Source: a virus. Taken from it: DNA of 64,000 nucleotides. The stretch's first letter is position 1. Each line of letters begins with the position of its first letter. The stretch is from IMG/VR virus record IMGVR_UViG_3300025138_000016; one strand, 5' to 3'. Positions 1 through 64,000 of this stretch are shown here, piece by piece. The position numbers were made by a program, and so were the translations under genes. The notes under the pieces were generated by a model. That model was given only the letters and a program-made list of their open reading frames with translations. It had not been told where the DNA came from and ran no database searches.

Positions 1-147
1 TTTAGGGTATACCCTTCCGTTTCTATTCTGGAGGTTTGATTGAAGGAATACACCTTCAATAAAGTAATTCGTTTTTTTGCCTTCTCCGGCAGCTTCTTTG
101 ATGTAATTAACATCGTCCATGAAATTGACTTCAGTAATAAGCTTCAT
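1..147 (-). CDS. gp21: Prohead protease (N-terminal fragment; runs off window edge)
   Basis: Own translation from ATG at 147: MKLITEVNFMDDVNYIKEAAGEGKKTNYFIEGVFLQSNLQNRNGRVYPK. This matches the T4-like gp21 signature IEGxFxQ...NRNGRxYP, and the gene lies downstream of the portal and core genes. Confidence 0.9.
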   Translation of the reverse strand, partial: MKLITEVNFMDDVNYIKEAAGEGKKTNYFIEGVFLQSNLQNRNGRVYPK

Positions 148-148
148 A

Positions 149-400
149 CTAGTCTCCGTATCCCACTGATGTAACTAGGCCTGCTGATGCAAATAATTTA
201 TCTTCAGCTTTCTTATGAAAGTAATGTATACCAGCATCTACTGATGTATTACCTATTGCTGTATTAGCACTATCTACTAACGTTACAACTGCTGCAGCTG
301 TATGATAAAACTTAACAAGCTTAGCATTGTCTACTGTTGTAGCAGCTCCTAGAGTTGTCCCTGCTGTTGCTTCGTTACCTTTGATAATGATTATTTTCAT
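149..400 (-). CDS. Small hypothetical protein in head gene cluster (83 aa)
   Basis: Intact ORF tightly packed between the core protein gene and gp21; no recognisable motif. Confidence 0.7.
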   Translation of the reverse strand: MKIIIIKGNEATAGTTLGAATTVDNAKLVKFYHTAAAVVTLVDSANTAIGNTSVDAGIHYFHKKAEDKLFASAGLVTSVGYGD

Positions 401-864
401 TACTCAACACCTAATGCGAATTCAACCATCTTAGCAAATGATTCTTCGTCTTTTAATAATAGTTCAATGAAAGCTTCTCTGTTAGATTCGTCTAGTTGAT
501 CTACAACATAGACAAGATGCTCAGCTAAGTCAGGAGCCATCATTACTTCTTCTTCACTCATTAAACCGAATGGTTGATCTGAATCTATCTCAGCCATATC
601 TAGAAGTTGCTCTATAATGTCTTCTGAAGTAACATACTCTTCGTATGCAGTCTTCTCTTCTTCTTTAGATAGGTCAGCTTTCTTGGAATGATCTTTCTTT
701 GCTTTTCTAGCATTCAATACGTCATCAGTTCCTTTAGCTGGATACTCTCTGTCATCGATGTTATCAGTATGCTTCTTCTTCCATTGCTTTTCACCTTCGG
801 CTTTATCTCGTCCGTGGTGAGGAAGATCCATTGCAGCTTCTAAAATGTCTTTAAGATGTTTCAT
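400..864 (-). CDS. Putative prohead core protein (gp68-position), acidic
   Basis: Likely start at ATG 864 (MKHLKDILE), overlapping the upstream stop. Acidic and helical; position between gp20 and gp21. Confidence 0.55.
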   Translation of the reverse strand: MKHLKDILEAAMDLPHHGRDKAEGEKQWKKKHTDNIDDREYPAKGTDDVLNARKAKKDHSKKADLSKEEEKTAYEEYVTSEDIIEQLLDMAEIDSDQPFGLMSEEEVMMAPDLAEHLVYVVDQLDESNREAFIELLLKDEESFAKMVEFALGVE

Positions 865-1222
865 CCGTTTCCTCTTCTGAAGAGTCTTCATCCTCTTCTG
901 GTTGTTCGTCTTGCTCTTCATCGTTTACTAATGAATCCATTTCTTCGTCTGATTCATCGTCGTTGAGAGCATCCTCAATTTCTTCTTCTGATGGCTCTGC
1001 AGATAGCTGCTCGTCATCAACTGGCTTCTCTTTCGAGATTGGCTCTTGGCCGAACATATCTTTATGTAGGGCGTCTTTTTTACCTGCAATTAAATCTGCA
1101 GCACGTTGCATCATTTCGTTATCGAAAGCCTTTTGCACCGCGACAGGTTTCTCACCCATTGCACTATTAATAAGCGCATCTAAATCAACTTGTGGTGTTC
1201 CACTCAATTTTGGTTCTGCCAT
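851..1222 (-). CDS. Putative prohead core protein (gp67-position), very acidic C-terminus
   Basis: Directly downstream of the portal gene, with a GGAG SD and a D/E-rich tail. Confidence 0.55.
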   Translation of the reverse strand: MAEPKLSGTPQVDLDALINSAMGEKPVAVQKAFDNEMMQRAADLIAGKKDALHKDMFGQEPISKEKPVDDEQLSAEPSEEEIEDALNDDESDEEMDSLVNDEEQDEQPEEDEDSSEEETDETS

Positions 1223-1247
1223 TCTATATCTCCATTATATTTATTAT

Positions 1248-2861
1248 TTATGCATCCTCACCAGCTGGTGGAGGTGTTCCTGCGTCTGGAGCAGGTTCTT
1301 CTGGTTGCTGATTCCAAGGAGCGTCTGGTTGTGCGCCGCCGCCTGGACCAAAGTCATCTTGATCTTGTCGTTCTGCGTCCATCTCTGAACCCATTTCTTC
1401 AATCTCTTTCTCGCTAAGGTGTAGAACATTTCTTCTAACCCAATCTTTAGAATAGTAAGTACCAGTATGATCTTGAATGTCTCCAAGAACCTGTAATCTC
1501 TCTCTAATAATTTCAGAGTTCTTTAATTCTGAGAAGTGATTATCTTCTACAAAATCATACTTAACATGATTCTGAACTGTAGCCCATTCATCTAATGTTA
1601 GTATACCTTTTAGTACTAATTCTTTTTCAAGTATCTTATTAAAGAGAGCTGAGAATCTTAATCTAAGTCTTCTTATAAACTTATTAAACTTCAACTCATC
1701 TCTAGATATTTCGGAAGCTCTGCCTAGAGTAAAACCATTTTCGGGTTCTAGTCTGCTTGATGGTACGTTTAATGCACGATATAGTTTCTTCTTAAAGTAT
1801 TCTATATCTTCCATCTCGCCTAAATTTTGCCCGCCTGGTAGTGTTGTGATCTCAGTACCTCTACCTCCTTCTCTTCTAGGTAGCCAGAAATCTTCCATCA
1901 TCGTCATAAACTTTCTATCGTCTCTTATCTCTCCTGAGGCAGCATCATAGACTAATCTGTTCTTATGCTTAGTCATCATGTCCCTTAAGTACTGCTCAGC
2001 TTTCATCTTAGGTAGGTTACCGACATCAATATAAAATATTCTTCTCTCAGGAGCTCTTGATATTCTATATATTACTGATGCATCTTCCAAAACCTGTAAT
2101 TGATTAAGAGGTTTAATTGCTTTGTGTAGATGTGATAATACCATCTTATTGTACTCATCTGTTAAACCAGACGTACAATGAACGATACTATCTTTCGCGA
2201 TTTTTAGACCTTGTGCTCCGCCAGCTTGTATAGGGTCTGGAGTTGCATAAGACTTGCTGTTAAAGCCTTTATCGTTATAGATAAAGAATTCTTTAACAAC
2301 TTTGATAACCGTAAAGTTACCTTGTTTTTCTTTTTTAGTCTCTCTTACTTTTCTGATCTTTCTAGGATCGACATATCTTAATTCTTGTATGCCTTTTGTT
2401 GGATCTTTGTCGTCAATTATAGCATGATAATATAGACGTCCATCAACATACCATCTTCTGAATGTTTCATATCCAGTAGACGATAAGCCTAGTAATTCAG
2501 TAGTATGACTAAATGCCTCATGTACGAGGTCTTTTACCTTTGGTGACATATCCTTACATGCGTCAAGGTTAATATCAACAACGGGTTGTGTTGGATCTGA
2601 TACTATTGATTCATTAATAATATCATCAATTGCGTGCTCTACTTCAGGTTGTAGAGACATCTTTCTATATCGTGTGACTAACTCAGCCTCATTCTTTGCT
2701 GTTCCTTCGAGGTCAACGTATGTGCCATACATTCCGCCCATAGAATTAATGTTGACGGCACCGTCATCAAATTGGGGTTGTGCGAATGATTTATGTTCTG
2801 ACGAATCGTTTGCTGATACGCCTGTTTTTCGATTAATCTCGAAGCCGAATAATTCTGCCAT
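1248..2861 (-). CDS. gp20: Portal vertex protein
   Basis: Motifs YRISRAPERRIFYIDVGNLPK, EDFWLPRREGGRGTEITTLPGGQNLGE and FRRWYVDGRLYYH. Confidence 0.97.
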   Translation of the reverse strand: MAELFGFEINRKTGVSANDSSEHKSFAQPQFDDGAVNINSMGGMYGTYVDLEGTAKNEAELVTRYRKMSLQPEVEHAIDDIINESIVSDPTQPVVDINLDACKDMSPKVKDLVHEAFSHTTELLGLSSTGYETFRRWYVDGRLYYHAIIDDKDPTKGIQELRYVDPRKIRKVRETKKEKQGNFTVIKVVKEFFIYNDKGFNSKSYATPDPIQAGGAQGLKIAKDSIVHCTSGLTDEYNKMVLSHLHKAIKPLNQLQVLEDASVIYRISRAPERRIFYIDVGNLPKMKAEQYLRDMMTKHKNRLVYDAASGEIRDDRKFMTMMEDFWLPRREGGRGTEITTLPGGQNLGEMEDIEYFKKKLYRALNVPSSRLEPENGFTLGRASEISRDELKFNKFIRRLRLRFSALFNKILEKELVLKGILTLDEWATVQNHVKYDFVEDNHFSELKNSEIIRERLQVLGDIQDHTGTYYSKDWVRRNVLHLSEKEIEEMGSEMDAERQDQDDFGPGGGAQPDAPWNQQPEEPAPDAGTPPPAGEDA

Positions 2862-2878
2862 TAGGTAGTCTCCATTAT

Positions 2879-2913
2879 AAAAATTAGAGAGCTAAGTTTC
2901 TTTAGCCCTCTAA
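2879..2913 (-). terminator. Intrinsic terminator between tail tube and portal genes
   Basis: Minus strand reads TTAGAGGGCTAA-AGAAAC-TTAGCTCTCTAA (stem with one G-U pair) followed by TTTTT. Confidence 0.7.
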
Positions 2914-2933
2914 TGTATTTAGCATCACTGCTA

Positions 2934-3485
2934 CTAAGCGTCTGTGCCAGCGTTACCTGTGATACCGCTAACTGTCCAGTAATCGTATTGGAACGAAACA
3001 TCGAATTGTTGAATTTCATCTATCTGCTCCCAGTTGACGCTGATTTCAGTAACGTCTGTTGGAAAGATTCCTACAAACTTATACTCTCTTATCGCGGCTC
3101 CTGTTTTAGAAAACTGAGTTACTGTTGCATCAGTCTTGTACTCTGATGGACTCGCTGCTCCAAATTCTCTCAAGTTACCTTGGTGACTGTTAATCGAACT
3201 CATCCACTCTTCCATGGAGTTTCTGATTAAAAAGTCTTCGTCATTTATTACTGTAACGTTCCATGGGTTAAAGATTCTGTTTCCAGCAACCTTAAACTTT
3301 CTTCCGAAGTAAGGAACTTCAACAGTACCTAGCGTCGAGGCAGGAAGTGCTGAAGCCTTTATCATAAAAGGAGCTTTTAAGTCACCTGCACCGTTAGCTG
3401 GGTTGTTTATTCTTACTTGGAAAAGAGCAGAACGTGCACCGCCAAGTACTAACTGTGATCTGATTTCATTAATATTAAATGCCAT
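2934..3485 (-). CDS. gp19: Tail tube protein
   Basis: LPASTLGTVEVPYFGRKFKVAGNR..WNVTVINDEDF and F.VSFQYDYW motifs; follows the sheath gene. Confidence 0.95.
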   Translation of the reverse strand: MAFNINEIRSQLVLGGARSALFQVRINNPANGAGDLKAPFMIKASALPASTLGTVEVPYFGRKFKVAGNRIFNPWNVTVINDEDFLIRNSMEEWMSSINSHQGNLREFGAASPSEYKTDATVTQFSKTGAAIREYKFVGIFPTDVTEISVNWEQIDEIQQFDVSFQYDYWTVSGITGNAGTDA

Positions 3486-3495
3486 CTTTTACTCC

Positions 3496-5556
3496 TTAAA
3501 ATTTACCAACTACTTCTGAGAACTCTACTCCACTTCGTACTGCTACAAAGTTTAATTGAATAAAGTTAATAGATCTTGCAGGTTTAACGTAAATGTCTCC
3601 GATGAATTCATTTCTGTCTATGACTTCACCTGTGTTATTAGAAGTATCACATACGACTCTATAGTCAAATATGCCTCTTCTTCCCTGTATATCTCTCAAG
3701 AACGGCTCTACTAGGTTCACAAACTGTGATCTTGTAAACTCATCATTGAATTCAAACAACGTAAACTTAGAAGCTGTAGAGATTGCTTTCTCTAATACTA
3801 TGAATAGTCTTCTAACATTTATTCTGTCGAATGCTGATGGCTTAGCAAGTAACGTTTTGTCACCGAAAAGCACTGTGCCCTGACCTGGGAATGCAACAAC
3901 TGGGTTAATACCATTCTTATAAAGAAGATCTCTGAAAGCTACTCTCGGATTGAAAGATAACTTAACAACGTTCTTTATTTGACCTCTGTTGAATCCACCT
4001 GGTGAGAACCATGCATCTCTTTCTGCATCTGTTCTTGCGCATAAGCCGGCTATGTCTCCACTTAATGGTACATATCTATATACATCACCGAACTTATCGT
4101 ACTGATATTTATAACCACTATCTAGCACACCGTAAGATGAACTTCTAACTGCGTTTCTGAATTCGATAACGTTATCGGTAGCAGTAGATGGTGATGTTAC
4201 ACCAACTGTGTCTGCTCTATCTGGCGAACCAAATACGATACAATCTTTTCTTACTTCACAAATATTGTCGATAATGTAATTTAAAATTCCTTCTCCGTGC
4301 GTTCCACCTTTAGCTTTACCAGATAATAGTAGACTTACATCTACGTCTGCAGCGTCTGAGAACATATCATATCCAACAGCTACATCTCCCATTGAGATAG
4401 CGCTTTCTGAATTACCGTCTAAACCTCCGCCGAATGCGAAATTGTATGGCTTAGTTGATGATAATGCTGTTCTTGTTGCTGATGTACCTGTATAAGATGC
4501 AGCAGGATGATTAACGAAGTATATCCAGCTTGAACCATTGTTAATTACATTATAGTAATACATTGATTCGCCTGACTCATTCTTAGCGTCAGTACCTCTA
4601 GATAATGATTCCCATTTCTCTATAATTACTTCTGGTGTACCTGTTATATCTCCATCCTCATCTACTACAACTACGTGTAACTCATCACCGACACCGCTTT
4701 TGCTAGTTGCAAATGATGAAGTGCCTGGGGCACTATCGAAGCTATTGAAATATTTCCAATATCTTCTAATGATTGTTTCTTCAACGTTTGTTGAAAGTGT
4801 GTAACGTGAGTGCAATTGGATGTTAGCTTTAAGCGAACTTACGCTTCCATCTAATGCTTGTGCTGTTCCATTACTTGGAATAGACTTGATTGATAACTTA
4901 ACTTCACCAATAGATGAATTACCAGCTTCGACTAGATCGCCAACTTGAAGTTGAGCGGCTAATGCGTCATAAGCTGTCTCTAATGCTGTGTTAGTTACTG
5001 ATGCGTCTTCACCTGTTAAGGTTAATACTGCTACGTTCGAACCGACTGTGAATGCTAAGCTAGAAGTTGATTTAACATCTGCTGATGAATCAATATCTAC
5101 ATTGCTGCTCCATGCAGCTGCGCTATCACAAACTTCTACTCTTAAACCATTACCTTTAACACCAGCGTATTTACCCACACAAATATGATTTGCGTTAGCA
5201 GTATAACTACCAGCGTCAAACGTTTCCATGTTTTTGATTAACACACCATCAGTATTAGCTGAGGTATTGGCTACTCCAGTAGCGTTTCGTGCAGCACTAG
5301 ACACGGTTCTGACAACGTATAGTTTATTGCCATAGTTTAAAAAATTTGATGCTGTAAAAAATGTCTCGAAGTTATCACTTGTTGGCTCACCGAAACGCGA
5401 TACTAAAGATGTTTCACTATCTACTAGTACTCTTTGTTCGGCAGGTCCCCAATTAAATACACCCGCTAATCCACCTTCTGTTGTGGATACAGCTGGCACG
5501 ACCGTTGTAAGATCGATCTCGCTTACATTTACACCAGGACTGACTTGAAATGCCAT
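3496..5556 (-). CDS. gp18: Tail sheath protein
   Basis: N-terminal SPGVNVSEIDLT; C-terminal WFSPGGFNRG, FDRINVRRLF and KPARSINFIQLNFVA. Confidence 0.97.
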   Translation of the reverse strand: MAFQVSPGVNVSEIDLTTVVPAVSTTEGGLAGVFNWGPAEQRVLVDSETSLVSRFGEPTSDNFETFFTASNFLNYGNKLYVVRTVSSAARNATGVANTSANTDGVLIKNMETFDAGSYTANANHICVGKYAGVKGNGLRVEVCDSAAAWSSNVDIDSSADVKSTSSLAFTVGSNVAVLTLTGEDASVTNTALETAYDALAAQLQVGDLVEAGNSSIGEVKLSIKSIPSNGTAQALDGSVSSLKANIQLHSRYTLSTNVEETIIRRYWKYFNSFDSAPGTSSFATSKSGVGDELHVVVVDEDGDITGTPEVIIEKWESLSRGTDAKNESGESMYYYNVINNGSSWIYFVNHPAASYTGTSATRTALSSTKPYNFAFGGGLDGNSESAISMGDVAVGYDMFSDAADVDVSLLLSGKAKGGTHGEGILNYIIDNICEVRKDCIVFGSPDRADTVGVTSPSTATDNVIEFRNAVRSSSYGVLDSGYKYQYDKFGDVYRYVPLSGDIAGLCARTDAERDAWFSPGGFNRGQIKNVVKLSFNPRVAFRDLLYKNGINPVVAFPGQGTVLFGDKTLLAKPSAFDRINVRRLFIVLEKAISTASKFTLFEFNDEFTRSQFVNLVEPFLRDIQGRRGIFDYRVVCDTSNNTGEVIDRNEFIGDIYVKPARSINFIQLNFVAVRSGVEFSEVVGKF

Positions 5557-5595
5557 GTTATGCTCCTCTATATAAAATCAAAAATAGTTTGATTA

Positions 5596-5603
5596 TATTT
5601 ATA
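5596..5603 (-). promoter_or_regulatory. T4-type late promoter TATAAATA upstream of gp18
   Basis: Exact TATAAATA on the minus strand, 40 nt upstream of the gp18 start. Confidence 0.8.
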
Positions 5604-5625
5604 TGTTCCTGTGGTTTAAAAACTT

Positions 5626-7236
5626 CTACCAGTCAGCTATTTTCGAATAGCCATCTAATGTATCCATCTCCATACCGTCATTTAAAAAACCGAATGGTAG
5701 AACTTCTTCTTCAATATATTTCTGTTGTCCAGCTTGAAGAACTTTTCTAACATCGGTACTGCTTATTTCTTTATAATAATCTTGTATACTTAACCAGCCA
5801 AAGAGAACAAGGCACATCACGAGGTCATCATGATTACCGCCTTCTGCTTCCCAAGACTCAGCTCTTTGAACAAAATGCGTGAGTTCATCTAGTATACGAA
5901 AATCGTTGATAACTAGTTGATCACCTTCTATTAATGTCTTTAGATTTAGGCATCCTGTACGTTTGACTTGCTTCGTAGTCTTAACGCCAAAGTACTGTCC
6001 ACCACTACCAAACCCTGATGATAGAACCTGTCCGGCTCTACCTCTTGCTGCTGACATAAGTACGTTTTCTAATTCCATATCATTATGTAAAGTCTCTACT
6101 ACCGACATACCAATATCGTTTGATTCAACTAGTATGTAAGCATTATTAAACTTTCTATGGAATTGAGCAATCACTTGCGGGAAGTTAAAAGGTGATACTT
6201 CATTGTCCTGATACACAGCTACAACCGCAGCTGGTGATACAGTTACATCTATTGCTATAATAGCTGACGCATCTTTATTAACTCCTCTCGCTGTATCAAC
6301 TAATAGAAAATATGTATGGTCCATCTCTGGTTGTACATATATTCTCGTTGATCCTTGCTCCCATATTGGTCGTTCATATACTAAACGTTTCAGTGTTGAA
6401 GGTGATATAAGTGTATTAGATGAACCAATAAACTCACATTCAAACTCAACTCTAAATTGATCTTCAGACGTATTTCTTATAGTCTGCTCTTTCCACTTCT
6501 CATCTCTTCCAGGTACGTCCGACCAATGGACATCAATACGCTTATAATCATTATGACCGTTCTCACTATCATTCCATATCTTATAGAATAAATTAAGTCC
6601 GTTAGGCGTTGATGTAACAAGTACCTTAGATGTTTGACCAGATGAAATCGTAGGATATACAGAAGCAAAGAACTCTTCTTGTATATGCGTTGGTACGAAA
6701 GCAAACTCGTCTAAGTAAATTAGGTTAAAAGATCCACCCCTTATAGCTGATGCCGAGGTAGATGCTGCTAATATTTTTGAGCCATTTTCTAGCTCTACGT
6801 TACCTTTGTTCCATTCCACTACACCAAGTTGTAACCATCTTGGTAAATGCTCATATGCTAATGCTATACGAGATAGAATCTCTCTTGATTGTTGAGACTT
6901 ATGAGCTAGAATAGCTATAGAGAATGATTCATGAAACATTAAATACCATAATAGAACAGCTGCAACCGTAGTTGTCTTACCTGTCTGTCTAGGCATCTTA
7001 CATATTACAAAACGCTCATCTTGTATTAATCGTACTATATCTTTCTGGAAGTCATATAGGTTAAAAGGTATTAGACCTTCATCAACGTTAACGATTTGAA
7101 TATGAGTAGTAATAAAATGAAGTGGGTCTTGTGAGCATTTAACAAACTCTTGTATCTGCTCAGGAGTAAACTCTTGAGGTACGTTAGCTCGTTTCAGGTT
7201 TGGATTACCTAAGTAGTTCTCTCTAGCTTGTACCAT
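5626..7236 (-). CDS. gp17: Terminase large subunit
   Basis: YLGNPNLK, Walker A PRQTGKTT, Walker B IYLDEFAF and nuclease HDDLVM motifs; no intein. Confidence 0.97.
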   Translation of the reverse strand: MVQARENYLGNPNLKRANVPQEFTPEQIQEFVKCSQDPLHFITTHIQIVNVDEGLIPFNLYDFQKDIVRLIQDERFVICKMPRQTGKTTTVAAVLLWYLMFHESFSIAILAHKSQQSREILSRIALAYEHLPRWLQLGVVEWNKGNVELENGSKILAASTSASAIRGGSFNLIYLDEFAFVPTHIQEEFFASVYPTISSGQTSKVLVTSTPNGLNLFYKIWNDSENGHNDYKRIDVHWSDVPGRDEKWKEQTIRNTSEDQFRVEFECEFIGSSNTLISPSTLKRLVYERPIWEQGSTRIYVQPEMDHTYFLLVDTARGVNKDASAIIAIDVTVSPAAVVAVYQDNEVSPFNFPQVIAQFHRKFNNAYILVESNDIGMSVVETLHNDMELENVLMSAARGRAGQVLSSGFGSGGQYFGVKTTKQVKRTGCLNLKTLIEGDQLVINDFRILDELTHFVQRAESWEAEGGNHDDLVMCLVLFGWLSIQDYYKEISSTDVRKVLQAGQQKYIEEEVLPFGFLNDGMEMDTLDGYSKIADW

Positions 7237-7627
7237 CGTCCATCTGCTTCTTAATTAGCTTTTGTAGTTCGCCAGTAGATCCAACGAATAGAGTATTGTT
7301 GACTGTATTAGGACCTTCTTTTTTACCACCTTCATCATTAGTTATATCTTGTTTCTTCTTAGTAATATCCATAAGCGTCATATTTGCATCGGATAATGTT
7401 CTTACTAATGTAGCGACTACTTCATATGCTCTAGGATGTTGACCTTGTTGAGCTACTTGTAGTAAATCATTTAACGCAACTGAGCCGTTCTCTATAACTT
7501 GATAGAGATTACCTCGTGCATACTCAAAGTCATTCTCCAACTTAGAGTCTTTTACAAGTGCTTTCGCTGTTGTTATGTCTTGCTCTAGAGGCTGAAGCTC
7601 TAAGAAGTCACCTATTTTATCATCCAT
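7223..7627 (-). CDS. gp16: Terminase small subunit
   Basis: DFEYARGNL..HPRAYEV..NNTLFVGSTGELQK motifs. Confidence 0.92.
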   Translation of the reverse strand: MDDKIGDFLELQPLEQDITTAKALVKDSKLENDFEYARGNLYQVIENGSVALNDLLQVAQQGQHPRAYEVVATLVRTLSDANMTLMDITKKKQDITNDEGGKKEGPNTVNNTLFVGSTGELQKLIKKQMDDGTS

Positions 7628-8447
7628 TAAATGTATTCGCTGTTATATAACCATAATTACTGTTGGCGTTTATATCATCTATATTTATGCTAACCGAAGA
7701 ATTAGATGTTGGATTGCCGTTTGCGTCAACACCAGGAGTAATAACTACCTTAGATGCTGCGTCTGTTGGGAATGTAAATGATCCAGCTGCTCCAGGATCA
7801 ACATGAAACTGTGTATTAGCTTGCTTAATAATATCTGACTTCTCTGTTACAGGTCCAAATACATAGCCTTTAATCTCAAATGATAGTGTATGTATTAATT
7901 GTCTTCTAGTCTGAAAGTCTTGTTCATATTCATCTCTTGTATTTAAATTTAAAAACACAACAGGTATATCAAACTTAAGATCAGGCATATCATCAAGTAG
8001 CTTGAGAGTAGCCGTGTACTCAGGAGTGAAGTAAGGTAATATTTGTTCTAATATACGCACACCATCTTCAGCATTTTTAACTGCTATATTTAACTCAAAG
8101 TCAATATTAAATGGCTGCGGATTAAAAACTGATTTAAGATTATAATTATGAGTAGATGCAGCGTATAACTTCTTTAATGGGTTCATTCTTCTTTCAGAAT
8201 CATATCTAAAGTTAGTCATCTCAAATGACATTCTTGGAAGCTGTACAGCTACTTGTCTATCTGCATTAGGATCTACGTCGCCTCTTATAATATATTTTTG
8301 ACGAGGACCATAACTAATAGGTACCTTCATCGTCTGTATTGTTGTACCAGCTTGGTTAACTCTATCTATCTCTATATTATTAAATAGAGTACCAAAGTAT
8401 ACTACGTATTTTCTTATAACGCCATTGTAATATTTAGTATTAAACAT
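7620..8447 (-). CDS. gp15: Tail sheath stabiliser / tail terminator
   Basis: FGTLFNNI, VPISYGPRQK, LPRMSFE and EQILPYFTP motifs. Confidence 0.93.
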   Translation of the reverse strand: MFNTKYYNGVIRKYVVYFGTLFNNIEIDRVNQAGTTIQTMKVPISYGPRQKYIIRGDVDPNADRQVAVQLPRMSFEMTNFRYDSERRMNPLKKLYAASTHNYNLKSVFNPQPFNIDFELNIAVKNAEDGVRILEQILPYFTPEYTATLKLLDDMPDLKFDIPVVFLNLNTRDEYEQDFQTRRQLIHTLSFEIKGYVFGPVTEKSDIIKQANTQFHVDPGAAGSFTFPTDAASKVVITPGVDANGNPTSNSSVSINIDDINANSNYGYITANTFNG

Positions 8448-9214
8448 TAGAAGTCATTCTCACTAAATGGATTTATGTCACTGAAGTCAATAAACTCTGC
8501 TGCTTCATCTTGGAAGAATGTTGTAGTATCTCCCTTATCGACTAATCTCTTATCTTCATTGTCGTTAGTTATAACTATTCCTGATTCAGTCATTATCATA
8601 ACACCTGCTTCAGTAGCAAGAGTTAACTCATCAAGTTTAGCATCAATTGAATATGTTGTTGTCATTGCATCAATGACAGGAATACCAGTCTGGAATAGCT
8701 CTCCAGAGTATTCAAATTTCTCTAATGATACATCAAACGTTTGTAGGTTGCCTAATTGATAGAATACAGAGTCAGTTTGAACATACTTAACTTCAAATAC
8801 AGCTCCTATCTCAGTCTCAATAGAACCTCTTACCCATGGTAAGAATATAAGATCGCCTTCTCTCGGTCTTGTTATAGACGGATCAAACTCTTCTACTTCT
8901 TCATGGAATCTTCTACGTGCATATGTTATGTTAATTTGATCTCTTATCTCTAGACCAAACTTACTCATAAAGGTACCTTCACCTTCATATCCTTCTACGG
9001 ATTTAACATATAACTCTAATGGGTAACTTGTATCGAATGATGATAACGGAGCCTCTCCATAAAGGAGATCTGTCTCTACTCTATTTCTTGGCAGGTAAAA
9101 ACTATCCTGTCCATATATCTGTATAGACTCAATGACAAGATTATCGATAAGCCTCTGTTCACCAGATGCTTCGTAATTTTGAAAATAGTTAGATCGTCCG
9201 TTATTTGTTGGCAT
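8447..9214 (-). CDS. gp14: Neck protein
   Basis: EQRLIDNLVIESIQIYG..YLPR, SKFGLEIRD, PREGDLIF, FYQLG and C-terminal DFSDINPF. Confidence 0.93.
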   Translation of the reverse strand: MPTNNGRSNYFQNYEASGEQRLIDNLVIESIQIYGQDSFYLPRNRVETDLLYGEAPLSSFDTSYPLELYVKSVEGYEGEGTFMSKFGLEIRDQINITYARRRFHEEVEEFDPSITRPREGDLIFLPWVRGSIETEIGAVFEVKYVQTDSVFYQLGNLQTFDVSLEKFEYSGELFQTGIPVIDAMTTTYSIDAKLDELTLATEAGVMIMTESGIVITNDNEDKRLVDKGDTTTFFQDEAAEFIDFSDINPFSENDF

Positions 9215-9220
9215 TGTTCA

Positions 9221-9967
9221 TTAACCGACCATATCTGAAACAGGTAAGCTGTATGATGAAATCATCTCTTGTTCGAGTTTTGCGATTTCAGCTCCTGCGT
9301 CATCCATAATCTTGCCCCCATTAAATTGTACACCGCCTGGTAGTTGCATTCCATCGAACTTAGTTAAATTAGCTCCCCACTGATATTTAATCTTTTCAGC
9401 GGCATAAGCCAATAACCATCTGTCTTTGTAGACGTCAGGAAAAGTTTCAGGATCAACAATCTGGTAACACTCGGCGATTATATGATCACCTACTTGTAAT
9501 TTAGTCCAGTCCATGTCGATATATAATCTATTTATGTTCCTATTAAATCTAATAGGCTGCCTACCCACTAATAACTCTTCAATGAATTGAATGTGTTGCA
9601 TATTAGTATAGTAAGTCACGAGAGATTGATTGAAGGATGTCAGATCATATAGATCGTTCAATGCAATTTGATATCTTATATTAAATAAGTTATTGGTTGA
9701 TAAAGCATCACCAATATCAAAGACGCGGACAGCACCGATTATATTATCCGGTACTTCCACGTATTTGTTTGTTATATTATCAGCTGTAACTACCCACTTA
9801 TAGTATTCTTTCGATACACCATCAAAGTGATAATCCCAATAGTAAGATAATGCTTCGTCAATTCTATCTTCGACTTGCATATCCTCTACATTGATCTCAA
9901 TTACTGGATAACCCAGCTTTCTTAGACAATGTTCTTTAAATCCCGTTCTGGTCGTTGGCAATGCCAT
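9221..9967 (-). CDS. gp13: Neck protein
   Basis: LRKLGYPVIEINV..Q..DRIDEA and QWGANLTKFDGMQLPGGVQFNG. Confidence 0.93.
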   Translation of the reverse strand: MALPTTRTGFKEHCLRKLGYPVIEINVEDMQVEDRIDEALSYYWDYHFDGVSKEYYKWVVTADNITNKYVEVPDNIIGAVRVFDIGDALSTNNLFNIRYQIALNDLYDLTSFNQSLVTYYTNMQHIQFIEELLVGRQPIRFNRNINRLYIDMDWTKLQVGDHIIAECYQIVDPETFPDVYKDRWLLAYAAEKIKYQWGANLTKFDGMQLPGGVQFNGGKIMDDAGAEIAKLEQEMISSYSLPVSDMVG

Positions 9968-9973
9968 TAGGTG

Positions 9974-11815
9974 TTACCCCCAAATAAGCGATCCGGAACT
10001 GTTATAAACTTTCAATACTCTATTAGAACTATCTTGTAGTGAAGATATAATCGCATTAGCTGATATTGTTACATCGTTAAATGTTACGTTATCTGTTGTG
10101 CCAACGCTCTGTCCTATATGAACACCTGTTGAATTAGATGTTACACCTGTTCCACCTGTTACGGCTATGTTTCTAGTTGCAGTAATATTACCACCACCAG
10201 TTAAACCATTTCCAGCTGTTATCGAAACGCTTGAGTGATCTATATGCTCGTTTGCAACGAACCCACTTAAGCTGTCATGAACAATTTGCGAATCATTAGT
10301 AAAGACTCCAGTGCTGTTAGCTGTGATACCTGTTCCAGGTACTACTGCTAGTGATGGCTCCCATCCAGCTCCAGGCGTACCTGATACTGAAAGACCACTT
10401 CCAACTGTTACGTTGTCTACAAAGTTACCAGATGTATCTGTATCAAGTGCAATCGCTACACCTTTATGACGTAAGTCATAATAAGCCGATCCATCTTCAG
10501 TAACTTGCCACTTGTCTGTGCCTTCGTCCCACTGTAATTTTACGTTTGTTGATGTACCACGTTCTACTTCGATTCCAGCATCCTCTGAAGGAGTACCAGA
10601 TTCGTTATTATTAAGAACGATAATGTTATCATCAACTGTTAAAGTTTCTGTACTTATAGTAGTTTGAGTACCTTGTACAGTTAAGTTGCCAGAGATAACC
10701 ATATCTCTGAATGTTACGTCGTTTGTTGTACCTACGGACTGTCCAATATGTACACCAGATGTATTTGATACTACACCTGTTCCAGCTAATACTTTTACTG
10801 TTGTTGAGTTAGCTCCAAGACCAAGTCCTGCTAGGAAATGAACACCAGTTGAATTAGATGCTATACCAGTACCTGGTTTAACTGCAACGTCATCTGCGTT
10901 AACAGTCATACCATCACCAGCACCTACTGCAAATGTTCTAGTAGAAGCGATTGTACCACCACCTGATAGACCGCCACCGGCTGTCATTGTGACGCCTGTA
11001 TGATCTATATTTTCATTTACATCATATCCACTTAATGTTGTATGATCAATAACCTGAGCATTAACGGATATTCCGTCTGCTGTAACTACTATTGAAGTAT
11101 CATCTGCTACAACATCAAATGTTCTAGTAGTATTAATAGCTCCACCACCAGTCATACCAGCACCAGCTGTCATTGTGACAGTTGTATGATCTATGTACTT
11201 ATTAGCTACAAAGTTATTTAAACTTGTAATATCAATAGCGCCTGTATTAACATGTAATCCAGTTGAGTTAGCTATTGTTATTGAGTCACCTGAGTTAATA
11301 GCTAATGTTCTATTAGCTTCTAAGGTTCCACCACCTGTTAGTCCGTTACCAGCGATCGTGCTTACTGAGCTATGATCGATATGTTCATTAGCCACATACC
11401 CATTTAATAGGTCATGGTTAAGAGCAGCTGCATTAACAGAGAGCCCTGAAGAACCGTTTAGAAGCGTTCCACCGTCCAACTCTAAGTGAATACCACTTGA
11501 GTTAGAAACGAACCCGTCTCCATCGAATACGATTGTCTGAGCATATGTTGTACCGTCACCAGTGCCTAATACGAATGTTGTATTAGCTGCTGTATATACA
11601 AAACTTGATACACCACTTACTGCTGCTGATTGTACGTTTGTTACTATGCCTTTTGCTGTTACGGTAACGACAGGTATGGAAGTAGAGTTACCATAAGTCC
11701 CGGCCGATGCGCCTGACGCAGGCAATGCTGTAGAGTTAACTACACCTGTTCCATTAACAACTTCAACGCCGCCAACTTCAAGGCCGTTTTTTACTCTAAA
11801 ATTTTGATTTGCCAT
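9974..11815 (-). CDS. Fibre-like virion structural protein with His-containing repeats (613 aa)
   Basis: G/S/T/V-rich; four ANEHIDHSSVS.TAGNGLTGGG-type repeats; N-terminal NFRVKNGL motif; sits at the fibritin position next to gp13. Confidence 0.7.
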   Translation of the reverse strand: MANQNFRVKNGLEVGGVEVVNGTGVVNSTALPASGASAGTYGNSTSIPVVTVTAKGIVTNVQSAAVSGVSSFVYTAANTTFVLGTGDGTTYAQTIVFDGDGFVSNSSGIHLELDGGTLLNGSSGLSVNAAALNHDLLNGYVANEHIDHSSVSTIAGNGLTGGGTLEANRTLAINSGDSITIANSTGLHVNTGAIDITSLNNFVANKYIDHTTVTMTAGAGMTGGGAINTTRTFDVVADDTSIVVTADGISVNAQVIDHTTLSGYDVNENIDHTGVTMTAGGGLSGGGTIASTRTFAVGAGDGMTVNADDVAVKPGTGIASNSTGVHFLAGLGLGANSTTVKVLAGTGVVSNTSGVHIGQSVGTTNDVTFRDMVISGNLTVQGTQTTISTETLTVDDNIIVLNNNESGTPSEDAGIEVERGTSTNVKLQWDEGTDKWQVTEDGSAYYDLRHKGVAIALDTDTSGNFVDNVTVGSGLSVSGTPGAGWEPSLAVVPGTGITANSTGVFTNDSQIVHDSLSGFVANEHIDHSSVSITAGNGLTGGGNITATRNIAVTGGTGVTSNSTGVHIGQSVGTTDNVTFNDVTISANAIISSLQDSSNRVLKVYNSSGSLIWG

Positions 11816-11835
11816 TTATTCCCCTATACCCTTAT

Positions 11836-12246
11836 TTATCCGTTTACGAATTCTACTGAGAACTTAACGCTCGTAGAACTGTTTACTGGTGTTACTTGTG
11901 TTACTACGTTTGCTCCTGAGATGGTTGCATCTAGAGTATAAAGTGACGCATCACTTTCTAATACACCATACTCAGTTACGTATACTGTTGTGTCATCATG
12001 TCCTATTAAGAATAATGATGAATGAAATTCTCCGCCCTGCTCTGCTGCGATATGATATAGTGCTGATTGGTAATCTGCTTTCGCAAACTGATGTAGAGTT
12101 ACTTGAGTAGCTCCTAATCCAGTTAACGATTTTCTTGTTTTACCTTCTGAGTTAATTGACTTAGTTGTTGAAAGTAAATCATTTGAACTGTCGTAGTTAA
12201 TATGTCTAATCAGCTCTGCGAGGCTCATTGCTTTTGTCTTTGGCAT
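11836..12246 (-). CDS. Virion adaptor-like protein (single 'HD..TEYG' beta domain)
   Basis: Clear similarity to the C-terminal domain of 12260-13147 (Y.SA.Y...SS....HD.T....TEYG......YTL.A). Confidence 0.6.
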   Translation of the reverse strand: MPKTKAMSLAELIRHINYDSSNDLLSTTKSINSEGKTRKSLTGLGATQVTLHQFAKADYQSALYHIAAEQGGEFHSSLFLIGHDDTTVYVTEYGVLESDASLYTLDATISGANVVTQVTPVNSSTSVKFSVEFVNG

Positions 12247-12259
12247 TTTAGATTATCTC

Positions 12260-13147
12260 CTATGACCTAATTAATATTTTCTTGAAAGTAAACGTTGTGC
12301 CTGCTCCAGAAGGAGTGGCCCTCAATCTAACACTTCCACCATTTGTATCTGCACTTAAAGTGTATATCGTATTATTGGAATATACTGAACCGTATTCAGT
12401 TATAAATCCATCAGTTCCATCATGAAGCACGATTGCTTCACTAGATTGCCATGAATCTGAAGTGTTAGCAGTCACTAAGTATTTAGCAGATCTGTACGTC
12501 CCGACAGTGAATGTATCCAATGTAATTACTGAAGTATCACCTGAAGATATATCTGCTGGTGCAGCTAAGTCTACTGGATCATTAACTCCAATTACACCAA
12601 CTTTTCTTACTTCAAGAACATCACCGTTTACTGTTGGACTGGTTAATGTAATTGCTGTTGAATTAGTTTGTGCATAGTCATCCGATCTTACAAGCTTAAC
12701 ACCATTTAGGAATACGTCTTCTGTTCCTGCTGTATATGATAGTGTTTGTGAATTATCATCTGATCCTTCGATTAGAGTTTTTGTGCTCGTAATTGAGAAT
12801 GTAAAATTTGTAACCTGTACTGCAGCTGATTCTTGATCCGCAAACGATATATCGCCTGTTGAGTTAGCTATTAATACTTGGTTTGTTGTTCCAACTTGAG
12901 CTGGAAATGAGTATCCATTAACATGTAGTCCTTCAATGACTGCATGACCTGAACCATTAATTGTTGCATTGCCACTACCAACTGTCAGTGTTGTTACATT
13001 AGCTCCGACTTCGAATATAACTGAACCATTAGAGCCATATAGGACTCCGTCTGGTAAGTTAAGTGCTAATTCACCTGTTGATATGTGGGATGTGTTCGGC
13101 GCCTGACCTGATACGGCAGAACGCTTCAATAGAATTTTTGATGCCAT
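12260..13147 (-). CDS. Fibre adaptor/structural protein (295 aa)
   Basis: N-terminal ILLKRSAVSGQAP..GELALN..DG.LY fibre-anchor motif, central VFLNGVKL..DY domain, C-terminal TEYG domain. Confidence 0.65.
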   Translation of the reverse strand: MASKILLKRSAVSGQAPNTSHISTGELALNLPDGVLYGSNGSVIFEVGANVTTLTVGSGNATINGSGHAVIEGLHVNGYSFPAQVGTTNQVLIANSTGDISFADQESAAVQVTNFTFSITSTKTLIEGSDDNSQTLSYTAGTEDVFLNGVKLVRSDDYAQTNSTAITLTSPTVNGDVLEVRKVGVIGVNDPVDLAAPADISSGDTSVITLDTFTVGTYRSAKYLVTANTSDSWQSSEAIVLHDGTDGFITEYGSVYSNNTIYTLSADTNGGSVRLRATPSGAGTTFTFKKILIRS

Positions 13148-13154
13148 CTTCGTG

Positions 13155-13179
13155 TCCCTTATTTAAGGTGGGTAAGGGA
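13155..13179 (-). promoter_or_regulatory. Stem-loop covering the SD of the 295-aa gene
   Basis: 7-bp TCCCTTA/TAAGGGA stem. The 3' arm holds the AAGGGA SD about 8 nt before the ATG, and a TTAAATA late-promoter-like core spans the loop. Confidence 0.4.
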
Positions 13180-13182
13180 AGG

Positions 13183-13440
13183 TTAAATCTTAATCTTCTT
13201 CTTACCTGAAGTCTTTTTCGGTTCTTGAATTGCTTCAGTTCCGTAAGTATCTTCAGTAGTATTTACTACCTGTGTTAATTGTTGCAATTCTGCTCTTTGA
13301 GCAATGATTGCTTCTTCTTGTTGCCTATTAACGTCTTTTAACATTTGGTGCTGTGCCTTCAGGCTAATAATCTCTAAGACTTTAGCCTGAAGTTCAGCGT
13401 TAATCGCAGCTATATAAGCTTTCACATATTCTTCGTTCAT
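13183..13440 (-). CDS. Small coiled-coil protein, possible fibre assembly chaperone
   Basis: Heptad-like helical sequence located between fibre genes. Confidence 0.55.
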   Translation of the reverse strand: MNEEYVKAYIAAINAELQAKVLEIISLKAQHQMLKDVNRQQEEAIIAQRAELQQLTQVVNTTEDTYGTEAIQEPKKTSGKKKIKI

Positions 13441-13463
13441 AATATATCCTTATTATATAAATT

Positions 13464-13471
13464 TATTTATA
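13464..13471 (-). promoter_or_regulatory. T4-type late promoter TATAAATA
   Basis: Exact octamer in an intergenic gap 24 nt upstream of 13440. Confidence 0.75.
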
Positions 13472-13479
13472 CTAATTGC

Positions 13480-15351
13480 TTAGTATGTACCACCATCAAT
13501 AATAGCTTCTAAATAAGCTAAATCAGTAGCAGCATATGTTACAGTTGTTCCAGGCTCAGCTGTGATTCCATCAACAAGAACGAACTTCTTATTAGAATCT
13601 GACTGATCTCTGAATAGACCTGTATACTTGTCTGTTCCACCTTCGTCATATACACCATAGAAACCGATGTCAACTGCGTCAGTGTCAGTACCAGTTTGGT
13701 CCTGAGCAAGTTTTAGCATTGAGTCAGTTAAAGCAACTGTAGATGAGCTAACAATAGTTTGTGTTCCAGATACTGTGAAGTTTCCAGATACTGTTAAGTC
13801 TCCACCAACACTAGCATCATCACTCATTGTGACATTACCAGTTAATGTTGATAAACCAGCTACGTCTAAAGCGCCGTTTAAGTCAGAACCACCAGTTACT
13901 GTTAAAGAACCGTCAGTGCTGATATCTCCAGCTTGAGTAATTACAGCGTTAACTGTAGAGTTACCAATTACTATCGTACCACCTGTTAACAACATGCCAT
14001 CGGCTACTGTTAAGGTATCACTTACTGTTGTATTACCAGTTAATGTTGATAGTCCAGCGACTTCTAAATTACCATTAAGATCAGCCAATCCTGACATAGT
14101 CAGAGTTGAACCTGTTAATGCTCCAGTTATGCCTAATCCACCACCAACGTTTAAGTTAGCAGAAGCAGTTGCATTGCCTGTTAATGTTGATAGACCAGCT
14201 ACTTCTAAATCACCGTTTAGATCTGAAAGACCTGAAGCAGTAAAAGTAGTAAATGTAACAGCTTGTCCATTAGCAACTTTACCAGATGTTAATGTGTCTA
14301 ACTGTCCTTGAATACCTGATGTTACACCAGTTACGTAGTTAAGTTCAGCAGTAGAAGATGTAGCACCGTCTAGCTTGTTTAACTCAGTAGCGTCTGCAGA
14401 TACTGCTGTACCATTTAATGATAGAGCATCTGTTTCTAAAGTACCATCTATATCTACATCACCTGAAATATCAAGAGTAGCAAATACTGATGTACCTGGT
14501 ACTGATATAGGTTGTGTTGCTACTACGTGAGTTGCATTACTGTATAAGTTATCTGGTTGTACAAAAGCACTAGCTCCCATTCCACTATGAGCAGAACAGA
14601 AATAGTATACGCTGTTAGGCGCATCTTGTTGTAGTTTGATTCTTGTATATGAACCTGCACTACCTGGTGTACCTACTTTTTCATAGATCTCAAAACCACT
14701 TGCTGAACCTTCAGATACTTCAGAACCATTTGCTGCTGTACCAAATACTAATGGATGCGTTGCGTTGGTATTGTCTGATTGATCGAACCAGTAAATCATT
14801 CCTGGTACTAATCTTAGGTTTTGTTGTGTTGTTCCGTCGATTTGGTATTTGTTTCCACCATCATTTACAACAGTAACAACATGTTGAGAACCTTTGTTCT
14901 CTACTAGCATTGCTGAAGTAGATGTGTTTGAAACTACTAATCCATTATTACCTGTGATAGTAACTGTATCAGCGTCAGAGTCGCCACCAAGTATAATTGT
15001 ACCTGTTGCTGCTGTTCCGCCTGCAGTTAAATCATAGTCTACGCCAGTTGCGGCGTCTACTGTTACCTGTGTTGAGTTTCCACTAACTGTGATTCCACCG
15101 GTACCAACAAAGGTTACATTATCATTAGATAATGCGTCATTATCAACCGTTAAGGTTAATGATGCTTGTGTTGAGTTTCCTGATGGTACAAAGTTATACT
15201 GGTCACCCGATAGCGTAAAAGCGCTACCTGAAGAGTTAGCAGAATACAGCTTCTTTGCAGCGATATCAATCGCTAATTCGCCTTCTGCTAGTACATTAGT
15301 GCCAGGAGCACCTGTACCTCTTCTTAATTTAATTAATGCCTGTCTAGCCAT
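13480..15351 (-). CDS. Tail-fibre-like protein with cupredoxin-like insert (623 aa)
   Basis: N-terminal IKLRRGT..LAEGELAID anchor, SGLSDLNGDLEVAGLSTLTGN repeats, HPL...YFCSAHSGMG motif and C-terminal IDGGTY. Confidence 0.7.
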   Translation of the reverse strand: MARQALIKLRRGTGAPGTNVLAEGELAIDIAAKKLYSANSSGSAFTLSGDQYNFVPSGNSTQASLTLTVDNDALSNDNVTFVGTGGITVSGNSTQVTVDAATGVDYDLTAGGTAATGTIILGGDSDADTVTITGNNGLVVSNTSTSAMLVENKGSQHVVTVVNDGGNKYQIDGTTQQNLRLVPGMIYWFDQSDNTNATHPLVFGTAANGSEVSEGSASGFEIYEKVGTPGSAGSYTRIKLQQDAPNSVYYFCSAHSGMGASAFVQPDNLYSNATHVVATQPISVPGTSVFATLDISGDVDIDGTLETDALSLNGTAVSADATELNKLDGATSSTAELNYVTGVTSGIQGQLDTLTSGKVANGQAVTFTTFTASGLSDLNGDLEVAGLSTLTGNATASANLNVGGGLGITGALTGSTLTMSGLADLNGNLEVAGLSTLTGNTTVSDTLTVADGMLLTGGTIVIGNSTVNAVITQAGDISTDGSLTVTGGSDLNGALDVAGLSTLTGNVTMSDDASVGGDLTVSGNFTVSGTQTIVSSSTVALTDSMLKLAQDQTGTDTDAVDIGFYGVYDEGGTDKYTGLFRDQSDSNKKFVLVDGITAEPGTTVTYAATDLAYLEAIIDGGTY

Positions 15352-15386
15352 TTTTGTTCCCCTTAAGTATTATCGTGATTATTCTA

Positions 15387-15605
15387 TTATCTTTCGAGCG
15401 ATATATTTAAATCACGATTAACTAATATACGTTTATTTATTAATCTTTGTGAATCAAGCTCTCCTAAGAGAACTTTATTTTCCGCGCTCAATTTTTGATT
15501 CGTTTCAGTTAAAGCGTTTATGATAGTCTGTTGATCTAACATAAATTGACTTATAATCTTACGATCAAAATCATCAAAATCATTAATATTAATATGTGCC
15601 TCCAT
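15387..15605 (-). CDS. Small coiled-coil hypothetical protein (72 aa)
   Basis: Helical heptad pattern; coupled to the upstream gene by overlap. Confidence 0.5.
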   Translation of the reverse strand: MEAHININDFDDFDRKIISQFMLDQQTIINALTETNQKLSAENKVLLGELDSQRLINKRILVNRDLNISLER

Positions 15606-15852
15606 CCAAGTCAGGAAGTGTTATTTCTCCTGTGCTCGAATTATAAGTTATTCCACTTGTATCTGAACCTGGTACTGATATAGCAGCTCTTGCTACTGTA
15701 TTAGAAAAGTATTTGTTTGTGGAACCTTCACCGAGTGAGTCCGTCGTTAGAGTAGAGATAGCAGCTGCTTCAATTTTACCTGCGCTAGTAATTACAGAAT
15801 TGCTTCCGACTATTACTCCGCCAGTGACTTTAAATTGTCTTAATGTTGCCAT
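15589..15852 (-). CDS. Short fibre adaptor (87 aa)
   Basis: QFKVTGG N-terminus, TTDSLGEGSTNKYFS..ARAAIS fibre motif and C-terminal LDGGTY. Confidence 0.6.
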   Translation of the reverse strand: MATLRQFKVTGGVIVGSNSVITSAGKIEAAAISTLTTDSLGEGSTNKYFSNTVARAAISVPGSDTSGITYNSSTGEITLPDLDGGTY

Positions 15853-15891
15853 TGTTTGATTTCCTCTGTCTATACATCATGTAAGGAAGTA

Positions 15892-16668
15892 CTAGTAAGT
15901 ACCACCGTCAATATCACTAAATGTTACATCATTATCCGAGATGGTTAGAAACTGGTTATTACTACCAGTCTGAAAACCTAGAGTAGTTGAATTGGCCGAA
16001 ACGAGTACTGAGTTAGAGGTGAAGGATGATACGTTAGTACCACCGTCTGAGACATTGAGCGGAGCCGTTAAACTAGTTATGGTTCCGTTAATAATGTTTG
16101 CAGATGTTACATCTCCAGCATTACTCGGATCGAAGCTTCCACTTCCACTCAACCCCGTATTACCGTTATATTTAGCTCCCGAGAGGTACGCGGACGTACC
16201 AGAAACTAAAGAACTCGGCAAATTAATTCCAATAAAATGTAGTACACCTGACTGATAGTCAAAGTACCATTCATCATTATTACCTGATCCTGTTTCGAAC
16301 ACTTGCGTACCGTTAGATACTGGATTGCCTGAACCGTCAGAATCGATATGAACCTTTAATTGATATGTAGCACCAAAAGTAGGTGGTATCCAATTAATGA
16401 TATTAGACTTCCATGTCCTTAATGCTTCCGATGTACCGTCGCCTGTTGCTGCTTGGCCATCATATACTACTACTGCTGTGACATTAGATGCCGGTTTAGT
16501 TGCTGGTATTAAAGCTGCATCTGCCCAGATGTAGTCTGGTGCAATAATAAACTTAGATACTATTGATTCATTAGGTGCTTTCTTAGCACTAGCTGAATCT
16601 GTCTTAGCTTTACCAAAGCCTACCTTTTTCCATAGTAGGTCAATTTTTTGATTATCTGAAATAGCCAT
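15892..16668 (-). CDS. Virion structural protein (258 aa)
   Basis: EWYFDYQSGVLHF motif, LNVSDGGT fibre motif and C-terminal IDGGTY. Confidence 0.6.
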   Translation of the reverse strand: MAISDNQKIDLLWKKVGFGKAKTDSASAKKAPNESIVSKFIIAPDYIWADAALIPATKPASNVTAVVVYDGQAATGDGTSEALRTWKSNIINWIPPTFGATYQLKVHIDSDGSGNPVSNGTQVFETGSGNNDEWYFDYQSGVLHFIGINLPSSLVSGTSAYLSGAKYNGNTGLSGSGSFDPSNAGDVTSANIINGTITSLTAPLNVSDGGTNVSSFTSNSVLVSANSTTLGFQTGSNNQFLTISDNDVTFSDIDGGTY

Positions 16669-19600
16669 TATTCAATACCAATTGATGAGATGTAGTCACC
16701 TGACTCTAATCCAATACTAATAAGTATTTGGTTATTAAAGGCATTGGTGGCGTTCTGATCACCTAGAGTTAAAGTAAATGTATTATTGTTGTATGTACTA
16801 CCATCAATAATTCTATCACCAGAAGTAAATGCACAACCGTCTGATCCATTACCACCTGCAGCTGTATTAGCTCCTGGTGTACCAGAACCAGCATATGTAT
16901 CACTAGCGTTTAGCCATCCATTTGAATCGGATGTACTATCTATATTTGTCTTTGGTGCGGCTATATGGAATGAAGATACCTTACCAGTTAATCTTACAGT
17001 CATATTAGCCATCGTTGTTCTTTTAAAAGCAAATCTAAAGTACTGAGTACCCGATCTACTTGTTGCTAGATCTGGACCAACTGGTAAGAAACCAGAAGAA
17101 AGATCTGTTGTATAATGAGTTAAGTTACCATAACGTACTACTGACTCATCTGTACCTGCAATAGTAACTGCTCCTGTCCAAGCATTAGATGCAAAGTAAT
17201 CAGTACTATCATTAAACGTTGGTGTAGCATTTGTAGATGAGAAGTTACTTAATCTAACTCCATCTGTATCAAAACCAGCTCCTAATGAATCAGCAACACT
17301 AATTGCATTTTCATTAACACCTGATGATGTACCATTATATGTTTGAATAGATACATTTGAGAATGATACGTTTGATCCAGTACCATTAACATTACTCATT
17401 CTCATCTTAAAGTTACCGACTCTTCTACCACCACCATTAATATTAATTTGGAATGTTTCCATATTAACGTTAGCACTCATACCTGTATTAGCAATAGGGA
17501 AGCCTGAGTTTAATGTAGCAGAAGGCAATATAACATAACCTTTTGTTTGTGAGTTTAATACTGAACCGCTATCACCTTCTGATGTTGAATCAGAGTATAT
17601 ATTAAATGGTGAAGACATATTTCTATAAAACTGTCCAGCAACGTTCGTTACTCTTGAGCTTACTACATTAAGTACTGCGTCATTTGTATAGTAAGGTATA
17701 CCAGATACATATGCTAATGTACCAGCTGCATTCTGTGTTACAGAAGCAGCATTAAATTTAATTGTTGGTTTGCTTGATAAATTATCTTTAACAAATCCAA
17801 TTGCATTAGTATTACCAGTTGCACTATGACTTAGTTTATAACTATGTGTTCCTGTACTGTGACCTGATTTAGATATTCTAGATCTAAAGCCACTATATAA
17901 TCCAGGTGCATGTATTCTATTAGATGCTGATACTGAACTACCTGAGTTATTAAAGTTATAAAAGTCAAGTTGATCAACTATTACTAAGCTGCCATTTGAT
18001 CCTGTATCATCACCAGCTGAGAAAGCTAATGTATTTCCTGCTACGTTATCTATAACTGCAGTTAATGTTCCAGCTGAGGCATTATATGTTACTTGGCTAT
18101 TAGCTTCGCCGTTAGTAGCCACAATACCAGCTGTTGTAAATCTTGTATAATCAGAACCAACTGAGAATGTTCCTTCAGCTGAGTTATCAATATGACCAAA
18201 AGCTAGTCTAGGAGATGATCCAGTTGATGAGGATGTAAATGATAAAGTCTTACTTGATAGCCCTTCTGGAGCAGCTATTGCTGTATCAAATATTTTTATT
18301 GTTTTTGTATTAGAAGATGGTATAGAAGCAGGGTTGGCAGTTGAGTGAGAATTAATAGATAATGTCACAGTATGCGTGCCTGTTCCAGTTCCTGAACTGT
18401 ATGTATGACCTAGTCTATCCCCTTGTGTCCCCCCGGCTACGCTTGTATTAGCGATACTATCAGTAGTACTATCGCCCCAGTTCACAAAGAACGTTCCTAC
18501 TATGTTATTAGCATTAGTTGTATCGTTATCTAAGAATATTTCCTGACCAGTATTAGCTTCAGATATTGTACTGCCACCTGATACTGCACTCTTAAGAAGA
18601 AGTCTCGCATCTGGATCTCCTGTATAAAGAGTAACTAAATCAACGCTTGTAAATGTAGCAGTATTACCTTCGCCTAATGCTCCGGTATTTCTAGCTGTAA
18701 CAACAACATCAAAAGGTGAGTTAGAATTATCTGTATATGAATGTGATGGAGTAGAGTCAGTAGTATTATTACTATAATTACCATCACCCCAATTAACATC
18801 ATATCTATCAGCGTTACCTACTGGTGTTATATTCAATGTAGTATTTAAAGGCGCTCCACCGAGTGCACCAGATGATACAGTAAACGTAACATCTCTTACA
18901 AATGTATTATTATATACATTAAGAACTGCTTCATTTAATTTATCGAAAGCATCTGCTACTGATGTAGTATTTGATATAGATGTTACTGCACCTTCTAAGT
19001 TACCAACACCTGAGCCATTTGCATAAGCTCCATCTGTAGGGTATCCTATATTAGTTGTATTACCAGTTGTACTGACAGCAGCTATTTGTGTATCTACATA
19101 CCCTTTGTTAGCTACTTCAAAGTCTGTAGTTGGGTTAGTTGCAACTGTTATCTGATTAGCGTATACTTGTCTATATAGTTTAGTAGATGATCCAAGATCA
19201 TACGATACGTTATCAGTTGGTATAATACTTGTATTAACTGATGCACCAAGAGATATAACATCTCCGCCATCACCAAGATTAATACTGCTACCTCTTAATA
19301 CTAAATCACCATTAACCGTTAAGGTATTAGATACTTCAATATTGTTAGCATATATTGTTGGTACATTAGCACTTGTACCTATTGTTAATACATCAATAGA
19401 TGCATTAGCAGAGACAGTTAAGTTATCTAAACTATCTGTTGCTATAGTAGCTGTATAAGTTGAACCATCAGCTCTTGTAAATAAAAGAGTATTGTTTGAT
19501 GATGTAAATACAGAAGTTGTGGTAGACGTATTTGTTATCGATGCTGCTACTTGGACATCGTAGGTGGTGCTGTCATCTCTGGTAAACGTAATAGTTTGGT

Positions 19601-20006
19601 TAGCAAACGCAAACGTAGCATTTGAGGTAGAGGTATTTGAAGAGCCGCCAGCATCAACATAAGCTTTGATAGCTTCAGCTGAAACCAAGGTAGTTGAGTT
19701 AGCACCAGTTAACGTATTAGTTGATACAACACCGACATAAGCAACATTAACAACGCCTGAATCGGCTAATGTCATACTGCTAGTCTTTATTGCATCAATA
19801 TGCGTATTGGTATCAACAACAATTGCTTGGTTAGCTGTTAATGTTCCTGGAAAACGAGCTCCGGCAACAGCTACGGATGTGCCATTTGTAAACCCACCAA
19901 TGTATAAAATTCCACCATTGGCTGTAAATGCAGGTTCACCATATACTATGTTCGCGAACGAAGCAGTATTCGTGGACCTTTTTATTCTTATTACAGTATT
20001 AGCCAT
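16668..20006 (-). CDS. Large fibre/adhesin-like protein with PKD-like domains (1112 aa)
   Basis: N-terminal IRIKRST..YGEPAF anchor; two PKD-like V.WGD(G/S)...HxY motifs; S/T/N-rich. Confidence 0.7.
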   Translation of the reverse strand: MANTVIRIKRSTNTASFANIVYGEPAFTANGGILYIGGFTNGTSVAVAGARFPGTLTANQAIVVDTNTHIDAIKTSSMTLADSGVVNVAYVGVVSTNTLTGANSTTLVSAEAIKAYVDAGGSSNTSTSNATFAFANQTITFTRDDSTTYDVQVAASITNTSTTTSVFTSSNNTLLFTRADGSTYTATIATDSLDNLTVSANASIDVLTIGTSANVPTIYANNIEVSNTLTVNGDLVLRGSSINLGDGGDVISLGASVNTSIIPTDNVSYDLGSSTKLYRQVYANQITVATNPTTDFEVANKGYVDTQIAAVSTTGNTTNIGYPTDGAYANGSGVGNLEGAVTSISNTTSVADAFDKLNEAVLNVYNNTFVRDVTFTVSSGALGGAPLNTTLNITPVGNADRYDVNWGDGNYSNNTTDSTPSHSYTDNSNSPFDVVVTARNTGALGEGNTATFTSVDLVTLYTGDPDARLLLKSAVSGGSTISEANTGQEIFLDNDTTNANNIVGTFFVNWGDSTTDSIANTSVAGGTQGDRLGHTYSSGTGTGTHTVTLSINSHSTANPASIPSSNTKTIKIFDTAIAAPEGLSSKTLSFTSSSTGSSPRLAFGHIDNSAEGTFSVGSDYTRFTTAGIVATNGEANSQVTYNASAGTLTAVIDNVAGNTLAFSAGDDTGSNGSLVIVDQLDFYNFNNSGSSVSASNRIHAPGLYSGFRSRISKSGHSTGTHSYKLSHSATGNTNAIGFVKDNLSSKPTIKFNAASVTQNAAGTLAYVSGIPYYTNDAVLNVVSSRVTNVAGQFYRNMSSPFNIYSDSTSEGDSGSVLNSQTKGYVILPSATLNSGFPIANTGMSANVNMETFQININGGGRRVGNFKMRMSNVNGTGSNVSFSNVSIQTYNGTSSGVNENAISVADSLGAGFDTDGVRLSNFSSTNATPTFNDSTDYFASNAWTGAVTIAGTDESVVRYGNLTHYTTDLSSGFLPVGPDLATSRSGTQYFRFAFKRTTMANMTVRLTGKVSSFHIAAPKTNIDSTSDSNGWLNASDTYAGSGTPGANTAAGGNGSDGCAFTSGDRIIDGSTYNNNTFTLTLGDQNATNAFNNQILISIGLESGDYISSIGIE

Positions 20007-20236
20007 TATGCTACATCACCACCATCGATTATTAGTATAGTATCTAAAACACTTTTAGCAGAGAATACATTAGAGCCACTATCATAAGTAAGTACTTCAC
20101 CATCCTTCACAGAGTTAAAGTCAATAGTTAGACCTGTAACATCATTTACTGCTTGGGGTGAGGACTTTAAGACTTTTGTGACAATAGGTGTCGCAGAAGT
20201 TATGATTGTCGCTTTAAGATTACCTGACGAGACCAT
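20006..20236 (-). CDS. Small fibre adaptor (76 aa)
   Basis: KDGEVLTYDS..F fibre motif and C-terminal IIDGGDVA. Confidence 0.55.
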   Translation of the reverse strand: MVSSGNLKATIITSATPIVTKVLKSSPQAVNDVTGLTIDFNSVKDGEVLTYDSGSNVFSAKSVLDTILIIDGGDVA

Positions 20237-20571
20237 TAATAACTGATCTCCGGTGTTACGGTTAAAGTACCTTGCAGTACTCTAGTAACCTCATTAGAGG
20301 CATTAGATACTTCGACATCATAGTTCCATCTTCCTGGTGCTATGTTGCCTGTGATTGTATTATTTGCGGATAGAGTTAGAACTCCTCCTGTTGGATCTGA
20401 TGTGGTATCACACGACATAGTATGATAAACATTAGATGACCAATGTTTTCTTATCTTACTATTACCTGAATAACCAGTCAGATTAAAAGCTGTTCCATCG
20501 GAACCTGTAACAATTAGTGAAACACTAAAGTCAGAGCCTTTATCCATTACTAGATTTGCTTTAGTTGCCAT
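20236..20571 (-). CDS. Small beta-sandwich virion adaptor protein (111 aa)
   Basis: ANL.MDKGSDF..FNLTGYS...GRWNYDVEV..RVLQGTLTVTP pattern, typical of phage baseplate/fibre attachment domains. Confidence 0.6.
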   Translation of the reverse strand: MATKANLVMDKGSDFSVSLIVTGSDGTAFNLTGYSGNSKIRKHWSSNVYHTMSCDTTSDPTGGVLTLSANNTITGNIAPGRWNYDVEVSNASNEVTRVLQGTLTVTPEISY

Positions 20572-20615
20572 TCTCTACCTCTTTATAATATAGAGATATT
20601 TAGGCTTTCTCGAAA

Positions 20616-21434
20616 TTAGTTGTCTTCTAATTCATCGATTAAGTCTTCCCATATGTCCTGATGGTTAACTATTGTTGATAATGTAAACCTATTTGTACGA
20701 GCATGCGCAGCATGCCAGGAAGAATCTTCTGGATTATCCGACCATTTTACTATCGGATTATCCATACCTATTTTCTCTCTATGTATTTTTTCTGGTGCTG
20801 TTGATATAAATTGTCCTGCTCTACAGCTCCAACCCTTTGCGTCAGGGTATTCTAAAATCTCACCATTATCATAAGTAAAGAAGTCCCCTTCACCTATTTT
20901 GTTATAATGTAATAATATGTTATAACCTGGTGCATTTCCGTTATGATGCCAAGGTATAAATGTGCCAGGTGTATAAAAAGCACAAAGCGCCATTGCTCCA
21001 CCACCTAGAAAGTCAGCTGATATATCATATACAGCTTGTTTAAGTTTTGTACCTAAGAAGAACTTAGGATTGTTATAGAATGTTTGTCCAGCTAAGAATG
21101 TTTCCGCATTAGGAAATCCGCTAGTAACATGTGAGCCATTTTCTTTGCGCATTAAATTCATCTGATACTGAAGGTATTCCATACCACATGGATCCATCTG
21201 TCCATCTTTAATATCATCTCTTGTATGACTTGGTAGTATATCAAAGTGAGGAGATACTTTATACGCTTCTTTACCTTCTTTCCTTCTCTGCTCAGGGTTA
21301 CGATGATCAAAAGACAACTTATGTTCTCTATCTAAAAACTCTTTATCATCGAATACTTGATCAACAAGTCCAGATATATTATCTAATAGTTTAAGAAATT
21401 CTGGATTCTTAATCTTTACGTCACGCATTTTCAT
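20616..21434 (-). CDS. Cupin / 2OG-Fe(II) oxygenase-like protein (272 aa)
   Basis: FYTPGTFIPWHHN..PGYNILL and distal WHAA..NRFTLS, i.e. a double-stranded beta-helix pattern with HxN...H...R. The second ligand is non-canonical (Asn instead of Asp/Glu). Confidence 0.55.
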   Translation of the reverse strand: MKMRDVKIKNPEFLKLLDNISGLVDQVFDDKEFLDREHKLSFDHRNPEQRRKEGKEAYKVSPHFDILPSHTRDDIKDGQMDPCGMEYLQYQMNLMRKENGSHVTSGFPNAETFLAGQTFYNNPKFFLGTKLKQAVYDISADFLGGGAMALCAFYTPGTFIPWHHNGNAPGYNILLHYNKIGEGDFFTYDNGEILEYPDAKGWSCRAGQFISTAPEKIHREKIGMDNPIVKWSDNPEDSSWHAAHARTNRFTLSTIVNHQDIWEDLIDELEDN

Positions 21435-21440
21435 TATAAA

Positions 21441-22301
21441 TTATCCTTGCTCATGAGGAGCTCGTGCTTGTTCCTTTTCTTCTTGGGTTAACGTCTCCCA
21501 TTCATCTTCAGCATCCTTATAATCTTCTGGTAAAGCTTTATGCATTAATTGACGATCTAATGGATGATGTTTTATTACTGGTGTACAGCCTGCCTCTTCT
21601 TCAGCATTTAGGTACATATTCCAATTCCATTTAGCCTGACCGAACTCAACAGCTGATACTTTTATACCTGGTGCGTCGAATTTCATTATATACCATAATG
21701 TAAATTGGTCCCAGCTTTTATTACCTATCCAATATTCAGGATGCTCGTCCCACCATTTTACTGAACAGTTTATTTCTTTATATCGAGGCCACCAATTGTT
21801 AATAACATTATTAGCTGCTTCAGTATCATTCCATAAAAAGAATCCACCATGCCATATAAAGTTTCTTTCAGGGTCATCATCTCGTATACCAGCATTACCG
21901 TCTTCGGCATATATGGCTGTTGATGCTCCAACTCTTGTTGTTATCTTACAGAAAGCCATATCATGCTCATCATCAAGTAGCTTCCATACATCCTGTATTT
22001 CAGGATCAACAATTTCCATATCAGCATCAAGATAGCATGTCTTTTTAAATGGTGAGAATGGTAGACCCCATAGCTTTGTTCTTGTACTATGTGGCATACC
22101 TTGATCTTCAGTAATAATATCTACTACTTGATCGTACTCTCTAAACTCATCTGCCCATGTATTATGTGTTACAATTAATACTTTACAGTCAGGATAGTAC
22201 TCATCTAATGAGTCTAATAGAATAAGTGCGTTATTTTTATACCAGGGATGTAGCGTCGCTACTATAACAAAACCTTTATCGTATGTCTTATTGACTGACA
22301 T
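21441..22301 (-). CDS. Glycosyltransferase, GT-A fold (GT8-like)
   Basis: K.WGLPFSPFKKTCYLDAD (DxD), HGGFFLW, WDQFTLW, WNW and VIKHH motifs; ATG start at 22301 (GTG at 22310 is an alternative). Confidence 0.75.
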   Translation of the reverse strand: MSVNKTYDKGFVIVATLHPWYKNNALILLDSLDEYYPDCKVLIVTHNTWADEFREYDQVVDIITEDQGMPHSTRTKLWGLPFSPFKKTCYLDADMEIVDPEIQDVWKLLDDEHDMAFCKITTRVGASTAIYAEDGNAGIRDDDPERNFIWHGGFFLWNDTEAANNVINNWWPRYKEINCSVKWWDEHPEYWIGNKSWDQFTLWYIMKFDAPGIKVSAVEFGQAKWNWNMYLNAEEEAGCTPVIKHHPLDRQLMHKALPEDYKDAEDEWETLTQEEKEQARAPHEQG

Positions 22302-22704
22302 CGTAATCACTCACAACTGCTGATGCATATACGTTTAATGCTTCAAACGTTTCTGCTTTACGAAGTCTTCGTTTTAGTTTTTTATTAGTAGAGGCTTTTA
22401 TTTCTGGAAGTTCGTAAAGAGTTAATTTTGCTTGGAACAGTTGTTCTGCAAAAGCTCTCTTTTCGTTTTCCTGTTGTTCTTGCTCTTGAGTGTCGCGTTG
22501 GGTTCTGTACTCATCTATATCAGCTTGAGTTCTTGCATCGATCTCATCTAGAGTAGTTTCGCGTAAAGCAGCATCCCAATTTTCGGTATCTGCTCTGTCG
22601 ATTATCATCTCACGACTTCCGGTGTCAGTTATTTCCCGACACCTTAGTCTTGTCTTTGTTTCTGGATCTTCCCACAAGATTTTTTTAAATCTTTTATCTG
22701 CCAT
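22288..22704 (-). CDS. Hypothetical helical protein (138 aa), possible fibre chaperone
   Basis: Charged helical ORF with GAAGG SD; first gene downstream of the repeat-protein pair. Confidence 0.6.
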   Translation of the reverse strand: MADKRFKKILWEDPETKTRLRCREITDTGSREMIIDRADTENWDAALRETTLDEIDARTQADIDEYRTQRDTQEQEQQENEKRAFAEQLFQAKLTLYELPEIKASTNKKLKRRLRKAETFEALNVYASAVVSDYDVSQ

Positions 22705-22761
22705 AATAATTGTTCCTTCAAAGTCACTTGTATATCAAGTATTATATATTACATTGTATAT

Positions 22762-25700
22762 TTATGCAACTCTCAGCCATAGTTTAACTGTGCTTTCTAC
22801 ACTAGTACTAGCCATAATAGTATCACCTGAGAACTGTCCTGTAAACTGATTACTAAATGTACTTGTATACTGAGGACCTGGAGTCGATCTAGAATAGGTT
22901 CCATCTGAATAACTTGGTCCACCAGTAGCTCTAGCATAGCCTATTGCAAAGTTTGGTCCAACTACTAGTCTAGCATACTGACCATCTGTGTAACCTGGTC
23001 CAGGAGTAGTTCTAGCGTAGCCTACTGCATAGTTAGGTCCTGGTCTACTTCTAGTATATTGACCGTCTGAGTAGCTAGGTCCTGGTGTAGTTCTAGCATA
23101 GTTAGTTGTATACTGTGGTCCTGGTGTTACTCTAGTATAGTTACCATCTGAGTAGCTAGGTCCAGGAGTAGTTCTAGCAAAGTTAACTACGTAGTTAGGT
23201 CCTACAATTAATCTTGTATATTGACCATCTGAGTAGTTAGGTCCAGGTGTTGATCTAGCATAACCTACTGCATAGTTAGGACCTGGTCTGCTTCTTGTAT
23301 ACTGACCATCAGAGAATGTTACACCTGGTGTTGATCTTGTGTACTGTGCAGTAAATTGTCTTAAGAACGATCTACCATAACCAGCAGAGTAAACTCTTAC
23401 GAAGCCTCTAGCATATGCTCCTGTAAATTGTCTGTTGAATGCTCTTGAATAACCAGCTGAGAATTGTCTAGCAAATGCTCTTGAATACTGACCATAATAG
23501 GCTCTAGCAAACGCTCTACCATATCCTGCTGAATATACTCTAGTAAACTGTCTAGCATATTGACCAGCGTATTGCCTAGCAAATGCTCTTCCATATCCTG
23601 CTGAGTAGACTCTAGTAAATTGTCTAGCATATGCACCGTTATAAACTCTTCCGAATGATCTTCCATATCCTGCTGAGTAGACTCTAGTAAATTGTCTAGC
23701 ATATGCTGCTGAATATACTCTTCCGAACGATCTAGTATAACTAGCTGAATAAACTCTAGTAAATTGTCTAGCATATGCACCGTTATAAACTCTTCCGAAT
23801 GATCTATTATAATTAGCTGAGTAAACTCTACCAAACGATCTTCCATAAGCGCCAGCATATACTCTGCCATAGTTAACAGCATAAGCTGGCCCAGGCCTGC
23901 TTCTACCATAGTTTACAGCATAAGCTGGTCCAGGTCTTGATCTAGCATAGTTAACAGTATAGTTAGGTCCTGGTCTACTTCTTGCGTAGTTGCCGGTATA
24001 TACTCTACCATAGTTAACTGTATACTGTGCTGAATAAACTCTACCATAGTTTACTGTATAAGATCCGTAATAGATTCTTCCAAAGGATCTTCCATAAGAT
24101 ACACCATAATTTGGTCCAGGTCTTGATCTACCGTAGTTACCAGCATATAGTCTACCGTAGTTAACTGCATATGAACCTGAATAAGTTCTACCATAGTTAC
24201 CGTAATAAACTCTACCATAGTTAACAGCATAGTTTGGTCCATTATATTGAATGCCAGGTAAAGGTCCCCTAGCATATTGAGGTCCAAAGAAGTTAGAGCC
24301 ATCACCACCATTAATAGGTGAAGGTGATTGCCATGGATAGTTTCTTGAGAAAACTCCACCATAGTTAGTACTTGGAAAAGAGTTATTAAACTGTCTTGTA
24401 TAACTTACACCATAAGCTGGTCCAGGTCTTGCTCTGTTATAAGCCGGCCCGCCTCTTGATCTACCATATGATACGCCGTAGTTTGGTCCGCCTCTTGATC
24501 TAGCATAGCTACCGTAATAAACTCTACCGTAGTTAACAACATAGTTTGAAGTATAATTTGGTCCAGGTCTTGATCTACCGTATGCTACACCATAAGCTGG
24601 TCCAGGTCTTGACCTACCATAACTTACACCATAAGCTGGTCCTGGTCTACTTCTTCCGTAGTTACCTGCATATACTCTTCCGAAAGCTCTTCCGTATGCT
24701 GCTGAATATACTCTACCGTAGTTAGTTGCATATGCACCATAGTATACTCTACCATAGTTAACAGCATAAGCTGGCCCAGGTCTGCTTCTTGCGTAGTTAC
24801 CGTCTGAATAACCTGGTCCTGGTCTTGATCTAGCATAAGCTACATCATAGTTAGGACCTGGTCTACTTCTAGTATAGTTACCATCTGAGTAGTTAGGTCC
24901 AGGTGTTGATCTAGAATAGCCTACTGCATAGTTAGGTCCTGGTCTTGATCTGGCATAGTTACCATCACTATAGTTAGGTCCTGGTCTGCTTCTTGCGTAG
25001 TTAACAGTATAGCTTGGTCCTGGTCTACTTCTAGTATAGTTACCATCTGAGTAGTTAGGTCCAGGTGTTGATCTAGCATAGTTAACAGTATAGTTAGGTC
25101 CCGGTCTGCTTCTTGTATATTGGCCATCTGAGTAGTTAGGTCCAGGTGTTGATCTAGCATAGTTAACAGTATAACTTGGACCTGGTCTAGTTCTTGAATA
25201 CTGACCGTCTGAATAATTTGGTCCTGGTGTCGCTCTTGCATAACCTACTGTATAGTTAGGTCCTACAATTAGTCTAGAATAGTTACCATCTGAGTAATTA
25301 GGTCCAGGTGTTGATCTAGCGTAGTTAACAGTATAGTTAGGACCAGTAGTAGTTCTTGCATATTGACCATTAAATACTCTCTGGAATTGTCTTGCATATT
25401 GACCAGCATATTGTCTAGCAAACGCTCTAGTATATTGCGCTGAGAATACTCTAGTAAACTGTCTAGCATATTGACCGTTAAATTGTCTCTGGAATGATCT
25501 TCCGTATCCTGCTGAGAATGATCTAGCGAACTGTCTAGCATATTCACCAGAAAATGATCTAGCAAATGATCTTCCATACCCTGCTGTAAATGATCTAGCA
25601 AACTGCCTAGCATATTGACCAGCAAATTGTCTAGCAAATGCTCTTGAATAGTCTGCTGTAAATGATCTATTAAATGCTCTGGCGTATTGACCAGTAAACT

Positions 25701-26595
25701 GTCTAGTAAATGATCTTGTATAGTCAGCTGTAAATGCTCTAGCAAATTGTCTAGAATACTGTGCTGAATATACTCTGGTAAACTGTCTTGAGAAGTTACC
25801 AGTAAATTGTTGTGAGTACTGCTGAGATTGAACATCAGATAAACTATTTTCTATAGCATTTGATACCTGTAACCATGTTCCTGTTCCTGGGGCAGCAGTT
25901 TGTAGCTTATAAGTACCTACTCCAGTAGCTACTATTCTATTTCTTAATCTTTGTGTGAGAGTTTTAATCTCAGTATTATTCATCTCATTAACTGATGGTG
26001 TTGATGCATGTGCAGTTGCTTTCAAAGGTCTATATTCAGTTGGTGAAGTACCTGATGCAATCTTTCTCCATAGTTTATATGTAGTTGCTGCTGATTCACC
26101 AGTAGCTACTGTATCAGTAAAGGTGCCTTTATCCTGCCATGTACCACCAGATGGAGGAGATACTCCTAAAAAGTATTGCCCTGTTGCGTAACTAGATGTA
26201 TTTGCTATCTTTGCAATTAGGTGAGACATTACTGATGCATTTAAATCAGTGTCGTCTTGCTCTTCTATACCTTTGGATGCATCCCACTGAAGAGGTCTTA
26301 CAAGACCGCTCTCTGAATGTGAAGCAATATTTTGATAAAGTGTAGTAGTAACAGAGTTAGTAGCTCCAGTAGCTGGATGTGTTCCTACTGTTTCTGTTCT
26401 TCTCGTATCAACAAAAGTACCCACTGATGTACCTGTTGAAAAGCTTATATCACCTGTGCCTGTGCCTGTAGCGAAATCAGCCAGTATGATATCTGCCATG
26501 TAATCCATTTCGGCACTAGACATGCTCTGTAAGCCAGAGAAATTGGTTGTATTCGGTGTACCCGAACTAGTTTTAATTCTTAAAGGATTTGCCAA
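22762..26595 (-). CDS. Giant Tyr/Arg/Gly/Pro repeat protein with mirror-complementary repeat order (1277 aa); putative hairpin fibre
   Basis: TTG start with GGAG SD. A ~260-aa N-terminal base is followed by ~980 aa of A/B repeats centred on NGGDG, then C-terminal VKLWLRVA. Confidence 0.85.
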   Translation of the reverse strand: MANPLRIKTSSGTPNTTNFSGLQSMSSAEMDYMADIILADFATGTGTGDISFSTGTSVGTFVDTRRTETVGTHPATGATNSVTTTLYQNIASHSESGLVRPLQWDASKGIEEQDDTDLNASVMSHLIAKIANTSSYATGQYFLGVSPPSGGTWQDKGTFTDTVATGESAATTYKLWRKIASGTSPTEYRPLKATAHASTPSVNEMNNTEIKTLTQRLRNRIVATGVGTYKLQTAAPGTGTWLQVSNAIENSLSDVQSQQYSQQFTGNFSRQFTRVYSAQYSRQFARAFTADYTRSFTRQFTGQYARAFNRSFTADYSRAFARQFAGQYARQFARSFTAGYGRSFARSFSGEYARQFARSFSAGYGRSFQRQFNGQYARQFTRVFSAQYTRAFARQYAGQYARQFQRVFNGQYARTTTGPNYTVNYARSTPGPNYSDGNYSRLIVGPNYTVGYARATPGPNYSDGQYSRTRPGPSYTVNYARSTPGPNYSDGQYTRSRPGPNYTVNYARSTPGPNYSDGNYTRSRPGPSYTVNYARSRPGPNYSDGNYARSRPGPNYAVGYSRSTPGPNYSDGNYTRSRPGPNYDVAYARSRPGPGYSDGNYARSRPGPAYAVNYGRVYYGAYATNYGRVYSAAYGRAFGRVYAGNYGRSRPGPAYGVSYGRSRPGPAYGVAYGRSRPGPNYTSNYVVNYGRVYYGSYARSRGGPNYGVSYGRSRGGPAYNRARPGPAYGVSYTRQFNNSFPSTNYGGVFSRNYPWQSPSPINGGDGSNFFGPQYARGPLPGIQYNGPNYAVNYGRVYYGNYGRTYSGSYAVNYGRLYAGNYGRSRPGPNYGVSYGRSFGRIYYGSYTVNYGRVYSAQYTVNYGRVYTGNYARSRPGPNYTVNYARSRPGPAYAVNYGRSRPGPAYAVNYGRVYAGAYGRSFGRVYSANYNRSFGRVYNGAYARQFTRVYSASYTRSFGRVYSAAYARQFTRVYSAGYGRSFGRVYNGAYARQFTRVYSAGYGRAFARQYAGQYARQFTRVYSAGYGRAFARAYYGQYSRAFARQFSAGYSRAFNRQFTGAYARGFVRVYSAGYGRSFLRQFTAQYTRSTPGVTFSDGQYTRSRPGPNYAVGYARSTPGPNYSDGQYTRLIVGPNYVVNFARTTPGPSYSDGNYTRVTPGPQYTTNYARTTPGPSYSDGQYTRSRPGPNYAVGYARTTPGPGYTDGQYARLVVGPNFAIGYARATGGPSYSDGTYSRSTPGPQYTSTFSNQFTGQFSGDTIMASTSVESTVKLWLRVA
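22858..25794 (-). repeat. Coding tandem repeats: 36-nt A units (YxRxFxRxYxGx) and 39/42-nt B units (YxRSxPGPxYTVN / YxRSxPGPNYSDGN)
   Basis: Near-identical DNA units are visible, e.g. 72-nt periodicity around 23520-23820 and 81-nt periodicity around 24870-25330. Confidence 0.9.
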
Positions 26596-26655
26596 GGATC
26601 AATTCTCCCGAATGGACAGTATAACTGCAGTGTTATTGAAATTCTATGTGTTTAT

Positions 26656-29091
26656 TTATGCAATTCTTAACCACAAGGTCTTAGTATTTTCAGTATAATT
26701 TGAAGAAACTGTGAGGCCTGAATACTGTTTATTACGAGAACCAGCAAATTGATTGCTATAAGATGAAGCAAACTGTGAGCCAGGTGTTGATCTTGTATAT
26801 TGTCCAGTAAATTGTCCACGAATAAAGTTACCTGTATACTGAGGACCAGGTCTTGATCTAGCAAAGTTTACAGTATACTGTACTGACCTTGCATACGTAA
26901 CACTATAAGCACCAACAAATTGTCTAGCAAATTGACGCTGATAATCCCCTGAGAAAGATCTAGCATAATCAGCTGTATATACTCTTGTGTATTGAGTGAG
27001 GTATGTTGGTCCATTATAGTTAGGACCTACTGTGCTTCTAGTATATTGAGCTCTTGCATATAGACCAGCATACTGAGGTCCAGCAAATTGTCTACCATAA
27101 GCACCATAACTTCTAGAGCCTGCGAATGTTCTAGTATAAAATATTCGCGAATATGCCGGAGCATTTCTTGTTCTTGCATACTGTGCTGTATAGTTTCTTA
27201 AATAACTAACTGAATATGCAGGACCATCATATTGTGGACCAGCTACATCTCGAGTAAAGGTACTTATATACTGAGGTCCTGCTCTTGATCTTGCATATTG
27301 AGGACCATCATATTGTGGTCCTGGAGTTGATCTAGCATAAGCAGGACCATTAAAAGATAGAGAAGGCACAGATCTTGTATACTGTGGACCACCTGTAGCT
27401 CTAGAAAAGCTTCTAGAGAAGAATCTTGTATATTGTCCTCTTACAAAGTTTACTGGAATAGGCCCACGGTTATATGAGCCTCTAAAATATGCTCTTCCAT
27501 CACCACCATTTGCTTCGCTTTCTGGAACGTTATAATAGTAAACTGTTCTATAAAAGACTTGAGAAAAATCGAATCCTGGAGCTGTACCTGAATAAAGACC
27601 TGTGAACTGATTACCTGTTGAGTAATTTTGATCATATTGCCCTATGTAAGTTCTACCATACTGGCCAGCATAAAATCTTTGATAAGCCGCTCTTGTATAG
27701 TTTGCTGAGTATACTCTTGTATATTGTCTTTGATATTGCGCTGAATAATTTCTAGCATATTGAACTGAATAGTTATTAGTATATCGTCTAAGAAATGTCC
27801 TAGTATAATTAACAGTATAGTTTGGTCCGTCTGTTGATCTTGCATACTGACCGTAATAAACTAAAAGATATGCGACAGCATATGTAATGCCTCTTGAATA
27901 TGCGCCTGTGAAAGATACTGCATAGTTATCTCCCCTTGCATACTGTCTTTGAAATTGCGAGGAATATGTACGAGCATATTGACCTGCATATTGTCTAGTA
28001 AATGCTCTTTGAAATTGAGCACTAGCATATTGAGGTCCAGGAGTAGATCTTGCGTATGAGAGGCCTGCAACTACTCTTGTATATTGTGGACCATCATAGT
28101 TAGTACCAGCTACTCCTCTAGCAAAGTTAGATATATAACCTCTTGCAAAGCTACGTCCATAGCTACCAGCATATACTCTTTGGAATTGATCTGCATATTG
28201 TCTAGCAAATTGTCCTCTAGAATATTGATCACTAAATATTCTTTGGAATTGTCTAGCAAAGGTATTAGCATATTGTGCTGTATAGTTACCAGTATATTGA
28301 GTATTTTCAATATTAGGATTTCTGTCTGTAGCAGCTCCTCTTGCAACCCATGTACCTACACCAGGAATAGAAGTTTGAAATTTATATGTGCCGACGCCTG
28401 TTGCTACTATTCTATTTCTTAATCTAGCTACTAATGTCTGTATTTCTGTATCAGACATTTCTTGTAAGTTGGTAGTAGATTGTTTAAGTAGTTTAACTTG
28501 AGTAGGACTACTAGTATGAGATGTTTTTCTCCATAGCTTATAAGTAACTTTTTGATCTTCATCATTTGCGTTGTTAGTAACTTCATCAAAGAATTGATCT
28601 TGAGCTACCCAAGTACCACCAATGCTAGGTGCATTAACACTAACGTAATAAGATCCTGCAGCTGCATATGTTGAATTAGCTTTAGCTATATCATCTAAGC
28701 AAAGTTGCATTATAGTAGTGTTTAATTGAGTAGATGTTTGTTGTGCAACATGACCAGGATTAGATGTACCACCATGTGTAGCAGGTGTAATCATACTAGC
28801 TTCTGATAAAGAAGAAACGTTTTGTTTAAATATATAAGTAGTAGCACCAGCTGATCCTGAATAAGGATGCGATAAGAGTTCACCAGTTGCAAAATTATCT
28901 ACAAATGTACCAACACTAGTACCTGTTGAATTGATATTTAAATCTCCAACATGATCACCAGAGCCTGACTCTGTAGCGTACTTAGTGTTTATTAATTTAA
29001 CGGAATAGTCAAGCTCAGCATTTGTTGTGACTTGGACTCCATTATTATAAACCCCATTTGCATGTGTTCGCAACTTAAGGGGATTGCTCAT
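26656..29091 (-). CDS. Paralogous Tyr/Arg repeat hairpin protein (811 aa)
   Basis: Shares the NPL(K/R) N-terminus, GTSVGTFVD, YKLWRK, RLRNRIVATGVGTYK, the NGGDG turn and the LWLR(I/V)A C-terminus with 22762-26595. Confidence 0.85.
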   Translation of the reverse strand: MSNPLKLRTHANGVYNNGVQVTTNAELDYSVKLINTKYATESGSGDHVGDLNINSTGTSVGTFVDNFATGELLSHPYSGSAGATTYIFKQNVSSLSEASMITPATHGGTSNPGHVAQQTSTQLNTTIMQLCLDDIAKANSTYAAAGSYYVSVNAPSIGGTWVAQDQFFDEVTNNANDEDQKVTYKLWRKTSHTSSPTQVKLLKQSTTNLQEMSDTEIQTLVARLRNRIVATGVGTYKFQTSIPGVGTWVARGAATDRNPNIENTQYTGNYTAQYANTFARQFQRIFSDQYSRGQFARQYADQFQRVYAGSYGRSFARGYISNFARGVAGTNYDGPQYTRVVAGLSYARSTPGPQYASAQFQRAFTRQYAGQYARTYSSQFQRQYARGDNYAVSFTGAYSRGITYAVAYLLVYYGQYARSTDGPNYTVNYTRTFLRRYTNNYSVQYARNYSAQYQRQYTRVYSANYTRAAYQRFYAGQYGRTYIGQYDQNYSTGNQFTGLYSGTAPGFDFSQVFYRTVYYYNVPESEANGGDGRAYFRGSYNRGPIPVNFVRGQYTRFFSRSFSRATGGPQYTRSVPSLSFNGPAYARSTPGPQYDGPQYARSRAGPQYISTFTRDVAGPQYDGPAYSVSYLRNYTAQYARTRNAPAYSRIFYTRTFAGSRSYGAYGRQFAGPQYAGLYARAQYTRSTVGPNYNGPTYLTQYTRVYTADYARSFSGDYQRQFARQFVGAYSVTYARSVQYTVNFARSRPGPQYTGNFIRGQFTGQYTRSTPGSQFASSYSNQFAGSRNKQYSGLTVSSNYTENTKTLWLRIA

Positions 29092-29101
29092 ATTTTATCC
29101 C

Positions 29102-32047
29102 CTAGGCCGGCCAGGCCACATCACCATTAGCGTAATATACTCTGAATGCGTTTCCGCCTTCATCTTTAATATCACTATGTATTGATAAGTCTCCTACTAC
29201 GTTAGCTGCTGCTTGTAAGTTTGTTGCGCTTGTTACTTTTAATGTACCTGTTTCTGTTTCACCAGTAACACTTACGTTAGCACCAGCAGTAATATTATTA
29301 TCTACTTGTGCTGTAGAAGATACATTTATAAAGCCAGTAATAGTTGTATTACCAGTACCTAAAGTTTTACCTACAGATACGTGCTGTGTAGTAGATATAT
29401 TACCACTAAAAGTACCTGTGTTAGCAGTTAATTTAAATCTCTTAGTTGTATCACCAAGTACCGCACCTGATGTATTAGATGCAGGTTTAACACCTGAAGA
29501 CGTTGATATAATGCCAGTAGTATTAATTGTATTAGCATTCAATACCCATCTATTATTTACATCACCTAATGAAACTGTATTGCCATTAGGAATAAATCCT
29601 ACTGTTGAGTTACCAACAGGTGCAAGTACAAATAAATGCTCTGTACCTGAGTTATCACCAATAGTAGTATTACCATCTAATGTTGTCTCTGCTGATACAG
29701 ATAGTGTAGTCATTGTGGCTACATTTAATGATAGCGCGTTATCACTTGCAAGTGATGTTGTACCTTGTACTGTGAAATTACCAGCAACAGTAACATTATT
29801 ACTGAATGCTGTATTTGGTGCAACGTCCATACCAGTATCAGTGATGTATAATTCACCGCTTACTAGATTAGCTGTTGCGCCTGTATGAATTATAGGTGAG
29901 GTTAAAGTACCATGCGCTAATGAGCCTGTTATAGACGTATCGCCGCCAACATTTAATTTCTGACCTATTTGTACTGACTTAGCTATACCAACACCACCTG
30001 AAGTAGTTATTGATCCAGTTGTAGTACTAGTACTATTAGCAGTGTTATCTACATCTATTTTACCATCAACACCTAAGTGACTTGATACGTTAGCTGTTCC
30101 AGTAATCTCTACATCGCCAGTAATTGTAGCACCAGATGCTGAGACTGTTAAACCGTCTGCTACTGTTAATGAATCACCTAATACGACGTTACCTGATACA
30201 TTAGCAAGACCAGTTATATCTGCTCCACCATTAAGATCAGATAATCCTGAAACCTCTAGTCCGCTTGATAGAGTAGCTTTACCTGTAACACCAAGAGTAC
30301 TACCAACAGTAGCTGATGTTCCTATACCAGCTCCGCCGACTGTAGTTAAACTAGCGGCTGCGATAGCACCGTCTGCAGCTATAGCCCCTGAATCAGATAT
30401 TACAGCATTTACTGTACTATTACCAATAGTTATTTTTGAATGTGTTATTGCGACATTACCAGCTGTAATATTATCTTGAGCTGTTATTGCGCCTTGTACG
30501 TTTAATGTACTATTTAAATCTGTTGCACCATTAGCCTGTAAAGTACCTGTTACATTTGCACTTGCTGCTTTTACATTACCAGCAAATACTGCAGCATTAG
30601 CTGTAGTTGTTCCGTCTATTGAAACTGTATTACTTAATGTAGTTGATCCAAGCACTGATAGAGTACCATCAGTATCAACGGCTGTTTTTGTTATGGCTGT
30701 ATTAACAGTTGAATTACCAACTGTTATTTTTGAAGTTGAGAGGTTAACATTAGCGCCAACATTCATTTGCGTTGTTGCGTTTGCTATACCTGTTGTTATT
30801 AGACCTGATTTAGCTCTTAATAATCCACCAACGTTAGCTGCACCTGATAATAAAGTAGTTGTACCTACTGATAGATTATCAGTTATAGTAACTGTATCAC
30901 CAGCTGTTACATTACCTGTTAGTGTTGTTAAACCTGATGCATTTATATCAGCTGCTTTTAATCCCCATCTAGCATCATTTAATCCTAATGTCTGTGTATT
31001 AGCTTCTGGATTAATATTTGAAGATACTTCAGCTATAAAGTTAACTGAATCTGAGTTAGCATTACCTAAATCAACATCTGCATTAAGAGTTGTTTTGCCT
31101 GCAATAGTAAGAGTACTACTACCACCTATTGCTCCTGTCACATCGGCTTTACCGCCTATTGACGTATTCCCTGTAACTGCTAGAGTATTTGATACACTCA
31201 CAGTATTACTATTAAGGTTCCATCTAGCGTCTGTTAGACCAAGGGACAATGCGTTAGAAACGGGGTTTAAGCTTGAATCAGACTCTGAATTAAACGTTAC
31301 TGTATCACTATTAGCTGAACCAAGTACTACGTTTGCATTAAACTGTGACTCATCTGAATCAACAGTTACTAAGTTACCAGCCAATGTTACAGAGGTTGAT
31401 GTACCATCTCCATTTATATCAATAGCAGATAAAGTTGAATTAGACTTAAGCGTTATATCGTTAGCAGTAAGAGTAGTATTATCATAATCAGCTGTTAATG
31501 TTGTACCATCCATATCAACTGTTGTAGAGTTAATATCTAATGTTGTACCAGTAACATGAACTGCTGTTGAATTTATTGAAGTATTAGTTGATGATGAATT
31601 AATATGTACATTAGAACTAACTTGTAGCAAAGTACCATTAGCAAATACGTTTGCTGTTTCTAGATCAACGAATGATCCTTTAATGGTAACAGAATTAACA
31701 GTAGCATTAGAGCTAACATTAACAGTACCGTTTGATAGATTACTGTTTGATGTAACGTAGAGAGTGTTTGATACTTGTACATTACCACCTCTTACATCAT
31801 TAAATACAGCAATTGTATTAGATTGTAATATACCGCCTGTGCTATTAACCCAAGCTTCAGTATCTTGATTGTAAACGTTTGATGTTATTACAACGTTACC
31901 AGATGTAGAACCACCAACAGTATTTTGCTGAGCAGTAACAACTGTCTCAGATAAATCAAATAGTATCTGATTGGTTTTGTCTACCCAAGCACCAAAGGTG
32001 TCTGTTTGCGTTGCAATATTAGCGGATTTATATTTTCTTTCAGCCAT
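29102..32047 (-). CDS. Long tail-fibre-like protein (981 aa)
   Basis: N-terminal TDTFGAWVDKTN baseplate-anchor motif, beta-repeat shaft, recurring P..N..LG...RW.L modules and C-terminal RVYYANGDVAWPA. Confidence 0.7.
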   Translation of the reverse strand: MAERKYKSANIATQTDTFGAWVDKTNQILFDLSETVVTAQQNTVGGSTSGNVVITSNVYNQDTEAWVNSTGGILQSNTIAVFNDVRGGNVQVSNTLYVTSNSNLSNGTVNVSSNATVNSVTIKGSFVDLETANVFANGTLLQVSSNVHINSSSTNTSINSTAVHVTGTTLDINSTTVDMDGTTLTADYDNTTLTANDITLKSNSTLSAIDINGDGTSTSVTLAGNLVTVDSDESQFNANVVLGSANSDTVTFNSESDSSLNPVSNALSLGLTDARWNLNSNTVSVSNTLAVTGNTSIGGKADVTGAIGGSSTLTIAGKTTLNADVDLGNANSDSVNFIAEVSSNINPEANTQTLGLNDARWGLKAADINASGLTTLTGNVTAGDTVTITDNLSVGTTTLLSGAANVGGLLRAKSGLITTGIANATTQMNVGANVNLSTSKITVGNSTVNTAITKTAVDTDGTLSVLGSTTLSNTVSIDGTTTANAAVFAGNVKAASANVTGTLQANGATDLNSTLNVQGAITAQDNITAGNVAITHSKITIGNSTVNAVISDSGAIAADGAIAAASLTTVGGAGIGTSATVGSTLGVTGKATLSSGLEVSGLSDLNGGADITGLANVSGNVVLGDSLTVADGLTVSASGATITGDVEITGTANVSSHLGVDGKIDVDNTANSTSTTTGSITTSGGVGIAKSVQIGQKLNVGGDTSITGSLAHGTLTSPIIHTGATANLVSGELYITDTGMDVAPNTAFSNNVTVAGNFTVQGTTSLASDNALSLNVATMTTLSVSAETTLDGNTTIGDNSGTEHLFVLAPVGNSTVGFIPNGNTVSLGDVNNRWVLNANTINTTGIISTSSGVKPASNTSGAVLGDTTKRFKLTANTGTFSGNISTTQHVSVGKTLGTGNTTITGFINVSSTAQVDNNITAGANVSVTGETETGTLKVTSATNLQAAANVVGDLSIHSDIKDEGGNAFRVYYANGDVAWPA

Positions 32048-32295
32048 TACCTTGTCCTAGAAGCTAGCTGAACAAGCACATCTTGTATATCGTGTAACGT
32101 TTTCGTCTGTGCTTTTACTTGCGATTTCATCTCTGCGATTTCATTCTCAAGTATATCAACTTTTTGCATTTTTATTTGTTGTTTTCTTTTTCGTGCCTTG
32201 TGTGCATCTAATGCAGTCTTATTAGTATTTATGATAGCCCCTGAGGTCGTCTCTTTAAATAAGAATGGAACATTAGTTTTAATTATATCTGCCAT
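32047..32295 (-). CDS. Small conserved T4-like hypothetical protein with C-terminal coiled coil
   Basis: LFKETTSGAIINTN motif, in the position usually seen downstream of DUF4815-type structural genes. Confidence 0.65.
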   Translation of the reverse strand: MADIIKTNVPFLFKETTSGAIINTNKTALDAHKARKRKQQIKMQKVDILENEIAEMKSQVKAQTKTLHDIQDVLVQLASRTR

Positions 32296-32296
32296 A

Positions 32297-34339
32297 TTAT
32301 GCGCTCAATGCAATAGCTCTTATATCAGCTATTTTTGGTACCTTATATTGTTTGTCTGATCTGAAGAGTACTTTAACTTGGAATAGTCCAAAGTTTTCAT
32401 ACTCTCTTCCAGTTGAATCAAAGTATCTTAACTTAAATGATCCGTCTGATTGTGGGTATAGGAAAGCAGCTTGCTTTTCGTCAGCGTTTACTTTATAATG
32501 TAATGTACTAGTAAATGCTTTATCTGCTGCAGATGTAAATACGACCGCAGTAGTATTAGATGATTCTACTCTTCCAAGTACATAGTTATCAGGTATACCA
32601 TCAGTAATGATCATTAGATCACCAGCTGCATAGTTAGTGTTATTAGCACCTGAGCCTGATATAGTAGTACTACCAACTGAGCATGTAGCAACACCAGATT
32701 GTCTATTTGTATTTTCAATAGTAGGTATTGCTGGTACAGTATATTTAAATTCTTTAAAGTCATTAGCTGCATCTGAAGCACTAAATAGTTCAGTCTGACC
32801 TTCAGCTAAGTTAAGTTTAGTCCACTGTCTATCAATCATCTTATCATCATCACCTGGTGATGTGAACATAGCATATACATCAAGACTAGTACCTGCTGGT
32901 CTATATCCTGTTACATATGTATTAAGATCTTCAGCTTCCATACCGGATGCTAATGTAACTGTTTTAGATACATACTTACTTGTTGTTAAACCTTGACCAT
33001 ATATTCTTTCGTTTGTATCTATGTTATTAATTGATGTAGCATACGCTTCAATCATTGACATACCTTCTTTGGTATCTAATGTTGGTGAAACGTTATCATT
33101 TGTTGTCTTTAATTTAGTAGTTACTACTAGAGACTTATTACCTGAATTATCTCTTACTTCATTTGATTTACTAAATACTGCTGAGTTAAATGAAGTGTTT
33201 CTATTAGTAACACCATATATTAATGGTCTAGTTTCATTAGTAGCAGGTGTAGTTGAATCAATTGTTTTTATTGTTGAAAATAAAGTAGTGCCTGTTGTTT
33301 CTGTTTTATATAAATGAGGCTGGTAATGATTAACAATTGAATTATCAATTGAAGCAATATCAAATGATGCTGCTGATTCAGTACATTTAATAGTATCACC
33401 GTTAGCAAATAAATTACTTCCTGATGCTGATGACTCTTTAATTGTGACTTTATTACCTACAACTGTATCATATTTACCAATAATACCAGTTGGAGTTTTA
33501 GCTGCGTTAGCTGATGCAATACCTATTCTTGCTCCACCGACTATTGTCATCGATGTATCTGATGCTATACTTTTAACAGTAACAACATCACTAATATCAT
33601 TATTAGAAGATGATCTAATTACAATACTATCTCCTGATGAGAATGATGAAGTAAACGTTGTAGATACTCCAGTCACTGAACTGCTACCTTTCGTACATGT
33701 AACAGTACCAGCTGCAAAAGCTGATGGCACTTTATATACTTCTTCTGCTAATTGAATAGTACCTGAAAGATTCTCAATAGTAAGGAATTCTAAGTCTTCA
33801 TTTACCTGAACGATTTCACCTTGCACTGTAGGTTTGAATGTTGCTTTATTTAATCTAAACTTAAGATCAGAATCAACTATAGGACTCCAAGCACTTGATG
33901 CTGATATAAACAATGTACCATCACCCCAGCTTGAGGATATAGGAGCTCCTGTGACGATGTCATCTTCTCCAGTTTTAAGATACCATAATTTAATATCTGG
34001 TGAACCACCATCTGGACTTACTGATAAAGCATACTGCTTACCTGACTTAAGAAAAGCAGGTATATCAAAGATACATCTTGTTGGTATAAGACCATTATTT
34101 GATATCTTAATATTCTTTGCTAGTAAGTGAGTAGTAGCTAAGACTGTTCTAGTTGGTGTACCGTTTAAACATTCTCTTATCTGTACTGTTATACCTGATG
34201 TTGTATCTTTAGCTTGAAAGAACAAATCACATGAGGTCAAATATAATCCATCTGCATCAGCACAATGCTCAGGCAATATCCTAAACGTCTGTGCGATCGG
34301 ATTATCGCTTAATCTACTTTCTTTATACCATTGACTCAT
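32297..34339 (-). CDS. Virion structural protein; C-terminal half of DUF4815/VrlC-like protein (680 aa)
   Basis: NPIAQTF..GLYLTSCDLFF..KD, DLKFRLNKATF, SKYVSKTVTL and P.IADIRAIAL motifs. Confidence 0.7.
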   Translation of the reverse strand: MSQWYKESRLSDNPIAQTFRILPEHCADADGLYLTSCDLFFQAKDTTSGITVQIRECLNGTPTRTVLATTHLLAKNIKISNNGLIPTRCIFDIPAFLKSGKQYALSVSPDGGSPDIKLWYLKTGEDDIVTGAPISSSWGDGTLFISASSAWSPIVDSDLKFRLNKATFKPTVQGEIVQVNEDLEFLTIENLSGTIQLAEEVYKVPSAFAAGTVTCTKGSSSVTGVSTTFTSSFSSGDSIVIRSSSNNDISDVVTVKSIASDTSMTIVGGARIGIASANAAKTPTGIIGKYDTVVGNKVTIKESSASGSNLFANGDTIKCTESAASFDIASIDNSIVNHYQPHLYKTETTGTTLFSTIKTIDSTTPATNETRPLIYGVTNRNTSFNSAVFSKSNEVRDNSGNKSLVVTTKLKTTNDNVSPTLDTKEGMSMIEAYATSINNIDTNERIYGQGLTTSKYVSKTVTLASGMEAEDLNTYVTGYRPAGTSLDVYAMFTSPGDDDKMIDRQWTKLNLAEGQTELFSASDAANDFKEFKYTVPAIPTIENTNRQSGVATCSVGSTTISGSGANNTNYAAGDLMIITDGIPDNYVLGRVESSNTTAVVFTSAADKAFTSTLHYKVNADEKQAAFLYPQSDGSFKLRYFDSTGREYENFGLFQVKVLFRSDKQYKVPKIADIRAIALSA

Positions 34340-34344
34340 ATTTG

Positions 34345-37300
34345 TTACCTTGTCTCATACATAGAGTATATTTCATCTATGTTTATTATTCCACCGCTTG
34401 AGCCTGTTATAGCTGTATTTGCTTTAGAACCTGTTCCTGTTGTAGAAGTTACATACGTATTATTAACGATTGTTACACCTGTATTAACTGAATATGGATT
34501 AAATTGTACGGTACTTGTATCTTGAGTATTACCAACTGTATCCATTGCAATGGAATTACCATAGTACTCATCATCCCACCACCAGTTCCAAGCATATGTA
34601 TTAGTTACTGTTACATCAGTATCAATATCAATAGTCTCTTCTGTATAGGTATTAGATCCAATAGTCTCAAACTCAAATGTAGGTTGTCTTGTTGTTAATG
34701 AGACGCCTTCTTTATTAACTGAATAGTTATAAGCACTATATGTTGCAGTAGCTGTTGAAGTAGCTGAATCCATTCCAGCAATTGTAGTTGCATCAGCTAA
34801 TACTAATTGTCTATCACCAACATTAAATATACCTGCTGTTAATCTAAACTGAGCACTTAATACACCATAACTATCTGATAATACTGGGTCACCATAGTCA
34901 CCAAGTTTATGTACATGCTTAGCACTATTTAATAATGTTGTTGAACCATCAGTTAATGTTGCTAATGTACCTGGACGGAAATTAGCTGCTTGAGATGTAT
35001 TATCAAAGAATAAATAATGTCTTGTATTAGGTCTTAACCCAGTAACAAGTATTTTAATTAACTTAGCTCTCATAAATGGTGAGAATGTTACATCAGTAAT
35101 AAAGTCACCAACTGCGGTTGTATTATCTTCATAACCCATAGCTAGTTGCTGAGTAGTTTTAAGATAAGTATCTGTTGTAGTAGTTGTAGTTGTTGTTACA
35201 GCTGTTTCAGTAGTATGCCCATAAGGCCAGCCCCAACCACCCCAGTAGTTATTATGACCGTAATGACCACCATAACCATAATAGCCTTCATGACCGACGT
35301 GATCGTATCCACCCCATCCATCCCATCCCCAGTAACCGTAGTTCTTAAAGTTGGTGTCAGTAGTTGTATTAACGTCTACTGTATTAGCTGATGAAGTACC
35401 AATATGATCAATACTAGTTTTAGTCATTGGTAAGATATCATTAATATTATCTAATAGATCTTTAACGCCTGTAGATGTATCAATAAAGATATCTTTAGTT
35501 GGTGTTGTTGTCTCGTCATACCCTGCATCATAATTAGGTGTTAATTTAACTTTACCAACATACTTGTAAAATACTGATGTGCATGGTCTAAAGTTAGAAC
35601 ATACATCTTGATTAATAAATGATGATTCAGTAGCATTTAATATCATTAAACCATCTAGGTCAGTCATATTAGTTGAGCTTTGTAACTTAAGATCAATCAT
35701 TTCTTTTTTAAACTTAGGATGATATTCAGTTGATGTCTCATCAATAGCGATATTAAATTCTCTATTTCTTGTATCAGCTGAATTGAAATCAGTAGCTGGA
35801 TCAACAAAGATACCATTCTTAAATCTATCATTACCATTCTCGTCTGTAATGGCCATGTTTTGTGTCTTTTGCTCTAATTGAGATAGTGTAGTATAATACT
35901 CAAGATTTTTTAATCTCTTATCCATCTTAGATATATCTTTCATTGTATATCGTTTAGTATTAGATGGCTGTATTACAACTGACTCATTAGTTCTCAATTT
36001 AGCTCTCGCTTCCTTAGAAGTAAGAGATGGGAATGGTGGAACAATTATTGTACCAAGTACTAATGCCCCTGGTGGGTCTTGAGGTGGTACAGGAGATGAA
36101 GCAGGTGCACCACGTTTAGTTACTATGTAACCTTTCTCTGTGATAGCAAGCTTATCTATTCTTCCCATGTAATATTGTATATCAGTTTCAAACTGTTTAT
36201 CAGGTGCAGCTAAGAAATGATCAATACTACCAAATGTTTCAGTAACACTTGGATTGACTGTCGCAGCTCCAATAGAGACTGCATATGCACCTGTATTAGC
36301 TACTTGTGGTCTTGAATCAAGTGTATCTCTTAAATCTGCTTTAAAGCCTGAGTCTGAAACATAAACTGGAATATCTTCTGGATCTAATAATGATACACCA
36401 TCACTCTTATAGTAACTTGATGCAGTATAGAATCCTGCTCCAGATGCTGGATCAGCAGCTTGGAACACCTTACATTTAACTAAGATTTTATTTGAACCAG
36501 TTAATGACTGAGATGACTTTTTAGTTAACTGAGATAAGCCGTAGAAGTTATCTCTACTATTTTTCTCTAATACAAATCCTATTTTAGATTCTGAATTAGA
36601 CTCTGAATATGTTGAACCAATAAAGATTCCTGTAATAGAATCAACATCAGGCATTCCTAATGACCAAGGCCCTGCTGTAGTTCCAGCGTTATTAGAACAA
36701 TCTATCTTAACATAGACTTCTTTTAATGTCTTCTTAAGAGGAGTAACATTAGTTTTCTTCTCATTAAATGTAACATTAAATGCTTTAGAAGTAGTAATAC
36801 CACTTGCTAATGCAGCTGTTAAGTCAACAGTAGCAGTTGTACCTGAAACAGTAATTGATGCTTTATCAGTATCAATAGCTACGTTATTAGCTATACCGCC
36901 TGCTGTTGTAGTAGGTCTAATAATAAATTCTTTCTTTTGTACATTTGTTAATGCACCTGAGTAAGGAAACACTCCTGATAGAGTAGTTATTGTAACTGTA
37001 TTACTTGATGTAGTTACTTGTCTCTCACTTCTGTATGTGTAGTCAGAACCTGATGTAGCTTTAATCGCTCTTGCAGGTAATGGCCATAAATTTGTATTGA
37101 TTTGCGGCTCGTGTAATATAGCTCTGCTATTAATTAATACAGCATCAGCTGTACCAGCAGCATTAATATGTAATGCTTTAATGTTTCTTATTGCTTTACC
37201 AGCATTCATTTTAACATCAAATACATATACTTTATATTGCGCTTTAGCAGTTCCTTGAACACCGCTATGATATGCAAATGCTTTTACTTTTGCTGTACCA

Positions 37301-38559
37301 ATCTCAGTACCAGGTGATACTGTTAAGTTATCATTATCAGTAACTGAAGTACCTACCGTATCTCTTAATGATACAGTTGAGACTGTATTAGAACTAAATC
37401 CACCAACTAGTTGATCAACAATAAAGTAACTACCCATGTTTTGAGTTACTACTTGATCTTCTGAGCTAGCAAATGCTACTGCTTTCTGAACTGGTAATCT
37501 TGTTGTATTAAATTGTTCTGATCTAAATCCATTTACATAATGTAGTCCGGGGCCAACCAACACATTAAAATGAGTAGTATTAGCTGAAATAGGCTCAGCT
37601 GACAAAGCATTTTTACGTATCGTGTAGTCGCCTGATTCATCTTTAGTCCTTAATGCCATCTCGTCTGAGATAGTATTGAATTGTGTTGATAGCTTCTTAG
37701 CAATAGGTAGACCTTGTTGGAAGTCCATAATAGCCATAAAGTTACTATTTGATCTACCATCTTGTGTAGGAATAGCAACTAAGAATGGATTTAACTTAAG
37801 TCTATCTGCTCCAGGAGCATTTTCATTATTATAACCTGAAGCATTATCTAGTAAAGACGTATCAGCATCTGAAGTAACAATTGTTTCTGCTACATCATAA
37901 CCTACGGAGACATTGTCGGGTAAGTCCGTATACTTTGATGCTATTACTAGTCCTTCACTGACACTAACAAAATGTCCTTTACTATAAATTATACCTTCTG
38001 AACAATGTACAGCATAACCTTGACCAACACAAGTAGCAGGTGTAGCAACCTGAGAACCAGCAACTGTTACAGTTGTTATTAATGTTGTTAATGCTGCATC
38101 AGAATATATCTCAATATTTTCTGTTGTTGTAAATGTTTTGGCGTCTGAAACACCAGTAGTTATATAGTCAATATATAACGTAGTTAAATTAGGATTCTGT
38201 GAAACAAGTCCGTCTGCATATTGTTGAATTATAGCAACAACGTTAGAAGTAGCACCTTTACCGTAATAGTTAAGGTAAGTAGATGGAGCTACAGGCTGAC
38301 CATCAGTTTGTAAATCAGCAATCTTTACGTAATCGTAATCAGCATCAAGCTTAATCTGACACCCTTCAATAATAGTACCTTCTTTATAGATATTATTACC
38401 AAAGCGTGATACTTGAGCTTGGAGAATTGTCTGTAATTGAGTTAATTCTCTTGCTTGAAGAGCAACAGCTGGTTTAAAAAGAACTCTATGGAACTTTTTA
38501 TCCGCGCTGTAGTCGTCGTAGTAAGGACTAACGTTAAAATCGGTGTTTAATGTACTCAT
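34345..38559 (-). CDS. DUF4815/VrlC-like large structural protein, N-terminal part (1404 aa)
   Basis: FNVSPYYDDY..FHRVLFKP..QARELTQLQTILQ, APGADRLK, RYTMKDI..RLKNLEYYT.LS.LE and RFKNGIFVD motifs. Confidence 0.8.
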   Translation of the reverse strand: MSTLNTDFNVSPYYDDYSADKKFHRVLFKPAVALQARELTQLQTILQAQVSRFGNNIYKEGTIIEGCQIKLDADYDYVKIADLQTDGQPVAPSTYLNYYGKGATSNVVAIIQQYADGLVSQNPNLTTLYIDYITTGVSDAKTFTTTENIEIYSDAALTTLITTVTVAGSQVATPATCVGQGYAVHCSEGIIYSKGHFVSVSEGLVIASKYTDLPDNVSVGYDVAETIVTSDADTSLLDNASGYNNENAPGADRLKLNPFLVAIPTQDGRSNSNFMAIMDFQQGLPIAKKLSTQFNTISDEMALRTKDESGDYTIRKNALSAEPISANTTHFNVLVGPGLHYVNGFRSEQFNTTRLPVQKAVAFASSEDQVVTQNMGSYFIVDQLVGGFSSNTVSTVSLRDTVGTSVTDNDNLTVSPGTEIGTAKVKAFAYHSGVQGTAKAQYKVYVFDVKMNAGKAIRNIKALHINAAGTADAVLINSRAILHEPQINTNLWPLPARAIKATSGSDYTYRSERQVTTSSNTVTITTLSGVFPYSGALTNVQKKEFIIRPTTTAGGIANNVAIDTDKASITVSGTTATVDLTAALASGITTSKAFNVTFNEKKTNVTPLKKTLKEVYVKIDCSNNAGTTAGPWSLGMPDVDSITGIFIGSTYSESNSESKIGFVLEKNSRDNFYGLSQLTKKSSQSLTGSNKILVKCKVFQAADPASGAGFYTASSYYKSDGVSLLDPEDIPVYVSDSGFKADLRDTLDSRPQVANTGAYAVSIGAATVNPSVTETFGSIDHFLAAPDKQFETDIQYYMGRIDKLAITEKGYIVTKRGAPASSPVPPQDPPGALVLGTIIVPPFPSLTSKEARAKLRTNESVVIQPSNTKRYTMKDISKMDKRLKNLEYYTTLSQLEQKTQNMAITDENGNDRFKNGIFVDPATDFNSADTRNREFNIAIDETSTEYHPKFKKEMIDLKLQSSTNMTDLDGLMILNATESSFINQDVCSNFRPCTSVFYKYVGKVKLTPNYDAGYDETTTPTKDIFIDTSTGVKDLLDNINDILPMTKTSIDHIGTSSANTVDVNTTTDTNFKNYGYWGWDGWGGYDHVGHEGYYGYGGHYGHNNYWGGWGWPYGHTTETAVTTTTTTTTDTYLKTTQQLAMGYEDNTTAVGDFITDVTFSPFMRAKLIKILVTGLRPNTRHYLFFDNTSQAANFRPGTLATLTDGSTTLLNSAKHVHKLGDYGDPVLSDSYGVLSAQFRLTAGIFNVGDRQLVLADATTIAGMDSATSTATATYSAYNYSVNKEGVSLTTRQPTFEFETIGSNTYTEETIDIDTDVTVTNTYAWNWWWDDEYYGNSIAMDTVGNTQDTSTVQFNPYSVNTGVTIVNNTYVTSTTGTGSKANTAITGSSGGIINIDEIYSMYETR

Positions 38560-38567
38560 CTATATTC

Positions 38568-40817
38568 CTAAAAATCTATTATCAGTTTAAATGTTTCTGT
38601 CTGATTATTGTCTCTGTTCACAGGCACGAAATTCTCTTTGTATATTACTGAGCCTGATCCAGCTTTAACTTCTGGCAATGTAACTGAATTTAATTTAAAC
38701 TGCGCAGTACTATTGACTCCGTTTAAATATTTATCGCCCCCGGAGACATCTGACATCAAGAAAGTGTTCCTTACATTAGTTAATTCTACAACACCATCAC
38801 CATTGGATGGATGCGCTAATACAAAGCCGGATGCTAGTGACTCACCCTGAGTTACTTTCTCATCTTCTACTAGTCCAGTTCCGCCTATACCTGCATATGC
38901 AACTTCGGTATTATACTTAAATGTCTGTCTGAAAACTGATGTTGGTTGTGTTACTGAGGTTATGACTGAATTACCACCAGCATTACCTGCTATAGTTTCA
39001 TTCGCGAAAAATCCTCTTATATTTTTACAAGCAATACCTGAAGCATTAGCTGATATAACAACAGCTGTTGCGCCTGATGTAGCTCCTAGTATTGATTCAC
39101 CTGGTGAGAATGTTGTATCAGAAGATGAAAGTACTAATGTACCGTTTGCGAAAAGTGGATCTCTTAATAGTCCTACTTCTCTGAAATCGTTATTAGCGAC
39201 TAGCTTGCCGCTTTCTGTATTAGCAATAGATATTGATATACCTATTTGACTTGAGAATAATTCTGTTAATGTATTTGAACCATGTCCGTTCTCTGGAGAG
39301 ATAATAGCTCTTGCTGTGGCTGTATTTGATACGTAGCTATTAGATGATGCATTAGTAACAAATCCTGTATTACCTACTATGTTAATATCAGCATATGTAT
39401 AACCACTTCCAGTACTAATCATTTCAACATTAGCTACAACGTTAGCGTTTAATACATCGTTAATCTTAGCTCTTGCTTGTGCTCCAGTCCCATCACCAGT
39501 AATAATAACCTGAGGTCCTATACTATATCTTGAATCTGTTGCTAAGTTAGTAGAGAAGCTATTAGTTAATAATACTCTCTTTTCGTTAGCTGTAACAATA
39601 TACTCATCAATTATACCTAATTGTCCTGCTCCTGTACCTGACTCAATATAGAAAGATGATCCTTTATAGAAGTCAACATTAGAAGATAGAGTATCACCTG
39701 TTTGTATAACTGAAGCAACATTACTCTTTGTTGATGAAGTAATACCAGTAATCTCATCAGTAATACCAATATCACCTTTAATAGACGATACGGTTAAATG
39801 AGAACTGTTACTATCAATAATTATTCCGTTAGCAGTACCAACAGTAGCTTGAAGTATAGCACTTGAACCAGAGCTTGTTGTTATTATAACATTAGATGTG
39901 CCAGTATATGTTTTACCTTTTGTTATTAAATTAACGCCTGTTATTGTTCCGTTAGCATTAACAGATGCAATATTAGCTGTAGCAGTTAATGTAGATGGTC
40001 CATCGAACGCTAATGTATCAGTAGCTAGATAACCAGTACCACCATTAAGTATTCTTAACTGTTTAATAAACGTTGTTTTAACTTCTTCTTTTATAAATCC
40101 GCTTGTTGAACCAATATTAAGAACAGATGAAGTAGTACCTGAAATAGATACTAACTTAGGATCACCAGCAACGTTAAATTCGTTAATGAATCCAGCTGCA
40201 TAAGCAGAGTAATCTCTACCACCTTCTGTTACTTTAATAACTTGAATTGTACCATCAATAGCATCGGCTTTAACATTAGATGATAGAACAACAGGCATAG
40301 TATTTGTTGTAGCAAATTTATCCATAGTAGCTACTGGGATAGTATACATATACTTCCACTGATATCCATCAGATGCTGTTATATAAATCTCGTCATTAGA
40401 AGATGTTTCAGTTAGAGATGGAGCTTGAACAGAGTTAGCACCGTAGTTATTATCTAAACATTTAAATACATTAAATCCTGATGTCTCATTAACAACAACT
40501 GTAAAATCGGTATCCATTAAGTGGTCAGTAGTATCATCATACATATTATATAATGTATTATTAGACCAGTTATTTCTTTTAACCATATGTAAAGCGTCAT
40601 TATTAGTAACTTGCTTACCACCAATCATATTCTGATATGATTTATAATGAATTTCACTTTCACTATCTTGGAATGCAGGTGGTGTATTATCATCTGGGAA
40701 TGGAATATGATTACCATAGAAAAGATACAGTAATGTATTAGCTGATTCAGTAAGAGATTCTTTAAACTGCTCTGCGCTTAAGACTCTGAAATTATGGGTT
40801 ACATTTTTATGTGACAT
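38568..40817 (-). CDS. gp8: Baseplate wedge subunit (extended, 749 aa)
   Basis: VFKCLDNN, DGYQWKYMYTI, GHGSN, NDFREVGLLRDP and C-terminal SGSVIYKEN..R..QTETFKLIIDF. Confidence 0.85.
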   Translation of the reverse strand: MSHKNVTHNFRVLSAEQFKESLTESANTLLYLFYGNHIPFPDDNTPPAFQDSESEIHYKSYQNMIGGKQVTNNDALHMVKRNNWSNNTLYNMYDDTTDHLMDTDFTVVVNETSGFNVFKCLDNNYGANSVQAPSLTETSSNDEIYITASDGYQWKYMYTIPVATMDKFATTNTMPVVLSSNVKADAIDGTIQVIKVTEGGRDYSAYAAGFINEFNVAGDPKLVSISGTTSSVLNIGSTSGFIKEEVKTTFIKQLRILNGGTGYLATDTLAFDGPSTLTATANIASVNANGTITGVNLITKGKTYTGTSNVIITTSSGSSAILQATVGTANGIIIDSNSSHLTVSSIKGDIGITDEITGITSSTKSNVASVIQTGDTLSSNVDFYKGSSFYIESGTGAGQLGIIDEYIVTANEKRVLLTNSFSTNLATDSRYSIGPQVIITGDGTGAQARAKINDVLNANVVANVEMISTGSGYTYADINIVGNTGFVTNASSNSYVSNTATARAIISPENGHGSNTLTELFSSQIGISISIANTESGKLVANNDFREVGLLRDPLFANGTLVLSSSDTTFSPGESILGATSGATAVVISANASGIACKNIRGFFANETIAGNAGGNSVITSVTQPTSVFRQTFKYNTEVAYAGIGGTGLVEDEKVTQGESLASGFVLAHPSNGDGVVELTNVRNTFLMSDVSGGDKYLNGVNSTAQFKLNSVTLPEVKAGSGSVIYKENFVPVNRDNNQTETFKLIIDF

Positions 40818-40819
40818 TA

Positions 40820-43800
40820 TTAACTGCTCGTTGTTATTATTGCATCAGCTGCGGTTGTGCTTTTGTTTGAATGGGTTGTTCGTACCACCTCACCAAACAG
40901 CTTGGTACCGGCAAGATGTAAAATTTCTTTTAATTGCTCTTCATATTTAGCTAATGCGATTCCAGTTCTAGATACATAAGAATACTCTTGGTAGTAATCA
41001 CTATCTTGTATCTTATTTACATCACTAACAAATGATTGTCTATCTCTCCAGCGCCCTTCACCCTTACCTTGGTTTAGAATATTAGCTTTACCAGTTACAA
41101 TGAATGCTGTATTAGCAGCTGTTAAATTAACTATATCGTCTTGCTCATAACCAAAGCCTGAATCAATAATTTCTAGCGTTGTTGCTACACCATTAGCGGT
41201 TATAACATCAGCTTGTACATTAGCATTTAAACCAATTGGTAATGTATCTTCATCTTGATAAGCCCATTGCACGTTAGCTGTAGCTCCTGATGATAGACCT
41301 GTTAATGCTGTACCAGGTACAAATGCTTGACCAAAACTTAATCTTCTTATTTTTATTTGCTCAACGCCATTATTAATCTGTCTATTTTTAAATGTACCAG
41401 TAGCAATAGCTGCTGTTGTTGTCTGTGATACACCAGTTGATAGAGGTGTAACGTTTGCTGTAGTAGATTGAGTCTGTATTATATGGCCATCATTGAATGT
41501 ACCATTTACATTACTTATTTTTATAAACGTTGAATTAGATGTTTCAATGACGCCAGTAGCGCCTGTTGTTAACTGAATAACACCTTCACCAACTGCTAAT
41601 GCATCATTGTTAGCATTTAATGTAATACCATTAGATGAACTATTACTATGATTAACTAAGAAACCAGGTAATGATATAGTCTGTTGTAATCTCTCGTCTG
41701 TTTTAAATAACCCGTTTCTATTATCAATAACACAAATAAGATCTCTTCTATTAAAACCAGCAACATATGGATTATGGGCTAGTGCTATAGGATCTAAGTT
41801 ATATCCTCCACCTGGGTTTATACCTTTAAATGATCCAATAGTACCAATTTGGAAATTAGCAAATGTAAGAGCGTTATATAATATAGTTGTAAGATCAGCT
41901 GATCCTGATTTTGGGAACCCGTAACCAAAGTCCATATTAACAGCTAACTTAGCAAGTGTACCTGTTGATGTATTAATGGTTATTGTGGCGTTTGAGTTAT
42001 ACTCGGTACCTGGTTCCACAACAGCAATAGCATTTATACCACCTGTTGTATTTGTTTGTAGCGTACCAGTAGCACCTGTATTAGGTGTACCGCCTGTTAT
42101 GGTGACTGTATCAGAGTTCTGATAACTAGATCCACCTAAAATACTTGAGCCTGTTATATTAGCAAAAGCATTAGCCTGTTCGTTTGTTATTGTTCTTGAA
42201 TTAGTAAATGTACCATTAGATAGATTTCTAACTATCATCATTGTACTATTAATAGATTCAATAGTTCCTACTGCTCCTATGGAATTACCAGATGCTCTCA
42301 TTCTGGGCGCTAAGCCTACACCTGAACCTGAGGAGGTTATAGTAACCGCTGGTACGGCTTCATACTGTATACCCTTATTGGATAATTCGATGGCTTGGAC
42401 TTTACCAGTACCATCTGTCACCACGTTACCTACTGCACTCGTTGACGGACCACCTCCTGTAAATGTCACCGTATCTGAGTTACTATAACCTGAACCGGTT
42501 GCTGTAACAACAACAGCATTTACAACTAAGTTAGCCTCGAAAACATAATCACCTGCGCTGAAACCACCGTTTGCAGCAAAAGGGCTACCCGCATTAGCAA
42601 GATTTCCATATGTTATTCCTGTATTGATTGTCACACTATCTACAAAGCCAATACCAGCATTTGATCCTTGAATATGAACGTTCGAGAACGGTCTTGGATC
42701 TAACGCTGTATTATTAGCACCTATAATATCAGTAAATAAAGAAAGAGATTCTTGCTCAGCTAGGTTACCAACTTCATAGTCAGCAGATTGACCGCTTCCT
42801 ACATTAGCAACATTAGCATAAGTATTACTTAATCTCCCTCTTACAAATGCACCGTCTCCCTTATAGAAGAATTTATTATTAGCATTTAAGCCTATAACAA
42901 GTGTATTTGATTCTGTTCTATTTTGTGAGCCAATAAACTCACCAACTGAAGTAGCATTAGCTACAGTATCTATTTGAACATTAGTAGCTGTATTACTTAC
43001 ATACAGATAATCTGCAGATGTAAACGAGCCGTCATGTACCATAATAGTAATTAAATTACCTGAGTCATTAACCATATAGCCATTAGCTACTTGAGACCCA
43101 GAAGTATTAGCACCAATAATTACTGAATTATTAGCAAAGGTTTTAAAATCTGTATTACCACTAGCCCATGATACGTTAGCAAGATCTTGCTCAACATCTT
43201 CAAATAAGAAGAAGTCTGTTATATCAGTATTAGAGTTAACAACTGTATCTATAACTAATGTAGCATTAGATGATAACGTTCTAGTATATGTATTTGAAAC
43301 TGTATAACCATATCCACCATTAGATAGTAGGAAATTAACTCTACCTGTAGCATCTAACGTTTTAGTTATTTTAGCTTTACCCTTACCACCTTTACCAGCT
43401 GATGATTCAACTTGAAATATATCACCAACATTAAAATTACGTCCACCATTATCTATAGTAATATTTGTTAACGAGCCAACCATTTTAGGAGCATCTTCGA
43501 TAAGACCGTTATCAGTAATGTATTCATCTGTTTCAAACTTACCATTAACATTAGATAAGTAAGCTACTGTTATTCTTTTACCATTAACAGTTTTAACAAC
43601 AACAGACTCACAAAAACCAGTTGCTCCTGATGAGGACCCTGTTATCTGTTTAGTAATATATGCTCTTGTTCTTTCTGATGGTGAGAGTTCTAAATAGACA
43701 GGCTTAAAGAATGTACTCTGACTTGGTGTTAATATTCTTGTACTAGGTAAAAATATCTCTACCTCTTCACCAAAGAGCATCTTTATTAATAGCTCATATG

Positions 43801-44107
43801 ACCTTGATGTACCTTTTGATTGATAAAGGTCACTAACGTGCTTAATTAAAAATCTCTCATCTGCTATACTCTTTTCTTGAGTACCTTGGAGGAAAGTATT
43901 TTTAAAGTGTACAATAAATTCTTGTACTGTAGTATCAATATCTCTTCTTGATTTGAGGCTACGTGTTAATTTTGTTGTTTTATTATCTTGCTCTAGATAT
44001 TCAAAATAAGCCATAACGAGAGCTACGACCTCAGAATTTTGCTCTCTAAAGTATTCGGGGAACTGATCCTCGATAACGTTAGAAATATATTCAGGCGTAA
44101 GATTCAT
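40820..44107 (-). CDS. gp7: Baseplate wedge initiator-like protein
   Basis: QFPEYFRE..YFEYLE, LY.SKGT..SY.LL..LFGE and C-terminal IQDSDYYQEYSY..LHLAGTKLFGE. Confidence 0.8.
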   Translation of the reverse strand: MNLTPEYISNVIEDQFPEYFREQNSEVVALVMAYFEYLEQDNKTTKLTRSLKSRRDIDTTVQEFIVHFKNTFLQGTQEKSIADERFLIKHVSDLYQSKGTSRSYELLIKMLFGEEVEIFLPSTRILTPSQSTFFKPVYLELSPSERTRAYITKQITGSSSGATGFCESVVVKTVNGKRITVAYLSNVNGKFETDEYITDNGLIEDAPKMVGSLTNITIDNGGRNFNVGDIFQVESSAGKGGKGKAKITKTLDATGRVNFLLSNGGYGYTVSNTYTRTLSSNATLVIDTVVNSNTDITDFFLFEDVEQDLANVSWASGNTDFKTFANNSVIIGANTSGSQVANGYMVNDSGNLITIMVHDGSFTSADYLYVSNTATNVQIDTVANATSVGEFIGSQNRTESNTLVIGLNANNKFFYKGDGAFVRGRLSNTYANVANVGSGQSADYEVGNLAEQESLSLFTDIIGANNTALDPRPFSNVHIQGSNAGIGFVDSVTINTGITYGNLANAGSPFAANGGFSAGDYVFEANLVVNAVVVTATGSGYSNSDTVTFTGGGPSTSAVGNVVTDGTGKVQAIELSNKGIQYEAVPAVTITSSGSGVGLAPRMRASGNSIGAVGTIESINSTMMIVRNLSNGTFTNSRTITNEQANAFANITGSSILGGSSYQNSDTVTITGGTPNTGATGTLQTNTTGGINAIAVVEPGTEYNSNATITINTSTGTLAKLAVNMDFGYGFPKSGSADLTTILYNALTFANFQIGTIGSFKGINPGGGYNLDPIALAHNPYVAGFNRRDLICVIDNRNGLFKTDERLQQTISLPGFLVNHSNSSSNGITLNANNDALAVGEGVIQLTTGATGVIETSNSTFIKISNVNGTFNDGHIIQTQSTTANVTPLSTGVSQTTTAAIATGTFKNRQINNGVEQIKIRRLSFGQAFVPGTALTGLSSGATANVQWAYQDEDTLPIGLNANVQADVITANGVATTLEIIDSGFGYEQDDIVNLTAANTAFIVTGKANILNQGKGEGRWRDRQSFVSDVNKIQDSDYYQEYSYVSRTGIALAKYEEQLKEILHLAGTKLFGEVVRTTHSNKSTTAADAIITTSS

Positions 44108-44110
44108 TTA

Positions 44111-45925
44111 CTATGCTCTCTCAGGAATAGCGGTTATTGATATATCACTAGCATTTAGTTGAAGTATAGCACCTTTAGTAGATTTAATATTTCTGCTAAC
44201 TGTTCTTGCTTTTACCTCTAAATTTGTACCTGTAAATGCTGGTATTAATAGAGATGATATTTCTATCTTACCAGTCTTATAATCGACAGTACCAGCTTTA
44301 GCTAGAATAATAACTAATTTGTCTGAGCTATCTGTCTTAACAATCTTAAGATTACCAAGTCCATCATCTACTAGAAATGCACTTGTGTCAGTAGCAAATG
44401 TAAATGTTGTTGATTCAATAGCTGATTTATATGTTGTCTTAACTGATGTGCTATGTAATATGTCATCAACAGCAAGCTCATTATTAAAGTCAATAACATA
44501 TGACTTTTTAATTGTAGCAGGAGGTGAGAGCTTTCTCTTCACTCTAACTTCAAACTCAGTTGATGATATTGAAGTATCACAAGCATCTACTGCTCCTAAT
44601 GCTTTTGAGTTTCTATATGTTACACCAAATCCATTTATGTTTGTATTAGCAAAAGATATTAAAGCATTAGTTGCTTTTGTTGCTATTGCACTAGTTGATT
44701 GGGTTGTTGTAGTTATATTATAGTATGATTTACCATTAATTTCAACGTATAAGAATTCTGGTATATTAACAACAACATCAATACCTACTGGTGTTTTATC
44801 TTTAAAGAAGTCGGTTATTGAGCTTTTTAATGACTCTGGTACGCCGTCTGCATCAGCTAAATCAACCGCTAGAATAACTTTACCATAACGAGGTGGAGTT
44901 AATTGCTCGCCACCAAATGCCAGCACATTTTTAACTTGAGGGTATTCTCTTTGCAATAGTATTTTATAATCGTTGGCTGTAACAGCTCTTTCTTGCACCT
45001 GGAAGGCACGCGGTGCATTGAATTTGATATCGTTCATCGATTCAATTTCTTGTCCACCGATACTATTTGTGACAGTTGATACAGCAACGTTGCTATGACC
45101 GTCTATTGATCCACTATTAACAAAAACTTTACCATTATCACCGAGCTTACCTGTGCCCGATCTATATGAAATCTCTACTAAATTACCTTGAACTGGTTTT
45201 TTACCAAACACTCCATCACCGAATGTGATGTTAAACTTACTTCCTTGTGTTGGTTCTATAAAATATGAATTGGATGTAGATGATAATCCAAATAGAGTAT
45301 CAGCTCTTGTCCATACAGAGTTAGAAGTAGAACTACTTGATTCTCTTATTTTAACAACTAGATGTCTTGTATCTACTTCTTTATTAGATATAGTTGCTAT
45401 AAATGAGTTAGCTGAGGTAACAGCAAATACTTCTTCAACAACTTTACCTTCAAATATATCAACATTAGATGCAACGTACTGTGTATTATTTAATCCATCA
45501 ACAGAAGGTTTAATAACTAAAGCGTTTTCAGTTGTGAATGTTTTAGATACACCAGCAATAGACGTAGTGAAAGGAGTATACTTTGGTACAGTAATAAGAC
45601 TCTGTCTTTCAGTTGGATAAACTTGTAGATTAATAACCGCTTTTGATGAATGAAATGATCTAGGTGTATAATTAAGTTCTTTAATATGCGATATAATACT
45701 ATCTCTTTCTTGAGCTGTATCTAAGAACATTTCATTAGCTACCATATTAAGGTAGAAATTATTTAAATATGTGTTATAAGCTAATACATCTAAAACAGTA
45801 CTAATATTAGAACCTGTATAGTCATAATCCTTAATATTGCTCTGTGATTGAAGAAACGTAACTAAATTAGTTTTAATTCCTTCGAAGTCTAGCTCTGCGA
45901 TTTGTGTTGCTGAATTTGCGGCCAT
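44111..45925 (-). CDS. gp6: Baseplate wedge subunit
   Basis: LDFEGIKTNL..DYDYTGS..LDVLAYNT, FGDGVFGK and QERAVTANDY motifs. Confidence 0.93.
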   Translation of the reverse strand: MAANSATQIAELDFEGIKTNLVTFLQSQSNIKDYDYTGSNISTVLDVLAYNTYLNNFYLNMVANEMFLDTAQERDSIISHIKELNYTPRSFHSSKAVINLQVYPTERQSLITVPKYTPFTTSIAGVSKTFTTENALVIKPSVDGLNNTQYVASNVDIFEGKVVEEVFAVTSANSFIATISNKEVDTRHLVVKIRESSSSTSNSVWTRADTLFGLSSTSNSYFIEPTQGSKFNITFGDGVFGKKPVQGNLVEISYRSGTGKLGDNGKVFVNSGSIDGHSNVAVSTVTNSIGGQEIESMNDIKFNAPRAFQVQERAVTANDYKILLQREYPQVKNVLAFGGEQLTPPRYGKVILAVDLADADGVPESLKSSITDFFKDKTPVGIDVVVNIPEFLYVEINGKSYYNITTTTQSTSAIATKATNALISFANTNINGFGVTYRNSKALGAVDACDTSISSTEFEVRVKRKLSPPATIKKSYVIDFNNELAVDDILHSTSVKTTYKSAIESTTFTFATDTSAFLVDDGLGNLKIVKTDSSDKLVIILAKAGTVDYKTGKIEISSLLIPAFTGTNLEVKARTVSRNIKSTKGAILQLNASDISITAIPERA

Positions 45926-46320
45926 TACCTTACCCTACTTAATATTAAATCCAGTACTACTGGAGTTTCTGCGTTTATTGCTGAAAATGTAACATAAACA
46001 TTATATTGATTTCTATCTGAGTCATCTTCTACAACAACATCCATAAGGTTACATCTTGGTTCATAATTTATAATTGTTTCGTAAATAAGTTCTCGTAAGT
46101 TATAAGCAGTTTGTGGACCTGAATTTTCAAATAATAAGCTTCTTATTGAAGATCCAACATCTGGTCTAAACACTCTCTCATATCTATTTGTATTTAATAG
46201 ATTTTTAATTGATTGCTCTATCGACGCTTCATTGTTAACGAGCAGGAGATCATCAGTAGCTGGATTGACTGCTAAGTCAAATCGAAGATCAGAATATACG
46301 ATATTTTTATTTCTACTCAT
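45925..46320 (-). CDS. gp25: Baseplate wedge subunit
   Basis: YSDL..SI.QSIKNLLNT..ERVF.PD.GS..YEPR motifs. Confidence 0.92.
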   Translation of the reverse strand: MSRNKNIVYSDLRFDLAVNPATDDLLLVNNEASIEQSIKNLLNTNRYERVFRPDVGSSIRSLLFENSGPQTAYNLRELIYETIINYEPRCNLMDVVVEDDSDRNQYNVYVTFSAINAETPVVLDLILSRVR

Positions 46321-46333
46321 AGATTTATTTATC

Positions 46334-47029
46334 TTACTTAAATGTGAACTTAGACTGTGCTTTTATTTGGTTTACTTTATTAAGCATGTCTGTTGTTATC
46401 TTAGTTACATCAGCCTGAATTGCTTCAGTTGCTGCGGTCAACTCTTCAGTTATTTCAGCAGCTGCTTCTTGTACTTTTGCTGGATCAATAATCTCTTCTG
46501 GTTTAGGAAGATCTTTTGCTGCTTCTTCTGGAGCTGTTGAAGGTATACCTTTTTCTATTATACCATCTACTGCTTCTTCTATATTAGGAACTAATTTACA
46601 AAGAGTTTCTTTATCAATCTTACCTGCTTTCAAATCTGCTATTAATTTATCTAGTTCTGCAGCTGGCATACTAGGAAATTTATCTTTTAACGAATCTAAA
46701 TTTAAAAGAGCTTTTGCTTTATCTAATGGATTGTTTGAACTAAGTAGATCTAAGAATCCACCTACTTCAAGTTGCAAGTTCATCTTCGGTATAGGTAGCT
46801 CTGGTAACTCGAGATTAGGTAAATCAGGCATGTCTGGTAATTCAATATTAGGCATCATCTCTTTCATCTTAGCTGCAGCCTCGCCAATCTTAGCGTCTGC
46901 TTGAGCGGCTAGATCATCTAACTTACCCATAATACCATCTGCACCAGCAGTTAGCCCGTCAGTGAATCCGTTTAATGCATCTTTTGCTTTAGTTAATGCT
47001 TCTAAACCTTTACCTGGACCACAACTCAT
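46334..47029 (-). CDS. Hypothetical helical protein between gp5 and gp25 (231 aa)
   Basis: Intact ORF with an LP-repeat segment; no recognisable family. Confidence 0.7.
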   Translation of the reverse strand: MSCGPGKGLEALTKAKDALNGFTDGLTAGADGIMGKLDDLAAQADAKIGEAAAKMKEMMPNIELPDMPDLPNLELPELPIPKMNLQLEVGGFLDLLSSNNPLDKAKALLNLDSLKDKFPSMPAAELDKLIADLKAGKIDKETLCKLVPNIEEAVDGIIEKGIPSTAPEEAAKDLPKPEEIIDPAKVQEAAAEITEELTAATEAIQADVTKITTDMLNKVNQIKAQSKFTFK

Positions 47030-48516
47030 TATGTTTTACTCCCAGATGTATCAGCTGTTGCACCATTTGCTGTATGATGGTGACCATCAAGATCAATTCC
47101 ATTAGCAAGGACTTGAACGCTCGCATCAACCGTTCCTGTGACATTTACATTGTTATTGATATTAGTTACAGATGCAGTTATACCTTGAGTACTTGTTATT
47201 GCCATTGTTTGTGTATTACCTACAGTCATTGATTGATCATCCCCTGCATCAACCTTCTGACTCTTGACTGCTATTAATTGCATATTAGCGCTTGCTTTCA
47301 TATTAACGTTATTAGCTGAACCAACATTAAGGTTATCAGCAAAACCTATATCACCTGTCTTAGCACCTATTAATGTCTCTTTACCAGCAATAATAGTATT
47401 TCTATTCTGATTACCTTGTATAGTAATAGGACCATTAATTGTCTCATTGTGCGCAGCACCTACAGATACAGTTTTGGAGGCAAGAATCGTTCTTATCTCG
47501 TGTCCTGATCCATCTTCATTTTCATTACCAACTCTAAATGCAGTATTACCATTTACTTGAGTGACTTGATCAGTTAATATTTCTGTTAAATGATTACCTT
47601 GAATCTTTTCTATCTTATCTTTTCGTACTGTTAAGAAGTAATTACCATCAATCTCTTCATACTTATCACCTTTTATAAAGAATTTAGCATCACCTTTAAC
47701 GGTTATATTAAGGTTACCGCCTATCTGAATATTCTTATCTTTTATAACTATTTCGTAGTCAGACCCTACTATTTTAGTGGATCTAGTACCGTCTGCCTGT
47801 GTCTCTTGAAAGCTTCCTGATGAATGGTATGAATGTATCCTTTGTGCTTTTGGTGAGTCGTCAAACTCTTCTACGTGTCCTGATTCAGTTTCTCGTACAT
47901 GGTTAAGAGGGTATCTAGATGGGTATGTATTAGCATCGGTACTCTTTTCATAACCTCTTGGATGTGGTTCATCCCATGTTATATTCTCATAGTCTGCAGT
48001 ACCTTTATCATCTTGTAGTGATATCTTAGGTGCTTTTGCTGTAGCTACTTTCTCTACTCTTGATGCTCTTTTTGCTTTAAGTGTAGGATGATCTTCTGCT
48101 TTTTCTGATCTAGCTAAACGTGTTATATCTGGTTCATTTAAATAATCTTTCTTTGGATATGTTAATGTAGGATCATTGAACCCTTTATCCATTGGTTCCT
48201 GAGTTGGAAAGCCAGCAATAGTACCAAGTATCAACGGCTTTTGATACTGTCCTTGATCCATAAAGAATCCAATAACCCAGGCTCCTTCAACTATACCAGT
48301 TACTGGTCCACCAATACCTGTTGTTGTAGCACTATTTGGTGAATTAATAACAGTAGCCCAAGGTAGGTCGGCTGTAGCAACTTCACCTTTATTATCTGTA
48401 TGAACACCATGAAATCTAACTTTAATACGTCCTGTTTTCATTGGATCGTTTCTATCTTCAACAACACCAAAATGCCATTGAAATTTATTATAATCTAATG
48501 CACTATTTTCCGGCAT
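47029..48516 (-). CDS. gp5: Baseplate hub / central spike protein (no lysozyme domain)
   Basis: OB-fold GVVEDRNDP..GRIKVR..LPWA, YPLNHVRETESGHVEEFDD, beta-helix repeats and C-terminal LDGHHH. Confidence 0.88.
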   Translation of the reverse strand: MPENSALDYNKFQWHFGVVEDRNDPMKTGRIKVRFHGVHTDNKGEVATADLPWATVINSPNSATTTGIGGPVTGIVEGAWVIGFFMDQGQYQKPLILGTIAGFPTQEPMDKGFNDPTLTYPKKDYLNEPDITRLARSEKAEDHPTLKAKRASRVEKVATAKAPKISLQDDKGTADYENITWDEPHPRGYEKSTDANTYPSRYPLNHVRETESGHVEEFDDSPKAQRIHSYHSSGSFQETQADGTRSTKIVGSDYEIVIKDKNIQIGGNLNITVKGDAKFFIKGDKYEEIDGNYFLTVRKDKIEKIQGNHLTEILTDQVTQVNGNTAFRVGNENEDGSGHEIRTILASKTVSVGAAHNETINGPITIQGNQNRNTIIAGKETLIGAKTGDIGFADNLNVGSANNVNMKASANMQLIAVKSQKVDAGDDQSMTVGNTQTMAITSTQGITASVTNINNNVNVTGTVDASVQVLANGIDLDGHHHTANGATADTSGSKT

Positions 48517-49807
48517 AATTACTCCTCACTAACGTAGCAATACTTGTATATATTCCACTTACAAATATATGCTGAACGTCTTTTATTATATAAACACCTG
48601 ATAGATTCTCATTTAAATCATATGCAGCACCTGGCTCTCTATCTGTTATTACCCTAGATGGAACAGTTATATTAATTACTTGACCAGCAGTTAGTTCGCT
48701 ATTACCTGCTACTGTAATCTGTACCATGTTAGAGTAAAAGAGTGCACTGCTTAATTTCTTCTGATTAATAGATTCAGCTAAATTAGGTCTATTAGTTTTA
48801 AATCCATCTGTGTATATGTATTCAGTTGATGTAGGCTCTTTATTAAATGTATCTAAATACTTAGCAGGCATTATTTGCTTTTTATCAAACCCAATATAAT
48901 CAGTTGTATTAATTTTCTTCTCATGTACGGTGATATCTTTAAACATATAATCGATTTCATTCACACAACTATGAAATGCACCTATGTTAGCATCACTATA
49001 AAGATTATTTTTAGTAAATTGTATTAAATTTTCAATCTGATATGACATTTCAATATTATCTGATGTATTAACTCTTTGTTGTGCGGGCGCGTAAGTGTAT
49101 GATAACATTTTTCTATTCACTTTACTCTTAAGAAAGCTTTTGCCGTCTGTTACAAGTGATTCTATATTACGGAAGTTATATCCATCTTTGTTTTGAAAAA
49201 ATAAAAATTGACTTGAAGGATGTTTACTTGAATAGGTATACCCTCTCAAATATTCAATTGCTTTAAAAGGACACTCATTTGGTATAATGAGATCAACAAC
49301 ACCTTCTGTATCATCTGTTTTTAATTTATAGCTTTCAGGCTCAGATAATTCTACAATTGCGTTATCTAAAGCATGATTAAATATTTTATCTGCTATGCTA
49401 GTTATTGTGTCAGAATATGCTGTGCCAATATTATTATATTCCTGGTCATAGCACAATTCATCAATACCAGCTATTGTATATTCGTATCGCTCTGTCTGTG
49501 GGTCAAAAAATAAACCACCGATATTTGTTATTCTAAATACATGCCTACGCGGTGTTAATTCTTTTACATATGCTGGAGATCTCCACTCACAAAACAATAC
49601 TTCTGTTCCGTCTAATAAACTATATGCATCTGATATACTCTCATGTATGTCAGCTTTAAACTGCATACTATTTTGATTAATAGATTCAGTCACTGTAAAA
49701 GATGATAATGGACCGCCCATTAAATCAATAGCATTCTTTGTTTCTTGGTTAACAAGAATACATGCAGTTAGATTATAATGACCCGGTTTGGGTAAAGGAC
49801 TATTCAT
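48503..49807 (-). CDS. Baseplate hub protein (gp27-like)
   Basis: IIPNECPF.AI..FLFFQN..GYNF..IE.L and GNSELTAG..LSG.YII...H motifs; position between gp53 and gp5. Confidence 0.65.
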   Translation of the reverse strand: MNSPLPKPGHYNLTACILVNQETKNAIDLMGGPLSSFTVTESINQNSMQFKADIHESISDAYSLLDGTEVLFCEWRSPAYVKELTPRRHVFRITNIGGLFFDPQTERYEYTIAGIDELCYDQEYNNIGTAYSDTITSIADKIFNHALDNAIVELSEPESYKLKTDDTEGVVDLIIPNECPFKAIEYLRGYTYSSKHPSSQFLFFQNKDGYNFRNIESLVTDGKSFLKSKVNRKMLSYTYAPAQQRVNTSDNIEMSYQIENLIQFTKNNLYSDANIGAFHSCVNEIDYMFKDITVHEKKINTTDYIGFDKKQIMPAKYLDTFNKEPTSTEYIYTDGFKTNRPNLAESINQKKLSSALFYSNMVQITVAGNSELTAGQVINITVPSRVITDREPGAAYDLNENLSGVYIIKDVQHIFVSGIYTSIATLVRSNYAGK

Positions 49808-50309
49808 TTAAAGAAGCCAATAAGTTCTTTTCAGCTAAACTAGCATATGTCTTATCAAGCAACTTTATTACCTTCTTCTTTTCATTATCTTCGTCTTCAC
49901 GTGCGTATGAATAAATTGGTATCCAGCTTGATTTATCTGGATTAGAACTATAAGTATAAGTGTCAGTAGAATAAAAAGTGCCTTCAGCATCTTTGTATCC
50001 TTCTAGGTTAGATTGAGCAGCTTCAATAGAGCCATATTTTTTCTTTAGAAATTTCTCGAATGAATACGTATCCATATACCAATCATATACTGGATCAGTT
50101 ATATCATTAGATAGGTACACAAGCCATGTTCTATCAACATTATTATAATAATCATGGGCTATTGTCCAAGGCTTATCAAATTCTTCTATAGTATAAGGTA
50201 AAAACACCATTTGATCACTGTTTATATCAGCCATTTTTACACGAGTTAATATATTTGTAACTGTAAACTCATTATAGACTATCTTAGGTAAACTTTCAAA
50301 ATATTTCAT
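49800..50309 (-). CDS. gp53: Baseplate wedge component
   Basis: MKYFESLP..Y, PWTIAHDYY..W.V.L.N.I.DP..DW and E...NEKKK.IKLL motifs. Confidence 0.85.
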   Translation of the reverse strand: MKYFESLPKIVYNEFTVTNILTRVKMADINSDQMVFLPYTIEEFDKPWTIAHDYYNNVDRTWLVYLSNDITDPVYDWYMDTYSFEKFLKKKYGSIEAAQSNLEGYKDAEGTFYSTDTYTYSSNPDKSSWIPIYSYAREDEDNEKKKVIKLLDKTYASLAEKNLLASLNE

Positions 50310-51292
50310 TATCCTTCTGTTCCCTCATCACTTTCAAGTGCTTTAAAGTCTTCTTTAGTAATAACATCCAATTCAGTCATTGTCATTTTTATTTTATATG
50401 ATACTGGATTACCTGTATTTTGGAAGAAAGCAAGACCGCCTTCGTTATGATCTACTGTAAATGAACTAACTAAAGCAGGTTTATAAAATATATTTTGATC
50501 GTTATCAGGCATTAATAATGCACATGTAACTATTTCAGGATATTCCATTGCTATATTACCATCATCATAGACTAATGCAGTTAAAGATGGATGAATAGCA
50601 GTTCTTATTTTTCTTATGATATTATTAAGAGATTTAGACTCTTGTGCATTTCTTGGTACAACTCTCCATTCAAATACATGCGTACGTAAATTAGGTCCTT
50701 TAAAAGCAGCTGCTAGCACTGGATTAAATATATTTCCAAGACCCGCTTCAATCGCGCTTATCATATTCTTTGGAGCTATCGTAGCAAATGCTTTACCTGC
50801 TGCTAAACCAGCTGCACCCATTTTTGGTACAAGTTTAGCCAAGCCTTGAATACCAGGTCTTACTCCTTGCCCGGCATCACCTTCATCAGAATTTCTTGCA
50901 CCCTCTTCAGCTGTTCCTATAAGTCCTTGAAAATATGTATCCAATATACCTTTACCATCTCCGTCTCTGACATCACCTTCTAATGCAGTTTGCAAAGCTC
51001 TAACACCGCCCTGCTGAATAGCACCAATTTCTAAGTCAGCTGAAATATTAAGTGAATAGTCTTGTAGTAAACTACTAGGTAATGGAAGAGCAATAGATTT
51101 ATTTGTTTCTACTTTCTCAAAGTTACCATCACGTCCTGATACAAATTTATATTTAGAAAATTGCATTAAAAACTTGTATTGTCCTAGATCAGAAGGAAAT
51201 TGCGCCTGGTATAATGCCTGTCCAGTTTTGGAATCAGCTATCACCTCTTTTACAGTAGCAAATGCATGTCTTGTTGATTTAAAGTTTGGCAT
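50309..51292 (-). CDS. gp48: Baseplate tail tube cap
   Basis: IALPLP, NP.....FKGP.LRTH.F.W..VPRN.QES and YPE...TEL motifs. Confidence 0.8.
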   Translation of the reverse strand: MPNFKSTRHAFATVKEVIADSKTGQALYQAQFPSDLGQYKFLMQFSKYKFVSGRDGNFEKVETNKSIALPLPSSLLQDYSLNISADLEIGAIQQGGVRALQTALEGDVRDGDGKGILDTYFQGLIGTAEEGARNSDEGDAGQGVRPGIQGLAKLVPKMGAAGLAAGKAFATIAPKNMISAIEAGLGNIFNPVLAAAFKGPNLRTHVFEWRVVPRNAQESKSLNNIIRKIRTAIHPSLTALVYDDGNIAMEYPEIVTCALLMPDNDQNIFYKPALVSSFTVDHNEGGLAFFQNTGNPVSYKIKMTMTELDVITKEDFKALESDEGTEG

Positions 51293-51354
51293 AAATATCT
51301 CTATATGGCTTACAAAGGTTCTTTCAAACCTATTAATTCGTTTAAGTATTTAGG
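51290..51354. promoter_or_regulatory. Divergent late-promoter-like sites for gp4 (+, CATAAATA 51290-51297) and gp48 (-, CCTAAATA 51347-51354)
   Basis: Variant TATAAATA octamers at the strand switch, each lying at the start of, or inside, the opposite gene. Confidence 0.5.
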
Positions 51355-51742
51355 TAACCCTACAAATATTATTTATCGAAGTAGATGGGAATTACGGTTA
51401 ATGAGTTATCTGGATACTCACCCAGCGGTAATCGCGTGGTCGAGTGAAGAGCATGTTATACCCTACAGAAGTCCTATTGATAGAAGAGTACATAAGTATT
51501 ACCCAGACTTCTATGTTAAGAGAAATGTGAACGGTAAAATAAAAGAGAGTCTTATTGAAGTAAAACCTAAGATACAAACTATACCACCCAAGGTTAAGAA
51601 AGGTAATATAACTCGCAAGTATTTACATGAAGTAAAGACGTGGGGTATCAATGAAGCAAAATGGACAGCAGCAGCAGAATACTGCAAAGATCGGCATTGG
51701 GATTTTAAAATCATGACCGAATACGAATTAGGATTAAAATGA
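51305..51742 (+). CDS. gp4: Head completion nuclease-like protein
   Basis: KYLGNPTNIIYRSRWE, WSSEE..IPY..YYPDF, IEVKP and NEAKW.AA motifs. Confidence 0.92.
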   Translation: MAYKGSFKPINSFKYLGNPTNIIYRSRWELRLMSYLDTHPAVIAWSSEEHVIPYRSPIDRRVHKYYPDFYVKRNVNGKIKESLIEVKPKIQTIPPKVKKGNITRKYLHEVKTWGINEAKWTAAAEYCKDRHWDFKIMTEYELGLK

Positions 51743-52347
51743 AAAAGCGATTTATATTTTCTAGAATACTTGGTGATATGCTTGAACAGGATATAAAGCC
51801 TGGCTCACCTGCAGCGACAGAGTTTTTTGAAGCAAGAGCTAAGACGATGAAAAAAACAAATCCAGCTGAGTTAATTGAGAGAGTTAAAAAAAGAAAGCCA
51901 ACTAAACCTGGTGGTATTGGTGATATGTTTATATTTCAATACGATCCAAAGTATAAAGATCAGCCTAAAATACTACCATATTACGATAGATTCCCCGTTA
52001 TTATCATGTTTGATACGGGATTATCAGGGTTTATGGGGCTTAACTTCCATTATCTACCATACGCAGATAGGGCGTTATTTTTAGAGAGATTACGTATATT
52101 TAGTGATGGAACTGACTATGATGATCAATATCAACTAACAGACATTGATTGGTCCAATATAAAGCATGCTACAGGTAATGTAAAATATTGGCGACCATGT
52201 ATTAAACGTTACCTAAATAATAATGTAAAGGGAAGACTAATTAAAGTACATCCAGCCGAATGGGATCTTGTTCTATTGTTACCAATAGAAAGATTTGTTG
52301 GAGCAAGACGCCCAAGAGTATTCAAAGAATCTCAGGAAAAATACTAA
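51739..52347 (+). CDS. gp2: DNA end protector protein
   Basis: F.YDPK.K..LPYYDRFP, GLNFHYLP, KRYL and W...LP.ERF motifs. Confidence 0.9.
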   Translation: MKKRFIFSRILGDMLEQDIKPGSPAATEFFEARAKTMKKTNPAELIERVKKRKPTKPGGIGDMFIFQYDPKYKDQPKILPYYDRFPVIIMFDTGLSGFMGLNFHYLPYADRALFLERLRIFSDGTDYDDQYQLTDIDWSNIKHATGNVKYWRPCIKRYLNNNVKGRLIKVHPAEWDLVLLLPIERFVGARRPRVFKESQEKY

Positions 52348-52349
52348 TC

Positions 52350-53105
52350 ATGGCATTTGACATCAATGAAATAAAAGCACAGGCAATTGGTACTGACTCA
52401 CCAGTTGGTGGTTATGTACGTCCTAATTTATGTCTTGTTACAATAACTCCTCCAGCTGGAGCGGGTGAAAAAGTAAAGAATGCAATACCTGCATTAACAT
52501 TCTTAGCATCTAATTTTGTTATACCAGGAATGAGTTTTAATACTGTAGATATCAAGAGACAAGGAATGGGTCTTCTTGAAAGAAGAACAACTGGTATTAA
52601 TATAAGAACTTTACCAATAACATTTTTCCTTGATCAAAAAGGGTCAGTATTAAAATATCTTACTGGATTATCAGAATTACAAACAGAATATAATCCATCT
52701 ACTTTAACAATACCAGGAGGTGCAGGAAATGCATTTTATGGTGAAGTAGGTTATTTTGATTCTTATGCTTGCCAGATTCAAATACAAACATTTGCTCCTG
52801 AAGGTGATAAGATTATTGATTATATGGTTATTGATGCTACATTAGCTTCATATGATGATGTAGCTTTAGGATGGGCTCAGAATAATGAAATAGCAACAGT
52901 AGTTGCACAGTTTAATTTTAGATCATTCACATCTAACTTTAGTGAGCCAACAAAAGACAGTCAAATTAGTAATAGGTTAAATTTATTTCAATTTATTGCT
53001 AAGTATAAGGGAGCTATTGAAGTAATTAAGTCCCTTAAAAAACCAAGTGGAGTCGGTGACGCGCTCAACTTATTAAATAATGCAAAAACATTAGGAATGT
53101 TTTGA
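52350..53105 (+). CDS. gp54: Baseplate tail-tube initiator (tube paralog)
   Basis: Start reassigned to ATG 52350 (MAFDINEIK, resembling gp19 MAFNINEIR); tube-like LGW...V..F.F pattern. Confidence 0.7.
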   Translation: MAFDINEIKAQAIGTDSPVGGYVRPNLCLVTITPPAGAGEKVKNAIPALTFLASNFVIPGMSFNTVDIKRQGMGLLERRTTGINIRTLPITFFLDQKGSVLKYLTGLSELQTEYNPSTLTIPGGAGNAFYGEVGYFDSYACQIQIQTFAPEGDKIIDYMVIDATLASYDDVALGWAQNNEIATVVAQFNFRSFTSNFSEPTKDSQISNRLNLFQFIAKYKGAIEVIKSLKKPSGVGDALNLLNNAKTLGMF

Positions 53106-53119
53106 AGAAGGAGTAAATA

Positions 53120-53866
53120 ATGCCATTACCTAAAATTGACGCGCCAGTCTTTGATCTGACGCTCCCTGTATCTGGTACTAAAATAAAATATAGACCATTT
53201 ACAGTTCGCGAAGAGAAAATTCTTCTTATCGCACAACAGCAGAAGGATGTAGCCGCTATATCCCAAAGTATCAAGCAAGTAGTACAAAATTGCATATTAA
53301 ACGATGTAACTATACAACATATACCTACTTTTGAAGTAGAATATCTGTTTATACGATTAAGATCAACATCTATTAATAATGTAATAAAGCTAAACATTCA
53401 AGATCCTGATTTCGTACCAACTGAAGAGCAATCAGTCTTTTCAGCTGAAGTAGAGATTAATCTTGATGATGTAACAGTAGATCTTTCAAGAGAAGCTACT
53501 GATACAGTTAAATTAAATGATGAATATAATATTAAATTAAAATATCCAACGTATGATGACTTTGATAAAATTAATGATGAAGAATTGGAAAAAGAACTAG
53601 CAACAGATATAGCATTTGATATGATAGGAAATACTATTGACTCAGTCTACTCTAATGGAGGAGATGAAGTATTTGTCTTTAGTGATTATACTAAGACAGA
53701 AAAGAGAGAATTTCTTGAATCATTATCAAGTAAAAACTTTGCAGATATCCAAAAGTTTCTTTCAGCAGCACCGGCAGTAAGCTATACAATTAGCTATATT
53801 AACCATGCTGGTGAAGAGAAATCTCGTGAGCTCCGAGGTCTCATCGATTTTTTTACGTTTGTCTAG
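53120..53866 (+). CDS. gp26: Baseplate hub assembly protein
   Basis: MPLPKID.P.F.L.LP..IKYRPF.VREEKILL, EYLF..LRS.S and C-terminal LRGLIDFF. Confidence 0.9.
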   Translation: MPLPKIDAPVFDLTLPVSGTKIKYRPFTVREEKILLIAQQQKDVAAISQSIKQVVQNCILNDVTIQHIPTFEVEYLFIRLRSTSINNVIKLNIQDPDFVPTEEQSVFSAEVEINLDDVTVDLSREATDTVKLNDEYNIKLKYPTYDDFDKINDEELEKELATDIAFDMIGNTIDSVYSNGGDEVFVFSDYTKTEKREFLESLSSKNFADIQKFLSAAPAVSYTISYINHAGEEKSRELRGLIDFFTFV

Positions 53867-54036
53867 CCCATACGGATCTTGGTAATTATTACCAAACTAA
53901 TTTTAACCTGGTGCAGCATCATAAATACTCGATAACAGAAGTGGAAAATATGTATCCATTCGAAAGAGACATTTTTTTAGAGATGCTCGTCGACTGGATC
54001 AAAGCACAAGAAGAAATTCGAAATGGGAGAAATTAA
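53848..54036 (+). CDS. gp51: Baseplate hub assembly catalyst, in the -1 frame relative to gp26 (not in ORF track)
   Basis: Own translation FFYVCLAHTDLGNYYQTNFNLVQHHKYSITEVENMYPFERDIFLEMLVDWIKAQEEIRNGRN* carries the gp51 motif HHKYS..E.ENM.PFER.I; there is no start codon before the NYY..NF segment. Confidence 0.85.
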   Translation, partial: FFYVCLAHTDLGNYYQTNFNLVQHHKYSITEVENMYPFERDIFLEMLVDWIKAQEEIRNGRN

Positions 54037-54037
54037 G

Positions 54038-54415
54038 ATGGCTGAAGAAGGAAAAGATACTAGCAGAAACGAAGTTGAGTTAGACTTAGAAAAATATATG
54101 GCATTGATCGAAAAGCTCGATGACCAAGAAGATAAGATTAAAGAAATGAAAGAAGAGGCATTAGCTGCTCGTAAACAGCTCGCGCCACCTAAAAGAACAT
54201 TTGGTATGTTGTTTTTAGATGATAATGATGTGAATGAAAAAGCTATCATTGGATTCTGTTCTTTCTTTTTAATGGTTGTATTCGGAATGGCTGATTTAGT
54301 TACAGCATTCTGGGATATGGACTTAAAAATCTCTGATACAATTTATACATCATTCGTTGTTGTGACGCTTGGTGCATTTGGTATATCAGAAGCTGGAAAA
54401 GCATTCGGGAAATAA
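54038..54415 (+). CDS. Small membrane protein: N-terminal coiled coil and two TM helices
   Basis: Hydrophobic segments AIIGFCSFFLMVVFGMADLV and IYTSFVVVTLGAFGI; GGAG SD before ATG 54038. Confidence 0.7.
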   Translation: MAEEGKDTSRNEVELDLEKYMALIEKLDDQEDKIKEMKEEALAARKQLAPPKRTFGMLFLDDNDVNEKAIIGFCSFFLMVVFGMADLVTAFWDMDLKISDTIYTSFVVVTLGAFGISEAGKAFGK

Positions 54416-54419
54416 TTAA

Positions 54420-56681
54420 ATGGCAGACGATACAGGAAGCGGCATACAAAGAAATAAACCCTTACCGAAAGGTATGGGTGATGGAAAATCTAATGCACAG
54501 GTTTTCGGTATCCTCGGTCAACAAGTAAAGCGCATAGGTGATTTACAAAGAGCAATAGTAAGTGGTAACCAAGCACTTATTGAACAGCTTAAAACCCAAC
54601 ATTCAGAAATAAAAAATTGCGATAGTGATCAATTACAAGTCTTATTTGATATTGATACAGCTATTCGTAAAATTGGTCTTCAATTAGGTCCGATTGCAGC
54701 TGCTGCAATCGAAAAGGCAGAAGATATGAATCGAGGCTCATCAATAGTTGGACCAGGTCCAGGATCTATTGATATAGGAGCTAATAAACTTGGTAAAGAT
54801 GCTGATGGTGCAGGTAAAAAGGTAAATAGTTTAGCTTTAAGTGCAAATAATTTAAAGCAAAGACTTGTTGGTGGCGGTGGCGGTGCACTAGTCGGTTCAG
54901 CAGCTGGTGGATTAGCTGGCGGCGGTGTAATGGGAGCATTAACTACTGTTGGTATAGGTCTCGGTGTAGTTGGTATAGGTACTGGTCTCTTGACTGGTGC
55001 TTTATATCTAGGAGCTAAAGCAGTAGATAAATTTGGCGAAGGATTAATTAAAACAGCAGAAGGGTTAGATGATCTTAACGATCTTGACCTGATACCATCC
55101 AGATTTGATAGAATAGGTGAAGCTATTCAAAATTTAATACCTGATAGTGGTTTAAAAGGTGTTATATCAGCTAGAATATTATCAGGCGCAGCCTTCAGCG
55201 ATATGGCTAAAGGGCTTAATGATTTAAATAAAATTGATACTACTAATTTCGAAACTAATTTTGGTCGAATTGGTGGTGCTATTAATGAACTAACTAATAA
55301 CGTTGGATTTGGTGGCGCAATTCAGCTTAGAATACTTGACGGTACAGCGTTTAATGATTTAGCAGCTGGACTAGAAGCATTAGATGGTGCTGAGTTTGAT
55401 ACAGCTAGATTAGAAAAAGCAGGCGCAGGTATACGTGCATTAACAACAGGAGCTTCCAGTTTATTTGGTAATCTCGGTGCTACTATTATAACAAGATTAG
55501 GTAGAGCGTCATTAGGTAGTGTAGCAGACGGACTTACGGCTTTAAGTAATGTTAATACAGATGACGACTTTGATCAGAGGATGGCTAAAGTTGGTCAGGG
55601 TATAAATCTTCTTGTTACAGATTCAACATCATTTAAAGGTGTTATAACAACTGGTCAGCTTACTACAATTGGTGAATCCTTACCATTAATAGCAGATGGT
55701 ATTACAGATCTACAAGGACTTGGAGATGCAACTCAAGTAGCAGCTACTCTAACGCAGGTTGGTACAGGACTTAAGAGTTTCTTAGATAGTACTGGTAATA
55801 TAACAGATGTTATGATGACTAAGCTATTAAATGATGAGACATTTGCGCAAATAGCTAAAGGTATTAATCACTTAACGGCACTTAAGGTTGATGGTGATGG
55901 TGACTCTACAAAGGTAAGAGACTCATTAACTGCTCTTGGTACCGGGCTTGGTAACTTTCTTGATGGTACAGATAACTTATCAGGCACATTCGGTGCTAAA
56001 ATACTATCAGGTGATACACTAACAACACTAGCAACTGGTTTAAGTGAAATTAACAAATTAGATCTAGACATAAGTAAATTTGAAAACATAGGTACGGCTG
56101 TTGATACACTAATCTCAGGATTGAGCGGAGAGATGGCAGCTGATAAAGGTGATGGAGCTTTAGCATTCTTACAAGAACAACTTACTCGTGTTAGTGGTGT
56201 ATTCAGAAATACATCAACACGAATTGTTTCTGGTCCTATAGCCGATATCGCTGAAGCAATGAAGCAGCTTGATGCTGTTGATGCATTAGATCAAGAAATC
56301 TTAGCTAAGAATGCTGATACTATCATTAAAATTGTGCAAAACATACATGATGATATTATTACTGATGATTTTGACAATTTCGGCAACTTTATTGGTGAAT
56401 TAAAAGAATTAGAGAAAATTGATATAAGAAGACTTAATCAGCTCGGTGAAACGCTAACTAAGTTTAATTTTATTAATACACCACCAAAAGATATGAGTGC
56501 ACAACCTAATACACAAGGTAAAACTCTATCTAATGATGCAGTAGCTCAAATCGTGAGCGCAGTTCAAATGGATAACAGCAGTAGAACAGCTGTAGACAAT
56601 TCTGTCACTACATCCACAACTAAAAACATATCTAGAGTAACAGTTAATCCTGTACCACATCGAATTATACTTTCTAAGTAA
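54420..56681 (+). CDS. Tape-measure-like protein (gp29 position, 753 aa)
   Basis: Long helical A/G/L-rich protein with degenerate repeats and a hydrophobic glycine-rich segment, downstream of gp26/gp51. Confidence 0.65.
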   Translation: MADDTGSGIQRNKPLPKGMGDGKSNAQVFGILGQQVKRIGDLQRAIVSGNQALIEQLKTQHSEIKNCDSDQLQVLFDIDTAIRKIGLQLGPIAAAAIEKAEDMNRGSSIVGPGPGSIDIGANKLGKDADGAGKKVNSLALSANNLKQRLVGGGGGALVGSAAGGLAGGGVMGALTTVGIGLGVVGIGTGLLTGALYLGAKAVDKFGEGLIKTAEGLDDLNDLDLIPSRFDRIGEAIQNLIPDSGLKGVISARILSGAAFSDMAKGLNDLNKIDTTNFETNFGRIGGAINELTNNVGFGGAIQLRILDGTAFNDLAAGLEALDGAEFDTARLEKAGAGIRALTTGASSLFGNLGATIITRLGRASLGSVADGLTALSNVNTDDDFDQRMAKVGQGINLLVTDSTSFKGVITTGQLTTIGESLPLIADGITDLQGLGDATQVAATLTQVGTGLKSFLDSTGNITDVMMTKLLNDETFAQIAKGINHLTALKVDGDGDSTKVRDSLTALGTGLGNFLDGTDNLSGTFGAKILSGDTLTTLATGLSEINKLDLDISKFENIGTAVDTLISGLSGEMAADKGDGALAFLQEQLTRVSGVFRNTSTRIVSGPIADIAEAMKQLDAVDALDQEILAKNADTIIKIVQNIHDDIITDDFDNFGNFIGELKELEKIDIRRLNQLGETLTKFNFINTPPKDMSAQPNTQGKTLSNDAVAQIVSAVQMDNSSRTAVDNSVTTSTTKNISRVTVNPVPHRIILSK

Positions 56682-56682
56682 A

Positions 56683-56758
56683 TGGTGCTGGTAGTCGGGT
56701 TCGAACTGACGACCTACTGATTACAAATCAGTTGCTCTACCTACTGAGCTATACCAGC
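56683..56758 (-). tRNA. trnT: tRNA-Thr (anticodon UGU), CCA encoded
   Basis: GCTGGTATAGCTCAGTAGGTAGAGCAACTGATT-TGT-AATCAGTAGGTCGTCAGTTCGAACCCGACTACCAGCACCA folds as a cloverleaf, with one A-C mismatch in the T stem. Confidence 0.93.
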
Positions 56759-56764
56759 TAAGTT

Positions 56765-56787
56765 AGGGGAGCACGATCGGCTCCCCT
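56765..56787. other. GC-rich stem-loop between gp32 and tRNA
   Basis: AGGGGAGC-ACGATCG-GCTCCCCT, a perfect 8-bp stem with no clear U-tract; a possible terminator or RNA-processing/stability element. Confidence 0.55.
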
Positions 56788-56799
56788 GAGAGATAGCTA

Positions 56800-57723
56800 T
56801 TAAGATTTAGCTAAGTTTTGGAAGAACGACAATGACTCGTCGTCGGTATCCTCAGCAGAAGTGCTTAAAGGGACTTCAGCAGCTGCTGCTGTTGCTGATG
56901 GCATAGTCGGAGCTGATGCTGCTTTAGGAGCAGCGGCAAAAGACTCAGCCGGCGTATTAACAGTCTCAGTTTCACCAAGAGCTAGTACTCTATAGAGCTT
57001 AGCTTTTAGTTCATCATAGGACTTATACGTATCAGGACTAACAAATTCGTTAAGAGGGTACTCTGATTTCCAGACCGCCTCTAACTTATCATCATCATCC
57101 ATCAACGCCGCTGACTCGTCAAACTCTGACTTGTCATAGTTCCTGTAACCTTCTACATTACGAATTTTCAGCTTAAAGTTTGCACCTTGCCAAAGATCAA
57201 AAGGGTTAACAGGCTTTTCATCTTCAAATTGCGGGTTCATAAGATCATTCAATTTCTCAAAGATCTTTTTACCGTATTTGTAGAGAAACACTTTACCTTC
57301 GTTATCAGGATTACTTGGATCCTTAACAACAACGATATTAGAGTAGAAAGAAAGCCTTCTTTTTTGCTTTCTTACTAAATCTTTATTAGACTCTATCCCA
57401 GAGTTCCAGAGCATTGAATTATACTCAGAAACCGGATCTTTCTGACCAATAGTAGTAAGAGATTTCTCTATATACCATTGACCTTGAGGTCCTTGGAATC
57501 CATGGTCCCATACTCTAACAAAAGGTACATCCTCGTCAGCTGGAGCAGGTAGAAATCTAATAACAGCGTAACCGTTACCAGCTTTATCTACAGTAGGCTT
57601 CCAGATCCTGTCGTCGGGACCGTTTTGCTTGTTCTGGGTATTTGAATCAAGCTTAGTGAGGGCTTCAGTAAGCTTATCTAACTCGGCAGCCGAGTTGCTT
57701 TTTAATGCGCTAAATGACGTCAT
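56800..57723 (-). CDS. gp32: Single-stranded DNA-binding protein
   Basis: DDRIWKP..DKAGNGYAVIRFLP, YKYGKKIF, GANFKLKIR.VEGYRNYDKSEF and an acidic tail ending SFFQNLA. Confidence 0.96.
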   Translation of the reverse strand: MTSFSALKSNSAAELDKLTEALTKLDSNTQNKQNGPDDRIWKPTVDKAGNGYAVIRFLPAPADEDVPFVRVWDHGFQGPQGQWYIEKSLTTIGQKDPVSEYNSMLWNSGIESNKDLVRKQKRRLSFYSNIVVVKDPSNPDNEGKVFLYKYGKKIFEKLNDLMNPQFEDEKPVNPFDLWQGANFKLKIRNVEGYRNYDKSEFDESAALMDDDDKLEAVWKSEYPLNEFVSPDTYKSYDELKAKLYRVLALGETETVNTPAESFAAAPKAASAPTMPSATAAAAEVPLSTSAEDTDDESLSFFQNLAKS

Positions 57724-57755
57724 ATTTTCTCCTATATTTGCGTTTTATTTGCGGT

Positions 57756-58346
57756 TTATTCACTTTTATCATAATCAAAATATTCTAAAGTAATAGCTTT
57801 CATCTTATCCGTATTAATAGATAAGAACGGCTTATACTTCTTTATTATAGTATACTTATCGCTCCAGATCAAGTCTTTTTCAAGAAACTTATTCCAGGGC
57901 GTACTATAATTCACGAGCATATCTAGTATGCACATTGTCTCAATACAAACATCGCCTCTTAAATATAATCTCAGCAAATGCGGATGACCATATTTTTCGT
58001 TACGAAAGTTCGAATCGAAATCATCATTAAGTTTCGTTAAATCATTCTTAAAAGTATAAGTTAACGACTCTTGTCTCTTTTTCCAATCTCTATAAACTTC
58101 TTCAGGACCAGAATCTCTCATGGTACCAACCCAGAAGTCTTTTCCACCGTCTAATAAATTAGCAAGTAAAAAGTTCTGTACGTCTTTATGCTTAGATAGC
58201 TTATAGAAAAAGTATTTATCTTTACGGATCTCAAAGGACGACTCTTTAGCCCTTACTTTACCACCATATGTAAAGAAGTCATAATTCTTTTGAGTAAAGT
58301 GGTTTTTAAGCGCTATGTATTTAGTATAGACTTGATAAGGTGTCAT
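57756..58346 (-). CDS. gp59: Helicase loader
   Basis: Y..YIALKNHFT..YDFF.Y.GK, F..RKDKYFF.KL and KYKPFL motifs; ATGA overlap with the upstream gene supports a start at 58346. Confidence 0.9.
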   Translation of the reverse strand: MTPYQVYTKYIALKNHFTQKNYDFFTYGGKVRAKESSFEIRKDKYFFYKLSKHKDVQNFLLANLLDGGKDFWVGTMRDSGPEEVYRDWKKRQESLTYTFKNDLTKLNDDFDSNFRNEKYGHPHLLRLYLRGDVCIETMCILDMLVNYSTPWNKFLEKDLIWSDKYTIIKKYKPFLSINTDKMKAITLEYFDYDKSE

Positions 58347-59038
58347 TGTCCAGTTTTTATATTGTCCGCGTAGTGCATGTTCCATTCTTTATGTTTATCT
58401 CCATCAGTAACCCATATTATAAGAGCATATCTTACACCTTCACCAGTAACGGGCTCGACACTATGAAAAGTATCTGATGTAAACATACACATATCGCCTT
58501 TATCTAGATCGACAGGAGTCTTCTTACCGTCACCTGCATCTATCGTAAAGTCTCCATTATTATATTCTCTTTTGTTGTTAAGTGCAACTGATATTGATAT
58601 AACTCTACCTGGTCTGGTATTGCTTAAGAATATTTCTTCAGGGGTTTTATTGGAGTTAAATTTAAAAAAGCTAAGAGTATCTTGATGCCATTCAAATTTA
58701 CCTTTAGATTTACCGAGATATCTATTAATTGACCATGACTCATCAAAACACCAAGAATTGACACTGGTAGTTTCAGACCAGTCATCATGCAGTACTCTTC
58801 TTAGTTTTTCTGTGAAATGTTGAGGTACATGGTGAATATCTACTATTAATGCATCGGCAATACGTGATTGATCACCGGCTAGGTACCGTGCATCGGCCTC
58901 AGGTGTGTTACCACTTAAAGCTTCATCGTATCCACGACTAGTTGTCTTTTGAACTTGCCAATTATTATTGACACCAAACATTTCAAAAAGATCATCAACT
59001 TCATCTTCAGACCAAAATTGACGGTATACCTTATGCAT
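58343..59038 (-). CDS. 2OG-Fe(II) oxygenase (PKHD/prolyl-hydroxylase-like)
   Basis: FEWHQD (HxD), R.ISISVALN..Y..GDF and F.S..FHSVEPVT.G.RYALIIW motifs. Confidence 0.85.
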   Translation of the reverse strand: MHKVYRQFWSEDEVDDLFEMFGVNNNWQVQKTTSRGYDEALSGNTPEADARYLAGDQSRIADALIVDIHHVPQHFTEKLRRVLHDDWSETTSVNSWCFDESWSINRYLGKSKGKFEWHQDTLSFFKFNSNKTPEEIFLSNTRPGRVISISVALNNKREYNNGDFTIDAGDGKKTPVDLDKGDMCMFTSDTFHSVEPVTGEGVRYALIIWVTDGDKHKEWNMHYADNIKTGQ

Positions 59039-59040
59039 AA

Positions 59041-59298
59041 TTAAATCGGTAACTTAGCACCTGTAGTTGGTTTTAATAATCTGGTTTCTTCTGACTCAGC
59101 GGCTAGCTTTGCTTTAAGAACATGACTAGTCTTAACGAGACTAGCTACTGTATCTATTTCTACGTTGTTCTTTTCTGCAAAGTGAACCATTGCATCAAGA
59201 TAATCAGAGCCCGTCCTTGCGACGAACTCTTCTATCAATAGTGTGAAGTTTTTTGTATTGAGGGTTTCCTCAACAGCTTTTTTAGCTTTCGCTGACAT
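59041..59298 (-). CDS. gp33: Late transcription coactivator
   Basis: F..IEE.V....YLDAMVH.AE.N..E......LKAKL..E...LLK....LPI pattern; upstream of gp59/gp32. Confidence 0.85.
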   Translation of the reverse strand: MSAKAKKAVEETLNTKNFTLLIEEFVARTGSDYLDAMVHFAEKNNVEIDTVASLVKTSHVLKAKLAAESEETRLLKPTTGAKLPI

Positions 59299-59312
59299 AA
59301 TATACCTTTTAA

Positions 59313-59765
59313 TTAAGAGTCAATCGTTCTAATTCTTTCGATTAGTCTTCCTGCTCTAGGTCCCACTTGTGTGAACCATTTTGAATCTTTCATTTCAATA
59401 CCAGCTGTTACCCATTCCTTGGCTTCTAAAGCGGCAAGAGCTTTCTTAAACTTTAAGAGTCTTCCCATACCAAGATTGAACATCATATTAACTAATACTT
59501 CTTGAACTACGAAATGCATGTCATCCCATTTATCAAAAGCTTTTTTACAGTCTTCTAATACAATGTCAAGATCTTGAGCAAACAGTTCATCTACTCTTTC
59601 TGCATGCACTGCATCCCCTACTTCTAAATCATGCTCAGGATCTGCTTCTAAAACAAGGTGACCAATGCCACATGTCTTATATCCTAAATGATCTAAATAA
59701 ATTTCGCAGACAACGCCTTCGTCCTGCTTTAATTGTTGTTTTACTCGTTCTATATCAAACGCCAT
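59313..59765 (-). CDS. T4-type lysozyme (GH24)
   Basis: DEG....YLDHLGYKTCGIGHL (E-x8-D-x5-T), NM.FNLG and DSKW..QV..RA.RL motifs. Confidence 0.88.
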   Translation of the reverse strand: MAFDIERVKQQLKQDEGVVCEIYLDHLGYKTCGIGHLVLEADPEHDLEVGDAVHAERVDELFAQDLDIVLEDCKKAFDKWDDMHFVVQEVLVNMMFNLGMGRLLKFKKALAALEAKEWVTAGIEMKDSKWFTQVGPRAGRLIERIRTIDS

Positions 59766-59808
59766 TCTATGCTCCTTATAATGTAATAATTAGCTTCCTA
59801 CATAAGCT

Positions 59809-59849
59809 ATTATAATGTATTTATGTTACGTAATCAACCGTTATTTATA
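59809..59849 (-). promoter_or_regulatory. Stacked sigma70-like (TTGATT-17-TATAAT) and late (TATAAATA, CATAAATA) promoters
   Basis: -35 at 59837-59832 and -10 at 59814-59809 with 17-nt spacing; TATAAATA at 59849-59842; CATAAATA at 59825-59818. Confidence 0.65.
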
Positions 59850-60471
59850 AGCAATTGACTGGATATCCATCGACATGGTAATTAGCACCACCTGGAGGAA
59901 ATCTACATCTCGATGTTGTATTATAAAGATAATGGTTCCTTAAAACAACTGCAGTGAGGATGAAATTGATCATTACTATTTGACCTTCTTCAAAGTTTTG
60001 AGCTATTAGTGGAGCTGTAATTCCTTTCTGTAATAAGAACTGTGCTGCGCTAGGATTTTTCGGTAATAATCGATTACCCTCTTTTATATTTGGATGATGG
60101 GTTGTATAGTAATATGAACCACCCATATCCATCGCATTAATAATCCAGTAGTATCTCATTTGAGCTTTAGTTGGCTCATTATGTATACGTATAAATCGTA
60201 ACCTTTTCTGTTTTTCCTTTAACGAGAATTCTATCAACTTCTCTGAATGCTCCATCTGGACACTGTTTATAACACTCTTCCGATAACAGCACGTCAACCC
60301 CATCATAATTTCTCGTTTGGCCTTCCAGTCTCGCTCCGAGATTGACGGCATCTCCAATGACGGAATAGTCAAATCTAAGTTCTGAACCCATATTTCCGAC
60401 GATGCATGTACCCGTGGAAATACCAATACCAATGTTAATAGGAGGAAGTTTAAGAGGTTTAAGTTCTTCAT
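59845..60471 (-). CDS. Hypothetical membrane/secreted protein overlapping the cyclase 3' end
   Basis: ORF fills the gap after the cyclase. The start is uncertain; the longest form begins with a signal-peptide-like MKNLNLLNFLLLTLVLVFPRVHA. Confidence 0.55.
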   Translation of the reverse strand: MKNLNLLNFLLLTLVLVFPRVHASSEIWVQNLDLTIPSLEMPSISERDWKAKREIMMGLTCCYRKSVINSVQMEHSEKLIEFSLKEKQKRLRFIRIHNEPTKAQMRYYWIINAMDMGGSYYYTTHHPNIKEGNRLLPKNPSAAQFLLQKGITAPLIAQNFEEGQIVMINFILTAVVLRNHYLYNTTSRCRFPPGGANYHVDGYPVNCL

Positions 60472-61996
60472 TTAATGCCTTGGTTGCTTCAACTATTTCA
60501 ATTGAAGATTTAACTGCTAGTTCTGCGTGGTTATCACAGTCAAGAGGTGCATTCCAGAATGCCATTATACAGTCGCCCATGTATTTGTCTATTGTACCTT
60601 TATTATTTAGAATAATCTTAGTTTGCATATCAAGAAACTTATTAACTAACTCAACTAAACCTTCAGGGTCATCATTATTTTTATAGTGCTCGCTGATTGG
60701 AGTAAAGCCACATATGTCCATAAACATAAAGGTCATCTCTTTTCTCTCACCACCTAACTTTAATAATGATGGATCTTTCTGTAGCATTTTAACCATGTCA
60801 GGAGAGAGATAAGTACCAAACTGTTTCTGTATTTGTTGTCTTAATTTAAACTGGGTATAGAATTGAGCGAAAGCTCCATGAGCAAAAACGAGAAGAAAAG
60901 TTAATACTGGTATGACTGGATCAACTAAAAGGTACTTTGTATTGAATGTATCAATCGCAAATATAATAGTACCGGAGGTTAAAACAAGAAAAGAAGCACC
61001 AGAAATAAATATTGGAGCTACTCTTAACAACCCAAGTATGAGTAAGCCAATTAATAACATACCAAGTAATTCATAAACAATATATTCAGGTGGCCTTTTA
61101 ATAGTAGTACCATCTATAATTGTTTTAATTAAGTTAGCCTGCACGTCATGAGGGTACATTCCACCTACAGATGTAGATATAATGTTAGTTCCTTCGAAAG
61201 TAGGCCCTACTATCATGATACTACCTGGAGATATAGTCTCAGCCTGTATCTCCCCAAGGCTGATGCGTTCAAAGCTGTTCCAGTACGTATTATATACTGT
61301 TCCGTCGAAAGTCGTGTTAACAGGGTTAAACTTAGGGACACGTGCCCATAATATACCTGTTTCATCGGTTTTTAACTGGTATGATATATCTCCTACTGCT
61401 ACTCTTACTACTTCAAGAGCAAAACTGGGATATATCTTTTTATTAGCAGATACTACGACAGGTAACCGTCTAGTCACACCATCAACATCAGGTGCTGAGC
61501 TTATTGAACCATAACCCATAGATGCATTTGATAGCTCTTCTATCGGTAATAGTATACCAGGATAGTCAAGTGTATATTCTTGTGCTGGTATTCTTCCTAG
61601 AGTCGCTGTACCGACATGCAGCTCTCTTTCAGTTTGTATTTGATTGGTTGGTGCTGTAGATAATATAGACGGATATTGCATCAACGTCTGAGATAGTATA
61701 TCATCGGTATTAAATCTATCTTTCTCAGATAGTATTAATGTTAAACCAAGAAGATTACCTTGAGGTATACCTGAAAGAGCCTCTGCTAAATCTTCTCTTG
61801 GCCAAGGCCATTGACCGTATTTTTGTATTGACTTTTCATCTATATCAACTAATATAATTTGATCTGATATTACTTGCTCATGTGAACGCTGTAAGTAGTC
61901 AAAGAAGTTTAATCTAGTAACTTCAGCTAAAAATGGATCCCATATTTTTATACCAATACATAATATTAATGTTATGACTGCATGCCATAGCTTCAT
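60179..61996 (-). CDS. CHASE2-domain class III adenylate/guanylate cyclase
   Basis: CHASE2 motifs VDIDEKS..YGQWPWPR and D.DGVTRR, three TM helices, and cyclase motifs FMDICGFT, IDKYMGDCIMAFWNAP and GNMGS..RFDYSVIGDAVNLGARLEG. The Lys in DKY and Asp in FDY suggest ATP specificity. Confidence 0.93.
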   Translation of the reverse strand: MKLWHAVITLILCIGIKIWDPFLAEVTRLNFFDYLQRSHEQVISDQIILVDIDEKSIQKYGQWPWPREDLAEALSGIPQGNLLGLTLILSEKDRFNTDDILSQTLMQYPSILSTAPTNQIQTERELHVGTATLGRIPAQEYTLDYPGILLPIEELSNASMGYGSISSAPDVDGVTRRLPVVVSANKKIYPSFALEVVRVAVGDISYQLKTDETGILWARVPKFNPVNTTFDGTVYNTYWNSFERISLGEIQAETISPGSIMIVGPTFEGTNIISTSVGGMYPHDVQANLIKTIIDGTTIKRPPEYIVYELLGMLLIGLLILGLLRVAPIFISGASFLVLTSGTIIFAIDTFNTKYLLVDPVIPVLTFLLVFAHGAFAQFYTQFKLRQQIQKQFGTYLSPDMVKMLQKDPSLLKLGGERKEMTFMFMDICGFTPISEHYKNNDDPEGLVELVNKFLDMQTKIILNNKGTIDKYMGDCIMAFWNAPLDCDNHAELAVKSSIEIVEATKALNEELKPLKLPPINIGIGISTGTCIVGNMGSELRFDYSVIGDAVNLGARLEGQTRNYDGVDVLLSEECYKQCPDGAFREVDRILVKGKTEKVTIYTYT

Positions 61997-62187
61997 GAGA
62001 ATTTCTTTTGTATTTTTTTATACACGTAGTATATAGAGAGACCATAAAATGCAAGGACTGTCATTGTAAAACCTATGTAGATAAGTTCTATTGGTGTAAG
62101 GAAGAGAACTTGCCAAACAAAATCACCTGCAGCTTCGACATCACCTAATTCAAGTTCTGATTCGTCTAAAAATTCTTCTTCATTCAT
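61993..62187 (-). CDS. Small membrane protein (64 aa)
   Basis: Acidic N-terminus, hydrophobic core, basic tail; ATGA overlaps on both sides. Confidence 0.65.
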   Translation of the reverse strand: MNEEEFLDESELELGDVEAAGDFVWQVLFLTPIELIYIGFTMTVLAFYGLSIYYVYKKIQKKFS

Positions 62188-62882
62188 TGTTGTGTAACTG
62201 AAACACTACACCCACCTGCTGATATACAGTTCTGGGTAAGCGAGTATGTCTGACCAGTCCCACCTTGTTGTAAAAGATTAAGGGTTGTTGGATTAGATCC
62301 TGATAAGCTAATAGTTGCATTATGAGCAGATTGTCTTTGAATTACTGAAACAATATTATCATCATTATTAATTGTAAGGTTAAGGGTTTTATTCCCATTA
62401 CCTCTTTGTTCTACATATACACTATTCCCGTCACTAAAGATTAATTGATTATATGTATGAGCACCAGCTCCAAAATTTGCTTGATAACCTGATACACTAT
62501 TATTATCACCATGTATATCTAGTCTAGCATAATGTCCACCGGCTTCCCATCCATCAAAAGTGAATGTAGTATCATCAGCATTACTTAACTTACCGCCCTG
62601 ACCCCACCGAATTGAATTATCAGAACCAGTTATATGCCATAGGTCAATAGTGTTTTGATATGTACCTTCGCTTGCTTGGAAAAGATGCAGTGATAGATTT
62701 GCTCCACTTAAATATGAGCCGCTATCATACATTTTAATTTCGTTGTTATAGCCTATTTGCTCTATATTCAAAGCAAAGCTATTACCACTAGTTTGTTTAA
62801 TACCTATTTCATTATCAGCCTTTACGTCATACGAGATGCACATAACAAGCATTATAAAGCCTGCTATTAATAATGGTGACAT
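62184..62882 (-). CDS. Secreted curlin-like repeat protein
   Basis: Signal peptide MSPLLIAGFIMLVMCISYDVKA, repeated Q-x-G-x-x-N beta-arc motifs and C-terminal C..AGGC.VSVTQQ. Confidence 0.65.
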   Translation of the reverse strand: MSPLLIAGFIMLVMCISYDVKADNEIGIKQTSGNSFALNIEQIGYNNEIKMYDSGSYLSGANLSLHLFQASEGTYQNTIDLWHITGSDNSIRWGQGGKLSNADDTTFTFDGWEAGGHYARLDIHGDNNSVSGYQANFGAGAHTYNQLIFSDGNSVYVEQRGNGNKTLNLTINNDDNIVSVIQRQSAHNATISLSGSNPTTLNLLQQGGTGQTYSLTQNCISAGGCSVSVTQQ

Positions 62883-62895
62883 GTTTTTATTAAAG

Positions 62896-63219
62896 TTATT
62901 CAAAATTAACACTTGCTCCGCACCCACAAGATGCTACTTCCTGAGGATTAATTATTCTAACGTTTCTATTTATACCATCTTCCACAACATCAACAGTTGA
63001 TCCTTTTATCTTAGGATAAGATAGTTTATCTATTGCTACTTTAAATGTACCGAAATCTTCTCTATAATCATCTTCTGTAATTATATTATCCCATTTAATC
63101 TCATATTCGAATCCAGTACATCCAGCTGGTTTAAGACCAATGCGTATAGTTGGTGTTGGCTTTCTAAGCTCGTCAATATACTTGAGAGCATTATCAGTAA
63201 AATCTATATCTGCTTTCAT
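62896..63219 (-). CDS. iscA: A-type Fe-S cluster carrier (IscA/SufA/HesB family)
   Basis: IRIGLK.AGCTGFEY and C-terminal NP...SCGCGASV.F motifs. Confidence 0.88.
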   Translation of the reverse strand: MKADIDFTDNALKYIDELRKPTPTIRIGLKPAGCTGFEYEIKWDNIITEDDYREDFGTFKVAIDKLSYPKIKGSTVDVVEDGINRNVRIINPQEVASCGCGASVNFE

Positions 63220-63662
63220 TTACCAGGTAATCCTGCTTCTATGTAGTCACCAATCATACTAATATCTTTATCGGAAAGCATCGCAGCTTGTCCCCACATT
63301 AAAGATGACATTGGTCCAATCGTACCATTGTTTTTATATGTAGTCAATTTATCAGAGATCATACTTGCTGATTGTCCTGCTAGCATTGGTCCTATACCAC
63401 CGCCACCATCTGGACCATGACATGCTGAGCATCCTGCCCATATACCTCTGATGTCGCTAAATGGATCCCCTGCTGCAATCGCTTTCTTTTTTTGCTCAAT
63501 CTCTACGACTGTGCCATTAAGTGCTACATACTCTGCATAACACATACCAGTACATGAACTGCTATTAGAGAACCCTTTATATTCTATATCAGGATATATA
63601 ACTGTAGAAAAAAATAATGTAAATACAATACACCCTGTTAACACTAATCCTAATTCTCTCAT
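63216..63662 (-). CDS. Membrane-anchored class I cytochrome c
   Basis: N-terminal TM helix, CSACHG heme motif, GP.LAGQ and distal Met (MWGQA..LSD.DI). Confidence 0.85.
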   Translation of the reverse strand: MRELGLVLTGCIVFTLFFSTVIYPDIEYKGFSNSSSCTGMCYAEYVALNGTVVEIEQKKKAIAAGDPFSDIRGIWAGCSACHGPDGGGGIGPMLAGQSASMISDKLTTYKNNGTIGPMSSLMWGQAAMLSDKDISMIGDYIEAGLPGK

Positions 63663-64000
63663 TTTTCTGGTGGCCTGTTATGACCAATCATAGACTTTGC
63701 TGTATCTAGTATTGGATGGTTATAATCTTTATCGTTCTTTGTTTCGTAATCTACCATAGCTTGTCTAATAGCATCTTCTGCTAATACACTACAATGTAGT
63801 TTAATTGGAGGTAGCTGTAAGACATCTGCAATGTCTTTATCTTTAATTAACTTTGCTTCTTCAATAGTTAATCCCATCATCATATCAACAAACAAAGATG
63901 AAGATGCAATTGCTGATCCGCAGCCGTATGTCTTAAATTTAACATCAATTATCTTTTCGTTGTCATCAAGTAGTAATTGTAGTTGCATTACATCACCGCA
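63659..64000 (-). CDS. iscU: Fe-S scaffold protein (5' end outside window)
   Basis: CGDVMQLQL..FKTYGCGSAIASSS..LPPIKLHCSVLAEDAI motifs. Confidence 0.92.
   Translation of the reverse strand, partial: CGDVMQLQLLLDDNEKIIDVKFKTYGCGSAIASSSLFVDMMMGLTIEEAKLIKDKDIADVLQLPPIKLHCSVLAEDAIRQAMVDYETKNDKDYNHPILDTAKSMIGHNRPPEK

Follow-up and report, generated by a model that had tools for sequence, protein, structure and literature searches.

A T4-like phage protein whose complementary repeat arms probably fold back into one very long beta-hairpin

Why would a protein of more than a thousand residues carry two types of short repeats in an order that reads as a complementary palindrome around its middle? This question is raised by a gene in a 64,000-nucleotide stretch of viral DNA (IMG/VR record IMGVR_UViG_3300025138_000016; the whole stretch is referred to below as the window). 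The initial annotation, made from the letters alone, had proposed a giant antiparallel hairpin in which repeats of type A in one arm face repeats of type B in the other. The parts of the gene, along with its tandem paralogue, are as follows:

22762–26595, minus strand: hairpin-fibre gene, 1277 aa, TTG start (ORF call, arm parse, and orthologue starts)
25819–26595, minus strand: base domain, residues 1–259, three internal repeats (helix plus collar-like beta unit), predicted pseudo-threefold beta-prism (HHalign, AlphaFold2, fold matches)
24403–25818, minus strand: outgoing arm, residues 260–731, A12 B15 A3 B3 A1 B3 (automatic parse)
24232–24402, minus strand: tip, residues 732–788, non-repetitive (parse)
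24298–24312, minus strand: turn motif within the tip, residues 762–766, common to the upstream paralogue
22834–24231, minus strand: returning arm, residues 789–1254, A3 B1 A3 B3 A15 B12 (automatic parse)
22765–22833, minus strand: C-terminal strand, residues 1255–1277, completing repeat 3 of the base (repeat comparison and AlphaFold2)
26656–29091, minus strand: tandem paralogue, 811 aa, with the same base and tip motif and a shorter, more irregular hairpin of the same vocabulary

The TTG start is favoured over the downstream ATG of the gene callers because the start codon of the orthologues (ATG, GTG, or TTG) falls at the same motif.

The block order returned by the automatic parse is identical to the one previously counted by hand. 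When residues 260–731 are read antiparallel against residues 789–1254, the arms, of 74 tokens each, match position by position without a gap. All 37 core pairs place an A opposite a B, as had been claimed, all 111 elementary words pair, and an Arg word never faces another Arg word (0 vs. 23 expected). The chance of such core pairing is 8e-11 if the cores of the C-terminal arm are shuffled and about 1 in 20,000 if the six-block structure is preserved in the shuffles. The complement-mirror score of 156 exceeds that of every within-arm shuffle (maximum 60.5), of the parallel control (79.5), and of the identity-mirror control (10).

The irregularities are mirrored as well, with linkerless core pairs and double linkers matching in the way described earlier, and the turn motif lies just where the tip had been placed, near residue 762. 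Acidic 5-mer linkers are opposite Arg linkers in 13 of 13 cases; Ala occupies position 2 in 10 of these 13 Arg linkers (mostly YARQ in the earlier reading) and in none of the 15 facing Val-type linkers (Fisher p 2e-5, an optimistic value since the repeats are non-independent). The sum of paired positions shifts from 1496 to 1520 along the arms because B is longer than A by one residue. Positions in facing A and B words covary, although the covariation fits more than one residue register and the pairs share ancestry. The hairpin comprises 125 Arg and 74 Pro residues, with two prolines per nine residues of each B word. A search for HxH iron motifs along the shaft revealed no His in the 995-residue insert, which also lacks Cys, in agreement with the suggestion of aromatic/Arg chemistry instead of HxH iron sites.

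A mirror of this kind might arise as a by-product, either through duplication of DNA or during assembly; N-gaps are present inside the array in two scaffolds (L003 and L012), and a database protein (P0184) resembles a paralogue–target chimera. Against this, the longest DNA inverted repeat across the gene is only 22 nt with a match of about 73–82%, so the statement that the DNA itself is not an inverted repeat was correct, and the mirror goes by complement rather than by identity. One allele is found in three independent assemblies (L007–L009) from different samples, apparently produced by two assemblers: the gene length is identical (3834 nt), with 0–7 substitutions. Contigs of three studies, none of which spans the whole gene, together cover its every bin, show hardly any differences, and lack indels. 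Since these assemblies agree and the contigs lack indels, the repeat counts are unlikely to be an assembly artefact. Orthologues with other block orders follow the same rule (see below), and the by-product explanation can be regarded as effectively refuted. Lengthening of the array by tandem duplication of the whole hairpin was also considered and dropped, since the protein has a single tip. Most of the gene is covered by RNA contigs from a 95%-identical strain; as DNA may have been present in the library, they were not counted as expression.

The array is inserted into a base of about 280 residues that contains three internal repeats (HHalign between repeats 94–99.6%), and the insertion site is the hairpin turn of the third one; the corresponding two strands of repeat 2 are linked by a short turn instead of the array (HHalign 99.6%). 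AlphaFold2 models were those of the 811-aa paralogue and a short homologue. In both, the base is predicted with pLDDT 85–98 and the stem of the insertion is predicted to be paired, strands 248–278 with 778–809 in the paralogue and 231–252 with 342–371 in the short member. Confidence drops below 50 past the stem, so the long ribbon appears in neither model, and cross-arm contacts beyond the first 20–30 residues per arm are in no prediction for these two proteins.

Among the fold matches, the first five are all MABP-type beta-prisms (Z 7.1–3.5, rmsd 3.7–5.7, 105–116 aligned residues), the best of which (Z 7.1, rmsd 3.7, 116 aligned) was obtained with the homologue's model; the next match, an unrelated one, has Z 2.8. 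One repeat compared with gp11 of T4 and KP1 gives a weak Z of 2.5–2.6 (rmsd 3.0–3.2, 43–45 aligned, 24–28% identity). At the profile level, gp11 without its finger domain is matched at 70–75% (score 28 vs. a shuffled maximum of 17), this profile having been edited after the structural match had been seen, while HHalign gives 19–33% for unedited gp11, 1–10% for gp10, and under 1% for gp37. Pfam, PHROGs, and PDB sequence searches with the target brought no meaningful match, Pfam GP11, Gp10_C, and Collar and the MABP families (Pfam or PDB sequences) included; at E 0.001, neither PDB nor BFVD yielded a Foldseek match, and the Atlas feature search with the base gave scores near 0.8 only. Overall, the base resembles a pseudo-trimer made of a single chain, from which one long hairpin extends, and its identity as a collar is only moderately supported.

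Three orthologues (946, 1021, and 1499 aa) have bases 53–58% identical to that of the target. These proteins, from L016, L022, and L025, differ from it in block order or counts and yet pair gap-free: elementary words pair in 111/111, 131/131, 84/84, and 76/76 cases in the target and the three orthologues, and there are no Arg–Arg pairs in any of the four vs. 11–28 expected (orthologue arm ends were set by hand from pairing traces, and internal gaps were disallowed). In L022, A12/B12 of the target is replaced by A15/B15 and B15/A15 by B20/A20, while block orders in L016 and L025 are wholly different. Indels in one arm are thus matched in the other, the check that the annotation had called for. 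Because relatives keep the match despite changed length and block order, fold-back into one very long hairpin is very probable; the compensated blocks, the insertion in a beta-hairpin turn, and the AlphaFold2-paired stem together strongly support the antiparallel hairpin with a pairing code that had been proposed.

The wider family comprises 388 representatives at 50% identity, all proteins of marine and freshwater T4-like phages, with inserts of 0 to about 3000 residues always located between the same two base strands. The tips vary, some relatives bear extra domains, and one has Laminin-G domains in the same base. The A/B code is shown for one subfamily only, and members with other vocabularies may have mirrors of their own: the target-derived pairing rule leaves six of 30 homologues without a score, and a crude Arg-versus-Gly rule beats all shuffles in just 7 of the 32 members compared and does so for neither gp38-like protein. 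The IMG/VR scans gave one close relative of the paralogue and none of the target.

The hairpin gene follows the baseplate wedge genes gp25/gp6/gp7/gp8, stands among tail-fibre genes, and precedes a conserved three-gene cassette; the same genomic slot is used in L016, L020, L022, L025, and the isolate C48C1, whose homologue of 3347 aa is the only one from an isolated phage. The cassette consists of:

22288–22704, minus strand: gene of a 138-aa partner, the next one downstream after the hairpin gene(s) in 7 of 7 loci examined
21441–22310, minus strand: putative GT-A glycosyltransferase with an invariant DxD motif, position kept in six loci
20616–21434, minus strand: putative hydroxylase-like (2OG-Fe(II)-type) protein, a lead only, position kept in six loci

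The 138-aa partner is a candidate chaperone. The putative glycosyltransferase has weak matches to glycogenin (E 0.03) and, in five of six members, to Pfam GT2 (best E 0.006); for the hydroxylase-like protein, the nearest named clusters in the Atlas score 0.86, with no match in Pfam or PDB.

A marine T4-like myophage fairly probably carries this protein on its virion as an appendage composed of a pseudo-trimeric collar base and an out-and-back two-stranded ribbon of about 1000 residues. The N-terminal 259 and C-terminal 23 residues would co-fold into three tandem collar-like units, so that a unit occurring once per chain in the trimeric T4 gp10, gp11, gp12, and gp37 would be present in three copies in a single chain, and the final beta-hairpin of unit 3 would have its turn lengthened by about 1000 residues. 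The chain would run out for 470 residues, turn, and come back as a twisted antiparallel ribbon of up to about 150 nm, presumably pairing as a monomer all the way to the tip; the length of roughly 160 nm given earlier holds as an upper bound, about 145–160 nm being expected of a straight ribbon. The arms are composed of 4–5-residue words, most of them led by an aromatic residue; the partner of an Arg word is always a word of the Gly/Ala or Val type or a bulged 5-mer with Gly, and never a second Arg word. Since A is an Arg word plus a small word and B an Arg word plus a Pro-Gly-Pro 5-mer, A read forwards fits B read backwards, and blocks alternating between the arms would fix a single register. 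One face probably carries a cation-pi ladder of aromatic and Arg residues, with Gly/Ala giving room and Pro guarding the free edge. The likely role is that of a long, thin, strongly cationic host-capture feeler with a variable tip and a presumed ligand.

An isolated two-stranded ribbon with 470 residues per arm, for which we know of no solved precedent, may need a partner at a net charge near +107. Several fold-back hairpins could indeed bundle, either as a six-stranded gp37-like trimer whose core would be aromatic instead of iron-bearing, or as two ribbons, or tandem paralogues, face to face. An aromatic residue at every fourth position on one face invites burial, covariation with more than one register is expected of a barrel, two paralogues of the same vocabulary stand in tandem, and the gp37 needle, too, is a trimeric insertion into a collar domain (PMC6957217). 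On the other hand, the base brings its own three collar-like units, the two prolines per B word (74 Pro in total) break hydrogen bonding at one edge, Arg on the aromatic face would probably crowd a narrow barrel core, and His is absent. Bundling is rather doubtful, and the gp37-needle-like oligomerization raised at the outset is unsupported and the less likely option, given three collar-like units in one chain with one hairpin; since the base looks like a single-chain pseudo-trimer and the hairpin has 74 Pro and no His, the two-stranded ribbon is preferred to a trimeric iron needle.

Pairing between chains (domain-swapped dimers or a mesh) would satisfy the code equally well, and the low AlphaFold2 confidence throughout the array would also suit arms that pair only locally and are largely flexible. 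Both variants are most improbable: the N- and C-terminal parts come together in one domain, with a stem predicted to pair within the chain, and exact whole-length matching in four proteins would be hard to maintain under local pairing. It is also unlikely, though slightly less so, that a real hairpin serves other ends than adsorption. Its length of up to about 150 nm is of a similar order to that of a myophage tail, as would suit a structural brace, or a ruler, of the tail or head, and its very high Arg content would suit binding of a polyanion such as packaged DNA; but inserts range from 0 to about 3000 residues in the family and orthologues from 946 to 1499 aa, and variable tips and extra domains in some relatives speak against such roles.

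If the two-stranded ribbon is real, no other beta-hairpin known to us comes near it in length, and it would be a natural example of a protein whose complementarity can be read from its sequence, with partner words predictable as in a nucleic-acid stem. It would also tell how to design long beta-ribbons to a chosen length and register, offer a clean system for studying the coordinated expansion of two repeat arrays that lie far apart, and show a route from trimeric to single-chain fibres. A large unannotated family that probably serves host capture has been defined, as well as a class of proteins on which current structure predictors fail. Opinion is evenly balanced on the fullest version, in which an unsupported ribbon of one polypeptide (~150 nm), an RNA-stem-like word code with compensated insertions, and a three-collar fused base are combined, perhaps with hydroxylation and glycosylation by the adjacent phage enzymes.

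The annotation recognized no described family with such an architecture, and the design was found in no paper or solved structure; neither the family nor phage C48C1 is described in the literature searched, which left most subscription journals outside. Tryptophan-zipper hairpins and the Trp/Arg ladders in thrombospondin repeats show aromatic and cation-pi stacking across strands, of a kind that could hold a ribbon without a core. The possible resemblance is a chemical one; those structures are tens of residues long and have no block code.

MABP-type prisms are the best fold matches of both AlphaFold2 models, and the P2 domain of perforin-2 also extends a hairpin from its prism. The likeness to this group (MVB12B, 3TOW; C-terminal domains of bacterial MACPF proteins, 2QP2 and 8B6V; perforin-2 P2, 6SB1) would lie in the single-chain pseudo-threefold prism that is predicted for the base, while the phage base differs in its identity of 4–10%, Z of at most 7.1, three added helices, and a far longer hairpin. 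The DLN metal motif of MABP-type domains (PMC10344926) was not seen in the base, nor was a MACPF domain or toxin-like feature in the hairpin protein.

T4 gp10, gp11, and gp12 share the flower (collar) motif (PMC3004832; PDB 1EL6). One base repeat superposes on gp11 (1EL6) residues 63–219 minus the finger, the elements compared being a helix, a Gly-x-x strand, a Pro-Gly-x-Trp strand, and a terminal aromatic-x-x-Arg strand, with a match weak in Z. In gp10, an insertion is located between the same two strands as the hairpin array, whereas the large insertion of gp11 is in a different loop; all three T4 proteins are homotrimers with one motif per chain, in contrast to three copies in the single chain of the hairpin base. 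For T4 gp37 (tip, PDB 2XGF), no sequence similarity was detected (Pfam Collar, HHalign), and both genes are placed in the phage tail module. The D10 collar and D11 needle of gp37 likewise combine a long out-and-back insertion with a collar-type domain closed by N- and C-terminal parts, D11 being a trimeric needle of 128 residues with seven His-bound irons (PMC6957217). Here, the insertion is about 1000 residues long, has no His or Cys, follows an aromatic/Arg/Gly/Pro block code, and stands on a base of three collar-like units per chain. The collar-plus-insertion layout is already known from gp37.

The 1277-aa protein encoded on the minus strand at 22762–26595 bears two repeat core types, A (8 aa) and B (9 aa), in two arms joined by a tip. 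Cut at its aromatic residues, the array resolves into a limited vocabulary of words 4, 5 or 9 residues long. The arms were parsed into tokens by fixed rules, and token n from the start was set against token n from the end. Residues 260–731 and 789–1254 contain 74 tokens each, which face one another end to end without a gap, and all 37 of 37 cores pair A opposite B. The block order counted by hand in the initial annotation, A12 B15 A3 B3 A1 B3 in the outgoing arm and A3 B1 A3 B3 A15 B12 in the returning one, is reproduced by this parse. At the level of elementary words, A consists of an Arg word and a small-residue word, and B of an Arg word and a Pro-Gly-Pro 5-mer. Here 111 words face 111: the Arg word is opposed by a Gly 5-mer (50), a Gly/Ala word (37) or a Val-type word (15), seven pairs are Val–Val, and Arg–Arg pairs are absent, against 23 expected. 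The mirror is one of complement (score 156, versus 10 for an identity mirror and 79.5 for a parallel arrangement). A search of the gene for a DNA inverted repeat matching the protein mirror found none, as had been claimed. The concern that the repeat counts might be an assembly artefact is answered by three assemblies from other samples with the same 3834 nt and by contigs of three studies that tile the gene with no indel among them. The mirror is thus real, and it is very probable that the chain folds back as a hairpin.

The surrounding sequence belongs to the genome of a T4-like myophage, with genes for portal, sheath, terminase, sheath stabiliser, baseplate wedge subunits and tail fibres; the phage structural genes listed around the hairpin gene all lie on the minus strand. 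Sequencing runs containing this gene are marine metagenomes from many studies. The genes are listed below in the direction of transcription; the position of the three-gene cassette is conserved at every locus examined.

Hairpin genes and the cassette that follows them
26656–29091, minus strand: tandem paralogue (811 aa), sharing base and tip motif with the hairpin protein
22762–26595, minus strand: probable hairpin-fibre protein
20616–22704, minus strand: cassette of three genes immediately after the hairpin genes (138-aa unknown, glycosyltransferase-like, hydroxylase-like)

In most related phages two family genes stand in tandem, the first of about 800–900 aa and the second variable. On the opposite strand, a 753-aa ORF (54420–56681, plus) has no PHROGs match. 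In scaffolds with an N-gap (L003, 2496–6432) gene callers miss the hairpin gene and report short ORFs from other frames instead, and elsewhere they place its start at a downstream ATG, so the family is under-counted.

Genes in the same slot of three other phages (L022, 1499 aa; L016, 1021 aa; L025, 946 aa) encode bases 53–58% identical to this one. In L022 the outer blocks are 15/15 instead of 12/12 and the inner ones 20/20 instead of 15/15; L016 and L025 are built of paired BB/AA blocks whose orders are quite unlike these. With arm ends picked from dynamic-programming traces and internal gaps disallowed, all three pair gap-free (131/131, 84/84 and 76/76 words, respectively) with no Arg–Arg pair, so that indels are matched in both arms, a check proposed at the outset. 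The pairing rule learned from the first protein scores above shuffles in most of 30 homologues with the same vocabulary; a crude form of it, tried on distant members with other vocabularies, does not extend to them. One database protein, P0184 (669 aa), apparently joins the N-half of the paralogue to the C-half of the hairpin protein and lacks the mirror. It is probably a misassembly between the tandem genes; if it were instead a rare recombinant, it would test mismatch tolerance.

A profile search gave 388 family representatives. An N-terminal part of about 250 residues and a strand at the C terminus are common to complete members and are separated by anything from 0 to about 3000 residues. 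The base comprises three internal repeats (HHalign 99.6, 96.6 and 94.1%); two strands linked by a short turn in repeat 2 are the same two that flank the array in repeat 3. AlphaFold2, run on the paralogue and on a 373-aa member, gives a confident base (pLDDT 85–98) with long strands exiting and re-entering it, and in both models confidence collapses 20–30 residues out. A paired stem is therefore predicted, and the hairpin beyond it rests on sequence evidence. Among the relatives, the locus L020 (10001–19297) encodes two members. A stretch at the hairpin tip of one looks lectin-like by eye, with no Pfam match; the base of the other (1733 aa) contains inserted Laminin-G domains. Similar aromatic-period-four arrays lacking the base precede a gp38-like adhesin domain (PF05268, below cutoff) in P0198 (L042, 3895–7665) and P0199; a crude Arg-versus-Gly mirror rule outscored all shuffles in neither of them.

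The best structural matches of the base in both models are MABP-type beta-prisms (Z up to 7.1; next unrelated, 2.8), whose relation to one another has been described (PMC10344926). Structural comparison of one base repeat picks out T4 gp11 and the homologue from KP1, at 24–28% identity, and the repeat profile against a gp11 profile without the finger domain gives 70–75%, exceeding shuffles. T4 gp10, gp11, gp12 and gp37 D10 share a common motif and form trimers with one motif per chain, and the gp37 needle is inserted into such a collar-type motif (PMC3004832, PMC6957217). There is moderate support for a base made of three gp11-type collar units fused in one chain, one of them left carrying the long hairpin. 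Such fusion would remove the need to trimerise. It also accords with the lack of His and with the two prolines that each B word has, which suit a free ribbon edge.

Folding of the base would bring the arm ends together, and the arms would then zip into a twisted two-stranded ribbon, on one face of which aromatic and Arg side chains may alternate and stack, with Gly/Ala opposite leaving space for Arg and 5-mers forming one-residue bulges. Among positions in facing words, position 6 of A and position 4 of B covary most strongly (Gly going with Arg/Val and Ala with Thr), but the covariation does not settle a single register. About 444 paired positions would give a ribbon of at most 145–160 nm. 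Its 125 Arg, against 18 acidic residues, would make such a shaft strongly cationic. A monomeric ribbon fibre of this kind is somewhat favoured. Where the gene lies, how length and tip vary, and the Laminin-G domains known in a relative all point to a host-capture fibre.

In seven loci, among them that of a short member and that of the isolate C48C1, the 138-aa gene comes directly after the hairpin gene, and in six the DxD glycosyltransferase-like and then the hydroxylase-like gene come next. Among 50,697 GenBank phage records, both the base and the hydroxylase-like gene occur only in C48C1 (OQ984149). Shared ancestry alone could account for the linkage; the conserved order together with the co-occurrence in C48C1 suggests that the cassette may supply the fibre with a chaperone and with enzymes that modify it. 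C48C1 carries the hydroxylase-like gene twice, the additional copy lying near 40.4 kb, and its 3347-aa homologue (L001, 19983–30026) is Arg-rich in the first half and Gly-rich, with several inserted globular-looking segments, in the second. This phage is the best experimental handle on the family.

A search of literature and structures for this family or such a pairing code found no description. The gp37 needle differs from the hairpin protein in its iron sites and sequence, but the layout of the two is alike.

What the first reader, a model, noticed from the sequence alone, without database searches (positions are those of the whole stretch)
25795..26595. The hairpin is inserted into one loop of a three-repeat base domain whose last strand is the protein's C-terminus
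Seen in sequence: the N-terminal base has internal repeats (GTSVGTFVDT...TTLYQN; GGTWQDKGTFTDT..TTYKLWRK; GTGTWLQV...). The third copy lacks its closing YKLWRK-like strand until the last residues, STVKLWLRVA (TKTLWLRIA in the paralog), ~1000 aa later. Inference: the chain returns to its origin, which independently supports the out-and-back topology and suggests the fibre grew from a short beta-hairpin loop.
Basis: partly seen in the sequence, partly recalled or inferred. Interest (0 to 1): 0.7.

Follow-up and report, generated by a model that had tools for sequence, protein, structure and literature searches.

The report
Fibre hairpin grows from a beta-prism foot
A 1277-residue tail-region protein of an uncultured marine T4-like phage starts with a small three-bladed "foot", sends about 1000 repetitive residues out of one hairpin of the third blade, and uses its very last residues to close that blade, so the chain returns to where it began, which is unusual for a phage fibre.

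Summary

- **Three units:** residues 1-254 of the protein (window 22762-26595, minus strand) are three homologous ~85-residue units, each strand-strand-helix-strand-strand-strand (profile comparisons P 1e-13 to 1e-23).
- **Closing strand:** unit 3 lacks its last strand. The final residues (..TVKLWLRVA) match the closing strand of unit 2. Adding them raises the profile score by 20; control segments add 0-3.
- **Family:** 394 relatives, viral where a taxon is recorded. In 144 complete sequences the distance across the unit-3 hairpin runs from 25 to 3094 residues, and nearly all complete members end in L-[WYF]-x-[RK]-x-x.
- **Models:** AlphaFold2 folds a 287-residue relative at pLDDT 96 with unit 3 ending in a long hairpin. 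In the window's 811-residue paralogue the base and the last 27 residues score 86-98, but the repeats score below 50.
- **Fold:** the base is a single-chain beta-prism. It is closest to MABP domains (Z 5.8-7.5, then a drop to 2.3), one of which (MPEG1) carries an elongated hairpin.
- **Midpoint:** the conserved tip motif stays at 0.51-0.52 of the insert while the insert grows from 446 to 1032 residues.

Whether the hairpin grew or shrank, the oligomeric state and the virion attachment site remain unproven. A look-alike search found this on no other DNA in the scan.

The parts
22762..26595 (-). Whole gene, 1277 aa (P0001): beta-prism base, about 1000-aa repetitive insert, C-terminal closing strand
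   Evidence: ORF list and translation. TTG start with GGGAGA upstream. N-terminus matches homologues that begin MANPLRIK.
26320..26595 (-). Base unit 1 (residues 1-92), closing strand ..TTLYQNIA
   Evidence: Family alignment. hhalign U1-U2 P=1.4e-13.
26053..26307 (-). Base unit 2 (residues 97-181), complete, closing strand TTYKLWRKIA
   Evidence: hhalign U2-U3 P about 1e-23. Its hairpin loop is tightly constrained in the family at 9-27 residues.
25834..26037 (-). Base unit 3, N-terminal part (residues 187-254): YRPLK strand, helix, GTYKL strand, GTGTW strand. The outgoing stem of the hairpin starts here.
   Evidence: In the paralogue's model the equivalent outgoing strand 248-271 has pLDDT 86-98.
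22810..25833 (-). Insert (residues 255-1262): Tyr/Arg/Phe/Gly/Pro-rich units. The outgoing arm has about 12 A-type units then B-type units; the returning arm, read backwards, has about 12 B-type then A-type.
   Evidence: Sequence. A crude unit parse found 29 of 36 positions complementary counting from the base outward.
24256..24312 (-). Tip motif NGGDG...RGPLP (residues 762-780) near the midpoint of the insert
   Evidence: The centre of the motif lies at 0.513-0.522 of the W-to-W interval in proteins with inserts of 446, 491 and 557-560 residues. For this protein (insert 1032) my regex missed the motif; 0.513 is my own arithmetic from the positions.
22765..22809 (-). C-terminal segment (residues 1263-1277, ..STSVESTVKLWLRVA): return stem and closing strand of unit 3
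   Evidence: Score gain of +20 against unit 2 versus 0-3 for controls. Motif conserved in the family: L 100%, W 87%, R 99% in a motif-selected set. Equivalent residues in the paralogue's model have pLDDT 96-98.
28279..29091 (-). Paralogue P0002 (gene 26656-29091): base, residues 1-271
   Evidence: AF2 pLDDT 82-98. MABP beta-prism matches with Z 4.6-6.1.
26659..26739 (-). Paralogue P0002: return stem and closing strand, residues 785-811 (..TKTLWLRIA)
   Evidence: AF2 strand E785-809 with pLDDT 96-98. Superpositions on beta-prisms run to residue 811.
20616..22704 (-). Three downstream genes (138, 289, 272 aa) that travel with this gene family
   Evidence: BLASTP shows homologues in the same positions after the 3347-aa homologue of phage C48C1 and after the 287-aa homologue in L003. 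Their function is untested.

Best explanation
The N-terminal 254 residues and the last ~10-15 residues of one chain together form a single-chain, pseudo-threefold beta-prism 'foot' made of three homologous strand-strand-helix-strand-strand-strand units. In unit 3 the hairpin between the fourth and fifth strands is drawn out. A conserved two-stranded stem of about 20 residues per arm leaves the prism and carries a repetitive insert of very variable length (about 1000 residues here, 540 in the neighbouring paralogue). The chain then comes back down the stem and ends as the closing strand LWLRVA. Shown by sequence statistics and models: the three-unit homology, the identity of the C-terminal strand, its packing on the base, the beta-prism fold, and the existence of short-hairpin relatives. 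Inferred: the insert is an in-register self-paired ribbon with a turn at NGGDG; the conserved foot is the virion-proximal end, docked in the baseplate or fibre region; and the variable hairpin is the part that reaches outward. A 500-residue arm would span roughly 150 nm if fully extended.
For: - Unit homology and the specific score gain from the C-terminal strand.
- AF2 of the 287-aa homologue: pLDDT 96.2, the same secondary-structure order in all three units, and unit 3 ending in hairpin E241-257 / E260-285.
- AF2 of the window's paralogue: base and last 27 residues at pLDDT 86-98.
- Both models give the same top four structural neighbours, all MABP-type beta-prisms: 2qp2 Z 7.5/6.1, 8b6v 7.3/5.9, 3tow 6.9/5.8 with 109-116 of 152 residues aligned, 6sb1 5.8/4.6. 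The next unrelated hit is at Z 2.3-2.7, and the aligned ranges reach the C-terminal residue.
- MPEG1's MABP domain is described as carrying 'an extraordinary elongated beta-hairpin' (PMC6753088).
- In 144 complete homologues length variation is concentrated in the unit-3 hairpin (25-3094), while the unit-2 hairpin stays at 9-27.
- Five homologues carry a second insert of the same Tyr/Phe/Gly-rich type in the equivalent hairpin of unit 1.
- The tip motif stays at 0.51-0.52 of the insert over a 2.3-fold range of length (this protein's value is my arithmetic).
- The order of A and B units is complementary on the two arms.
- The gene lies between baseplate wedge genes and other structural genes.
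Against: - No coordinates could be inspected, so packing is read from pLDDT, DSSP strings and superposition ranges only.
- The 1277-aa protein itself could not be folded because of the length limit; the evidence comes from its paralogue and a short homologue.
- The insert of the paralogue is modelled at pLDDT below 50, so the ribbon has no structural support from AF2.
- Z scores of 6-7.5 fall in the range the tool calls 'middling'.
- Foldseek found nothing in PDB or BFVD.
- The 3347-aa C48C1 homologue has globular domains on the return half and is not symmetric.
- The oligomeric state, presence in the virion and attachment site are all untested.
Confidence: 0.82

Rival explanations
1. Strand-swapped antiparallel dimer or oligomer. 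The C-terminal strand completes the prism of a neighbouring chain, not its own, so two chains run antiparallel with a foot at each end and the fibre is twice as long.
For: An antiparallel homodimer obeys the same pairing rule (i + j constant) as an intramolecular hairpin. It would therefore give the same A-faces-B order and the same central tip position. AF2 was run on monomers only, and the long insert has no confident model.
Against: Short relatives with only 25-50 residues between the anchors are modelled with very high confidence as intramolecular hairpins, and the family shows a continuum of lengths. The tip is rich in Gly, Pro, Asn and Asp, as expected of a turn.
Confidence: 0.08
2. The base is closed by the C-terminal strand as described, but the insert is not an extended two-stranded ribbon. 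It would be a disordered or otherwise folded low-complexity domain insertion (for example a coiled or solenoid stack) whose ends merely meet at the base.
For: AF2 gives pLDDT below 50 across residues 274-781 of the paralogue. Domain insertions in general have adjacent ends. The C48C1 homologue carries globular domains within its insert.
Against: The tip motif holds the midpoint over inserts of 446 to 1032 residues (the 1032 value is my arithmetic). Block order is complementary on the two arms. The alternating aromatic/Arg pattern is typical of strands. The confidently modelled stem already extends about 24 residues per arm beyond the prism.
Confidence: 0.1
3. The C-terminal L-W-x-R-x-A motif is an independent signal, such as a docking peptide for a partner or chaperone or an assembly tag, and only resembles the unit-2 strand by chance.
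For: It sits at the extreme C-terminus in every complete member, as short linear motifs often do. It gives no score gain against unit 1.
Against: The gain of +20 against unit 2 is specific, with controls at 0-3. Unit 3 otherwise lacks its fifth strand. Two AF2 models place it in the base at pLDDT 96-98, and beta-prism superpositions include it.
Confidence: 0.03

Closest known systems
MABP (MVB12-associated beta-prism) domains: human MVB12B (3tow), the C-terminal domain of Photorhabdus Plu-MACPF (2qp2), Mpf2Ba1 (8b6v), and the perforin-2/MPEG1 P2 domain (6sb1, 6u23)
   Same: Both are single-chain beta-prisms with internal pseudo-threefold symmetry. These domains are the only structural neighbours that stand above background for both models. 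MPEG1's MABP domain also has one hairpin drawn out into an 'extraordinary elongated beta-hairpin' used to contact membrane (PMC6753088).
   Different: There is no detectable sequence similarity (Pfam, NCBIfam and a PDB profile search were all empty). Each unit here carries an extra N-terminal strand pair and a helix. The hairpin is 25 to more than 3000 residues across rather than the short hairpin of MPEG1 (its length is from my memory, not checked here), and it ends the chain. The context is a phage tail module, not a pore-forming or ESCRT protein. Whether the elongated hairpin leaves the equivalent blade could not be checked without coordinates.
Needle domain of the T4 long-tail-fibre tip protein gp37
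   Same: It is a phage fibre segment in which each chain runs to the tip and folds back, so outgoing and returning strands lie side by side.
   Different: gp37 is an obligate trimer whose six strands are held by His-coordinated iron (iron sites: PMC6957217). Here there is no His in the insert at all. The two ends of the chain are tied together by a monomeric prism, and the fold-back covers nearly the whole protein.
Trimeric beta-prism and triple-beta-helix domains of phage fibres and spikes
   Same: A threefold prism is used as a base or connector in a tail appendage.
   Different: In those proteins three chains each contribute one face. Here one chain supplies all three faces through internal triplication, so a fibre would emerge from one face only.
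Vibrio cholerae Bap1 beta-prism with a 57-residue adhesive insertion (PMC12965690; seen in a search listing only)
   Same: A peptide associated with a beta-prism protein provides surface adhesion.
   Different: It belongs to a bacterial biofilm matrix protein, is a short insert, and is not terminal. I did not read the paper beyond its abstract.

Membership tests
MABP / single-chain beta-prism fold | Three-sheet prism with pseudo-threefold symmetry built from one chain | tested here: met
   Three homologous units by hhalign. The same secondary-structure order appears in all three units of a pLDDT-96 model. MABP domains are the top four structural hits for two independent models, at Z 5.8-7.5 and 4.6-6.1, with a gap down to 2.3-2.7.
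MABP / single-chain beta-prism fold | Sequence membership (recognisable by family profiles) | tested here: not met
   No Pfam, NCBIfam or PDB-profile hit, and Foldseek found nothing. This is therefore fold resemblance only, not family membership.
MABP / single-chain beta-prism fold | Basic or hydrophobic membrane-binding loop or hairpin, as in MVB12B and MPEG1 | not testable with these tools
   Whether the blades are equivalent could not be checked without coordinates. Lipid binding needs an experiment.
gp37-type fold-back needle | His-x-His iron-binding sites along a trimeric six-stranded needle | tested here: not met
   There is no histidine in residues 255-1262 of P0001 (sequence).
Annotated phage tail-fibre families (Pfam, PHROGs) | Profile match to a known fibre family | tested here: not met
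   Pfam gave none. PHROGs gave only phrog_20647 (unknown function, E=4e-4), and that match lies on the repeats. The nearest Atlas clusters are unannotated viral proteins.
Virion structural protein of a T4-like tail module | Gene located among baseplate and fibre genes on the same strand | tested here: met
   gp6-like, wedge-like and fibre-like genes lie directly upstream. The short homologue's locus contains T4 gp13. The C48C1 homologue follows tail-fibre and chaperone genes. Presence in the virion is not tested.

The most novel reading that the evidence does not exclude
This would be a new class of phage appendage. A monomeric fibre is built as one giant self-paired beta-hairpin whose two ends are locked together by a single-chain beta-prism foot. 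Its length is freely tunable from about 25 to more than 1000 residues, because any change must be matched on both arms. The same type of hairpin can sprout from a second, equivalent blade of the prism.
Probability: 0.5. Interest if true: 0.85.

Novelty: new variant of a known kind. Interest (0 to 1): 0.72.

Why it matters
Phage fibres are almost always parallel homotrimers anchored by the N-terminus with the C-terminus at the far end. Here both termini sit in one small domain and the working length is an insertion in a hairpin.

- **A defined anchor:** this gives a register point for the proposed out-and-back ribbon. Residue W241 faces the C-terminal W1273, which makes the pairing of the arms directly testable.
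- **A minimal member for structure work:** family members of 287-313 residues fold with very high predicted confidence.
- **A natural length series:** relatives with different hairpin lengths allow study of how a two-stranded beta ribbon is stabilised and extended.
- **A name for an unannotated family:** at least 394 cluster representatives, viral where a taxon is recorded (Atlas clusters), carry this recognisable architecture.
- **An unexpected structural link:** the fold connects the MABP prisms of eukaryotic ESCRT and perforin-like proteins to phage tail proteins.

Tried and rejected
- **Profile searches:** Pfam, NCBIfam and PHROGs on the base and the whole proteins gave nothing usable. A PDB sequence-profile search gave only E>2 noise.
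- **Foldseek:** searches against PDB and BFVD gave no hit with E<0.1. T4 gp11 appeared at the top of the Foldseek list (E 0.25, TM 0.09) and at Z 2.2 in VIA. I rejected it as insignificant.
P0001 (1277 aa) exceeds the 1200-aa limit. I folded the paralogue and a natural short homologue instead.
- **Unit 1 versus the C-terminus:** appending the C-terminus gives no score gain against unit 1, so the strand equivalence rests on unit 2.
- **Direction of change:** a FastTree of base domains shows long and short inserts intermixed, for example 25, 47, 57 and 1032 residues as neighbours. It has no reliable root, so 'growth from a short loop' cannot be distinguished from repeated shrinkage.
- **Neighbouring fibre genes:** BLASTP between the window's upstream 981-aa fibre-like protein and the 933/931-aa proteins upstream of the short homologue found no similarity.
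- **Literature:** searches for MABP plus bacteriophage found no paper, and 'C48C1' found only an unrelated paper.
- **Other DNA in this scan:** a look-alike search returned nothing.

Full report
**Setting.** The finding covers residues 1-267 of a 1277-residue ORF on the minus strand (22762-26595). The ORF starts at TTG behind a GGGAGA site. An 811-residue paralogue lies directly upstream (26656-29091), and a 981-residue fibre-like protein lies above that. Further upstream are gp6-like and other baseplate-wedge genes. The best cultured relatives of the gp6-like protein are only 36% identical: Caulobacter phage Cr30 and the Sinorhizobium phiM12 group. An identical copy of the paralogue occurs on ~155-kb contigs from marine (Tara, JGI) data. 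So this is a divergent, uncultured marine T4-like myovirus. Neither paralogue matches any Pfam or NCBIfam family, and PHROGs gives only a weak match to an unknown-function family on the repeats.

**The repeat in the base.** An alignment of 144 complete family members shows that these strings belong to three whole units:
- Unit 1 is residues 1-92, unit 2 is 97-181, and unit 3 is 187-254.
- Each unit has the same order of elements: an xPL[K/R/Q] strand, a second strand ending in ..EM, a helix, a G.Y.L strand, a P..GTW strand running into F.DT, and a closing T.Y.LW.K.A strand.
- Family profiles of the units match one another by hhalign with P=1.4e-13 (U1-U2), about 1e-23 (U2-U3) and about 1e-11 to 1e-13 (U1-U3).

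Unit 3 stops after the GTW/DT strand. When the true last 14 residues of each protein are appended to it, the score against unit 2 rises from 107.6 to 127.5 and the alignment extends from 62 to 77 columns, with TVKLWLRVA laid on TYKLWRKIA. The preceding 14 residues, the reversed C-terminus and three column shuffles add only 0-3. Against unit 1 there is no gain, because its closing strand has diverged.

**The family.**
- A full HMMER scan of 1.84 billion representatives with the 267-residue base found 394 proteins at E<=1e-3 and 303 at E<=1e-10. The nearest Atlas clusters are unannotated and 94-100% viral.
- Among the 176 sequences retrieved, 142 end in L-[WYF]-x-[RKQE]-x-x, where L is invariant, W is 87% and R is 99%. 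Most of the rest are visibly truncated fragments. My 'complete' set was selected using this motif, so the fixed four-residue tail is partly circular.
- Total lengths run from 273 to 1364 residues, and to 3347 in phage C48C1, the only hit in the cultured-phage collection.
- Measured between the invariant Trp of GTW and the C-terminal aromatic, the unit-3 hairpin spans 25-3094 residues (median 220). The equivalent hairpin loop of unit 2 is 9-27 residues. That of unit 1 has a median of 23.
- Five homologues (P0040, P0074, P0103, P0111, P0129) carry a second insert of 42-112 residues in the unit-1 hairpin. It has the same Tyr/Phe/Gly-rich type as their unit-3 insert. In P0074 both inserts contain the string FQRFFGGFSGGFF.

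So the equivalent hairpins of the three units behave as equivalent growth points.

**Models.**
- The 287-residue member P0091, folded with a 91-sequence alignment, gave pLDDT 96.2 and pTM 0.90. Its secondary-structure string repeats strand-strand-helix-strand-strand-strand three times. The third copy ends in a long hairpin, E241-257 / E260-285, two residues from the C-terminus.
- The window's paralogue P0002, folded with 137 sequences, gave pLDDT 82-98 for residues 1-270 and 96-98 for 785-811. It has long strands 248-271 and 785-809. Residues 274-781 score below 50.
- I could not inspect coordinates. However, a C-terminal peptide does not reach pLDDT 96-98 unless it is packed, and the structural superpositions below extend to the last residue of both models.

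**The fold.**
- Foldseek found nothing in PDB or BFVD.
- The exhaustive VIA-align search gave, for P0091: the C-terminal domain of Plu-MACPF (2qp2, Z 7.5), Mpf2Ba1 (8b6v, 7.3), the MABP domain of MVB12B (3tow, 6.9, with 109 of 152 residues aligned) and the perforin-2 P2 domain (6sb1, 5.8), then MPEG1 (6u23, Z 3.8), the same MABP family. The first unrelated hit is at Z 2.3.
- The independent P0002 model gave the same four hits at Z 6.1, 5.9, 5.8 and 4.6, then a fall to 2.7, with model ranges 47..811.
- These Z values are in the range the tool calls 'middling'. But four hits of one fold, twice, well separated from background, identify the base as a single-chain MABP-type beta-prism.

The architecture of prism plus drawn-out hairpin therefore has a precedent, although no sequence relationship is detectable.

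**What the closure does and does not say about the fibre.** Closure of the prism proves only that the ends of the insert are adjacent. Three further observations tie it to an in-register out-and-back ribbon:
- **A conserved stem.** The stem (outgoing ..DTR......Y.G, returning G.T[VI]Q..TE.[VI]ST..LW) is modelled confidently for about 24 residues per arm beyond the prism.
- **A fixed midpoint.** The conserved tip motif (NGGDG..RGP[LIV]) has its centre at 0.513-0.522 of the interval between the two anchor tryptophans, in proteins whose interval is 446, 491 and 557-560 residues. For P0001 (interval 1032) my own arithmetic from positions 762-779 gives 0.513. Both arms therefore lengthen together.
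- **Complementary unit order.** In a crude parse of P0001, the outgoing arm reads 12 A-type units ([YF]xRx[YF]...) and then B-type units ([YF]xRxxxGPx). The returning arm read backwards reads 11-12 B-type and then A-type. In all, 29 of 36 positions are complementary, and the mismatches are explained by units my regular expression missed.

An antiparallel strand-swapped dimer would satisfy the same rules. I rate it low because the short members are confidently intramolecular hairpins and the tip is rich in turn-forming residues. The asymmetric, domain-bearing insert of C48C1 shows that not every member is a plain hairpin.

**Function (inferred).** The base is far more conserved than the insert: 34-45% identity between proteins whose inserts cannot be aligned. 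The gene sits in the baseplate and fibre block. By the usual logic of phage fibres the foot is therefore the virion-proximal anchor and the hairpin the outward, fast-evolving part. The reverse orientation, with a lectin-like prism outward, is not excluded. Three downstream genes (138, 289 and 272 aa) have homologues in the same positions after the 3347-aa C48C1 gene and after the 287-aa gene in L003. They therefore go with the foot or stem rather than with the long repeats.

**Evolution.** On a base-domain tree, long and short inserts are interleaved. Length is therefore highly labile, and the direction of change cannot be read without a root.

**Verdict.** The base is a new, sequence-orphan variant of a known fold. 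Its use as the clasp of a giant hairpin appears undescribed: literature searches found nothing. Earlier notes of this scan on the same genome had proposed the same reading. A look-alike search found none on other DNA.

Noticed in passing
window 20616-22704 (-); L003 7901-9736; L002 10250-11426: A three-gene cassette (138, 289 and 272 aa in the window) follows the prism-hairpin gene in three distant phages, whether the hairpin is about 50, 1000 or 3000 residues. The middle protein has weak leads to GT-A-type glycosyltransferases: Atlas clusters with PF03407 in 51% of members at score 0.97, and sub-threshold Pfam hits (E 0.02-0.5) in the homologues. The return stem of the hairpin is rich in Ser and Thr.
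   Followed up: partly
homologues P0040, P0074, P0103, P0111, P0129: These carry a second repetitive Tyr/Phe/Gly-rich insert in the equivalent hairpin of unit 1. In P0074 both inserts contain the same FQRFFGGFSGGFF string, so these relatives would carry two hairpins on one prism.
   Followed up: partly
L002 112-10155 (phage C48C1, OQ984149): This is a 3347-aa family member annotated only as hypothetical. Its first half is repeats. Its second half alternates repeats with several globular domains. It also contains a perfect tandem duplication of about 70 residues (RKTRHRSYLYYSTDTS...SGQY), which could be recent or an assembly artefact.
   Followed up: no
L003 12495-16738: Four consecutive radical-SAM genes lie a few kb downstream of the short-hairpin homologue, just before a T4 gp13-like neck gene.
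   Followed up: no
window 26596-26655: The 60-nt gap between the two paralogues contains CATAAATAA, which resembles a T4 late promoter, right after the upstream stop codon, and a GGGAGA ribosome-binding site before the TTG start of the downstream gene.
   Followed up: no
window 29102-32047 (-): The 981-aa protein upstream of the paralogues is Ser/Thr/Asn/Gly-rich and fibre-like (weak hit to phrog_25747, tail fibre). It has no detectable counterpart next to the short homologue.
   Followed up: partly

What the first reader, a model, noticed from the sequence alone, without database searches (positions are those of the whole stretch)
26656..29091. Adjacent paralog follows the same pairing code with a different 'message' and half the length
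Seen in sequence: the 811-aa paralog has a different and more degenerate unit order, yet still pairs A with B across its NGGDG turn. That turn is at residue ~528, the midpoint of repeats ~266-790. Example pairs are FQRIFSDQ/YTRSTPGSQ, FQRVYAGS/FARSRPGPQ, FARGVAGTN/FARQFVGA, YARSTPGPQ/YTRVYTAD, YARSTDGPN/YLRNYTAQ, YARNYSAQ/YARSRAGPQ and YTRVYSAN/YARSTPGPQ, and YQRQ faces YDGPQ twice. A few segments are too degenerate to pair confidently. Both tips keep NGGDG...YxRGPxP but differ around it. This is an independent internal replicate of the pairing rule. Inference: two fibres of different length (~260 vs ~490 residues per arm) with variable, possibly receptor-binding, tips.
Basis: partly seen in the sequence, partly recalled or inferred. 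Interest (0 to 1): 0.85.

Follow-up and report, generated by a model that had tools for sequence, protein, structure and literature searches.

The report
Self-pairing fold-back phage fibre paralog
An 811-residue tail-module protein of an uncultured marine T4-like phage has two 260-residue repeat arms that match rung for rung in reverse order under a strict rule, and relatives keep the rule through paired changes, so the chain almost certainly runs out, turns and zips back on itself into a long thin fibre of a design I found described nowhere.

Summary
ORF 26656-29091 (-) encodes 811 aa in four parts: a globular base (1-265), an N-arm (266-512), a tip with NGGDG (528-532) and a C-arm (535-789). 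A last strand (790-811) returns to the base.

- An unbiased scan of all fold points puts the best A:B facing at residue 525.5.
- With each arm cut into 4-residue rungs and aligned without gaps from the base, 12 of 14 PGP-type 9-mers face an in-phase aromatic-x-Arg-x-aromatic-x-x-x 8-mer. Shifting by one rung gives 0. The shuffle mean is 4.3, p<1/400.
- 24 orthologs (698-959 aa) and five long paralogs (24/24 to 43/43) obey the same rule.
- The arm that carries the 9-mer flips between orthologs at the same rung, which is compensatory change.
- Family members run continuously from 273 to 1490 aa. The repeats are therefore an insertion in the last hairpin of a beta-prism-like base, which forces an out-and-back path.

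The tip is the fastest-evolving part. The 3D fold of the shaft, the oligomer state and the receptor role are not shown. No Pfam, PHROG, PDB or literature match was found. This scan reached the same reading for relatives in at least eight other genomes and for the long paralog here.

The parts
26656..29091 (-). Whole ORF, 811 aa (P0001), the short fold-back paralog. GGGGA ribosome-binding site 6-7 nt before the ATG.
   Evidence: 98-100% identical proteins in marine metagenomes
28297..29091 (-). Base domain, residues 1-265. It has three internal strand-loop-strand repeats and a beta-prism-like fold.
   Evidence: AF2 pLDDT 73-93. The top four VIA hits are the same beta-prism domains in two independent models, Z 5.3 and 7.0. 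Internal repeat alignment E 4e-4.
27556..28296 (-). N-arm, residues 266-512, about 57 rungs of period-4 aromatic quads with four 9-mer B units.
27490..27555 (-). Tip, residues 513-534, including NGGDG (residues 528-532, window 27496-27510). It is the fold point and the least conserved part.
26725..27489 (-). C-arm, residues 535-789, about 58 rungs with ten 9-mer B units. It pairs antiparallel with the N-arm.
26659..26724 (-). Closing segment, residues 790-811, ending in the family-wide L-W-L-R-I-A strand that completes the third repeat of the base.
   Evidence: AF2 pLDDT 81-95 and 88-96 in P0175. VIA alignments run through to the last residue. The motif is present in 70 of 145 family representatives.
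22762..26595 (-). Adjacent long paralog, 1277 aa (P0002). Same base, same rule (37/37 in phase), same NGGDG tip type.
20616..22704 (-). Three downstream genes (138, 289, 272 aa) that travel with the fibre genes, including next to the fibre homolog of the distant phage C48C1. Function unknown.
   Evidence: synteny; E 1e-10, 2e-26, 2e-16 to the C48C1 neighbours; no family hit

Best explanation
P0001 is a structural, probably fibre-forming, protein of a marine T4-like myovirus. Its 525-residue repeat region is a giant extension of the third beta-hairpin of a beta-prism-like base domain.

Path of the chain: it leaves the base at about residue 266, runs out for about 57 four-residue rungs, turns at the NGGDG tip, and returns antiparallel and in register. 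Its last strand (804-811) re-enters the base.

Register is set by a rung grammar:
- Each 9-mer of type Y-x-R-S-x-P-G-P-x is two rungs plus a one-residue bulge.
- It docks on a flat 8-mer, aromatic-x-R-x-aromatic-x-x-x, in the other arm.
- The P-G-P half lies opposite the Arg quad, and the Y-x-R half lies opposite the Arg-free quad.
- Single G-P 5-mers also face Arg quads.
- Two flat Arg quads never face each other.

Shown: the mirror order, the phase-exact complementarity, its conservation through flips, and the insertion topology.

Inferred: that the arms are beta-strands of a two-stranded ribbon (about 75-80 nm here and about 160 nm for the long paralog at 3.3 A per residue); that the bulge is a Gly-Pro beta-bulge packing on Arg or the aromatic ring; and that the product is an external adhesion fibre with a fast-evolving tip and a strongly cationic, Tyr/Arg-rich surface.
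For: Fold point and complementarity
- The fold point found without priors lies 2-4 residues from NGGDG and 1.5 residues from the anchor midpoint.
- 12/14 B units are in phase at offset 0 and none at offsets -1 or +1, p<1/400.
- Pairing matrix, observed/expected: B2:R 3.4-3.7; B1:n 2.6-3.0; B1:R 0; B:B 0. Flat R:R is 1 observed against 14.9 expected in eight short-paralog proteins and 0 against 36.4 in the long paralogs. R:GP is 3.1-3.2 in the short-paralog sets and 2.6 in the long paralogs.

Conservation
- 24 orthologs of 698-959 aa all fit, 23 at offset 0 (P0033 at offset 2), each p<1/400. The five long paralogs score 100%. The arms therefore keep equal rung numbers despite large differences in length.

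Compensatory change
- Residues 337-359 (B B b) correspond to five plain quads in P0010 and P0013. The mirrored residues 697-716 (five quads) correspond to B b B in P0010 and B a B in P0013. The flanks are conserved.
- Many N/C polarity flips occur at fixed rung indices, with almost no double occupancy.

Topology
- The base family has 271 representatives, and the base is N-terminal in nearly all of the 150 listed.
- Members that carry the C-end motif run continuously from 273 to 1490 aa. In the shortest, only 20-45 residues separate the GTW strand from the last strand.
- AF2 places the C-terminal strand in the base with pLDDT 81-96 in two proteins. Its low-confidence strands in the arms are mirror ranges: 248-289/766-809, 317-341/713-735 and 365-380/674-688, each summing to about 1053.

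Context
- The gene lies in a T4-like tail module between the gp6/7/8-like and DUF4815 genes and the sheath gene.
- The order short paralog then long paralog is conserved in four other contigs.
Against: - AF2 gives pLDDT of about 25-35 for the arms in both models, so no trustworthy 3D model of the shaft exists.
- A free two-stranded ribbon 260 residues long has no solved precedent and may need oligomerisation, partners or modification.
- The repeat region carries net charge +44 with no acidic compensation. That is awkward for tight packing.
- Virion location is inferred from gene order only. No proteomic or imaging data exist, and the only cultured-phage homolog (C48C1) is annotated hypothetical.
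- One homolog (P0009, 669 aa) and the most distant ones (P0032, P0034-37) do not show the signal.
Confidence: 0.8

Rival explanations
1. Same fold-back chain, but the functional unit is a trimer (or other oligomer). The out-going and returning strands of three chains would form a six-stranded needle, as in the T4 gp37 tip. The A:B rule would then partly describe contacts between chains.
For: Phage fibres are typically trimeric, and the T4 gp37 needle is a six-stranded antiparallel assembly of three out-and-back chains (PMC9659904). One face of the putative strands is all aromatic/Arg and would need burying.
Against: The base resembles beta-prism domains that have three pseudo-repeats within a single chain. 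There are no His-x-His metal sites and no His at all in the repeats. A charge of +44 per chain would have to be packed three times.
Confidence: 0.3
2. There is no turn. Two chains lie antiparallel, head to tail, so that the N-arm of one pairs with the C-arm of the other and each C-terminal strand completes the partner's base (domain swap).
For: It predicts the same mirror complementarity and the same equal arm lengths. AF2 on a monomer cannot tell a swapped strand from the chain's own strand.
Against: - Minimal family members close the base after only 20-45 residues, which must happen within one chain.
- The repeat pattern always breaks exactly at the centre, into a Gly/Pro/Asp/Asn-rich segment of variable length, or into a tight YYGG-type turn in short members.
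- A rod with a base at both ends has no obvious place in a tail module.
Confidence: 0.07
3. The region is a disordered low-complexity Tyr/Arg/Gly segment (a sticker-type or spacer region), and the mirror order does not reflect physical pairing.
For: Very low AF2 confidence. The composition is 21% Tyr+Phe and 11% Arg, with no Cys, His or Met.
Against: Disorder does not predict phase-exact complementarity, equal rung counts over a twofold length range, or polarity flips at fixed rungs. No DNA-level process yields a protein-level mirror complement.
Confidence: 0.04

Closest known systems
Needle domain of the phage T4 long-tail-fibre tip, gp37 (Bartual et al. 2010, as summarised in PMC9659904 and PMC6957217)
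   Same: It is a T4-like phage fibre part in which each chain runs out to a tip and returns antiparallel. The receptor-contacting residues sit at or near the turn.
   Different: gp37's needle is a short segment within the last 215 residues of the protein (PMC9659904). It is an obligate trimer held by seven Fe ions on His-x-His motifs. Here each arm has 260-500 residues, there is no His, there is no sequence or family match, the period is 4 with a bulge/Arg grammar, and the C-terminus re-enters an N-terminal base domain.
Beta-prism domains: C-terminal domain of Plu-MACPF (2qp2), Mp2Ba1 (8b6v), MABP domain of MVB12B (3tow), perforin-2 P2 (6sb1)
   Same: These are the top four structural matches to the base domain in two independent models (Z 5.3/5.2/4.9/4.5 and 7.0/6.9/6.2/5.6, 109-121 residues aligned, rmsd 3.4-5.3). 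They stand clearly apart from the next rows for the second model (next Z 3.5) and less so for the first (next Z 3.4). The base also has three sequence-visible strand-loop-strand repeats.
   Different: Z is at most 7, identity is 6-12%, and Foldseek finds nothing. None of those domains carries a several-hundred-residue hairpin in one of its loops.
3347-aa hypothetical protein of phage C48C1 (OQ984149, Kyanoviridae), the only homolog in cultured-phage records
   Same: It has the same base domain, aromatic-x-R type repeats and a Y-T-L-Y-V-R-V-A C-end. The same three downstream genes follow it.
   Different: Identity is 26%. It has almost no PGP units (2) and several globular domains inserted in the arms. 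It is unannotated and unstudied; my literature search on the phage name returned only an unrelated paper.
Covariation in RNA stems (analogy only)
   Same: Complementary unit types sit at mirrored positions, and the complementarity is kept through double changes.
   Different: The units are 4-9-residue peptide modules. The rule is asymmetric (bulge against flat Arg quad), and A:A rungs are allowed.

Membership tests
T4 gp37-type fibre tip (needle) | Sequence or profile similarity to gp37/gp12 fibre families | tested here: not met
   No Pfam, PHROG or NCBIfam family for P0001. tblastn against 50,697 phage records finds only C48C1.
T4 gp37-type fibre tip (needle) | His-x-His motifs coordinating iron along the needle | tested here: not met
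   The repeat region 266-790 contains no His.
T4 gp37-type fibre tip (needle) | Out-and-back chain path with antiparallel strands | tested here: met
   Mirror complementarity, insertion topology and return of the C-terminal strand.
T4 gp37-type fibre tip (needle) | Homotrimer | not testable with these tools
   Needs SEC-MALS, EM or a confident multimer model.
Beta-prism (MABP / MACPF C-terminal type) base domain | Three-fold pseudo-symmetric prism of three sheets | tested here: inconclusive
   The same four beta-prism entries top both VIA searches (Z 5.3 and 7.0), but this is below the level where the fold is certain. Internal repeat E 4e-4.
Fold-back 'base plus hairpin' family defined here | N-terminal base with a GTW strand, and a C-terminal L-W-[LIV]-R-x-A strand | tested here: met
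   P0001 has both. 70 of 145 representatives carry the C-end motif; many of the rest are short or cut off.
Fold-back 'base plus hairpin' family defined here | Equal rung number in both arms, with each B unit opposite an in-phase Arg-bearing 8-mer | tested here: met
   12/14 at offset 0, p<1/400.
Known fibre shaft repeats (adenovirus triple beta-spiral, collagen-like Gly-X-Y, triple beta-helix) | 15-residue, 3-residue or 8-residue repeat signatures (periods from my own knowledge) | tested here: not met
   The period here is 4 (aromatic every fourth residue), with 12 and 13-14 residue super-units.

The most novel reading that the evidence does not exclude
The family embodies a peptide 'pairing grammar'. 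Flat Arg quads, Arg-free quads and Gly-Pro bulges specify the register of a single chain zipping on itself over 60-150 rungs. Hairpin length can therefore be changed freely by paired insertions, and the bulge-bearing arm can be swapped. If so, this is a new, evolvable and in principle designable way to build 20-200 nm protein rods from one chain. The two paralogs would present one tip type at two distances from the baseplate.
Probability: 0.5. Interest if true: 0.9.

Novelty: categorically new. Interest (0 to 1): 0.8.

Why it matters
Phage fibres are the main determinants of host range, yet the fibres of the abundant uncultured marine T4-like phages are largely unannotated. This family has 271 representative clusters at 50% identity. 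It has no Pfam, PHROG or PDB relative and only one homolog in cultured phages.

It appears to use a building principle not seen in solved fibres. One chain folds back over hundreds of residues, and a simple rung-level complementarity fixes the register. Evolution maintains that complementarity through compensatory changes.

- It gives a directly testable model: rod length, Cys-pair mapping and B:B clash mutants.
- It gives a way to read fibre length from sequence.
- It could serve as a scaffold for designed protein rods.
- The conserved short/long gene pair, the fast-evolving tips and the three co-travelling genes of unknown function are leads to how these phages find their hosts.

Tried and rejected
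- Complex prediction with three copies of residues 416-638 (alignment A2) returned 'no answer': score 0.00, and the partner's own fold was uncertain. It says nothing either way.
- AF2 on the full protein and on a short family member (P0175) modelled the base well but left the arms at pLDDT 25-40. No shaft geometry can be taken from these models.
- Foldseek against the PDB gave no match with either model.
- The ESM Atlas gave only unnamed viral clusters at scores of 0.88 or below.
- Megablast of 20 kb around the gene against the phage records gave no match.
- No whole genome is held for this window, so host markers could not be sought.
- DNA-level palindrome as the source of the mirror order: rejected, with only two 15-nt chance inverted pairs.
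- Direct-shift (parallel) pairing of A with B: its best score covers a lower fraction of positions (140/390 against 114/260) and follows from the block layout.
- The idea that the three downstream genes are a glycosyltransferase and a cupin/2OG oxygenase: no Pfam, NCBIfam or PDB sequence support. Only their conservation next to the fibre genes is shown.
- Sharing of the tip between the two paralogs of one genome holds in this window, L006 and L002, but not in L004 or L005. It is not a general rule.
- Literature searches found no description of such a protein.
Full report
WHAT IS THERE. ORF 26656-29091 on the minus strand encodes 811 aa (P0001). A GGGGA ribosome-binding site lies just before the ATG. 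The next gene downstream is a 1277-aa paralog (P0002, 22762-26595). Both start with a 265-residue non-repeat domain that is 42% identical between them. Both end in a conserved strand, T-L-W-L-R-I-A or K-L-W-L-R-V-A. Everything in between is built from an aromatic residue every fourth position. Three unit types matter:
- Plain quads with Arg at position 3 (R) or without it (n).
- 5- and 6-mers, which are quads with a one- or two-residue bulge, often Gly-Pro.
- 9-mers of type Y-x-R-S-x-P-G-P-x (B). Each is two quads plus one extra residue.
The repeat region of P0001 is 21% Tyr+Phe and 11% Arg. It has no His, Cys or Met and a net charge of +44. P0002's repeat region is +107.

CHECK OF THE OBSERVATION.
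- I scanned every possible fold point and counted residues of a B unit facing residues of plain quads. The maximum lies at 525.5 in P0001 (NGGDG is 528-532) and at 756.5 in P0002 (NGGDG is 762-766). B:B contacts are 0 against 12.5 expected and 9 against 55 expected.
- Unit shuffles never reached these scores in 500 trials.
- I then fixed the fold from two anchors that do not depend on the repeats: the GTW strand of the base and the C-terminal LWLR. Shuffling only the C-arm units gives AB 114 against 78 (p<0.001) and BB 0 against 10 (p=0.04) for P0001.
- The sharpest test works on rungs. I cut both arms at the aromatics, counted 4-6-mers as one column and 9-mers as two, and laid the N-arm against the reversed C-arm from the base without any gap. 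At offset 0, 12 of 14 B units face exactly an aromatic-x-R-x quad followed by an Arg-free quad, in phase. At offsets -1 and +1 the count is 0. Shuffles give a mean of 4.3 and a maximum of 8.
- The long paralog scores 37/37.
- The gene has no inverted repeat at DNA level, so the mirror order is a property of the protein.

A PAIRING MATRIX. I counted rung types in eight diverse short-paralog proteins and five long paralogs.
- The P-G-P half of B faces an R quad 3.7 times more often than expected and almost never faces an n quad.
- The Y-x-R half of B faces an n quad 2.6-3.0 times more often than expected and never faces an R quad.
- G-P 5-mers face R quads: 3.2 times expected in the short set, 2.6 in the long paralogs, and 5 scored G-P:R rungs in P0001 alone against 1.6 expected.
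- B never faces B.
- Two flat R quads almost never face each other (1 against 14.9 expected; 0 against 36.4). An R quad may face an R unit that carries a bulge.
So 'A pairs with B' is a special case of a more general rule: a flat Arg quad wants a bulged partner or an Arg-free partner. In P0001 A:A rungs are common, because it has only 14 B units in about 58 rungs.

RELATIVES.
- A word-indexed search found 73 relatives, all from marine metagenomes, none named and none with a Pfam domain.
- Twenty-four full-length orthologs of 698-959 aa each pass the rung test at p<1/400, 23 of them at offset 0 and P0033 at offset 2. The two arms therefore keep equal rung numbers although total length varies by 260 residues.
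- The arm that carries the B unit differs between orthologs at the same rung. P0001 residues 337-359 read B-B-b, where P0010 and P0013 have five plain quads. The mirrored residues 697-716 are five plain quads, where P0010 has B-b-B and P0013 B-a-B. The flanks are conserved on both sides.
- A rung-by-rung map of 25 proteins shows many such N/C flips and almost no double occupancy. These are compensatory double changes at sites about 360 residues apart in sequence.
- P0008 has the whole distal cassette with reversed polarity.
- P0009 and the most distant homologs (P0032, P0034-37) do not show the signal.

TOPOLOGY FROM THE FAMILY.
- An exhaustive phmmer search with the base alone found 271 representative clusters (172 at E<1e-10). 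The base is N-terminal in nearly all of the 150 listed.
- Members that end in the L-W-[LIV]-R-x-A motif form a continuous length series from 273 to 1490 aa. In the shortest, only 20-45 residues separate the GTW strand from the closing strand.
- The base has three sequence-visible strand-loop-strand repeats: residues 57-91, 158-190, and 245-265 plus 804-811. One repeat aligns to another at E 4e-4.
- The repeat region is therefore a hugely expanded loop of the third hairpin of the base. Its two ends are neighbouring strands, which forces an out-and-back path.
- AF2 agrees for two different proteins. The C-terminal strand sits in the base with pLDDT 81-96. The strands it draws in the arms, at low confidence, are mirror ranges about residue 526-527.
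- The base models match beta-prism domains best: Plu-MACPF C-terminal domain, Mp2Ba1, MABP and perforin-2 P2. The same four entries lead both lists. They stand clearly apart from the next rows in the second search only (7.0-5.6 against 3.5); in the first the drop is smaller (4.5 to 3.4). That is suggestive, not proof.
- Many short members have a tight Y-Y-G-G-type turn at the centre.

CONTEXT.
- The window is the tail module of a T4-like myovirus. It holds gp48-like, gp5-like, gp6-, gp7- and gp8-like baseplate genes, a DUF4815 protein, several fibre-like genes and the sheath gene.
- The sheath is closest to those of Stenotrophomonas phage DLP6 (56%), Caulobacter Cr30 and the Pelagibacter and Methylophilales myophages (47-49%). 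The host is unknown and need not be a cyanobacterium.
- Four other metagenome contigs keep the order gp8, DUF4815, about 680 aa, about 83 aa, about 950 aa, short paralog, long paralog (952-1499 aa), then about 140, 280, 275, 111 and 72 aa genes. L004 carries one extra 130-aa Cupin_2 gene in the downstream block, and L005 one extra 73-aa gene.
- All ten fibre proteins fold at their anchor midpoint, within 7 residues.
- The three genes after the long paralog also follow the 3347-aa homolog in phage C48C1 (E 1e-10, 2e-26, 2e-16). No family or PDB sequence match names them.

THE TIP.
- In all nine ortholog comparisons the tip (501-548) is the least conserved block. In the 98% identical P0004 it is 85% identical, against 97-100% elsewhere. 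More distant orthologs have unrelated tips of different length.
- The two paralogs of one genome share a tip type in this window and in L006 (NGGDG then Y-x-R-G-P-x-P). Independently, the L002 pair shares a different type (local score 176, against 45 or less for L002's tips against any other genome's). The L004 and L005 pairs do not share a tip type.
- This fits a tip under diversifying or host-linked selection. It does not prove receptor binding. The cationic Tyr/Arg shaft could equally act as a lateral adhesin for anionic glycans; that is my inference.

HOW IT MOST LIKELY WORKS.
- Shown: an in-register antiparallel association of the two arms, encoded by rung complementarity and anchored in one base domain.
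- Inferred: the arms are beta-strands of a two-stranded ribbon. Positions 1 and 3 of each quad (aromatic, and Arg or a small residue) would then lie on one face. The Gly-Pro insertions would be beta-bulges that make room for, or pack against, the Arg and aromatic of the partner. This would explain why a bulge needs a flat Arg quad and why two flat Arg quads clash.
- At 3.3 A per residue the rods would be about 75-80 nm (P0001) and about 160 nm (P0002).
- It remains open whether one hairpin stands alone or three pack into a gp37-like needle. The one multimer job gave no answer.

COMPARISON AND NOVELTY.
- The nearest known design is the T4 gp37 needle, described as a six-stranded antiparallel needle formed by three chains (PMC9659904, PMC6957217). 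P0001 shares only the out-and-back path. It fails the sequence and His-metal criteria.
- No paper in the library describes such a protein.
- Earlier agents of this scan reached the same fold-back reading for the long paralog in this window and for relatives in at least eight other genomes.

Noticed in passing
window 20616-22704 (-); L001 22121-24001: Three genes (138, 289 and 272 aa) directly downstream of the fibre pair are also found directly downstream of the distant 3347-aa homolog in phage C48C1 (E 1e-10, 2e-26, 2e-16), and in all four metagenome contigs. The 289-aa protein has a D-A-D-M-E motif. The 272-aa protein has an invariant W-H-x-N-G-N-A-P-G segment. No family or PDB sequence match was found. 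They are candidate assembly or modification factors for the fibres.
   Followed up: partly
window 26653-26660 (-): CATAAATA, close to the T4 late-promoter consensus TATAAATA (consensus from my own knowledge), overlaps the stop codon of P0001, 58 nt upstream of the TTG start of the long paralog. A GGGAGAA ribosome-binding site precedes that start.
   Followed up: no
L001 11983-22026 (phage C48C1, OQ984149): A 3347-aa family member whose arms carry several non-repeat globular inserts and almost no PGP units. It is the only homolog in 50,697 cultured-phage records and is annotated hypothetical.
   Followed up: partly
P0001 residues 266-790; P0002 residues 260-1254: The repeat regions have net charge +44 and +107. 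They contain no His, Cys or Met and almost no Glu or Lys. This is an extreme cationic, aromatic surface.
   Followed up: partly
L002 10001-16913; window 22762-29091; L006 9001-14813: The two paralogs of one genome share a tip type that differs between genomes: NGGDG type in this window and L006, and a P-P-Y-F-G-P-P-T type in L002. This suggests tip exchange between paralogs or a common target. It is not seen in L004 or L005.
   Followed up: yes
P0009 (669 aa, 152-kb ENA contig): A 61% identical homolog that breaks the rule (30 B:B residue contacts against about 20 expected) and is shorter. It may be a recombinant, a misassembly or a decayed copy.
   Followed up: no
family representatives P0115-P0235: Short family members (300-450 aa) use Arg-poor Y-T-G-x quads and have a conserved Y-Y-G-G-(R)-x-x-G turn at the centre. 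The same V-Y-Y-G motif recurs inside the arms of P0001 (residues 411-414) and P0002.
   Followed up: no
window 34345-38559 (-) and 32297-34339 (-): The 1404-aa DUF4815 protein and the following 680-aa protein together cover PHROG 358 (a 2056-position profile) as if they were a split of one longer protein.
   Followed up: no
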